Positions 1 to 32,000 of a stretch of DNA of 32,000 bases are shown here, piece after piece. The notes under the pieces are model-generated. The model was not told the DNA's origin. It did not search any database and saw nothing but the letters and a program-made list of their open reading frames with translations. Made by a program: the position numbers and the translations under genes. How positions within the stretch are numbered: the stretch's first letter is position 1; the number at the start of each line of letters is the position of its first letter. The DNA is from Candidatus Helarchaeota ASGARD archaeon Hel_GB_B (lineage in GTDB: Archaea > Asgardarchaeota > Lokiarchaeia > Helarchaeales > HEL-GB-B), in NCBI GenBank assembly GCA_005191425.1, contig SUPR01000006.1, positions 30,001 to 62,000 of the forward strand, read 5' to 3'.

Positions 1-676
1 TAATATATGGTTCTTCACTCAAATAATTGTAAATTTTTAAAATGTTTTTTAGATATTCAAGGTTTTCTCCAAATCTATTAGATTGTACATCAATTACATA
101 AATAACTACGTTAGTACCCACAAAAACCCGATGTGGCTGATTTAAATATTGGGTTCGATATTTTTTTTGCCCGCCCAAATCCCATAATTGAATATCACAG
201 TAATTTATATCAAATTTTTCGCGTTCAATTCCTTTTGTTGGTTTTAATAAATTTAATGCTTTTAAAAATTCAATGTAATTTTTTTCGTATTTATTAAAGA
301 ATCGATTTCTTATTGCTGTTTTTCCTGCATTATCAAGCCCAAATAAGTTTATTTTTTTAATATTTTTATTATGTTTATTATCTATTTGCGAAATTAGTTT
401 AGCTATAATCACATATCTCTCAAATTCAAATCGGTCTATATTTAATTCATTTGAAATTCTATCAATATCATCAATTTCAAGTTTTAATAAATCTTTGATT
501 TTAAAGATATGAAAGTTTTCTTGGAGAATTTGAGCGATATTTGGACTTATTTCTTTAATTTCAATAATAGATTTATTTAAAATATCTTCTTTTGACACTT
601 TTTCTTGTAAAGAAATTTTGAAAAATGAATTTATTCGTTGAAATAAATCATCTGATTTTAATGTATTTAATACCAA
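1..676 (-). CDS. Arf/Rag-like small GTPase with N-terminal helical (HhH-like) extension; 3' end runs off the window
   Basis: Hand translation of the minus strand (not in the ORF track): open frame from a TTG at 676 (GGGTG upstream, in-frame TAG just before) to the window edge. G1 GLDNAGKT, G2 PTKG, G3 WDLGGQ, then VVIYVID. About 110 aa precede G1 and include IIEIKEISPNIAQILQENFHIFKIKDLL. Confidence 0.85.
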   Translation of the reverse strand, partial: MVLNTLKSDDLFQRINSFFKISLQEKVSKEDILNKSIIEIKEISPNIAQILQENFHIFKIKDLLKLEIDDIDRISNELNIDRFEFERYVIIAKLISQIDNKHNKNIKKINLFGLDNAGKTAIRNRFFNKYEKNYIEFLKALNLLKPTKGIEREKFDINYCDIQLWDLGGQKKYRTQYLNQPHRVFVGTNVVIYVIDVQSNRFGENLEYLKNILKIYNYLSEEPYI

Positions 677-990
677 ATGTACACCCTTAGTATATTTTTC
701 TGGTTTTTGCTATTTTTTAAAAACACATTAAAATTTACTTGGCAATTTCAAATCAAATATTTTTTATTGTCTAAAATATTGCAGATTATTAAAAATAAAT
801 TATGGCTAATGTTTGGTGAATGTAATAAAAATTAATATTTGGAAATTTTTTAATTTTAGAACATTAAAATCATAATACTAAGATATGAAGATAAATTAAA
901 ATTAAATAATTTAAAAAAGCAATTTAATAAAAATCCAAAACAAGTTATATTCTTGTATAAATTATTTTTATATTCTTTTCAAAAATTTCA

Positions 991-1548
991 TTATTCTAAT
1001 GTAGCATGTCGTCTATTAATATCTTGTTCGGTAATATTTTTTTCGTCCATAATTACTCTGGCTATTGAATCGAAAAAAGCTAATGTTGTAATGTCAAATA
1101 ACGAAGTATATGGGGCTAATATATCATGACCAGAATTTAAATCAGCTTTTGATTTACTTTGAATATTAATTATCAAATCAGAGATTTTTCCAATTGTTGA
1201 TTCAGGATGTGATGTTATCAGAATAATTTTGCCATTTAATTCTTTACTTTTCCTGGCTATGGCTACAGTTGAAGTCGTCTTACCACTACCACTTATTAAT
1301 ATAAGCAAATCATTTGCAATAAATTGAGGAGTAATAGAATCACCGATAAATATCGAATCAAACCCTAAATGCATTAACCGTTGTGCAAATGCTCTTCCTA
1401 TAAATCCAGATCTACCTGCTCCATAAATAAATATTTTTCTCGAATCATAAATATATTTTACAAACTCATTAATATCATGTTCTACTATTTTATCTTTTAT
1501 TTTATTAATATTATCTGCAATCTGTTCCATTGTTTGTTTAAATCGCAT
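991..1548 (-). CDS. hxlB: 6-phospho-3-hexuloisomerase (PHI, SIS domain)
   Basis: IFIYGAGRSGFIGRAFAQRLMHLG, LILISGSGKT, TSLFD and C-terminal RRHATLE are typical of PHI; 185 aa. Confidence 0.9.
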   Translation of the reverse strand: MRFKQTMEQIADNINKIKDKIVEHDINEFVKYIYDSRKIFIYGAGRSGFIGRAFAQRLMHLGFDSIFIGDSITPQFIANDLLILISGSGKTTSTVAIARKSKELNGKIILITSHPESTIGKISDLIINIQSKSKADLNSGHDILAPYTSLFDITTLAFFDSIARVIMDEKNITEQDINRRHATLE

Positions 1549-1712
1549 CTAAATACCTCAATTTGATAATTTGATATAAATTAATCACCATAATTTTTAA
1601 TAAAAATTATTTTGTTGAACGATATTACTTTAAATAGAATTTTATTATTTAAATTTCTGATTTTCAAATATTCTATAAAATATTTAAATTAAAATGTTTA
1701 TTCTCATAAATA

Positions 1713-2285
1713 ATGAATAATTTAAAATTTGGTGATTTGATCTTGACTTTGCCAATTATTAAAGAATGTAAAGTTAATATTTTAAAAAGAATGTTATTTC
1801 TAGAAGAAAAATATAATGAGAAAGGTTATATTAGTCCATTTTCACATTATGAAGCGCTTCTTACAGCTTCTAATATAGCCTTTTGGAAAATTGCCAAACG
1901 GGGAGTCATAACACCAGAGGATGTCAGGACAGCAATTTATCAGCTAGAGAAAGCTGGTTTAATAGAAATTATTTCGAGAAATAGTATTAAATTATTAGAG
2001 AATGGTCGGAAGGTTGCAAAACAGATAAGAAGTATGGCCGTTTCTGAAGTACCTGATAATTTATTAGAAGGTAAAGTTGAAATAACTGAGGAATCCAATA
2101 GAATTCAATCAAATAATAAATTGATATGTCCACATTGTGGCAAATTAAACATGCCCAGTTCAAAATTTTGTGCATTCTGCGGTAAAAAGTTAAAAAAGAA
2201 AAATGAATTTTTTTGCCCATATTGTAAAGAAAAAATTGTTGGAAACGTAAAATTCTGTCCAAATTGTGGGGCCAGTTTAGATTAA
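1713..2285 (+). CDS. Winged-helix-like domain plus C-terminal double zinc ribbon (DZR) protein
   Basis: C-terminal CPHC-x10-CAFC and CPYC-x10-CPNC pairs; central EDVRTAIYQLEKAGLIEIISRNSIKLLENGRKVA resembles a wHTH recognition helix and wing. Confidence 0.75.
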   Translation: MNNLKFGDLILTLPIIKECKVNILKRMLFLEEKYNEKGYISPFSHYEALLTASNIAFWKIAKRGVITPEDVRTAIYQLEKAGLIEIISRNSIKLLENGRKVAKQIRSMAVSEVPDNLLEGKVEITEESNRIQSNNKLICPHCGKLNMPSSKFCAFCGKKLKKKNEFFCPYCKEKIVGNVKFCPNCGASLD

Positions 2286-2431
2286 ATTATTCTTTTTATT
2301 ATTAAAAAAATATTTGATTTATTGGTTTCTTATTTATTTAATTTCTTTTTAACTATTAACAAAAAACAACTAAAATAGGTAATAAATGTCTAATTTTTTT
2401 CCATATCAAGTCTTAAGAAAAAGGATATAGA

Positions 2432-2659
2432 TTAAAATGATTTAATTTTAACTGCTATGAATGTTATTATCCATGAAATTAACCCTAAACACCAACTTGA
2501 CCAAACAAGGATTTGGTTATAGTTATGGATTAACTGTGAAATTTCCGTAGGTAAAGTCCCTATAATATCCAAAAATCCAATAATACCTAAGAATATACCA
2601 ATAAGCATTATAAACAAAGAAATTATTAATGCTAATTTACTTGGAGGTGTCCAGACCAA
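2432..2659 (-). CDS. Small two-TM membrane protein
   Basis: 75 aa with two hydrophobic segments; TTG start preceded by GGTGA Shine-Dalgarno; fills an otherwise empty interval. Confidence 0.65.
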   Translation of the reverse strand: MVWTPPSKLALIISLFIMLIGIFLGIIGFLDIIGTLPTEISQLIHNYNQILVWSSWCLGLISWIITFIAVKIKSF

Positions 2660-2839
2660 TTAATTCACCTAAAATTTAAGATTTTAAACGATTTTTTGTT
2701 TATCAATTATAAATTAACAAAATTAATTATAAATAATTTTAATATCTATGTTAAGGAAAGTTTTATGTAAAAATTTTGAAATTAATAATGATGAATGATT
2801 GAAAAATATTAATAATTTAATTTCAATTAGTAAATAAAA

Positions 2840-4153
2840 TTAAGAATTCAAATAAGAATTGAAATTTAGAATCAAGTTATAATTTTTCCCATTTTTTGCA
2901 ATTATTATATTAGAATCTTTAATTATTTGTGAAAGAATTTTTCCTTGAAATAAACGAATAATTTTATCATTAAATTTAGACCAATGTGGTATACCATTCC
3001 AAATAACATTGATTGGTAGGTCTTGAGGATTTTTTTCTTTTAGAAAAAGTTCTATTCGTTCATTTAATGCAACCCAAAATTGTATTAAGTCGGATTTAAC
3101 GGTAGTATTTTCATCGATTTTCCAATTCCTTCTTTTGAATCCCCCTAGCGCTAATCGCATTAATATAGGGAGTCCATAGGTCAATTGAACTCTAACAGTG
3201 TTTTTAAAATATTTTTTCTTAATATCATTCCAATTCTTCTCAGAAACTTTAATCCCACTATATTGTTCGAATGCACGCCAAATTTTATGGATAAAGAAGT
3301 CTTTGGAATATTTGGCATTAATTTTATAATATTGAAAAATTCTAATAGCGCTAGATAATCTCCAATCAATTCTATTAAAAGTTAATTCGTCCATTAAAGA
3401 ATCAAATTTATAAGGGTCGTCCTTAAGCATTAATAATCTATAAAAAATATCCCTTAACTCAAGATATTGTATGATATTATTTTCATTTACGACTCCATAA
3501 AAATAACCATAAATATCAAGTGTGGCAAAAATTACCAATAAATCTAGATATAAATTTAATAATTGGATATTATTATTAATGAGCGAGGTTTCTGCATCAT
3601 TTACAAAATTTTTCAGATACCATAATGATGATTCACCGTTATAAATAGTCCCCATCATTAAATGATATTCGATCACTTTGATTACAATTAATTTTTCTTG
3701 AAACGATAAATTATAATTATCAAGTAATTTATATTTTTTAACAATTGAAGCGCTTTTTTCAGGGTGGAATTTCCTGTCAAATGGTTTACCAATATCATGG
3801 AACAACAAAATACAAGGAATTAATTCTTTATTAATATTATTTACCTTACTTATTAAATTGCAGATTTTTTGAAAAATTTCAATTTTTAAATTTCCAGGAG
3901 GATTAAATTTTCCGTTTAATATTTGAAAATAGATTACTATTATTCTGAAAATATGTCTTATAGTTCTTTTAAATTCAGATTCATCGTGACAAAGAGCACA
4001 ATCAAATATTCTTTTAATTTTTGGGTCAATTGAGCATATTTCTCTATATATTTCAGTTTTAATTATATCTACTCTATTATCATCAATTAATTTTAAAATA
4101 TCTTGCTCGAATATTGATTTAATTTTTTCATACATCTTAAATTCGATCCACAA
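2840..4153 (-). CDS. HD-domain phosphohydrolase-like protein
   Basis: LLFHDIGK, HPEKSA, IEYHLMMG and TLDIYG match HD superfamily metal ligands. Start may be the ATG at 4135. Confidence 0.7.
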   Translation of the reverse strand: MWIEFKMYEKIKSIFEQDILKLIDDNRVDIIKTEIYREICSIDPKIKRIFDCALCHDESEFKRTIRHIFRIIVIYFQILNGKFNPPGNLKIEIFQKICNLISKVNNINKELIPCILLFHDIGKPFDRKFHPEKSASIVKKYKLLDNYNLSFQEKLIVIKVIEYHLMMGTIYNGESSLWYLKNFVNDAETSLINNNIQLLNLYLDLLVIFATLDIYGYFYGVVNENNIIQYLELRDIFYRLLMLKDDPYKFDSLMDELTFNRIDWRLSSAIRIFQYYKINAKYSKDFFIHKIWRAFEQYSGIKVSEKNWNDIKKKYFKNTVRVQLTYGLPILMRLALGGFKRRNWKIDENTTVKSDLIQFWVALNERIELFLKEKNPQDLPINVIWNGIPHWSKFNDKIIRLFQGKILSQIIKDSNIIIAKNGKNYNLILNFNSYLNS

Positions 4154-4289
4154 ATTTTTGAAATCTTTTAATTATATTTTTCAGATTAGAATTTTAAATT
4201 TAATTTTACATCAAATGTAAAAGAATTGATAGAAAATAAGAAAAATACTATACAAAAGATAAAAAGATTTTTAATTGATCTTATAATTT

Positions 4290-4460
4290 GTGTTTGAAGA
4301 ATATGATTTAAATGAATTAGAAACTTTAAAAAGGCTGATGATAAAAAATAATTTAGATACTACAATTTTAGATAAGTACATTGAAAAAAGGACAGGAAAA
4401 TCCTCAAAATCTAAGTCAAAAACTGAGAACATTTTATCACCAGTTATAAAAGAGCATTAA
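4290..4460 (+). CDS. Possible 56-aa small protein (below ORF-track cutoff)
   Basis: GTG start, MFEEYDLNELETLKRLMIKNNLDTTILDKYIEKRTGKSSKSKSKTENILSPVIKEH, TAA at 4458-4460. Overlaps the convergent gene end by 17 nt; no clear RBS. Confidence 0.3.
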   Translation: MFEEYDLNELETLKRLMIKNNLDTTILDKYIEKRTGKSSKSKSKTENILSPVIKEH

Positions 4461-5598
4461 ATTCATTATCATTAAGATTTTTAATTAACTCTTGAGCAAG
4501 ATCTCTGTCAATTTCGACTAATTTTTTTAGTTTGGTTTTAGCAATGAATTTAATTTTTCCTTCGATCGAATGAGTTTTATCGAAATTATATTGGACTTCA
4601 ATATTTGGATAATTGGAATTAATAACATTAATAGTTTTGATTAAATTATACACTTTTGAATATTTTTTTATAAAATTTTCAGTTTTATTTTCAGTAATTT
4701 TATTAATATCATAAAAGAACATGAATTGTCTGTCCCTAGAAATCCTTTGTGACAAATAAAAATCTAAATTAAAAATTATATTGATAATTTTCTTTAAATT
4801 AACATTTTTTGGGAGCGTTATTCTTATGCTAAATGGGTCTAAAATTACATGTTTATAATATATATTAAAAATAAATATAATTCTTGCAAACTTTTTCAAA
4901 ACAGTAGTATTTGAAACAATCAAATGGAGAAAATATTCCATTTCAATTCCAATTTCTTCATTAAAATCTTGAATAATTACTTTTGGTGCTCCGATTAATA
5001 AAAAAGGATTTTTTCTCAAAAACATCTCACAATTAAAACAATATTTTCCTTTAGCTCTATTAATGCAAATTTCATTATAACACCGAGAATGAATTCCAAC
5101 ATGTACCAGCATAACGAATAGATTAATTAAGAATACAATATAAATGAAAATAAGAAGAGAAAAACTTACTGTAATTATTATACCAAGAAAAGTTTTGGAA
5201 AAAATATATGAAAATGTTAAAAAAGAAATCATTGCGATCAAATAAAAAAATTGGAATTTGGTGTTGTTATATTTATAAAAACCTGGCCATATCCCATAGA
5301 TAGTCCTAGAAATTGGATATTTTGTTAAATAGTCTATTTTATATATTTCGAATTTAATTATTTCATAAGAGAATATAGGAGGAATTTCAAAATAAATTTT
5401 TTTATTCTCAACATAAAAACTATAATCTTTTGCATTGAAATTAATATAAAATTCGAAATTTTTAAGTGTTGCACTATCATCAATTAATTTTTTAATATAA
5501 TGTGCAATAACTTTTTCCCTATCTACGAGAGAGTCAAAATCAGTGCATTTTTTAAAATTTTGCATGCACAGTTGATTATTATTTGAATTAGTTTCCAC
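4444..5598 (-). CDS. Hypothetical membrane protein (two TM helices followed by a four-Cys cluster)
   Basis: 384-aa ORF; hydrophobic hairpin mid-protein followed by RCYNEICINRAKGKYCFNC. Confidence 0.7.
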   Translation of the reverse strand: METNSNNNQLCMQNFKKCTDFDSLVDREKVIAHYIKKLIDDSATLKNFEFYINFNAKDYSFYVENKKIYFEIPPIFSYEIIKFEIYKIDYLTKYPISRTIYGIWPGFYKYNNTKFQFFYLIAMISFLTFSYIFSKTFLGIIITVSFSLLIFIYIVFLINLFVMLVHVGIHSRCYNEICINRAKGKYCFNCEMFLRKNPFLLIGAPKVIIQDFNEEIGIEMEYFLHLIVSNTTVLKKFARIIFIFNIYYKHVILDPFSIRITLPKNVNLKKIINIIFNLDFYLSQRISRDRQFMFFYDINKITENKTENFIKKYSKVYNLIKTINVINSNYPNIEVQYNFDKTHSIEGKIKFIAKTKLKKLVEIDRDLAQELIKNLNDNEFNALL

Positions 5599-5748
5599 GA
5601 ATTACTAAATAAATTAAGGATTTAAATACTCTTCGGAATATGTAAAAGAAATCAAAATTAAAATGAAAAAAAATAAATAATTTAATAAAATGCATTTTTA
5701 TTCTAATAAATTTACCTTTTTTAATTGAAAAAAACTACTATAAGGTTA

Positions 5749-6132
5749 TTAATGGTTCATCATTGCGAGAATAGAACCTATTAAATTTAGAAAATAGCCC
5801 CATAAATAAATATAAAAGTCCCATGAACTATACCATGGAATATACCAAATATTAAAAACAAGAAAAAAAGTAATAGAGCCAATTATTATATTTTCTACAA
5901 AATTTAATAATCCTGCAGGTTTATTTGCTCTATGAATTGCAGCGATGCCTGCAAAAAAGACAAATCCTTTAGCAACAAAAAGCCAGATTAAGCGCCATAA
6001 AATTTCCCAGTTATAAAAGGTGAAATAATTATAAAATTTAGTTATAAAAATTATAGTGATAATTAGACCGCCCAATATAATTAAATAGCCACCTAACTTT
6101 CCTTTCGGTAAATCTGCTTCCATATTAAACAT
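5749..6132 (-). CDS. Hypothetical membrane protein (about four TM)
   Basis: 127 aa, alternating hydrophobic segments, AGGA upstream of ATG. Confidence 0.7.
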   Translation of the reverse strand: MFNMEADLPKGKLGGYLIILGGLIITIIFITKFYNYFTFYNWEILWRLIWLFVAKGFVFFAGIAAIHRANKPAGLLNFVENIIIGSITFFLVFNIWYIPWYSSWDFYIYLWGYFLNLIGSILAMMNH

Positions 6133-6332
6133 CCTAAAGAAATGGTTGTAATTGAAAATATGTAAAAGTTTAAAAATTTGAATCTTTTGATCTTTATTTT
6201 ACAAGTGGAGAATTTGTTTCAGAATGTTAATAGATCAGAAATTTTAGAGTATCAATTGATCTATATTTAATGTGTAAGATATTGACCATCAAAAAATTAT
6301 GAGTTAAATTAAATTCCTTGAAAATATTTATC

Positions 6333-7697
6333 TTAAAATTCTTTACATAATTGGTAATAAAATTCTGCACCTAATTTCAGGTTATTAACGCTTATACGTT
6401 CATTTTTCCCGTGAGCAAGTTTACTCATCTCTTCAAAAGGTATATCTACGATCATTGGATGAAAACCATAAGCGATACATCCTTTCCATCTAAAATATCT
6501 ATTATCAGTTGTGCCAGGTACCATGTAGGGTAGAATTTTAGCTTGTGGATCAATACTTGCCATAATTTTTTCAATTATACTGTAAAATTCATTATTAATT
6601 TCACTTGCGCTCCCTTCATCCCAATGTATCGGAGTAATCTCTATCATTGAATAATACTTCTCCCCTAAAATCTTTTTTAGCTGATTTAACAAATTATCAG
6701 CAGTATCTCCCGGCAATAACCTACAATCTAATTCACAAACAGCTTCATCTGGAACAATATTCGTTTTTTTGCCAGCATGACAAATTGTTGGTGTGATATT
6801 CATCTTAATTAATGGTTCAATAAATGACTTAACGCCAGGATATTTTTTTGATAATAAATTAATAATTATCTTTAAAAACACCCTGTTTTTTAAAAGTCCT
6901 TTTAAAAGAAAATTAACGTCTAAATTATCGACCATAATTTTATAATTTGAAGTAATCTGAATTGGAATATTATATTTATAAATTTTTGTTATGATCTCTG
7001 CCATTTTAGCCAATGCATTATCTCCTGTACCTGGAATTGAGCCATGAGTTGCTACCCCTTTAACTTTAATTTTTGTCCAAAATGGCCCTTTTTCAGCGAC
7101 TTGTAATGTATACTTCTGAAATTGTTTAATTGGTAATTTAAATCCACCACCTTCTCCCAAAACATATTGAGCTTTGATTTTTTCCCAATGATTATCGACC
7201 ATAAATTTTGCGCCATAGACCCCACCTTTTTCTTCGTCCGCTACAGATAAGAATTTTATTGTCCTATTTGGCTTTAGACCTAAGCGTTTCATAGCAATTA
7301 TAGCGAAAATTTGTGCAGTACAAGTCCCTTTCATGTCTAAAGCTCCGCGTCCCCAGATTTCATTATTAATTAACTCTCCCCCAAAAGGGTCATGTTCCCA
7401 ATTTTCTTTATTTGCTGGTACTACATCCAAATGGTTTATTAGCAATAACTTAGGAAGAGAATCATTTTTACCCTCTAATGATGTTAATAAATTACCTCTA
7501 TCTTGATCTGACTCGAAAATTTCGCATTCAAAACCCTCTTTTGTTAATAGTTCATAAAAATAATTAGCCGCTTTTATTTCATTTCCTGGAGGATTTGAAG
7601 TATTAATCCGAATTAATTCTTGAAGGATTTTTATAATTTCTTTTTCATTATCTTTATTATTTTCAAATAGTTCAAGTTTAAAGTCCAATATTATCAC
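6333..7697 (-). CDS. M20/M25/M40 family metallo-hydrolase (ArgE/DapE/ACY1-like)
   Basis: INHLDVVP, WGRGALDMKG, ADEEKGG, VAEKG, PGTTDNRYF, AHGKNERI metal-binding motifs plus a dimerisation domain. Confidence 0.92.
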   Translation of the reverse strand: MIILDFKLELFENNKDNEKEIIKILQELIRINTSNPPGNEIKAANYFYELLTKEGFECEIFESDQDRGNLLTSLEGKNDSLPKLLLINHLDVVPANKENWEHDPFGGELINNEIWGRGALDMKGTCTAQIFAIIAMKRLGLKPNRTIKFLSVADEEKGGVYGAKFMVDNHWEKIKAQYVLGEGGGFKLPIKQFQKYTLQVAEKGPFWTKIKVKGVATHGSIPGTGDNALAKMAEIITKIYKYNIPIQITSNYKIMVDNLDVNFLLKGLLKNRVFLKIIINLLSKKYPGVKSFIEPLIKMNITPTICHAGKKTNIVPDEAVCELDCRLLPGDTADNLLNQLKKILGEKYYSMIEITPIHWDEGSASEINNEFYSIIEKIMASIDPQAKILPYMVPGTTDNRYFRWKGCIAYGFHPMIVDIPFEEMSKLAHGKNERISVNNLKLGAEFYYQLCKEF

Positions 7698-7723
7698 TTT
7701 AAATTTTATCAGAAATCATTGTA

Positions 7724-9223
7724 TCATATTTTAGATTCCATTTTTAAAATACTTTGTTTCCATTTATTATAATTCCATAAATTTGCCATAATTTTTGCGC
7801 CTTCAGCTGGATAAAAAACTGGAATTCCATATTCTCTTGCAAGTGTAACTCCATCATCTATAGGTCTATCATTATATCCAGTCATTATAACGGGTATTTG
7901 ATATTTTTTAATCATTCGTCTAAGGGCTCTAAAATTTTGATGATAAAGTTCACTCATTCCTGATTCCATTTCTTTTAGAGAATCACTTTTAAATAAATCA
8001 TCTCCTTTTAGATGGTCAGGCATATCTTCCATTACTTTTACCCAAAAATTAGTTGAAAATATTCCATAAAATATAATTGCATCTACTTCTCCAGATTCTA
8101 ATAATGTTTTAGGTATATTTTTAAAAAAATTTGACCAATCAGTATCAAAAGTTATATCAACTGGATTTTTAGAAGAGCCAGTAACGGGTAAATATTTATT
8201 TTTAATAATTTCCTGGGTTTTTTCAGATAATAAAGGAACTTTTAACCCATATTTTTCACAAAGATCCGCAATTAAAGTACCGGGACCACCACCAATTGTA
8301 ACCACCCCAACTCGCGGTCCTTTTGGTAATGGAACAGCAGACATTGCATATAATGTATTTAACCATTCAATTGTATTTTCAACTTGAATAATTCCTGTTT
8401 GGTGGCAGATATGTGAAAATAAATTTGAAGGCGTTGAAATTGCTGCAGTATGAGACAAGGCAGCCCTTTTACCAGCTTCACTCTGACCGATTTCAATTGC
8501 TACAATTGGCTTCTTTAATGCCACTCGCTTTGCTACTTCTATGAATTTCTTACCTCTGCGAATACCTTCTATATATAACCCAATAAATTTTGTTTCGGGA
8601 TCGTCTTCAAGAGCTTCTAAACAGTCGGTCAAATCGGTGGTTAAACAATTCCCTACCGAAATAACTCTAGCTAATCGAAATGGAATTTGTTTAATGCCTA
8701 ATAATATGTGAGCCGCAACACTCCCTGATTGACTAATTATTGAAATATTACCAGGTGGATGATAAATCGGCATGGGGGACATATAAATTTTGGATTTAGG
8801 TACAATCAATCCAATGCAGTTTGGCCCTAACATCGTAATATTATATTTTTCTACTATATTTTTGAGTTTTCTACTAATCTCATAATTTCCGATCTCATCA
8901 GCTCCCGCGGATACAACAATTACATTTTTAACTCCTTTTTTACCTATTTCTTCCATTATTTTATCAGCTAGCACTTTTATGGGTGCTACATAACACACCA
9001 TATCAACTTCATCAGGTATATCTAATATTGATTTATATGCCTTAAGTCCCATTATAGTATCATATTTTGGATGGATAGGATAGATTTTTCCCTTATATCC
9101 ACCTATAATTAAATTAATAGTATTAAAACTACCGAACCTCATGAATGATTTCGAAGCGCCATAAACAGCAATTGATTTAGGTTTAAAAAATTTCTCAAAT
9201 TTTTCAAATTTTGAAATTGTCAT
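7724..9223 (-). CDS. ADP-forming acyl-CoA synthetase (ACD) alpha-subunit-like CoA-binding protein
   Basis: PKSIAVYGAS, IYPIHP, LGPNCIG, ISQSG, SVGN, LYIEG, AALSHTAA (phospho-His site), GGGPG, NPVDIT. No ATP-grasp domain. Confidence 0.88.
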   Translation of the reverse strand: MTISKFEKFEKFFKPKSIAVYGASKSFMRFGSFNTINLIIGGYKGKIYPIHPKYDTIMGLKAYKSILDIPDEVDMVCYVAPIKVLADKIMEEIGKKGVKNVIVVSAGADEIGNYEISRKLKNIVEKYNITMLGPNCIGLIVPKSKIYMSPMPIYHPPGNISIISQSGSVAAHILLGIKQIPFRLARVISVGNCLTTDLTDCLEALEDDPETKFIGLYIEGIRRGKKFIEVAKRVALKKPIVAIEIGQSEAGKRAALSHTAAISTPSNLFSHICHQTGIIQVENTIEWLNTLYAMSAVPLPKGPRVGVVTIGGGPGTLIADLCEKYGLKVPLLSEKTQEIIKNKYLPVTGSSKNPVDITFDTDWSNFFKNIPKTLLESGEVDAIIFYGIFSTNFWVKVMEDMPDHLKGDDLFKSDSLKEMESGMSELYHQNFRALRRMIKKYQIPVIMTGYNDRPIDDGVTLAREYGIPVFYPAEGAKIMANLWNYNKWKQSILKMESKI

Positions 9224-9634
9224 TTTTCTAGAATATAAATTTAAAAATCCAATAAAAATTTTTTATAAAATAAAATATTTTGTTATTTGAAATAAATTAA
9301 AACTTTAAATTTAGCCAAAAATTAAAAATTATAAAAGATTTACAAATTATTTTATTCTAATTCAGTTTATTTCTTATATAAGATAATAATATACAATATT
9401 CAAATTAAATTTATTTCGGTCTCCAACCTTTAATAAAATAAATTCTGTATCGCATATCAATATAGACCAATGAAAATAAATTCTTAGCAAATGAATTAAA
9501 GTCAATATAAGGAATAAAAAACAAATAAATTAATATCTTGCCCTTTTATTATTCAATTTTATTATTTTTTTAATCAAAAATGAATCTACATATTTAAATA
9601 AAATAGTTGATCATTAAATATTAAGGTGTAATCT

Positions 9635-10411
9635 TTGTTTAAAAAAATTGAATTGGTACAAGAAGAATTAAAAAAATTGATTAAATTGGCAATTTCAGTT
9701 TCTCCAATTGATCTAGGTAGGTTTACTGTTAATACTTTAAAAAATATTTTTTTTGAAGTAAAAGAAGAGTTGGGTTTGAATTTCGATGATGTTAGAATAC
9801 ATCCTGCAGCCCAACCTCGTGAAAGTTCTGATGTAGAATTTATTAAAGATGATATAATAATACAAAAGTTAAATGTAAAAACAGCTGTTACAGGAAATTT
9901 AAGAAATACTATTCGTAATTTAATACGAAGTTTACGGGCAAATGAATCAGGGGCAATCATTTTTTCAGTAATCTTTTTTAAAGAAGAAAATATGAAGAAT
10001 CCCGATGTAAAATTAGTAATTGTGATATTACCTGAAAAAATTTTTAATTTATATGGCCCACTCTCCATTGAAGATGCAATAAAATCAAAATTAGAACTCA
10101 AATTGGAAAAAGAAGGTTATAAAAAATATGAAATTTTTGCTTTGAATGAAGCAATAGCATTAGAACGTTTGAAAATTGCAGTTATTGCGTTAGAAAATTC
10201 CGAAGCTTCATTAAAAGAAGCTGCAGAAGCCAGAAAAGAAGCTGCAGAAGCCAAAAAAGAAGCTGCAGAAGCCAAAAAAGAAGCTGCAGAAGCCAGAAAA
10301 GAAACTATTAAAGCTAATAAAAATATCGAAGAAATTATGAAAGAACTTCAAATTATTAAAGAATTTATGAATGATATTTCCAGCTTTATGAATAAATTCG
10401 GGAAAAAATAA
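9635..10411 (+). CDS. Hypothetical protein with alpha/beta N-terminal domain and C-terminal heptad-repeat coiled coil
   Basis: 258-aa ORF, TTG start with AAGGTG upstream; C-terminal KEAAEA(R/K) x4 then an amphipathic helix. Confidence 0.75.
   Translation: MFKKIELVQEELKKLIKLAISVSPIDLGRFTVNTLKNIFFEVKEELGLNFDDVRIHPAAQPRESSDVEFIKDDIIIQKLNVKTAVTGNLRNTIRNLIRSLRANESGAIIFSVIFFKEENMKNPDVKLVIVILPEKIFNLYGPLSIEDAIKSKLELKLEKEGYKKYEIFALNEAIALERLKIAVIALENSEASLKEAAEARKEAAEAKKEAAEAKKEAAEARKETIKANKNIEEIMKELQIIKEFMNDISSFMNKFGKK
10214..10303 (+). repeat. In-frame 21-bp tandem repeat x4 (plus 6-bp partial)
   Basis: AAAGAAGCTGCAGAAGCCA(G/A)A units at 10214, 10235, 10256 and 10277; the units differ at only one base. 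Confidence 0.97.
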
Positions 10412-10566
10412 TAAATATAAAAAATTCCGTCTTTTTACAGATACTGTTGCTGAAATAAAGTAAAGTTTTTAAATAAAGATATTTCAACTTAAATGAAAAT
10501 TAAGAAGTAATTAAAAAAACAATTTATAAAAGTTATTAAAATATTTTTAGATTGTTAACATTTTAT

Positions 10567-10598
10567 TTAGAATATATTTTAATTAGAATATATTTTAA
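10567..10598. repeat. Perfect 16-bp tandem duplication in intergenic DNA
   Basis: TTAGAATATATTTTAA twice, immediately beyond the stop codon of the minus-strand SDR gene. Confidence 0.85.
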
Positions 10599-10600
10599 AT

Positions 10601-11791
10601 TTAAACTAGATTTTCGACTCTTTTAGTATAGTCTAAATAATTTTTAGATTTATAATAATCAAACATTTCTTCTACAGCTTCTTCAAATGTTTTTTTTGGG
10701 ATATAATCCAATTCATTTTTAGCCTTCTTGGCGGTATAAAAACTTAGAAAACTTCCCGCCTTAACTGTAGACCGGCTCATTATTTCCGTTTGATTGAAAA
10801 GTTCCGATATTAATCCTACGAACCATCCTAAACGTTTTCCAATACCTAGAGAGGGGAATTTAATTTTACGATCAGAAACTTTAGACTGAATTACTTTTGT
10901 AATAATAGAAAGCATATCTTTCATAGTCCTATTGTCTTCGTCTTTACCAGTAATTATATATCGTTCTCCCAATTTTCCTTTAAGTAATGCTAAAAAATGA
11001 CCCCTTGCTACATCATCAACATGAGCTAATGGATAACCACCACATTTTATATATCCCGGCATTGAATTATGATAAATTCTAAGAAGATATAGACCATTTC
11101 CAATCAAATCATCGCCAGGACCAAAACTCGTCCCAGGTAGTATACTGACAACAGGGAGGTTATTTTCTTTATAGAACAGATTAACCAATTCTTGAGCTGC
11201 CAGTTTAGAGTCAAAATATCCAATTTTTATTTTATTCCACCATTTTTTAATTTTGTTTTTGTGAACAGATTCGATAAAATTTAAAGTTTCATCTTTAGAA
11301 TTAAAAATATGATTTTTAGGAACTTTTTTTCCAATTTCAGGGCGTTCATCTACATAAGGACTGGTATTTTCATTGCCAAGACTTCCAATTGGATATGGAC
11401 AACCGAGAGTATTTACAGTACTAGTGTATATGACCTTTTTAATGTCATTTTCTAAAGAAAGTTTCATAATATTTCTAGTACCTTCAACATTAACCAGCCA
11501 TTGAAGACGTTTTTTCTTGATATCCATAGAAGTATTTCCTGCAAAATGAAAAACAAAATCGACTCCTTTAAATGCAGGAGATAACATTTTTTTATCTAAA
11601 ATATCTGCGGGAAAAAGTTTTACCTTAATGTCATTAATTGAACTGGTCAAAGAATTTGGATAATAGACTACCTTAATATTAGAAGGATTAATACCATTTA
11701 ATATTAATTGCCTGATTAATCTAGAGCCTATAAATCCAGTTCCTCCAATTATTAAAAACTTTTTATCTATTAAATCATTTATTGATTTCAC
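10601..11791 (-). CDS. NAD-dependent epimerase/dehydratase (extended SDR, dihydroflavonol-reductase/HpnA-like)
   Basis: IIGGTGFIG, FHFAG, VNVEGTRN, YTSTV, catalytic YFDSK, ILPGTSFGPGD, AHVDDVARGH. Confidence 0.9.
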   Translation of the reverse strand: MKSINDLIDKKFLIIGGTGFIGSRLIRQLILNGINPSNIKVVYYPNSLTSSINDIKVKLFPADILDKKMLSPAFKGVDFVFHFAGNTSMDIKKKRLQWLVNVEGTRNIMKLSLENDIKKVIYTSTVNTLGCPYPIGSLGNENTSPYVDERPEIGKKVPKNHIFNSKDETLNFIESVHKNKIKKWWNKIKIGYFDSKLAAQELVNLFYKENNLPVVSILPGTSFGPGDDLIGNGLYLLRIYHNSMPGYIKCGGYPLAHVDDVARGHFLALLKGKLGERYIITGKDEDNRTMKDMLSIITKVIQSKVSDRKIKFPSLGIGKRLGWFVGLISELFNQTEIMSRSTVKAGSFLSFYTAKKAKNELDYIPKKTFEEAVEEMFDYYKSKNYLDYTKRVENLV

Positions 11792-11925
11792 AATAAATAA
11801 ATAATTAATTTATAATTTATTTTTGTTGATCAAATAGTTTTTAACCAAATTTTTAATCTATAAAAAGAAAGAATGAAAAAAGATCAATTAAAATGTAAAA
11901 AAAGATAATTTAGAGTGATTTTAAA

Positions 11926-13083
11926 ATGTCATTAATGCCAATTAAAGTTCCAATCATTTATCATGGAAAAGGTTCGTTAAAACAATTAAAATCGATGAAA
12001 CAGAAAAAAGTTTTAATTGTTACAGATAAAATCATAAGGGATATTCATGGGGATATGATTGAGAAATATCTTAAGAAGAAGGTATTTGCTTATTTTGATG
12101 AGGTTGAACCGGATCCAAAAGATAAAACGATAATTAAAGGCGGCGATTTTGCTAGAGAATTTAAGCCGGATTTGATTTTAGGGATTGGTGGCGGATCGGT
12201 AATGGACAGTGCAAAAGCTATTTATTTTTTATATGAGCGAGAGGACAAAACATTATATGAATGTGATCCGATATCATATTTAGGACTAGGTAAAAAGTCA
12301 AAATTAATTTTAGTTCCCACTACATCAGGTACTGGATCTGAGAATACACTAGCTGCAGTTATAACAAATACACAAACAGGACAAAAGGTAGTAATTGCAT
12401 CTCAAGAACTTCTTCCAGTCGCAATTATTTTAGACCCCAAACTTCCATTAAAAATGCCTCAAAGATTAACAGTTTCGACAGGGGTTGATGCAATTGTCCA
12501 TGCAGTTGAAGGTATTATCAATAAAATGAATAATGATTTTACTGAAGGATTAAATATACATGCACTTAAATTACTATTCGAATATCTTCCACAAGCAGCA
12601 GGAGATGGTGCAAACGACCTAAAAGTTAGAGAGAAGGTCCATAATGCAGCATCTATTGCAGGCATTGGGTTTGGAAATTCAAATTGTGGTATTGCACATT
12701 CTTGTGGCCATGCACTGGGTGCTGTACATCATATTCAACACGGGATTGCCGTAGGTACAATGCTACCATTTGTTTTGGAATTTAATAAACTTGTTAGCGA
12801 AAAAAAATACACAGATATACTTAATAGTCTCAATATTCCTATTAATGATAGCCCAACAAATACATTGGTTAACTTTATTAGAGATTTTATCAAAAAGCTG
12901 GGGCTTCCTCTTTCGTTAAAAGAACTCGGTATTTCTCAATCGGATTGGGATCAAAATTTAGACAGATTAGTAGAATTTGCTAAAACTGATGTAGTAGCAG
13001 TCTTTAACCCAAGATCCACTTCAGAAGAAGAATTTAAAAAGATTTTTGAACATGCATGGGAAGGAAAAAAAATCGATTTCTAA
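11926..13083 (+). CDS. Iron-containing alcohol dehydrogenase (butanol dehydrogenase-like)
   Basis: VEPDP, GIGGGSVMDSAK, PTTSGTGSE, GVDAIVHAVE, GIAHSCGHALG...HG metal ligands. Confidence 0.93.
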   Translation: MSLMPIKVPIIYHGKGSLKQLKSMKQKKVLIVTDKIIRDIHGDMIEKYLKKKVFAYFDEVEPDPKDKTIIKGGDFAREFKPDLILGIGGGSVMDSAKAIYFLYEREDKTLYECDPISYLGLGKKSKLILVPTTSGTGSENTLAAVITNTQTGQKVVIASQELLPVAIILDPKLPLKMPQRLTVSTGVDAIVHAVEGIINKMNNDFTEGLNIHALKLLFEYLPQAAGDGANDLKVREKVHNAASIAGIGFGNSNCGIAHSCGHALGAVHHIQHGIAVGTMLPFVLEFNKLVSEKKYTDILNSLNIPINDSPTNTLVNFIRDFIKKLGLPLSLKELGISQSDWDQNLDRLVEFAKTDVVAVFNPRSTSEEEFKKIFEHAWEGKKIDF

Positions 13084-13214
13084 AGAATACTATTTTTTTT
13101 ATTTTTTGGTATCTCATTATTAAAATTTAATTTTTATCAAATTGTAATCATTAATTATAAACTATTTCATCTAAACTGTTTATTCTGATTATTTACTTTT
13201 AAAATTAACATAAT

Positions 13215-13808
13215 TTATAATCCAGAATAACTTAAACCTATAAATAATATATATTGAATATATGGAAACAAGAAAATTGTAATTATAACTACAATTATCC
13301 CAAGTAAAAAGCCAATAAGAACATCTGTTGGAAAATGTACACCTAAATAAACGCGACTAAAACCAATAAATAAAGCAAGAATTATCCAAAATATAATAAA
13401 CGATATTTGAAAAATACCAGAAGAATATAAAGCAAAAGAAAATAGATATTCCATAGAAAACATGGCATGTCCACTTGGAAATGATGAATTGCTCTTAGCT
13501 TTCATAATATCGCGTTTGTTAATTTTACATTTTGGATAAGGCGAGACAAATGGTCTCCTTCTTTTAAAGAAAAATTTGCTGGGAAGCTCAATGAACAGAT
13601 CAATTACCATAGTTGATAAAAGAAATTGTATTAAAACGCTATTTCTAAAAAATAAAATAAATAAAATACCCCAAATTGGTAGCCAAATGATATTTGAACA
13701 CAAATGAGTAAAAATTTTAATCACCCATTGTAAAAAGGACGGAATTTGTAAATTGTAAATTTTACAGATCCATTTGGCATCCCAATTTTTGATATTTTTT
13801 AAATTCAT
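13215..13808 (-). CDS. PAP2 family membrane phosphatase
   Basis: KFFFKRRRP, SFPSGHA and SRVYLGVHFPTDV are the three PAP2 motifs; several TM helices. Confidence 0.92.
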   Translation of the reverse strand: MNLKNIKNWDAKWICKIYNLQIPSFLQWVIKIFTHLCSNIIWLPIWGILFILFFRNSVLIQFLLSTMVIDLFIELPSKFFFKRRRPFVSPYPKCKINKRDIMKAKSNSSFPSGHAMFSMEYLFSFALYSSGIFQISFIIFWIILALFIGFSRVYLGVHFPTDVLIGFLLGIIVVIITIFLFPYIQYILFIGLSYSGL

Positions 13809-14940
13809 TACTTTTATTCCTAAACCATTTTTTTAAAAAGCTTTTTTTGAAATCAAGGAAAGTGCCATTCCGAATAGAATCCCGTATTTTCCTAGAAAGA
13901 TCAATTATAAAATGGACATTATGTAATACCATTAATCTTTTACCAAGAGGTTCGTCCGATTTAAATAAATGATTAATATATCCTTTGGAATAATTTTTAC
14001 AAACAAAGCAATTGCAATCAATGTCAATAGGATTTTTATCTCTGGCATAACATCTTTTTGTAATTTTAATAAGACCTTCTGATGTAAATGCACTACGATG
14101 TCTTCCAGTCCTTGTAGGATATACTGAATCATATAGGTCAATGCCGCGCGAAACAGATTCAAAAATTAATTCAGGTGTTCCTATACCCATTAAATATCTT
14201 AAACGAGATTTTGGTAAGTTTCGATTTACAACATCTAACATTTTATAGGTAATTTCTTTGGGTTCTCCTACACTAAGACCACCGATTGCTATACCAGGAG
14301 TTTGTAATTCAGTAGTTTTTTTTGCACTATATTCTCTTAAATCATCAAAAGTACCACCTTGAACAATCGGAAATAATATTTGTGAAGATTTTCCTTCGTG
14401 AAACTTTTTACATCGATCTGCCCATTTTAATGTCCTAAGCATTGATTTTTTCATGTATTCATAATTTTTTCCATATAAAGTACATTCGTCAAATGCCATA
14501 ATAATATCTGCGCCGATTTTATGCTGAATACGCATAGACTCTTCAGGTGTCCATTTAAATATTTGATTATTAAGCGGATTTCTAAAGGCAATGAAATCAT
14601 CAGTAATTTTTTTAAAATATCTTGGTTTTTGTACCTGAAATCCACCTGAATCAGAAATAATTGGCTTACTCCAATTCATGAATTTATGAATTCCGCCATA
14701 CTCTTCAATTACTTCGACTCCTGGGTTAAAAAATAGGTGTAGTGCATTGGTAATTATTATTTGTGCCCCAATTTCTGAAATTTCTTTTGAATGTAGCATT
14801 TTAACTGCCCCTTTTGTAGCCACAGGTATAAATGCTGGAGTTTCAATTATCCCGCGATTGGTAATGATTTTTCCTAATCTGGCATCTGTTTTTTCATCAT
14901 TTTTAATTATTTCAAATCTAAACAATGAATTTACCTTCAA
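13762..14940 (-). CDS. tgt: tRNA-guanine transglycosylase, bacterial (G34, preQ1-inserting) type
   Basis: ETPAFIPVAT, NALHL, DSGGFQV, FDECT, PIVQGG, AIGGLSVGE, YLMGIG, YDSVYPTR, Zn site CNCFVC...HN. Confidence 0.92.
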   Translation of the reverse strand: MKVNSLFRFEIIKNDEKTDARLGKIITNRGIIETPAFIPVATKGAVKMLHSKEISEIGAQIIITNALHLFFNPGVEVIEEYGGIHKFMNWSKPIISDSGGFQVQKPRYFKKITDDFIAFRNPLNNQIFKWTPEESMRIQHKIGADIIMAFDECTLYGKNYEYMKKSMLRTLKWADRCKKFHEGKSSQILFPIVQGGTFDDLREYSAKKTTELQTPGIAIGGLSVGEPKEITYKMLDVVNRNLPKSRLRYLMGIGTPELIFESVSRGIDLYDSVYPTRTGRHRSAFTSEGLIKITKRCYARDKNPIDIDCNCFVCKNYSKGYINHLFKSDEPLGKRLMVLHNVHFIIDLSRKIRDSIRNGTFLDFKKSFLKKWFRNKSNEFKKYQKLGCQMDL

Positions 14941-15119
14941 ATAAATCGAATCAATATTTGAGAATCAAGAATGTAAGAATGATGAAAAAGTAAAATATTT
15001 AAACATTATAATTTCTAAAAATATTTCTAATAACTATTAAAAACATAAATTATATTAGATATTCTATTTTTAAAAGAATATTAAAATTATATAGAAAAGA
15101 ATATAATAGAAAGAAAATT

Positions 15120-16304
15120 TTAAGGTTTTTTATTTGTAAATATATTGACGCAGCCAATTGCTAGTGGCCCACCAAGGTTATGTTGTAGTCCTATTTCGGC
15201 GCCATCAACTTGTCTTTTTCTAGCTTCATTCCGAAGTTGAAACCAATTTTCACATATTTGTCCAATACCTGTTGCACCAATTGGATGGCCTTTGGCTTTT
15301 AACCCACCACTTGTATTTACTGGAAGTCGTCCACCCAAGCATACTTCACCTTCAGTTATTAATTTACCAGCTTCACCAGGTTTACAGAACCCTAAATCTT
15401 CATAATCAAGTAATTCTGTAAACGTAAAACAATCATGGACTTCCGCAAAATCTAAATCTTTAGGTTCTATTTTAGCCATTTTATAAGCTTCTTTAGCAGC
15501 CATTACTGTTGCTAAAGCAGAGGTTAACGATTGGCGATTTGGGATCCAATAAACATCTGCAGATTGCCCAGTCCCTAATAGATAAATTGGAGAATCAGTA
15601 TATTTTTTAGCTAATTCAGCTTTACAGAGTATTACCATTGCAGCGCCATCTGTTTGTGGACAACAGTCAAAAAGTCTGAAAGGATAAGATACAAGTGGAG
15701 CTGTACTCGCTTGTTCTTCGGTTATTTCAAACATAAAATGAGAATATGGACATAGAGAGCCATTATGATGATTCTTTACAGCTACTTTAGACATATATGT
15801 CCTCAATTTTTCATCACTTGCATATTTTTTAGCCCATGCGTTAGCATACATTGCAAAATAGGAAGGAGCAATTAGACCACGGTTTAATACTTGCTCTCTA
15901 CCTGCCACATATCGGAGAAAGTTTTGTGGCTCTTTTTCTCGCATTTTTTCAGCACCTACAGCAATTGCAACATCATATACCCCAGAAGCAACAGCAAAAG
16001 CCGCATTTCTAAAAGCATCTGAACCTGTAGCACATGCATTTTCGACTCTTGTAACTGGCTTTAATTTCAAATATGGAAGTGCAGTTATTAGACCAGCGCC
16101 AGATAAGACATCTCGTTGAGCAGAAATTCCACCCATACATGTCCCAATCCAAGCGGCCTCGACTTCTTTTTCTATATCTATTCCTTTATCTACACTATCA
16201 ATACAAGCGTTCGCTGCCATTCCTATTAGGTCGTAATAACTTTTATCAAATAATTCGCCAAATTTTATAAGTCCTGCACCAATAATAGCTACTTTACCGC
16301 GCAT
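15120..16304 (-). CDS. Archaeal/SCP2-type thiolase (acetyl-CoA C-acyltransferase)
   Basis: VENACATG (nucleophilic Cys), VKNHHNG, FDCCPQTDGAA, AEVHDCFT, GGLKAKGHPIGATG, HNLGG. Its ATG directly follows the TAA of the DUF35 gene. Confidence 0.93.
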   Translation of the reverse strand: MRGKVAIIGAGLIKFGELFDKSYYDLIGMAANACIDSVDKGIDIEKEVEAAWIGTCMGGISAQRDVLSGAGLITALPYLKLKPVTRVENACATGSDAFRNAAFAVASGVYDVAIAVGAEKMREKEPQNFLRYVAGREQVLNRGLIAPSYFAMYANAWAKKYASDEKLRTYMSKVAVKNHHNGSLCPYSHFMFEITEEQASTAPLVSYPFRLFDCCPQTDGAAMVILCKAELAKKYTDSPIYLLGTGQSADVYWIPNRQSLTSALATVMAAKEAYKMAKIEPKDLDFAEVHDCFTFTELLDYEDLGFCKPGEAGKLITEGEVCLGGRLPVNTSGGLKAKGHPIGATGIGQICENWFQLRNEARKRQVDGAEIGLQHNLGGPLAIGCVNIFTNKKP

Positions 16305-16703
16305 TTATTTTTCCTCCTTTTTTAATGGTCTGATTTTAGGCCCATAATAATTTAGTCCATCTTTTGTTGACATCCTTCTAATAACAATTTCAATTGGCAT
16401 CCCGATTTCAATATCTTTCTCCGATTCAATTTCTGTAAATTGCGTCATCAACCTTCCACCACCGTCCATCTCTATAACACCTTGTCCTAGAGGTCTATCG
16501 AATTCATCAGGCATATAATAATTTACAATATATGTTAGAACTCGTCCAGTACGAGCAAGTTGTACCTCCTCAAGTTCTTCACTCCCGCATTCTATACATT
16601 TTAATGTTTTAGGATAATTAACTCTCTCACATCTTTTACATTTGTACCCTTTAAACTGTAAATATGCATTCTTTTGTCTCCAAACATAGGGTAAATCGGT
16701 CAA
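16305..16703 (-). CDS. DUF35 Zn-ribbon/OB-fold protein (thiolase partner)
   Basis: CKRC-x10-CIEC ribbon, GRVLTY, OB-fold GGRLMTQF...IGMPIEIVIRR...YGPKIRP; TTG start with AAGGAG upstream. Confidence 0.92.
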   Translation of the reverse strand: MTDLPYVWRQKNAYLQFKGYKCKRCERVNYPKTLKCIECGSEELEEVQLARTGRVLTYIVNYYMPDEFDRPLGQGVIEMDGGGRLMTQFTEIESEKDIEIGMPIEIVIRRMSTKDGLNYYGPKIRPLKKEEK

Positions 16704-16720
16704 TTTTATCTTTAACTCCT

Positions 16721-17725
16721 TTATATTTGTCCTAAAAATTGTAAATATTTTGAATAATTTACTATTATTTTATTTTCTATAAAATATTGGACAGGAGGAT
16801 TACTTCTGAAGGTCTTTATATTATCTGTAACTTTTAGACTTATTGCCTGGCTTCCTCCAGAACTATAAGCAACAATTAATATTTCATCACCAGAATTAGC
16901 AGAGTCCAAGACTTTAGCAAGCCCAATAAAAACAGAGGCAGCCCCCAGGTCTCCAAAATAATTGGCAATATTTCCTTCTTTTAGTTTGTTTTTATCAAAT
17001 TTCATACTCTTCGCAATATATTCAGGAGCTTTTCCATTGGGTTGCTGTATAACTATATGTTTAAAGTCATTTAAATCTTTATTAGTACTCTCTAAAAGCC
17101 CAAGAATAGCATTTTTAATTGAGGGGATAAACCCAAATTCCCTTGTAAATCGCTCATCGCCGACTTTATAATCCGAATTAACGCCTTTCCAACGATCTGA
17201 AATTTCTATAGAATATGAATAATTACCAGTAATTGATGCTACTGGATTATCATTCCCAATTAAAATGGAAATTGCTCCAGCACCAAGAGACCTTTCTAGA
17301 ACTGAACCAGGTCTTGATTTTAAACAATCTGAAATTATTATTAAACCATTTGAATTTGTATTAAAGACCATATTTTTACAATTTATTAACGCCATTGCCC
17401 CTGCTTGAGCAGACCCACCAAAATCACTTGTAAAAACATTTTCATTAAGTCCTAACATGGAAACTAATAAAGTAGATACTGGCTTGTCAATATATGGCGA
17501 TGAAATACTTGCAAAATATAAAGAACCAATTGTAGTCAAGTTAAGTTCTAAATTATTTAATAGATTTAATGCAGATGCTAACCCCATTGATATTGAATCT
17601 TCATCCTTATAAGGAACTGATTTCTCATTGATACCAGAAGCACTTAATCCCCATATTGCTCGAATTTCTTTACTTGTTATTCGATAACGGGGGATGTATA
17701 TTTGATAACCAATAATTCCTGTCAT
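16721..17725 (-). CDS. HMG-CoA synthase-like (PhlA-like) protein lacking catalytic residues
   Basis: Full-length archaeal HMGS fold (GIIGYQIYIPRYRI, DEDS, GAGA, QPNGK, YSKY), but SESHPY is SISSPY, FACKAG is GSAQAG and HQPN is QQPN. Confidence 0.88.
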   Translation of the reverse strand: MTGIIGYQIYIPRYRITSKEIRAIWGLSASGINEKSVPYKDEDSISMGLASALNLLNNLELNLTTIGSLYFASISSPYIDKPVSTLLVSMLGLNENVFTSDFGGSAQAGAMALINCKNMVFNTNSNGLIIISDCLKSRPGSVLERSLGAGAISILIGNDNPVASITGNYSYSIEISDRWKGVNSDYKVGDERFTREFGFIPSIKNAILGLLESTNKDLNDFKHIVIQQPNGKAPEYIAKSMKFDKNKLKEGNIANYFGDLGAASVFIGLAKVLDSANSGDEILIVAYSSGGSQAISLKVTDNIKTFRSNPPVQYFIENKIIVNYSKYLQFLGQI

Positions 17726-18224
17726 AATATTTCACTTAATTTTTTTTCTAATTCATTGTAATTTTTGATAAAAATATTTTGTTTCATAAATTAAAATATA
17801 TTTAAAATAATTAAATCTATCAAGAATAAGTCCATCTTAATAAAAAATTTCTTTAAAATAAATTTTTTAAAAATATAATTGCAACTTAAAAAACCATAAA
17901 TTTTCATATTTTTATTAATTTTGAAAATCTCTTAACTGAATAACCAAATAAATAAATTTTTATCAATTATAATAATAATATGATTTTTTAATTTAAAATA
18001 ATTAATTGAAAAAATTATTATTGTTAAAGAAAGTTCAGAACTTACAAAATTTCCCGAATTTCTTTAAATTAATTTCGCCTTGTTTGGACTAAATTAAATC
18101 ATAAATATTACGAAAATGTTTATATATACAAAGCAAGTTCTCACTAATGCAATATTTTCGAAAAAATAAATGAAGTTGGGTATAAAATAGGAAATATAGA
18201 AATATTTTTAGAAAATATATAATA

Positions 18225-19807
18225 TTGGTAGCTTTATTTTTGGGTTTATTAATGATAATATCATCATTCATTAATATAACAAATGTTCAATTACAAGGAA
18301 AACTGGTAACAATAGAAGTAAATAATAAAAAATGGGATGCTGGAGGAGTTCCACTCTGGAATTATTTTATTAATGCCAAAAATATTGATTTTAAAGATAT
18401 TGATAAAATGTTAGATCTTGGAAATGATGCAGTCGCAGAAATCGTAGTGGGTGGGATGAATATATCTTCCAATAAAGGTATTATATTAGTTCTAAATGGC
18501 TTAACTGGGGCAGTAGTCCGGATGAAACATGTTCCACATAAAGTCTCACAAATAATTGCAGTTCAAGATTATACTGGAGATAGTCAACAAGAAATAGTTT
18601 TTTTTGATAATAATTATGATGTACATTGCTTAAATGGTATAAATGGAAGTTATATTTGGAATTTTAAAGGAACAGCAATAATATATTATATTTCAGAAGG
18701 AGATGATGCTAATAATGGTGGATATAGGGATATATTGGTTGAGTTTGGGCCATTACATAAATTGTTCTGCTTAAATGGTCTTAGCGGCATTGAAATTTGG
18801 AATTCTACCTTTACTGATCAAGTTGTTAAAGTAAAGAAATTCCAAGATGTTAATAGCGATGGAATAAGTGAAGTAATGGTCGGTTAGGGTTTCATTAATC
18901 CAACATTTGTTAGTCATCTATATGGAAATACTGGAACTAAAATTTAGAATGTTTCTACAAAAGACCAAGTTTATGACCTTATATCAGTTCCCGATATTGA
19001 TAATGATGGATATAAAGATATAATATATTTAACATCGTCTATCGATCATCGAACTGTGGGTTTAAATTCTAGAACCGGAGCTGTAAAATGGAATGTAAGT
19101 GAACTGAAACAAGGAAATTCTCTTGAATATAATATTGATAATACGTTTTTTGATTGCGCAGGAAATTTACGAAATACTATAGATGGATCAAAAATTTCAG
19201 ATGTCGGATTGTTTGTAATACCCCACCTATTGTTTCAAATTTTAAAGGATTAGTTGCATCTGGAGATAATTGGGGCAAAATTCATGTCAGAAGTATTCAC
19301 AATGGAACAAGATTTATTTACAAAAAAGTAAGCGATTATCAAATAGAGGATTTAATAGCAAACATTGATGTTAATGAAAATGGTATAGACGATTTTATCT
19401 GGTCTGATAGTGGTGGAAGAGTTTCAGTTTTAAGTGGAGGCGTTGTTGGGCCAACATTAGGTTCACCAAAAGATAAAACAATAATTCGAGGCACTACAGG
19501 TAATGAAATTAAATGGTCTGTTATTACTAAATTACATAAATCACGAACAATAACTGAAAATAGACAATCTTATAGTTCAGGAAATTTAGTGGATGATACA
19601 TTGACATTAAATATTGATAATTTGGGTTTAGGTGTTCACGTAATTAATTTAACAGTTACTGATAAATATGATCTAATGAATTATGATATTGTCATGGTTA
19701 ATGTTCAAAATATGCCCATCACGGCGGCAATTCCTGGATTTGAAGTACTATACGCATTTTTAGCGATAATGTCTTTTGGATTATTATATATTTTCTTGAA
19801 AAAATGA
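18225..19807 (+). pseudogene. Disrupted cell-surface protein: FG-GAP-type beta-propeller, Ig-like domain and PGF-type C-terminal sorting signal
   Basis: Continuous repeat homology across in-frame TAGs at 18885-18887 and 18945-18947 and a frameshift near 19210-19240. Joins track ORFs 18225..18887, 19056..19253 and 19154..19807; ends IPGF-TM-KK. Confidence 0.8.
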
Positions 19808-20027
19808 TTTAAAATTTAAGATTTCTTATTAATTTTTTCTATTTTTTAATTGAATTTCTAAAACACATTAGAAAAATATTAAAAAGAAGTAAATGTAATT
19901 TATATCTACCGTAAATAAGAAAATCTAATGATATATTCCAGAATATAAAATTTGGAGATATTTCACAACTTTTTATAATAAAAAAAGTGGAAAATTTTTT
20001 AGAATTTAACTTTTACTTCTAAATAAT

Positions 20028-20240
20028 TTATTTTCCTTCATATTTAAATGAAAGTCTGGCTCTTACTCGGTAAAGAACTATTTTATTTTTGTCAATTTTT
20101 ACATCCATTTCTACTACTTCTGCAATCCTAAGATCACGAAGAGTTTTTGATGCTTCATCGATTAAATTCTTCATAGCATCTTCCCAAGATTTCTCAGAAG
20201 AGCCTACTAATTCTATAATTTTATAAACACTTTCAGTCAA
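20028..20240 (-). CDS. Dodecin family protein
   Basis: SVYKIIELVGSSEKSWEDA...ASKTLRDLRIAEV...YRVRARLSFKY. Likely TTG start at 20240 (70 aa) rather than 20276. Confidence 0.9.
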   Translation of the reverse strand: MTESVYKIIELVGSSEKSWEDAMKNLIDEASKTLRDLRIAEVVEMDVKIDKNKIVLYRVRARLSFKYEGK

Positions 20241-20417
20241 TTTTATCTTCTCACAACTTTTTGAAAATAAAAACAAAATAATATTGTGATATATTCTTAT
20301 ATTTATAATTTACTGAAAATTTAAGGAAAAATGCATTAATAAATTAAATTTAAAAAATTTATATTTAAAAATAAAACAATTTAGAACTAAATATATGAAA
20401 TCAAATGGACAAATCTT

Positions 20418-20678
20418 TTATTCATATAATTTAGAAAATGAATTTTCTAATTCTTCTTTTTCTTTATCAATTTTTTCTTGTAAATTTATCATACATTTTT
20501 CTATATATTCAATACAGTCTGATTCTATTGTTTTATCATTTATCTGGTTTGCTAAGTATCCAGCTTTTTTAAAAATTTCAGATGCTTTATCCCATTTTTC
20601 ATCTCTATAAAGACGCATTGCTTTTTGGAATAATTTATAGAGTTTAGTTTTGGTTTTATCATCTTTACTGTAATTCAT
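20418..20678 (-). CDS. Small all-helical (TPR-like) protein
   Basis: LFQKAMRLYRDEKWDKASEIFKKAGYLA resembles a TPR helix pair; 86 aa; ATG start divergent from the next gene. Confidence 0.65.
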   Translation of the reverse strand: MNYSKDDKTKTKLYKLFQKAMRLYRDEKWDKASEIFKKAGYLANQINDKTIESDCIEYIEKCMINLQEKIDKEKEELENSFSKLYE

Positions 20679-20755
20679 AAAATCAAGACCATCTTCAACA
20701 AAATTAAATTAATTTTTATAATAGTTAAATATTAATAATTCATAGATGATTAAAA

Positions 20756-21514
20756 ATGATTTCTGGTTGGAATATATTTTTTGCAATGATTTTTGAAATT
20801 TGCATTTCTTCCGGTATTATAATTATTTCGGGATTATTTATATATAAATATTTGAAAAATAGGACTAAACCAAGGCTTTATATGGCAATTACTATGATAT
20901 GGTGGATATTGAGTGGTGTCTTCACATCTTCAGGAAGAATTGTAAAATTTATGGATTTAATCAATACAGGGACTTTCTATTCATATACTGCACCAACTTA
21001 TGTACCAGATTTTTTTATAGTTATAGCATTGACTTGTTTTGCTATAGGAAACTCGTTTTTGATGATTTTTCTCCAGAATTTTTTTAAGAAAAGTAAAGTT
21101 CTGTTAATAATTTATTTAATAATTAATGCATTTGCTATAATTTCAATGTCTTGGTTATCATTTACAATAACTTATCTTGGAACAAATGCAGAACAAATTT
21201 TTACGGATATTTGGAGTTTTAATGCATTATGTACATTATTTGTTACAATTTATATGGCATTTATTTCATTTCGCAGTGCTTCAAGGACTAACAAAATGGT
21301 AATTAAAAGAGGAAGTCAATTTATAGGACTTTCTGGAGTTTTTATGTTATTTATTAACATTTTTTTTGTTCTTGATGAAATAATAACTCCTGGATTTGGC
21401 GGAGCATTTACTATTTTTTATTATCTTGCCTGGATTTTCGTAGTTTTGAGCGAGTTATTTGTGTACCTTGGTTTTATCCTCCCAAAATGGTTAAGAAGAC
21501 GCTGGGAAAAATAA
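20756..21514 (+). CDS. Seven-TM integral membrane protein
   Basis: Seven hydrophobic segments; C-terminal GFILPKWLRRRW. Confidence 0.8.
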   Translation: MISGWNIFFAMIFEICISSGIIIISGLFIYKYLKNRTKPRLYMAITMIWWILSGVFTSSGRIVKFMDLINTGTFYSYTAPTYVPDFFIVIALTCFAIGNSFLMIFLQNFFKKSKVLLIIYLIINAFAIISMSWLSFTITYLGTNAEQIFTDIWSFNALCTLFVTIYMAFISFRSASRTNKMVIKRGSQFIGLSGVFMLFINIFFVLDEIITPGFGGAFTIFYYLAWIFVVLSELFVYLGFILPKWLRRRWEK

Positions 21515-21554
21515 ATTTAAAAATCTCATCTATTTTTTTTATTCTGGTGATATT

Positions 21555-22961
21555 TTGAAAATAAAAGAGTATATTGACAAATTATTTCACCCAAAATCAA
21601 TTGCTATAATTGAGGCATCTACTAAAATTCCGTGGTACATTCAAGGCATTATTGAAAGAAATTTTGAGGGTAATCTATATTTGGTTTCTAAAAAAGAAGA
21701 TAATATTTTTGGAATTAAATGCTTTAAAGATATTTCAAAAATACCTGACAAAATAGACCTCGCAATAATAGCTGTTAATCGAAATAAACTGATTGACGTA
21801 ATAAAAAAATGTATAGAAAAACAATTTTTTAATTTACACATATTTTCAGCTGGACTTGGAGAATATGATGAGAAAGGTATTGAAATTGAAAATGAAATTT
21901 ACAATTTATTGAAAAATAGTAATACAAAAGCCATAGGACCGAATTGCATGGGAATTTATTCCACTGAAGGTAGACTCTCTTATAGCCCATATTTTTCAAA
22001 AGAAGAATGCAAAAAAAGATGCGTTTCATTTGTATCTCATTCCGGAGATTTAACTACACGATATGTTATCCGGACTAATGACTATGGGGTAAATTTTCAT
22101 AATGTTGCTAGTATAGGAAATTCTATTAGCTTAAAGTTTTCCGATTTTATTTCTTATTTTAGCGAAATCGATAGGGCAGATATAATTGCCGGTTATTTCG
22201 AGGGTTTTTCTCGGTTCAATGAATTGGAGGGTAAAATATTAATTGATATACTTAAAAAAAATAAAAAACCAATATTATTATTAAAAGGAGGGACCACATC
22301 CGATGGTAAAAGAGCTGTATCATCTCATACTGGGACAATTGCATCGAATTCTAACTTATGGAATTGTATTTTTAAGCAATCAAATGCCATTAAAATAGAA
22401 ACATATGAAGAACTCATCGATTCTACGATTGCTTTTTATTTTTGTAAAGAATATTACCCAACTGTAAAAAGTCTTCTTATAATTACTTGGAGCGGCGGTA
22501 AAGCTGTATTGGGAGTTGATCGGACTATAAATCTGGGAATAAAGGTACCAGAAATCCAAGAACCGACTAAAACAAAAATGAAATCCATGATCTCAATTGG
22601 GAGTATTTCAAACCCTCTTGACCTACCTTGGATTGGAAGATCTGAAAAATTTTCTGAAATATGTAAGTTAGCTATTAGCGAGCCCTATATTGGTGGAGTA
22701 ATTTTCGAAACATATGCACCCCGTCAATTTGATGAGAGATATGAAATCTATTTTCAAAATATTCTAAAAATATTCAATCATTGTAAAAATTATAAAAAAC
22801 CATTTTTAATGTCTTTACCCTTTGCAAATATAAAACAACGAGAAAAATTAAAAGAGAAATTTATTAAATATTCTATACCAATTTTCCCAAGTATAGAACG
22901 AGCCGCAAAAGCATTTTTAAATCTTTATTATTTTAAACATCATCAAAATAATGTAATTTAA
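21555..22961 (+). CDS. Second ACD alpha-subunit-like CoA-binding protein (divergent)
   Basis: PKSIAII, IGPNCMG, SHSG, SIGN, YFEG, AVSSHTG (phospho-His), SNPLDL; TTG start with GGTGA upstream; no ATP-grasp domain. Confidence 0.85.
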   Translation: MKIKEYIDKLFHPKSIAIIEASTKIPWYIQGIIERNFEGNLYLVSKKEDNIFGIKCFKDISKIPDKIDLAIIAVNRNKLIDVIKKCIEKQFFNLHIFSAGLGEYDEKGIEIENEIYNLLKNSNTKAIGPNCMGIYSTEGRLSYSPYFSKEECKKRCVSFVSHSGDLTTRYVIRTNDYGVNFHNVASIGNSISLKFSDFISYFSEIDRADIIAGYFEGFSRFNELEGKILIDILKKNKKPILLLKGGTTSDGKRAVSSHTGTIASNSNLWNCIFKQSNAIKIETYEELIDSTIAFYFCKEYYPTVKSLLIITWSGGKAVLGVDRTINLGIKVPEIQEPTKTKMKSMISIGSISNPLDLPWIGRSEKFSEICKLAISEPYIGGVIFETYAPRQFDERYEIYFQNILKIFNHCKNYKKPFLMSLPFANIKQREKLKEKFIKYSIPIFPSIERAAKAFLNLYYFKHHQNNVI

Positions 22962-23381
22962 AATTTTTACGTCTTGTAATAACAATTTTTAAGATAGATT
23001 ACCCATTTTGAAGCCTAAATTCACTTCAATTACAAATTTATTTTTGTGATATTACTCTAAATATTATAAATTTATTAAATAAAAATCATAAAAAGTAAAA
23101 TATATAGTTATTTAAATAATATATATGATTTTATATGATTTCTTTATTTTAAAATAAATTGAGATAATTAAAAATTAAAATAATGAAAGCAACGGAAATT
23201 AAAAAAACTCAAATATAATTAAATTATAAATTATTTCGTTCTTAGTTTTTCTTAATTCCATTGCAAAATATCTATGTGAATAGTAAATGATTTAAATAGA
23301 ATTTTCTAATTTTTTAAAAAATTTCTATAAAATTTTGTGAATCAGATATTTAGACGCAAATTTAAAATAATAGTGATTTTA

Positions 23382-24728
23382 ATGAACGAAGAAATCAAAC
23401 TTGTAGTGGCACAAGCTAGAAGTCGGGACGATAATCGAAATATAGTTAGAGTTAATGAGGATACTATGAATAGTATAGAGATATATACAGGAGACATAAT
23501 AGAAATTTCAGGAAATAGGACAACATGCTGCGTTGCATGGCCAGCATATCCGGAAGACCAAGAAAAAAAAATTATTAGATTAAATAAATGGACTATGACT
23601 AATGCTAAGGTAGAAGTGGGAAAAAAAGTGTCTATCAGGAAAGCATTTACAAAAAATGCCAATACAGTTGTTCTTGAGCCCATAAATATGAAACTAAAGG
23701 AAGACAATTATCTGGAAAGATTTATCCAAAGTAAATTGATAAATTATCCAATAATTGAAGGAGATATTGTTTTAGTTACTATTGGACTGAATAAAGAAAT
23801 TATTTTTAGAGTAAAAAAGACTTTACCAAAAGGTATTCTTGTAATTTCTACCAATACAAATATAAATATTATAAATAAAAAACAATTATATTTGAATTCG
23901 GATGATGACCTAAATAATTATGAAAATCTCGGAGGATTAAATGATAAAATTCGAGAATTACGAGAAATCATTGAAATACCAATTAATCACCCCGAGATCT
24001 ATGACTATCTAAATATTAGAAAATTCAAAGGAATTTTATTATATGGCCCATCTGGGTGTGGTAAAACATCTTTAATAAAATCAATAGTAGATCAAACGGC
24101 AGTTAATTTTATTTCGCTCAATTTTTTAGATATTTTTGGTAAATATGCCGAGGAATTTGAAAAAAAGTTAATAGATATTTTTAGAGAGGCTGTAAATAAC
24201 CAACCAACTATAATTCATATCCCAAATATTGATTTACTTGCTCCGAATAATCCTAATAATATATTAGTCCCTGAAAAAAGGGTCATTTCCTTAATTCTCG
24301 AATTAATAGATAAAATTGATCCAAAATATACTATATTTTTAATTGGTGAAACTAATGATATTAATGCAGTAAATCCCTCACTATTACAGCCTGGAAAATT
24401 TGATATCTTGATAAATATAGACAGACCAGACGAAAAAAAGAGACTTGAAATTTTAAAAAATTTGACTAAAAATGAATTTTTATATGATAAAATTGACTTT
24501 CATGAATTAGCAAGAATGACGGAAGGTTTTACTGGTGCATCACTTAAACTCATGATTGATAATGCAAAATTAAATGCAATTAAACGTAATTTCTCAAATA
24601 TCTTGGACATTCAAGAAGAAATATCCTTAGACCGACTCAATGGACTTAAAATTATAAGTGATGATTTTAATATATCTCTTAAAAAAATTAAAGAATTGAT
24701 GGCACTCAATAATTCCACTGAAAAATAA
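23382..24728 (+). CDS. Cdc48/VCP-like protein: N domain plus one degenerate AAA domain
   Basis: N domain LVVAQA..RDDNRNIVRV...GDIIEI...WPAYPED; Walker A GPSGCGKT; Walker B reads IIHIPNID; SRH reads NPSLLQPGKFD. ATG at 23382 (AGTGA upstream) preferred over 23337. Confidence 0.88.
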   Translation: MNEEIKLVVAQARSRDDNRNIVRVNEDTMNSIEIYTGDIIEISGNRTTCCVAWPAYPEDQEKKIIRLNKWTMTNAKVEVGKKVSIRKAFTKNANTVVLEPINMKLKEDNYLERFIQSKLINYPIIEGDIVLVTIGLNKEIIFRVKKTLPKGILVISTNTNINIINKKQLYLNSDDDLNNYENLGGLNDKIRELREIIEIPINHPEIYDYLNIRKFKGILLYGPSGCGKTSLIKSIVDQTAVNFISLNFLDIFGKYAEEFEKKLIDIFREAVNNQPTIIHIPNIDLLAPNNPNNILVPEKRVISLILELIDKIDPKYTIFLIGETNDINAVNPSLLQPGKFDILINIDRPDEKKRLEILKNLTKNEFLYDKIDFHELARMTEGFTGASLKLMIDNAKLNAIKRNFSNILDIQEEISLDRLNGLKIISDDFNISLKKIKELMALNNSTEK

Positions 24729-24796
24729 GAATGATAGAAATTTTTTTGAATATGTTAATACTAATTTAATTAAATAAATAAAAAAGTGGCGTTATA

Positions 24797-25294
24797 ATGA
24801 ATAAAAGTTCCCAATATCGATTAAAAATTAAACAACTTCAAGATATCTTTATAACAATCGATGGAATTTGGTTTTTAGAATGTGAAAAAAGATTTGGCTT
24901 TAAAAAAACGTTTGATATTGATTGTGAGGTTTGGAAGATTTTTGGAAAAATTATGATGAAGAGACTTAAAAAACAACAAAATATAGAAAATAATTGCACA
25001 ATAGATGAAGCTATCAGAATTTTAGAAATTTATTATGATTTAGAAGGTACTAATGCAATAATCAGTAAAGTTTCAGAGAAAGAATTCAAAATTATTGTTA
25101 AAAATTGCATCTGGTATAATAATTTAGTAAAATCAAACAGAGATCAAGTAGTAAGATGTGATGAAGTAGATAAACAGATATATCCAACATGGTTTAAGAT
25201 ATTAAATGAAGGTTTTGAACTAGAATTACTCAAGTCTATGCCAAGTGGAGATAATTTTTGTGAATTTAGAGTTAAGTTAGTAAATCCTAAATAG
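24797..25294 (+). CDS. DUF6125-like (V4R/ATC-hydrolase-like fold) protein
   Basis: DGIWFLECEKRFG...DCEVW N-terminus; KNCIWY, RCDEVD and FCEF cysteines. Confidence 0.7.
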   Translation: MNKSSQYRLKIKQLQDIFITIDGIWFLECEKRFGFKKTFDIDCEVWKIFGKIMMKRLKKQQNIENNCTIDEAIRILEIYYDLEGTNAIISKVSEKEFKIIVKNCIWYNNLVKSNRDQVVRCDEVDKQIYPTWFKILNEGFELELLKSMPSGDNFCEFRVKLVNPK

Positions 25295-25424
25295 AATTTT
25301 GTTTTGAAATCTTATTTTCTTTAATTATTTTTCCATAAATTTAATTGTTCATTAATAAAACTAGTTTTAACTTATTTTAAATGTATTTTTTACCATTTGT
25401 CCCTATTTATTTTTATTATCTCAA

Positions 25425-26153
25425 TTATTTTAATTTAAGAACATTTAAGAAACTCCAAAATATTAGAATTATCCCTATAATTATTGATATCGGCGATGTA
25501 ATATTTAAAAAATCAATTAATTGATCTAATATGGGATTAATGTTTAAATATCCAATTAAATTTTCATATCTAAATAAAAATCCAAGTCCAATAAATACAG
25601 CACCTGCCGATACTTTTAATGAATTATACCTAACCTCCCCCCCTGATTTTACAGCCAAATATAAATAAATAATTGGAAATATCGAAAATCCAGCAAATAT
25701 GAAAATAATAAAGATAATCTGAATGATACTAAATGTTTTTAATAATGATGGAGAAATAAAGACCATTATTATCATTACAATTAACATCAAAATAGAAAAA
25801 TAATAACCTTTATAATTTTTTGATTCATTTAATACTTTTTCTACATCATATACTTTTATTAAACAAGCCAAAAAAATTAATATATTAGATATTCTTTCTA
25901 CAATATCTTTAATCTCATAATCCCAATAATTATAATTAATTTTCCATATCAATATTATAATTGATGTTATTATTATTATTAGAAAAAAATACCCCCAAAT
26001 AATAATATTTCTTCTTGTCGTTCCATCATATTTTGTCTTCTTTTTATTATAATTATAAAGGACAATCATCAATAAAATTGATTCAATGATTATTACTGAA
26101 ATAAATAAATACACATTTGTATCGAAATATTGACTTACATATGATTGGACCAT
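25425..26153 (-). CDS. Seven-TM integral membrane protein
   Basis: About seven hydrophobic segments in 242 aa with short charged loops. Confidence 0.8.
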   Translation of the reverse strand: MVQSYVSQYFDTNVYLFISVIIIESILLMIVLYNYNKKKTKYDGTTRRNIIIWGYFFLIIIITSIIILIWKINYNYWDYEIKDIVERISNILIFLACLIKVYDVEKVLNESKNYKGYYFSILMLIVMIIMVFISPSLLKTFSIIQIIFIIFIFAGFSIFPIIYLYLAVKSGGEVRYNSLKVSAGAVFIGLGFLFRYENLIGYLNINPILDQLIDFLNITSPISIIIGIILIFWSFLNVLKLK

Positions 26154-26436
26154 TTAAATCATCTTCATTTTCTTTATTGTATTATATATATAAATGATTT
26201 TTGATTTTGAATGACTTATAATTTGGGAAAAAATATATGATTTTTATGATTTCTAAACAATATTGGAATATACACAAAAAATCTATAAAATCTATTGGTA
26301 ATTTTGCTAATTTAATTAATTAAATTTTTATTTTTTGAAAATTAATCATAAAAAGATTAAGTATTACAATAATAAGGGAAAAAACTCAATGAAAATCTGT
26401 ATCTGACTTAAATTTAATTCAATATATATCTTTAAT

Positions 26437-27456
26437 CTAAGATATTGATAATTCTCCTAATGCAATTCGACATAAATCAGTTATAAATAAAGGTATTAAT
26501 CCATTCTTTTCACATTGGGCTTTTAAAGTATCATAACACATTGGACATATAAATATCATCGCTTCAGCTCCATTGTCAAGAGCATCTTTAATATTTTTAT
26601 TTTGGTTCTCGATAGCTAATTCCTTTTTATTTAAGAAACCTAATAACGGTGCTTGACAACACATTGCATTCTCATAATCAAATTTTCTTTTAACACGTTC
26701 TACACCTATCAATCTAAAAATCTCGTCCAAAAAATCGTCTTTCTCAGGTGTTAATCTCGTTGAACATGATCTCTGAAATGCTATTTTCATTTTAAGTAAA
26801 TTTACTTTTTCTTTATTTTTTTGCAAATATCTCACAAGGTATTCATATAGATGAATTGGCTTGAATGGAACATCTATCCCAAATGCAGGTGCAAATTTCT
26901 GAAAAAAAAGATAACATTCGTCATGAAAACAGATCAATTCTTTGCTAATAAAGTTCTTTAACGCCTTTTTAACATTTTCAACAATCAATGGTGCCCTTTT
27001 TTCTATCAGGCTATATTGACCAGTATGCAAATAAATCAAATTACAAAAAACAGACCTTCCACCTATTAAAGTTAAATTTTCAAATAAATCTCCTTTAAAT
27101 AATTTACTATGACTTTTAAAAAACGCACATTGAGACATTAAAGGACCCTTGTTTTCCAAATTTAATGTAAATTCATATGGCTCATATTGTTTCTCTAACA
27201 TTTTAAGCAAATTTTTGTCAATATTAAATGTATTATTTATTTCCTGTAAACTTGCAATTAAATCAAAAGGATTTGCATTCTCTTTACAATACTCATTACA
27301 CGCATAACAAGTTACACATTCCGATAAAATAAATGAATCACCCAAATCTATCAAATTTATTATTTCCTTCTTTGCTTCTTCTAAATCTAAATCTAAATAA
27401 TTACATTTATATAAACATTCACCGCATCTTGTACACTTTTCTTGTATAAATCGCAT
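26437..27456 (-). CDS. Fe-S oxidoreductase (4Fe-4S dicluster plus CCG-type domains; HdrD/GlpC-like)
   Basis: CTRCGECLYKC and CVTCYACNEYC ferredoxin motifs; CFHDEC, RSC, MCCQ and CPMC in the C-terminal half. Confidence 0.85.
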   Translation of the reverse strand: MRFIQEKCTRCGECLYKCNYLDLDLEEAKKEIINLIDLGDSFILSECVTCYACNEYCKENANPFDLIASLQEINNTFNIDKNLLKMLEKQYEPYEFTLNLENKGPLMSQCAFFKSHSKLFKGDLFENLTLIGGRSVFCNLIYLHTGQYSLIEKRAPLIVENVKKALKNFISKELICFHDECYLFFQKFAPAFGIDVPFKPIHLYEYLVRYLQKNKEKVNLLKMKIAFQRSCSTRLTPEKDDFLDEIFRLIGVERVKRKFDYENAMCCQAPLLGFLNKKELAIENQNKNIKDALDNGAEAMIFICPMCYDTLKAQCEKNGLIPLFITDLCRIALGELSIS

Positions 27457-27780
27457 CTAATAAACACCTTAACAAAATTGTAATTAAATATACCATGTCT
27501 TTTATTTTTTAAGCAATATTTTAGCTATCTATGAAAATTTAAATTTAATCAAATAGATATTTTTCACTTTTTGAAATAAATAAATAATAACAAATTCACT
27601 TTTTTGGACTAATACAATAAAGTTATTAATTTCTAAATTTATTTTAAATATAATTAGGAAAAATTAAATTGATTTTTGGAAACTAGAAAATATAAATTTT
27701 TTATATAAATTTTAACTTTTTAATATGAAAATTTGATTTGGTTAAAATAAAATATTCGATGATAAAAAACAAAAAAATAA

Positions 27781-28659
27781 TCACATTATTTTTATAGAAG
27801 ATCCAGGATCTACCAAACTCAAGGTTTCTAATAAATTGATTAAATTACAGATATAAAGACCTCTCTGTGTAAGACTATATAATCGGCCATTTTTTGAAAT
27901 TATATTTTCTTTTAATAAAATTTTAATGTGGTAAGCTAAATTTGAAGATCTTACAAGAGGAATATTATAAAATATTTCATTGTAATTTAGAGAACTTTTT
28001 TGCATCAATAGCTTAATAATAATTCTTCTAATTGGATGTGATAATAAATCTATAATGTTAGAATAAGGAAATTCAATTAATGAAGACATTATCTTATTAA
28101 ATTTGATTTGTTGAGATTCTTTCATTGAATTTAAATTTTCATAAATCAAAAAAACCAGTGTAAATTTAGTTTTATTTAATTTATATTTAATTGAATGAAA
28201 AAAATTCTCAATTGATTGAAAATCATAATAATCTAAAAATTTAATTAATTCACTAAAAACTAATAAAATATTATTCTGTTTATGATTTTTTTTTAAAATT
28301 AAGTCTACTTTTTTTTCTACATTTTTCAAGTTAGAAAAATATACATCATTTTCTTTAAAATAATCGAAATCAATTCTATATACTGGTTTTATTGTTATTT
28401 TTTCAAATTTATCAATAATTTTAGAGTTTTTACTTGAGACAAATAAGATTGTATCAAAATGTTTTTCAATCTCTTGAATATTCTGTTCAATTAAATTTTT
28501 AATATCTTTCATATAAGAAAAATAAATTTTTTCTAAAAAACTTGTTTCTTTATAAATCAATTTGTTTAAATTATGATTTTCATCTTCATTTAATTTACTT
28601 ATTAATTTATAATAATTATTATCACTTAACAAAAATTTATTAGCATACATATTTATCAA
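27781..28659 (-). CDS. Putative transcriptional regulator: N-terminal alpha/beta domain plus C-terminal ArsR-like wHTH
   Basis: C-terminal LSHPIRRIIIKLL...LNYNEI...SSNLAYHIKILLKENII....YSLTQRG. Confidence 0.75.
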   Translation of the reverse strand: MINMYANKFLLSDNNYYKLISKLNEDENHNLNKLIYKETSFLEKIYFSYMKDIKNLIEQNIQEIEKHFDTILFVSSKNSKIIDKFEKITIKPVYRIDFDYFKENDVYFSNLKNVEKKVDLILKKNHKQNNILLVFSELIKFLDYYDFQSIENFFHSIKYKLNKTKFTLVFLIYENLNSMKESQQIKFNKIMSSLIEFPYSNIIDLLSHPIRRIIIKLLMQKSSLNYNEIFYNIPLVRSSNLAYHIKILLKENIISKNGRLYSLTQRGLYICNLINLLETLSLVDPGSSIKIM

Positions 28660-28889
28660 AATTAAATTTTGTTAAAATTTTATTTGTGAAAATTATCTTT
28701 TTTTACTTAAAATCTTTTATAAAGTTTTAATCCATGAATAAATTATCATTATGAAATATTTAAGTGTTTCGAATTTCGTCATTTGCCCGGATATTGCAAC
28801 ATTACAAATATTTTATACAAATTTTCAAAAATGAAAAAAATATTGGAAAATTGAAAAAAATCAGTGAATAAATTAAAAATCGTGCTTGT

Positions 28890-29168
28890 ATGTTGGATAA
28901 AATTTTTGGTAATAATAGTGTAATTTTAATACTTAATACATTTCTTAAGAAAGAAAATCGTGAAAAATGGCTTAATGTACGAGAAATTGGAAGACGTTCA
29001 GGTATATCATCTGGAACAGTTTCAAGAAGAATTAATGAATTGGTAGAAAATGGTGTTTTAATAGAAGAAAACCCTTCAGAATATAGAAGAATTTTTAAAT
29101 TAAATATTCAAAACCCATATGTGCCTATTTTAATAAATTTTTTTGATCAATTATGCGAAATAGAATAA
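28890..29168 (+). CDS. Small winged-helix transcriptional regulator
   Basis: LNVREIGRRSGISSGTVSRRINELVENGVL HTH followed by the wing IFKLN; 92 aa. Confidence 0.85.
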   Translation: MLDKIFGNNSVILILNTFLKKENREKWLNVREIGRRSGISSGTVSRRINELVENGVLIEENPSEYRRIFKLNIQNPYVPILINFFDQLCEIE

Positions 29169-29460
29169 AAAAGAAACGATTTAAAAATTATAAAATTTAT
29201 TTTATTATGAATAGATTATAATCCGTATTAATTTTTGATCTAAAACGAGATATCGCCAATCTAAATTTTTTTTATTTTAAAGATTTTTTGAAAATTATTT
29301 TTTGAAAATTTTTGAGTTATCGAATTTGATATAATATGTTTTACCAATTTAATTTGACAGAAGAAAATAAACATTATTATTTAAATTTCCTTTTTATTCA
29401 AAATTAATCATATCTAATTTAAAAAAATAAAAAAAATTACATAGTAATTTGGTGATTATC

Positions 29461-29934
29461 ATGGAAATGAGAAAATTAATAGATTTTCTGAATTTTGTTG
29501 TAGTTGCATATAATGAGGCGCTAGAAAATGTTGGTCTAGATTCGCAACTTATTAATGCTCAAATGGCCAGAGCATTCAAAGAAAAAGCTGCACATATAAT
29601 TCAAGATGATTTTGCCTTAGATATAACAGGTGATAATATTCAAGATATTATTAAATCATTTAGTGAAAGAATTAAAGAAACAGGAATTTGTCAAAAGACT
29701 GAGATTATTGAGATAAGCGATACAAATTTAACTTTAAAAACAGGGGATAGCATTCTCAATCAAGCAGATAAAATACTATTAAGAGATAGGCCTAACGATT
29801 ATATACCAGCTAGTCCGATTATTTCAATGTTAAGCTCATTTCTCGAAGAGAAAACAGGAAAAAATTGTATAATACAAAAATATGAATTCATTCCGGAAGA
29901 AAATTCTTCTCAATTCACAATAACATTGGAGTGA
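29461..29934 (+). CDS. V4R/Bet3-like fold hypothetical protein
   Basis: Three N-terminal helices then strands TEIIEISDTNLTLKTGDSIL...PASPI...SSQFTITL; ATG at 29461 preceded by GGTGA. Confidence 0.65.
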   Translation: MEMRKLIDFLNFVVVAYNEALENVGLDSQLINAQMARAFKEKAAHIIQDDFALDITGDNIQDIIKSFSERIKETGICQKTEIIEISDTNLTLKTGDSILNQADKILLRDRPNDYIPASPIISMLSSFLEEKTGKNCIIQKYEFIPEENSSQFTITLE

Positions 29935-29940
29935 TGTGAA

Positions 29941-30069
29941 ATGGGAAATTGTTTGGATTGTAAATTTGTAGGAACAAAAAATTCGAATGGACAAGTATGG
30001 TGTGAAAAAAAGAAAATCTATGTTAATATTGATTCACAATCCTCTTGTAATGATTTTGAAAAGAAGTAA
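29941..30069 (+). CDS. 42-aa four-Cys metal-binding microprotein (not in ORF track)
   Basis: MGNCLDCKFVGTKNSNGQVWCEKKKIYVNIDSQSSCNDFEKK; ATG 6 nt after the upstream stop with GGAGTGA upstream; nearly fills the gap to the next gene. Confidence 0.75.
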   Translation: MGNCLDCKFVGTKNSNGQVWCEKKKIYVNIDSQSSCNDFEKK

Positions 30070-30080
30070 ATGTGATGAAA

Positions 30081-30446
30081 ATGAGTGCAAAATCTGAAAA
30101 ATTAATTAAAATTTTGAAAGATTTGGAAAAGGAAAGTGTTATAGAAGGAAGTGCCATAGTTTCACCGAGAGGACAGGTTTTTGCTAGCGCATTACATTCA
30201 GATGCAGATGAAAAAGCTATTGCTGCGATGGCAGCAGCTTTAGGCTCAGTTGGTGCTAAAGTGAGTAATACCTTAGGGGCTGGAAAACTAAATCAAATGG
30301 TATTAAATGGTACAGATAAATTAATTCTAATGCATACAATGAAAAATGCAGTATTAATTACTATGGCACCTAGCGATGCTAAAGAGGGATTACTACAATT
30401 TGAAATTGAACAAGCAATAAACAAAATAAAAATGACTCTTGGATAA
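30081..30446 (+). CDS. Roadblock/LC7 (MglB-like) protein 1
   Basis: LIKILKDL...IEGSAIVSPRGQVFAS...AIAAMAAAL...LGAGKLNQMVLNG. ATG at 30081 preferred; the track starts at 30072. Confidence 0.92.
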   Translation: MSAKSEKLIKILKDLEKESVIEGSAIVSPRGQVFASALHSDADEKAIAAMAAALGSVGAKVSNTLGAGKLNQMVLNGTDKLILMHTMKNAVLITMAPSDAKEGLLQFEIEQAINKIKMTLG

Positions 30447-30499
30447 ATTTACAAATTTTCTTTTTATTTTTTATTTTTTATTTGAGTAGGTAAAATAAA

Positions 30500-31156
30500 A
30501 TGGTTATTAAAAAAGGAAAAACTTATGATTATAAGATTTATGTATGTGGGTATTTTCAAGCAGGGAAAACTACTTTAATTCATTCTCTGGATCCAAACGC
30601 TATGTCAATAGAAAAAAAGTTACGGGAATTATATTATGGAAAAGAATCTTCAACAACAGTTGGATTTGATTTAGGACATCTTGTTTGGGCACGACCAAGA
30701 GAAAATACAGATGGTATTTTAATGAGTTGGTTTGAATTTGAAAAAGAACGTGATGAATATAAAGATTGGATCTGTAAACTTATTGAATTAAAGGGTAGTC
30801 CTGGACAATTACATTTTAAAGATATGCGAAATATTGTAAGTAAAGGAAGTGATGGCATATTGTTTGTAATTGATAGTTCAGATCCTGGATCAATAGGATA
30901 TGCTTTAACATTAATTGAAGAATCTCGTTGTTTTTTAGGCAAATCTATTCCACTAGTTGTGTTAGCAAATAAACAAGACCTAGAAATTGCTCTCCCCCCT
31001 GAAAAAGTTTCAGACCTCATAAAATTTGAAACATTCGGAGGATCAGCAAAAAATAATTTTGGAGTAAAAGAAGCTCTTATTCGATTATTAAGAATAATAG
31101 TAAAAGAAATTAAACAAGATTATCAAAACTATTTAATAAAAGAGGAGATTCAATGA
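30500..31156 (+). CDS. MglA/CvnD-like small GTPase
   Basis: G1 GYFQAGKTT, G2 TTVGFD, G3 GSPGQ, LFVIDS, G4 ANKQD, G5 SAK. Confidence 0.9.
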   Translation: MVIKKGKTYDYKIYVCGYFQAGKTTLIHSLDPNAMSIEKKLRELYYGKESSTTVGFDLGHLVWARPRENTDGILMSWFEFEKERDEYKDWICKLIELKGSPGQLHFKDMRNIVSKGSDGILFVIDSSDPGSIGYALTLIEESRCFLGKSIPLVVLANKQDLEIALPPEKVSDLIKFETFGGSAKNNFGVKEALIRLLRIIVKEIKQDYQNYLIKEEIQ

Positions 31157-31593
31157 TATCTGAAAAACCTTTACAAAAATTTTTAAATGAATTAAAAATA
31201 AATAGTGGTATTTCAAGGTCAATTCTAATAACAGAAGATGGACTTTTAATAACCAGAGATGATGAAAATAGTAATTCAAATGATCTTATGCAAAATATGG
31301 AAATTGGAGCAATTACAGCCGGCATATTATCAATGTCAGAACGATTAGTCGATCTTCTCACTAAACAAAAATTAAATCAAATTTTAATTAAAACAGAACT
31401 TGATAGTGAAGAAAATGGGTTAACAACTATTATTACCTTGGTCTATAATAATATAATTTTGTTAGTTTTTTTTCCATCTAAATTAAATGTTGGTCTGATA
31501 TTATTTGAAATAGAGGAAACTAAACAAAAAATATCTGATTATTTAAAGAATCAAAAAGGAGATTTTATATTAAATCCAGAGAGTGTATTATAA
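31153..31593 (+). CDS. Roadblock/LC7 protein 2
   Basis: GISRSILITEDGLLI...IGAITAGILSMSERLV...LNQILIKTE...LNVGLILFEIE; ATGA overlap with the GTPase stop. Confidence 0.9.
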   Translation: MISEKPLQKFLNELKINSGISRSILITEDGLLITRDDENSNSNDLMQNMEIGAITAGILSMSERLVDLLTKQKLNQILIKTELDSEENGLTTIITLVYNNIILLVFFPSKLNVGLILFEIEETKQKISDYLKNQKGDFILNPESVL

Positions 31594-31594
31594 A

Positions 31595-32000
31595 ATGATG
31601 AAGAATCACAAAAAGTTTAATTCTAAATTTAATAAATACAATTCAAATGAAAATCGACATATCGCTCTAACAAAAATATTATCAGAATTGGGTAATAAGG
31701 AAAATATATCTGCTTGCCTAATAATTGATGAGAACGGATTATTAGTATCAGAGTTTATTAATGATTCAATAAATAAAGACATACTTACAGTATTTTCATC
31801 ATCACTAAATATTAATTTGAATAAATTTAAAGGTAATCTTAATTTAGCAGACATTAATTTTTTAATGTTAAATACAAAAAATGGAATAATATTTTTGAAA
31901 GAAATTCCACTTAAAAAGCATAAAAGAAGATTTTTATTGAGTATATTTTTCAAAAAAAGCAATAATAATTTCGAAAAAAGTAATATAAAATCACTGAAAA
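31595..32000 (+). CDS. Roadblock/LC7-like protein 3 (truncated by window end)
   Basis: Hand translation: ATG 1 nt after the previous stop, open to the window edge; LTKILSEL...ISACLIIDENGLLVSE...LNLADINFLMLNTKNGIIFLKEI. Confidence 0.8.
   Translation, partial: MMKNHKKFNSKFNKYNSNENRHIALTKILSELGNKENISACLIIDENGLLVSEFINDSINKDILTVFSSSLNINLNKFKGNLNLADINFLMLNTKNGIIFLKEIPLKKHKRRFLLSIFFKKSNNNFEKSNIKSLK

Follow-up and report, generated by a model that had tools for sequence, protein, structure and literature searches.

The window, a 32,000-nucleotide stretch of contig SUPR01000006.1 from the Asgard archaeon Candidatus Helarchaeota Hel_GB_B, carries on its minus strand three translationally coupled genes that encode, in order, an HMG-CoA synthase (HMGS)-like subunit, a DUF35 protein and an SCP2-type thiolase (Table 1). 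Open reading frames and directly read junctions are exactly as claimed in a preliminary description of this DNA, which had reported three coupled genes with a 17-nt gap and an abutting TAA-ATG. The AT-rich intergenic region upstream of the operon is presumably its promoter region. Flanking genes (TGT, PAP2, Fe-ADH, epimerase-family, CoA-ligase-like and unknowns) offered no pathway clue, the operon has no linked genes for a reductase or dehydratase, and no PKS or NRPS gene was found among the neighbours examined. The sequencing runs listed with the operon are all of DNA, from hydrothermal-vent and marine-sediment metagenomes, with no RNA run among them.

Table 1 Features of the three-gene operon and its catalytic or formerly catalytic sites, in positions of the window
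Feature	Position	Strand	Detail
HMGS-like subunit gene	17725..16721	minus	334 aa, ATG start
I74, catalytic Glu site	17506-17504	minus	codon
A106, catalytic Cys site	17410-17408	minus	codon
Q227, catalytic His site	17047-17045	minus	codon
D259, catalytic Asn site	16951-16949	minus	codon
HMGS-like stop TAA	16723-16721	minus	direct reading of junction
HMGS-like/DUF35 spacer	16704..16720	minus	17 nt, direct reading
Shine-Dalgarno-like AGGAG	16720-16716	minus	start of spacer, direct reading
DUF35 gene	16703..16305	minus	132 aa, TTG start
DUF35 start TTG	16703-16701	minus	direct reading
GGAGG serving thiolase gene	16317-16313	minus	inside end of DUF35 gene, direct reading
DUF35 stop TAA	16307-16305	minus	adjoins thiolase ATG, direct reading
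SCP2-type thiolase gene	16304..15120	minus	394 aa, ATG start
Thiolase start ATG	16304-16302	minus	direct reading
Thiolase catalytic Cys91	16034-16032	minus	NAC91ATGS
Thiolase His290 of HDCF	15437-15435	minus	VH290DCF
Thiolase His340 of GHP	15287-15285	minus	GH340P
AT-rich intergenic region	17726..18224		499 nt, upstream of operon, common to divergent plus-strand ORF

The HMGS-like subunit has lost the catalytic tetrad of its family. Sites were read from a HMMER alignment to the Methanothermococcus thermolithotrophicus HMGCS (6ESQ chain I) and to PhlA (5M3K chain A), together with residue counting. The E-C-H-N tetrad, E82/C114/H238/N270 in the M. thermolithotrophicus enzyme (numbering from PMC12960953), reads I74/A106/Q227/D259 here, and G258-D259-L260 occupies the GNT site, whereas the 18 canonical HMGS of archaeal type that were aligned with it all read E-C-H-N. 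The replacements proposed from the sequence at first reading (Ile74, Ala106, Gln227 and GDL) thus agree with the alignment, and the PhlA motifs given at that stage (QQ and GDxGAAS) were correct, PhlA reading FQQ and GDAGSAS. Of its two cysteines, neither C116 nor C134 lies at the nucleophile elbow, and the second is not conserved. With Ile, Ala, Gln and Asp standing in for the four catalytic residues, the subunit is not expected to be able to make HMG-CoA. The fold is nevertheless predicted to be intact, as had been claimed: the model has a pLDDT of 92.8 and superposes on M. thermolithotrophicus HMGCS (6ET9 chain I) with a TM-score of 0.93 and on PhlA and MucA with TM-scores of 0.88–0.91. Its best solved relative is the HMGCS chain of 6ESQ (1.8e-52).

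Eight orthologues (50–67% identity) all carry [ITV]/[AS]/Q/D at the tetrad sites with the reading frame intact, and because the same substitutions recur in all eight, the pattern is not due to chance. For the HMGS-like gene, dN/dS is ~0.18, a value that comes from the single pair G000 and G001, with dS of 1.4 and near saturation; dS is saturated for all other pairs. The order HMGS-like, DUF35, thiolase is kept in G001, in G003 and around a distant type-A homologue of G005; flanking genes differ between orthologous loci and are not conserved in G003. In a FastTree phylogeny with moderate deep support, the orthologues form a clade (support 1.0) that lies within a larger, entirely tetrad-less clade of ~198 sequences (support 0.93), which is separate from the E-C-H-N clade and also holds ~480-aa HMGS-DUF35 fusions. 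The sequence comparisons mark the tetrad loss as old and selected. Strain-specific decay, which close homologues retaining E/C/H would have indicated, was rejected: the orthologues share one state (8/8 without the tetrad), dN/dS is ~0.18, and tetrad-less types are conserved across the order. Tetrad loss, orthologues and dN/dS together bear out the earlier view of this protein as a conserved, selected subunit that is non-catalytic for HMG-CoA synthesis.

The former active site has acquired conserved residues of its own. Among 201 tetrad-less proteins, Ser105 is present in 168 (84%), a position held by Ala in live enzymes; Gly261 in 189 (94%), where 19 of 19 live enzymes have Tyr; and Arg or Lys at position 107 in 182. 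Asp259 also belongs to this conserved set. The conservation of Ser105, Gly261 and Asp259 suggests that the old pocket may still be doing something specific.

The DUF35 protein consists of a rubredoxin-like zinc ribbon, with invariant C22, C25, C36 and C39, followed by an OB fold; PF12172 (27.9 bits) and PF01796 (48 bits) both score above their cut-offs, and among solved structures the DUF35 chain of 6ESQ is closest (3.4e-15). The thiolase is intact and retains the standard archaeal motifs noted earlier, with Cys91, HDCF and GHP all present; C91, H290-D-C-F and G-H340-P are invariant across a set of five orthologues and paralogues. Its best solved relative is the 6ESQ thiolase chain (7.3e-70), with PhlC reaching only 1e-27.

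The wider gene content of this genome and its order was examined for related genes. The check for a second, intact HMGS succeeded: an E-C-H-N enzyme is encoded on contig C95 inside a full mevalonate cluster, together with an MVD-like decarboxylase, HMG-CoA reductase, a GHMP kinase, an amino-acid-kinase-family protein and an FMN_dh protein. No thiolase lies in this cluster, and therefore one of the genome's seven thiolases must supply acetoacetyl-CoA; the window thiolase may be among the candidates. Seven thiolase/DUF35 pairs are present, of which four have no HMGS-like partner, so the thiolase family does not strictly depend on one. The C93 paralogue is an HMGS-like protein fused to DUF35. The C105 paralogue is arranged as thiolase, HMGS-like, DUF35, an order that is not that of the window operon and that it presumably shares with the M. 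thermolithotrophicus operon. Across the order, intact HMGS was found in five of seven genomes (among the relatives, one each in G001, G004, G005 and G006); that of G005 has its own fused DUF35, and that of G004 has a thiolase-like gene adjacent. Tetrad-less paralogues fall into up to three types per genome, with signatures xAQD/xPQD, xEQD and TTYN that are conserved across genera; they are carried by G001–G005, and all three types occur in G000, G001, G003, G004 and G005.

The closest functional parallel is the Pseudomonas fluorescens complex PfACAT/HMGS-DUF35, which cleaves acetoacetyl-CoA and makes neither HMG-CoA nor acetoacetyl-CoA (Liao et al., Nat Commun 2026, PMC12960953). As in the window, and as judged from the published description of the Pf sequence, its HMGS lacks E-C-H-N, its thiolase keeps Cys, HDxF and GHx, DUF35 is present and no PKS or NRPS genes are neighbours. 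Its activity depends on the HDxF His, and thiolase mutation alone nearly abolishes activity (PMC12960953). In the bacterial complex, however, HMGS and DUF35 are fused, whereas the Asgard genes are separate and run in the order HMGS-like, DUF35, thiolase, and the window HMGS-like protein keeps Gln at the His site, as PhlA does. The M. thermolithotrophicus complex (6ESQ/6ET9) comprises the same unfused three-protein set, contains for each window subunit its best solved relative and has the same thiolase catalytic residues; its tetrad is live, and with I/A/Q/D in its place the exergonic second reaction and channelling would be lost in the window complex. BbsAB, the benzoylsuccinyl-CoA thiolase of Geobacter metallireducens (7PXP), likewise joins DUF35 to an SCP2-type thiolase and uses HDxF for reversible thiolysis (PMC12960953), but it is a two-subunit enzyme that lacks an HMGS-like partner; the window proteins score far below the cut-offs of the BbsAB family models (48 vs 250 bits and 178 vs 750 bits). 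Judged by sequence, the window operon is an archaeal, unfused member of the class of thiolase-only complexes for which the first characterisation, in bacteria, dates from 2026. The preliminary description had called it an uncharacterised three-subunit acyltransferase/thiolase; the three-subunit thiolase-family module stands, while ‘uncharacterised’ is half right, as a bacterial complex in the same state was described in 2026 (PMC12960953).

We consider it probable that the operon encodes a heteromeric complex in which the thiolase provides the only active site and the HMGS-like protein is a structural partner; physical assembly, reaction direction and substrate are what we infer here. The three products would assemble like the archaeal thiolase/HMGCS/DUF35 complex, with a single kind of active site. 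In a three-chain prediction run without controls, the complex with the HMGS-like protein as partner reached a median ipSAE of 0.29 against a mark of 0.32. The thiolase (Cys91 as nucleophile, with His290 and His340) would catalyse reversible thiolytic cleavage or Claisen condensation of a 3-ketoacyl-CoA, held in a soluble, competent assembly by the HMGS-like and DUF35 proteins. The HMGS-like subunit probably also contributes to a CoA-binding chamber at the subunit interface: in 6ESQ the CoA site is an interface with residues from all three proteins (PMC6392133), and such sharing is one reason for which a dead subunit could be retained. Because no live HMGS pulls the endergonic condensation, thiolysis, as in the last step of a β-oxidation-type sequence, would be the default direction, provided that no reductase elsewhere removes the product.

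Several other readings were weighed against a thiolase-only complex. The remodelled pocket (Ser105, Asp259, Gly261 and Gln227) might bind a second substrate or acyl chain, set chain-length specificity or catalyse another reaction, giving the complex two functions, for instance in the making or breakdown of fatty acids in Asgard archaea. In the dead clade, conservation is higher at the residues next to the lost sites than at those sites themselves, and the paralogue types with their own signatures across genera suggest specialisation. The Sulfolobus acidocaldarius KT/DUF35 fatty acid synthase (Saci_1121/1120) offers a precedent: as in the window operon, an archaeal SCP2-type ketothiolase has DUF35 as its obligate partner, DUF35 acts there as a scaffold for additional partners, the complexes recruit further fatty-acid synthesis enzymes, and such pairs are especially common in Asgard genomes (mean 3.8), although an HMGS-like subunit is not reported for it (bioRxiv 10.1101/2024.07.05.601840). 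We nevertheless regard this reading as rather unlikely. A conserved nucleophile is absent from the canonical elbow position, mutating the thiolase was enough to silence the P. fluorescens complex almost completely (PMC12960953), only PhlC residues touch the substrate in PhlABC (PMC6392133), and the conserved residues may do no more than preserve the shared CoA chamber. Alternatively, the operon thiolase could be the acetoacetyl-CoA source for the mevalonate pathway, working with the C95 HMGS while the dead HMGS persists as a relic docking partner. The missing thiolase of the C95 cluster leaves room for this, and the window thiolase is close to the M. thermolithotrophicus mevalonate thiolase and scores 351 bits on NF053570. 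The C105 thiolase scores higher on the same model (427 bits), however, relatives' intact HMGS have the fused DUF35 or adjacent thiolase-like gene described above, and condensation without channelling is unfavourable, with none detected in the Pf complex (PMC12960953), all of which makes such a role improbable.

The preliminary description had suggested a PhlABC-like enzyme, and a Friedel-Crafts C-acyltransferase of the PhlABC/MucABC type, passing an acyl group from the thiolase Cys to a phenolic or other non-CoA acceptor, does share the parts list. PhlABC (Pseudomonas protegens, 5M3K/5MG5) and MucABC (S. macacae, 9VBO) also have three separate subunits, and their HMGS-like proteins are tetrad-less, with the same Gln and GD.G.AS motifs and no direct catalytic role; the predicted window model matches PhlA and MucA strongly. 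It is on the thiolase that the likeness fails. A lost HDxF His is what defines PhlC and MucB (PMC12960953), and these subunits have gained acceptor-binding residues, whereas the window protein, compared with PhlC on the HDxF criterion only, keeps an invariant HDCF along with Cys and GHP, and lies far nearer the archaeal acetoacetyl-CoA thiolase (7e-70) than PhlC (1e-27). CGQD PhlA-like sequences form a separate clade that excludes the window protein in the same moderately supported tree, the Phl and Muc genes sit in PKS or NRPS clusters unlike the window operon, and among 1,030 bacterial loci with the same parts list only 29 are tied to secondary metabolism (PMC12960953). The acyltransferase reading was not upheld, and we give it only a slim chance. 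Slimmer still is the chance that the protein works as a genuine HMG-CoA synthase by means of compensating residues, or that its gene is decaying as a pseudogene. The protein does pass the NCBIfam ‘equivalog’ model NF003274 (292 bits, cut-off 244), but it fails TIGR00748 (213 bits, cut-off 353), replacement of the tetrad, all four residues of which are absent here, abolished HMG-CoA formation in the archaeal enzyme (PMC12960953), and neither cysteine sits at the elbow. A pseudogene is at odds with eight intact frames, the low dN/dS and a confident structure model.

Dead-HMGS, live-thiolase complexes have been proposed as a bacterial ‘evolutionary intermediate’ (Liao et al. 2026, PMC12960953). 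The unfused archaeal occurrence, the purifying selection and up to three anciently diverged paralogue types speak for a stable and functional outcome instead of a passing stage. There is a modest possibility, well short of an even chance, that Helarchaeales-type tetrad-less HMGS-like proteins are no inert relics but diversified specificity or second-site subunits, each with its pocket remodelled and each tuning a distinct thiolase complex for different acyl-CoAs. If so, they would belong to a CoA-based metabolism of fatty acids or of alkane-derived acyl groups in the archaea most closely related to eukaryotes. Thiolase/DUF35 pairs, in which Asgard archaea are rich, have been connected with both fatty-acid metabolism and the lipid divide, and pairs with an extra HMGS-like subunit are concrete targets for biochemistry.

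Automated annotation routinely mislabels the HMGS-like gene as mevalonate pathway, as had been anticipated: besides the NF003274 pass, NCBI and JGI name relatives of the HMGS-like protein HMG-CoA synthase. Automated mevalonate reconstructions in Asgard genomes can pick the wrong genes; the C105 paralogue also passes NF003274, while no HMGS model accepts this genome's true HMGS, which bears the tetrad.

The operon comprises three tightly packed genes encoding an HMGS-like protein, a DUF35 protein and an SCP2-type thiolase, in a window of low G+C content (about 21–33%) taken from contig C150 of a 3.54-Mb assembly (G000; 182 contigs, 94% complete). ORF calls and direct reading of the junctions reproduced exactly the layout proposed in the preliminary description: after the HMGS-like stop (TAA, 16723-16721) comes a 17-nt spacer opening with AGGAG and leading to the DUF35 start codon, TTG, and the DUF35 stop (TAA, 16307-16305) abuts the thiolase ATG, which a GGAGG precedes by eight bases. 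The closest homologues come from Helarchaeota, Helarchaeales and Lokiarchaeota MAGs, which identifies the source as an Asgard archaeon, and the window DNA recurs in metagenomes of hydrothermal vent and marine sediment.

Coordinates of the operon, two of its codons and other features in G000 and the related genome G003
Feature	Location	Strand	Remark
HMGS-like protein, 334 aa	window 17725..16721	minus	ORF call
DUF35 protein, 132 aa	window 16703..16305	minus	ORF call
Thiolase, 394 aa	window 16304..15120	minus	ORF call
Ser105 codon	window 17413-17411		HMGS-like gene
Gly261 codon	window 16945-16943		HMGS-like gene
Acyl-CoA synthetase-type gene	window 7724-9223	minus	
Acyl-CoA synthetase-type gene	window 21555-22961	plus	
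Epimerase/3-beta-HSD-family gene	window 10601-11791		
Fe-alcohol dehydrogenase	window 11926-13083		
ORF without Pfam match	window 18225-18887	plus	
ORF without Pfam match	window 19154-19807	plus	
ORF without Pfam match	window 20756-21514	plus	
Intact HMGS, 545 aa	L020:7954-9591 (G000:C95)	minus	only tetrad-bearing HMGS in genome
Neighbours of intact HMGS	L020:2472-10530 (G000:C95)		
SCP2-type thiolase gene	G000:C139:11196-12443		
292-aa ORF	L018:7140-8018 (G003:C19)	minus	

Residues of the HMGS-like protein were mapped by residue counting and HMMER alignment to chain I of 6ESQ, the Methanothermococcus thermolithotrophicus thiolase/HMGCS/DUF35 complex (E 1.8e-52), with PhlA (5M3K chain A; E 6.5e-37) as the second reference. 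At the catalytic E-C-H-N tetrad, numbered E82/C114/H238/N270 in the reference HMGCS (PMC12960953), ESHPY is replaced by ISSPY (I74), FACKAG by GSAQAG (A106), FHQPNG by IQQPNG (Q227) and GNTYSG by GDLGAA (D259). Once its tetrad is replaced, the archaeal HMGS no longer forms HMG-CoA (Liao et al., Nat Commun 2026, PMC12960953). PhlA reads C/G/Q/D at these sites, with FQQ and GDAGSAS motifs, in agreement with the preliminary description. The predicted fold is intact, the AlphaFold2 model (26-row alignment; mean pLDDT 92.8) superposing on 6ET9 chain I, PhlA and MucA with TM values of 0.93, 0.91 and 0.88, respectively. The corresponding 6ESQ chains are the best solved relatives of the thiolase (7.3e-70) and the DUF35 protein (3.4e-15); the latter retains the four zinc-ribbon cysteines, and the thiolase, as already noted in the preliminary description, keeps the standard archaeal motifs around Cys91, HDCF and GHP (NAC91ATGS, VH290DCF and GH340P).

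Orthologues form a clade of eight members with 50–67% identity that read [I/T/V]-[A/S]-Q-D. The order HMGS-like, DUF35, thiolase is common to related genomes G001 and G003 and a more distant homologue in G005, with differing flanking genes. Between G000 and G001, dN/dS is about 0.18, with dS near saturation. Identity between G000 and G003 is 50% for the HMGS-like protein, 63–65% for DUF35 and 77% for the thiolase; fastest divergence of the HMGS-like subunit is expected for one freed from catalytic constraint yet still needed. Strain-specific decay was rejected because orthologues share the tetrad loss, gene order is kept and dN/dS is low. Searching 1.8 billion representatives exhaustively with HMMER yielded 1,714 relatives, 220 of which were analyzed with FastTree. 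In that tree the orthologues group together with support 1.0, inside a larger clade (about 198 sequences, support 0.93) that is tetrad-less throughout and mixes ~340-aa unfused proteins, mostly Asgard, with ~480-aa HMGS-DUF35 fusions, mostly bacterial; E-C-H-N archaeal HMGS and PhlA-like CGQD sequences each form a clade of their own. The evidence indicates that the tetrad-less state is stably selected, not transitional, and the residue states together with the signs of selection disfavour both a true HMGS and a pseudogene. Beside the former active site, the tetrad-less clade has near-invariant residues of its own, Ser105 in 84% (where live enzymes have Ala) and Gly261 in 94% (where every live enzyme has Tyr), and it also conserves Asp259, although the "lost" positions are themselves variable. 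The most interesting of the alternative readings is that the remodelled HMGS-like pocket may still be functional.

A P. fluorescens complex that joins an ACAT carrying Cys, HDxF and GHx to a tetrad-less HMGS-DUF35 fusion cleaves acetoacetyl-CoA in an HDxF-His-dependent manner and makes neither HMG-CoA nor acetoacetyl-CoA (PMC12960953). The window operon is in exactly the same residue state (dead tetrad; thiolase Cys, HDxF and GHx), although HMGS-like and DUF35 proteins are encoded by separate genes, and on this likeness it most likely specifies a thiolase-only complex. The thiolase would be the sole catalytic centre, with the HMGS-like dimer and DUF35 as structural partners that probably add to the CoA-binding chamber, a share proposed because CoA in 6ESQ binds at an interface formed by all three proteins (PMC6392133). 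We infer the physical assembly, reaction direction and substrate of this complex. Condensation of two acetyl-CoA is endergonic, and in a complex that lacks a live HMGS to drive it forward the default direction would be net thiolysis. Withdrawal of the product by reductases elsewhere, for which the S. acidocaldarius fatty-acid synthase is a precedent (bioRxiv 10.1101/2024.07.05.601840), could change this.

The preliminary description had suggested a PhlABC-like C-acyltransferase built around a dead HMGS. Its non-catalytic subunit stands, with tetrad lost, fold kept and selection evident, whereas the acyltransferase reading is disfavoured: in the Friedel-Crafts acylases the catalytic subunits, PhlC and MucB, keep Cys and GHx and have lost HDxF (PMC12960953), but the window thiolase retains HDCF, the HMGS-like protein falls apart from the PhlA-like CGQD clade, and PKS or NRPS neighbours are absent. 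A different role, in which the window thiolase supplies acetoacetyl-CoA to the intact HMGS on contig C95, may apply, as C95 is without a thiolase; against it, the mevalonate thiolase model gives a higher score to the thiolase on contig C105 (427 bits) than to that of the window (351 bits), and the intact HMGS of relatives has its own fused DUF35 (G005) or an adjoining thiolase-like gene (G004).

This C95 protein is the second, intact HMGS for which the genome was searched, with E, C, H and N all present and a Cys-rich C-terminal tail. G000 carries three further HMGS-like genes, all tetrad-less (window, C105 and C93). Around the intact gene lie an MVD-like decarboxylase, HMG-CoA reductase, GHMP kinase, an isopentenyl-phosphate-kinase-like protein of the amino-acid-kinase family and a type-2-IDI-like FMN_dh protein, a full mevalonate cluster adjoined by a cis-prenyltransferase. 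The C105 paralogue (V/E/Q/D) is arranged as thiolase, HMGS-like, DUF35, and in the C93 paralogue (T/T/Y/N) the thiolase comes after an HMGS-like::DUF35 fusion. Three conserved dead types recur across the order-level genomes G001–G005, where the tetrad was scored (tetrad-less hits of G006 being set aside): type A, that of the window (xAQD or xPQD); type B, that of C105 (xEQD, with DFKESEKAG); and type C, the fused form (TTYN). A single E-C-H-N HMGS occurs in each of G001, G004, G005 and G006; in G002 the sole trace is a 67-aa fragment lying at the end of a contig, with an unreadable tetrad. In G003 (94% complete), searches with TIGR00748, PF01154 and the C95 protein found only the three tetrad-less types and no intact HMGS, probably an assembly gap, which bears on whether the tetrad-less form could substitute. 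The intact genes of G005 (L036, G005:C7) and G004 (L025, G004:C150) lie in 552–571-aa open frames; a DUF35-like segment is fused N-terminally in G005, versus the C-terminal tail in G000, and in G004 the gene is immediately preceded by a weak thiolase-like match. Thiolase/DUF35 pairs number seven in G000, in line with the reported Asgard abundance (average 3.8; bioRxiv 10.1101/2024.07.05.601840). The C139 gene, among the seven for SCP2-type thiolases, has an in-frame TAA between two matching halves and may be broken or split.

Mislabelling by automated annotation, as had been predicted, was borne out. NF003274, the NCBIfam "equivalog" model for HMG-CoA synthase (cut-off 244 bits), passes the window protein (292) and the C105 paralogue (268) and fails the true C95 HMGS (188), which passes no NCBIfam HMGS model (TIGR01835, 226 < 360); NCBI and JGI records name the orthologues hydroxymethylglutaryl-CoA synthase. 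The idea that a live thiolase and DUF35 can be combined with a dead HMGS dates, for bacteria, from a 2026 paper (PMC12960953), and the archaeal, unfused form was not found described in the literature searched. New here are the unfused archaeal member, with its distinct gene order and conservation across Helarchaeales-type genera, and its place in a set of as many as three dead paralogue types that co-exist.

The operon's flanking genes gave no pathway clue. A TGT gene lies 180 nt past the thiolase, and three ORFs of 217–252 aa lacking Pfam matches are divergent from or near the operon. Two paralogous ADP-forming acyl-CoA synthetase-type genes (CoA_binding + Succ_CoA_lig) flank the region at 6–8 kb and 4 kb, with Fe-alcohol dehydrogenase and epimerase-family genes nearby, an arrangement not kept in G003. 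A 292-aa ORF without Pfam match, missing from the window, has a 4-nt overlap with the thiolase stop in G003 and is a possible fourth operon member.

Follow-up and report, generated by a model that had tools for sequence, protein, structure and literature searches.

P0001, a 448-residue protein of an Asgard archaeon, is a half-length Cdc48 that comprises an N domain and a single AAA ring. At the level of its sequence it is a pseudo-ATPase; the catalytic residues are lost, and the fold and the P-loop are kept. With these residues it can be neither an unfoldase nor a direct, HbYX-type activator of the proteasome. The reading preferred here, at a probability of roughly 0.55, is that P0001 is a functional non-motor protein, a putative nucleotide-bound platform for its N domain that would act as a decoy, an adaptor or a regulator. 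It looks like a rare, maintained offshoot of Cdc48 and not like a decaying gene.

The gene lies in the window, the whole 32,000-nucleotide stretch of DNA analysed, which is part of contig C150 of a 3.54-Mb Asgard MAG (93.7% complete). Named neighbours in searches were Lokiarchaeota, Helarchaeota, Promethearchaeia and 'Asgard group'. The features of the gene are as follows, with window positions first and P0001 residues in the descriptions.

23382..24728, plus strand: whole gene, stop codon counted in, of P0001, the single-ring Cdc48-like protein of 448 aa (ORF, Pfam, NCBIfam)
23397..23645, plus strand: CDC48_N (double-psi barrel), residues 6-88 (Pfam PF02359, E 8.4e-25)
23709..23870, plus strand: CDC48_2 (beta-clam) subdomain, residues 110-163 (Pfam PF02933, E 2.2e-10)
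24033..24422, plus strand: single AAA (D1-type) alpha/beta domain, residues 218-347 (Pfam PF00004, E 4.5e-25), which aligns to D1 of VAT and p97
24045..24068, plus strand: Walker A / P-loop GPSGCGKT, residues 222-229, intact, with Lys228 and Thr229 kept
24138..24161, plus strand: pore loop 1, GKYAEEFE, residues 253-260 (canonical SK[FY]YGESE), with the aromatic residue kept and Gly replaced by Glu
24210..24233, plus strand: degenerate Walker B, IIHIPNID, residues 277-284 (canonical IIFIDEID), with Asp281 replaced by Pro and Glu282 by Asn
24342..24359, plus strand: sensor-1 region, IGETND, residues 321-326, with Asn325 kept and Ala323 replaced by Glu
24372..24404, plus strand: second region of homology, NPSLLQPGKFD, residues 331-341 (canonical DPALRRPGRFD)
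24492..24602, plus strand: AAA lid (AAA_lid_3, alpha-helical subdomain), residues 371-407 (Pfam PF17862, E 3.7e-10)
24741..24747, plus strand: seven-T run, 13 nt past the stop codon, read directly from the sequence

The reading frame starts with ATG and is open through all 448 codons. A GTG at 23337 is an alternative upstream start, from which the product would have 463 residues; an SD-like GTGA is found 5 nt 5' of the ATG. A product identical to the 448-residue P0001 is called in four assemblies. The seven-T run after the gene is possibly an archaeal oligo-T terminator; if so, the gene would be monocistronic.

The sequence-only reading had described this protein as a half-length Cdc48, N domain plus one ring, encoded by an uninterrupted frame without D2. 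The domain searches agree. In addition to the Pfam domains listed, the NCBIfam CDC48 model TIGR01243 matches P0001 at profile positions 2-436 of 733 only; since the match ends there and a single AAA domain is present, P0001 consists of N plus D1 and no more. No D2 remnant is found in the window, where a tblastn search with canonical D2 recovers only the single AAA domain of P0001 itself. As a member of the CDC48 family P0001 is partial: it has the N-terminal CDC48_N and CDC48_2 domains, and it lacks the second AAA ring, the D1 catalytic motifs and the HbYX tail, with a TIGR01243 score of 316.7 bits, below the family cut-off of 802.65. As an AAA domain it is of the classical form, an alpha/beta fold with a P-loop followed by a helical lid. 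AlphaFold2 models the protein with confidence (mean pLDDT 85). In Foldseek this model is matched best by N-D1 structures of p97, along its whole length (E ~1e-41); by sequence, the top match among PDB entries is Thermoplasma VAT (E 2e-118).

Catalytic motifs were compared residue by residue with VAT (5g4f) and 242 other N-D1 segments. The Walker A, Walker B, pore-loop and arginine-finger states that had been reported from the sequence all proved to be in place. The P-loop residues G222, G225, G227, K228 and T229 are kept in P0001 and also in its sister protein P0166, where Walker A reads GPPGCGKT with the same Lys and Thr. The other motifs have been dismantled. Gly257 of pore loop 1, which is 100% conserved in the canonical set, is Glu in both P0001 and P0166. 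The hhhhDE form of Walker B is present in every canonical row of the comparison set and is lost in P0001. In the second region of homology Arg335 has become Leu, Arg336 Gln and Arg339 Lys, so that both arginine fingers are lost; R336 and R339, like the Walker B DE pair, are 100% conserved in the comparison set.

Change in P0001 extends well beyond these motifs. Canonical N-D1 segments have 106 columns with a conservation of 90% or more; P0001 deviates at 49 of them (46%), against a median of 2 and a maximum of 19 for canonical proteins. Many of the changes remove a conserved charge close to the nucleotide site and the subunit interface (R264I, R290N, R342I, E343L, D387S), which makes ring assembly uncertain. 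Taken together, the missing Walker B acids, the missing arginine fingers, the exchange of the pore-loop Gly, which leaves the loop acidic, and the absence of D2 and of a docking tail are the basis for concluding that P0001 cannot be an unfoldase.

It is highly improbable that P0001 is still an active ATPase, working with non-canonical residues or with an arginine finger or acidic residue borrowed in trans. In favour of activity, Walker A is intact, the sensor-1 Asn is still present, and the Lys at the second arginine finger preserves a positive charge. AAA+ proteins that are fed an arginine finger by a dead partner are known; Torsin receives its finger from LAP1/LULL1. Against this, both Walker B acids are gone (Pro-Asn) and the alignment offers no nearby substitute; P0166 has Ser-Asn at the same pair and has also lost the sensor-1 Asn. 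Pore-loop Gly has become Glu, and there is no D2 motor.

An HbYX tail is found in many, not all, archaeal Cdc48s. The type A Cdc48 of the same genome ends in ..PYT. P0001 ends in ..NSTEK, where the penultimate residue is not Tyr or Phe, and the HbYX motif is therefore absent from its C-terminus. By the HbYX criterion for proteasome docking (Forouzan et al. 2012, PMC3493965), the link to the 20S proteasome that the sequence-only reading had proposed is unsupported by the sequence.

Contigs C107, C2 and C162 of the genome each encode a full-length, two-ring Cdc48 paralogue; a listing of such paralogues had been among the checks proposed from the sequence. D1 motifs are canonical in all three. 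D2 motifs are canonical in the C107 and C2 proteins, and the C162 protein matches all but the D2 arginine-finger pattern. The idea of a split gene, with an orphan D2 elsewhere in the genome, was rejected: the other single-AAA genes are PAN-like and Vps4/CdvC-like, an assignment based on N termini of coiled-coil and MIT-like type. The neighbourhood of the P0001 gene is not conserved and gives no functional hint.

A lack of homologues with the same architecture would have refuted the sequence-only reading. Such homologues do exist. P0166, from a Lokiarchaeota MAG, has 432 residues, is encoded by a complete gene inside its contig, has the same architecture and is 39% identical to P0001; other single-ring N-D1 genes are described below. 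P0001 and P0166 have four derived states in common (G257E, F279H, E282N and A323E) at sites that are 95-100% conserved in canonical proteins. The pair is recovered with SH-aLRT/ultrafast bootstrap support of 99.9/100 under LG+F+G4 and SH-aLRT of 99 under LG+C20. AU tests reject trees in which P0001 groups with the canonical copy of its own genome without P0166 (p 0.0002) and trees in which P0166 groups with the Cdc48 of another family (p 9e-5). The first of these arrangements had seemed to be favoured by a quick tree; this was an effect of an under-searched free tree, and the arrangement was discarded after the full search and the AU test.

The path between P0001 and P0166 is long; estimates differ between models, from about 2.2 to 3.1 substitutions per site. 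Both proteins have long branches and an unusual amino-acid composition, which could inflate their grouping. The shared derived states and the supported pairing imply that inactivation is older than the split between them. The gene adjoining P0166 is closest to genomes of another family and order than those of the window (52% versus 41-45%); the pair is thus either old, with many losses, or has been transferred. In both the LG+C20 and LG+F+G4 trees P0001 branches among Asgard type A Cdc48s, and proteins of this type are its closest relatives, the copy of its own genome, at 39% identity, included.

At least six single-ring N-D1 proteins were found (P0001, P0166, P0211, P0191, P0205 and P0274), all of them Asgard-type sequences with CDC48_N, CDC48_2, one AAA domain and a lid. 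P0166, P0205, P0191 and P0211 came from an exhaustive representative search and are among the best 150 matches listed; weaker single-ring members may be hidden. P0211 (523 aa, complete gene) and P0191 (550 aa, complete gene) have lost only the Walker B Glu, the pair reading DH in P0211 and DK in P0191. At its C-terminus P0211 has an additional PCI domain, with a score above the Pfam cut-off (E 2e-7). P0274 (466 aa) and P0205 (460 aa) lack just the first arginine finger, where both read ALLSPGRFD. Both are encoded by complete genes in tandem, 26 nt apart, in another Asgard MAG (L042:4574-5974 and 6001-7383). An Arf/Ras-like GTPase gene is located beside this tandem.

A catalytic defect is present in all six single-ring N-D1 proteins found, as against three of 237 two-ring N-D1 segments, one of which is poorly aligned. 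Among the listed single-ring proteins the only true sister of P0001 is P0166; the others branch with other canonical lineages and have milder defects. In IQ-TREE analyses (LG+C20 and LG+F+G4), P0211 and P0191 are placed with the canonical type A proteins of different families and the tandem pair is placed inside a third. FastTree groups four of the single-ring proteins into one clade. A tree that joins the four long rows in this way loses 26 log-likelihood units and is formally still allowed (p-AU 0.08). The different placements in the better-model trees point to at least two origins, and probably four. Single-ring N-D1 derivatives of type A Cdc48 thus appear to have arisen independently in Asgard archaea, in at least two lineages and probably in four. 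As read from these sequences, the path is a repeatable one: D2 is lost, D1 catalysis then decays, and the N domain is kept. In the trees, the single-ring proteins are rare, lineage-specific and fast-evolving offshoots of one Asgard Cdc48 type.

Where sequence has been conserved differs between the two groups. Pairs of canonical Cdc48s are 76-91% identical in the D1 alpha/beta domain and 30-72% identical in the N domain. In the six single-ring proteins D1 alpha/beta identity falls to 40-60%. Their N domain is 36-77% identical in five of the six and is diverged too in P0274. The N domain of P0001 is 47% identical to that of its own genome's type A Cdc48, within the range of canonical paralogues. 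Judged by these identities, constraint has shifted from D1 to N in P0001 and in the other single-ring proteins except P0274. Strain variants of P0001 have 99.8% DNA identity, with one synonymous and two non-synonymous differences, and are too close to gauge selection.

P0001-type genes are rare. In each of 40 related genomes the best match to P0001 is a two-ring Cdc48, with at most 40% identity. A clade profile finds no P0001-type gene in the six other genomes of the order, congener included, and none was found in 34 further genomes of the class, so that one in 41 class genomes carries it. In the congener the upstream neighbour is present (70% identity), and next to it there is neither an N-D1 gene nor a remnant of one.

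The pore-loop pattern of the clade, run against 185,579 species genomes, returned no real relative and one spurious bacterial match (27% identity). A scan of metagenomes with generic patterns gave 80 loci, all of them two-ring or without N-D1 architecture, and no single-ring N-D1 ORF. In a large-database search with full-length P0001 as the query, two-ring Cdc48s were returned and no further clade member stood above them; two-ring proteins swamp such a search because two AAA domains double the score. A profile built from residues 90-448 of P0001 and P0166 returned two-AAA fragments, again with no further clade member above them. Neighbours of P0001 in the ESM Atlas are generic Cdc48 clusters or fragments. 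A single-ring dead Cdc48 in archaea was not described in the literature searched, the coverage of which is incomplete.

Rarity of this kind fits a dispensable or transient gene. P0001 could then be a truncated duplicate without function, or an evolutionary transient, that decays slowly and is still open by chance. The extreme patchiness of the gene, including its absence from the syntenic spot in the congener, agrees with decay, as do the very long branch with 46% of highly conserved positions altered and the repeated origin of single-ring derivatives, each with catalytic decay. Decay is nevertheless quite unlikely. The DNA has 26% GC and a random codon is a stop with a probability of 0.086; a frame of 448 codons would stay open by chance with P ~4e-18, and the other five frames over the same stretch contain 10-65 stops. 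The sister P0166 is also complete after some 2.2-3.1 substitutions per site and has the same inactivating changes. Furthermore, the P-loop is intact, the N domain is about as close to the canonical type A protein as other canonical paralogues are, and the predicted fold is confident.

If P0001 is the maintained non-motor platform preferred here, its intact P-loop would bind ATP without hydrolysing it. In Cdc48/p97 the conformation of the N domain is governed by the nucleotide state of D1, and ATP produces the 'up' state (PMC5543420). Because the position of the N domain follows the nucleotide state of D1, a non-hydrolysing P0001 would be expected to be locked in one conformation. P0001 would present Cdc48-type N domains and might bind the substrates or adaptors of the canonical type A enzyme. 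It could hold these ligands, sequester them or hand them over, and would thereby act as a decoy, an adaptor or a brake on Cdc48-dependent proteostasis.

A lesser possibility, itself unlikely, is that P0001 joins the canonical type A Cdc48 hexamer, encoded on contig C107, as a regulatory or 'poison' subunit of the D1 ring. With P0001 inserted, the D2 ring would have a gap and a D1 site would be inactive and lack its fingers, and the unfoldase would be tuned or braked. The nearest relatives of P0001 are type A Cdc48s, and the copy on C107 is the one to which it is 39% identical; the AAA fold and lid are also kept in the confident model. The tandem single-ring genes in L042 have a layout typical of hetero-oligomeric AAA pairs. 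However, the D1 alpha/beta domain of P0001 is only 40% identical to that of the proposed partner, against the 76-91% seen among canonical paralogues, and many conserved residues of the interface and nucleotide site are altered. The genome contains no second single-ring gene, and no operon links P0001 to a cdc48 gene.

A broader proposal, rather improbable as a whole, is that Asgard archaea repeatedly turn a duplicated Cdc48 into a stand-alone, ATP-locked N-D1 ring that regulates or scaffolds Cdc48 and ubiquitin-like proteostasis. Such rings may be N-domain decoys, hetero-oligomeric brakes or, in a case such as the PCI-fused P0211, organisers of lid-like assemblies. If this were true, the Asgard N-D1 rings would form a new class, by function, of pseudo-AAA regulators in archaea, and would naturally parallel the way in which eukaryotes employ dead AAA rings and PCI scaffolds.

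In the published classification, prokaryotes hold one type of Cdc48, which has two rings (Kienle et al. 2016, PMC5070193). The proteins described here show that single-ring N-D1 derivatives also occur naturally in Asgard archaea, with a dismantled ATPase site and a preserved N domain and P-loop. Provided that they are functional, these single-ring proteins would be natural 'trap'-like variants of Cdc48. They could then reveal the ligands of archaeal Cdc48 N domains and how these are controlled by the nucleotide state of D1, and dead AAA modules used as regulators would not be solely a eukaryotic invention. If they are mere transient by-products of duplication, they still document the loss of D2, the catalytic decay of D1 that follows and the retention of the N domain.

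P0001 resembles archaeal Cdc48/VAT in its N domain (double-psi barrel plus beta-clam), N-D1 linker, D1-type AAA domain and lid. It differs from Cdc48/VAT in having one ring and not two, and in the loss of Walker B, the arginine fingers, the pore-loop Gly and the HbYX-type C-terminus. In extent it is similar to the engineered N-D1 fragments of p97/VCP (such as PDB 1e32, 3hu2 and 5ifs), which also comprise N plus D1 in about 440-480 residues. These fragments are laboratory truncations with intact catalytic motifs, whereas P0001 is the product of a natural gene and its motifs are dead.

AMA, from Archaeoglobus and methanogens, is another protein that combines an archaeal N domain with one AAA ring. 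It is an active proteasomal ATPase and always has HbYX (Forouzan et al. 2012, PMC3493965). Unlike AMA, P0001 derives from the D1 ring of Cdc48, is catalytically dead and has no HbYX. An assignment of P0001 as AMA was considered and ruled out: P0001 aligns over its full length to Cdc48 N-D1, branches inside Cdc48 type A and lacks HbYX.

NSF D2 and Pex1/Pex6 D1 are Cdc48-family rings that bind nucleotide, are not motors and serve in assembly or scaffolding. As far as is known, each of these rings shares its polypeptide with an active ring; the dead ring of P0001, by contrast, stands alone. NSF D2 and Pex1/Pex6 D1 also form long branches (Kienle et al. 2016, PMC5070193). P0001 had been suggested to be an archaeal precedent for the degenerate AAA modules of eukaryotes. 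This holds as an analogy only; the trees place the P0001 type away from the eukaryotic families, and P0001 is best regarded as a lineage-specific archaeal derivative and not as an ancestor of the NSF, Pex1 or Pex6 rings. Among known systems, P0001 would work most like the non-hydrolysing rings NSF D2 and Pex1/Pex6 D1.

The gene for P0001, the single-ring N-D1 Cdc48-like protein that has lost its catalytic motifs, lies between two genes on the same strand:

21555-22961, + strand: upstream neighbour, CoA_binding_2/Succ_CoA_lig protein, 468 aa
24797-25294, + strand: downstream neighbour, DUF6125 protein, 165 aa

The upstream protein is one member of a very large family of paralogues: the related genomes G001, G003 and G005 have 15-23 matches each. 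The DUF6125 gene is set apart from the P0001 gene by 68 nt and a run of seven T, a possible terminator; the sole match to its product in the congener has 28% identity and is found at a different place in that genome.

Other single-ring N-D1 derivatives were found in Asgard-type sequences:

L042:4574-7383, Asgard MAG GCA_029856205.1: two tandem single-ring N-D1 Cdc48-like genes (466 and 460 aa)
L052:3812-5383, JGI metagenome contig Ga0373628_0039677: P0211, Cdc48 N-D1 with a C-terminal PCI domain

The tandem genes are separated by 26 nt, and the gene immediately upstream of them encodes an Arf/Ras-like small GTPase. In both proteins the first arginine finger is substituted (ALLSPGRFD) and Walker B is unbroken. 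The tandem layout suggests that they encode a hetero-oligomeric single-ring pair. In P0211, the Walker B glutamate is replaced by histidine; the score of the PCI domain (PF01399, E 2e-7), 31.5 bits, exceeds the cut-off of 22. No description of such an AAA-plus-PCI fusion was found in the literature searched.

The genome that holds P0001 also has two further open frames:

Contigs C69 and C104 (loci L006, L008-L010): two ORFs, each ~887-889 aa long

Each frame gives three separate AAA-domain matches and has a Cys-rich N-terminal region; these look like unusual triple-AAA proteins.

Further architectures are present among the best 150 matches listed from the representative search. P0236 (632 aa) carries two Cdc48 N domains in tandem and, after them, one D1, in which Walker A, Walker B and the arginine fingers are all intact; it is a candidate further natural single-ring architecture. 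P0227 and P0239 (770 aa) are two-ring Cdc48-like proteins with degenerate D1 motifs: Walker B of D1 reads DDLN or DNLD, and the pore loops are aberrant. They are rare cases of a dead D1 ring within a full-length prokaryote-type sequence.
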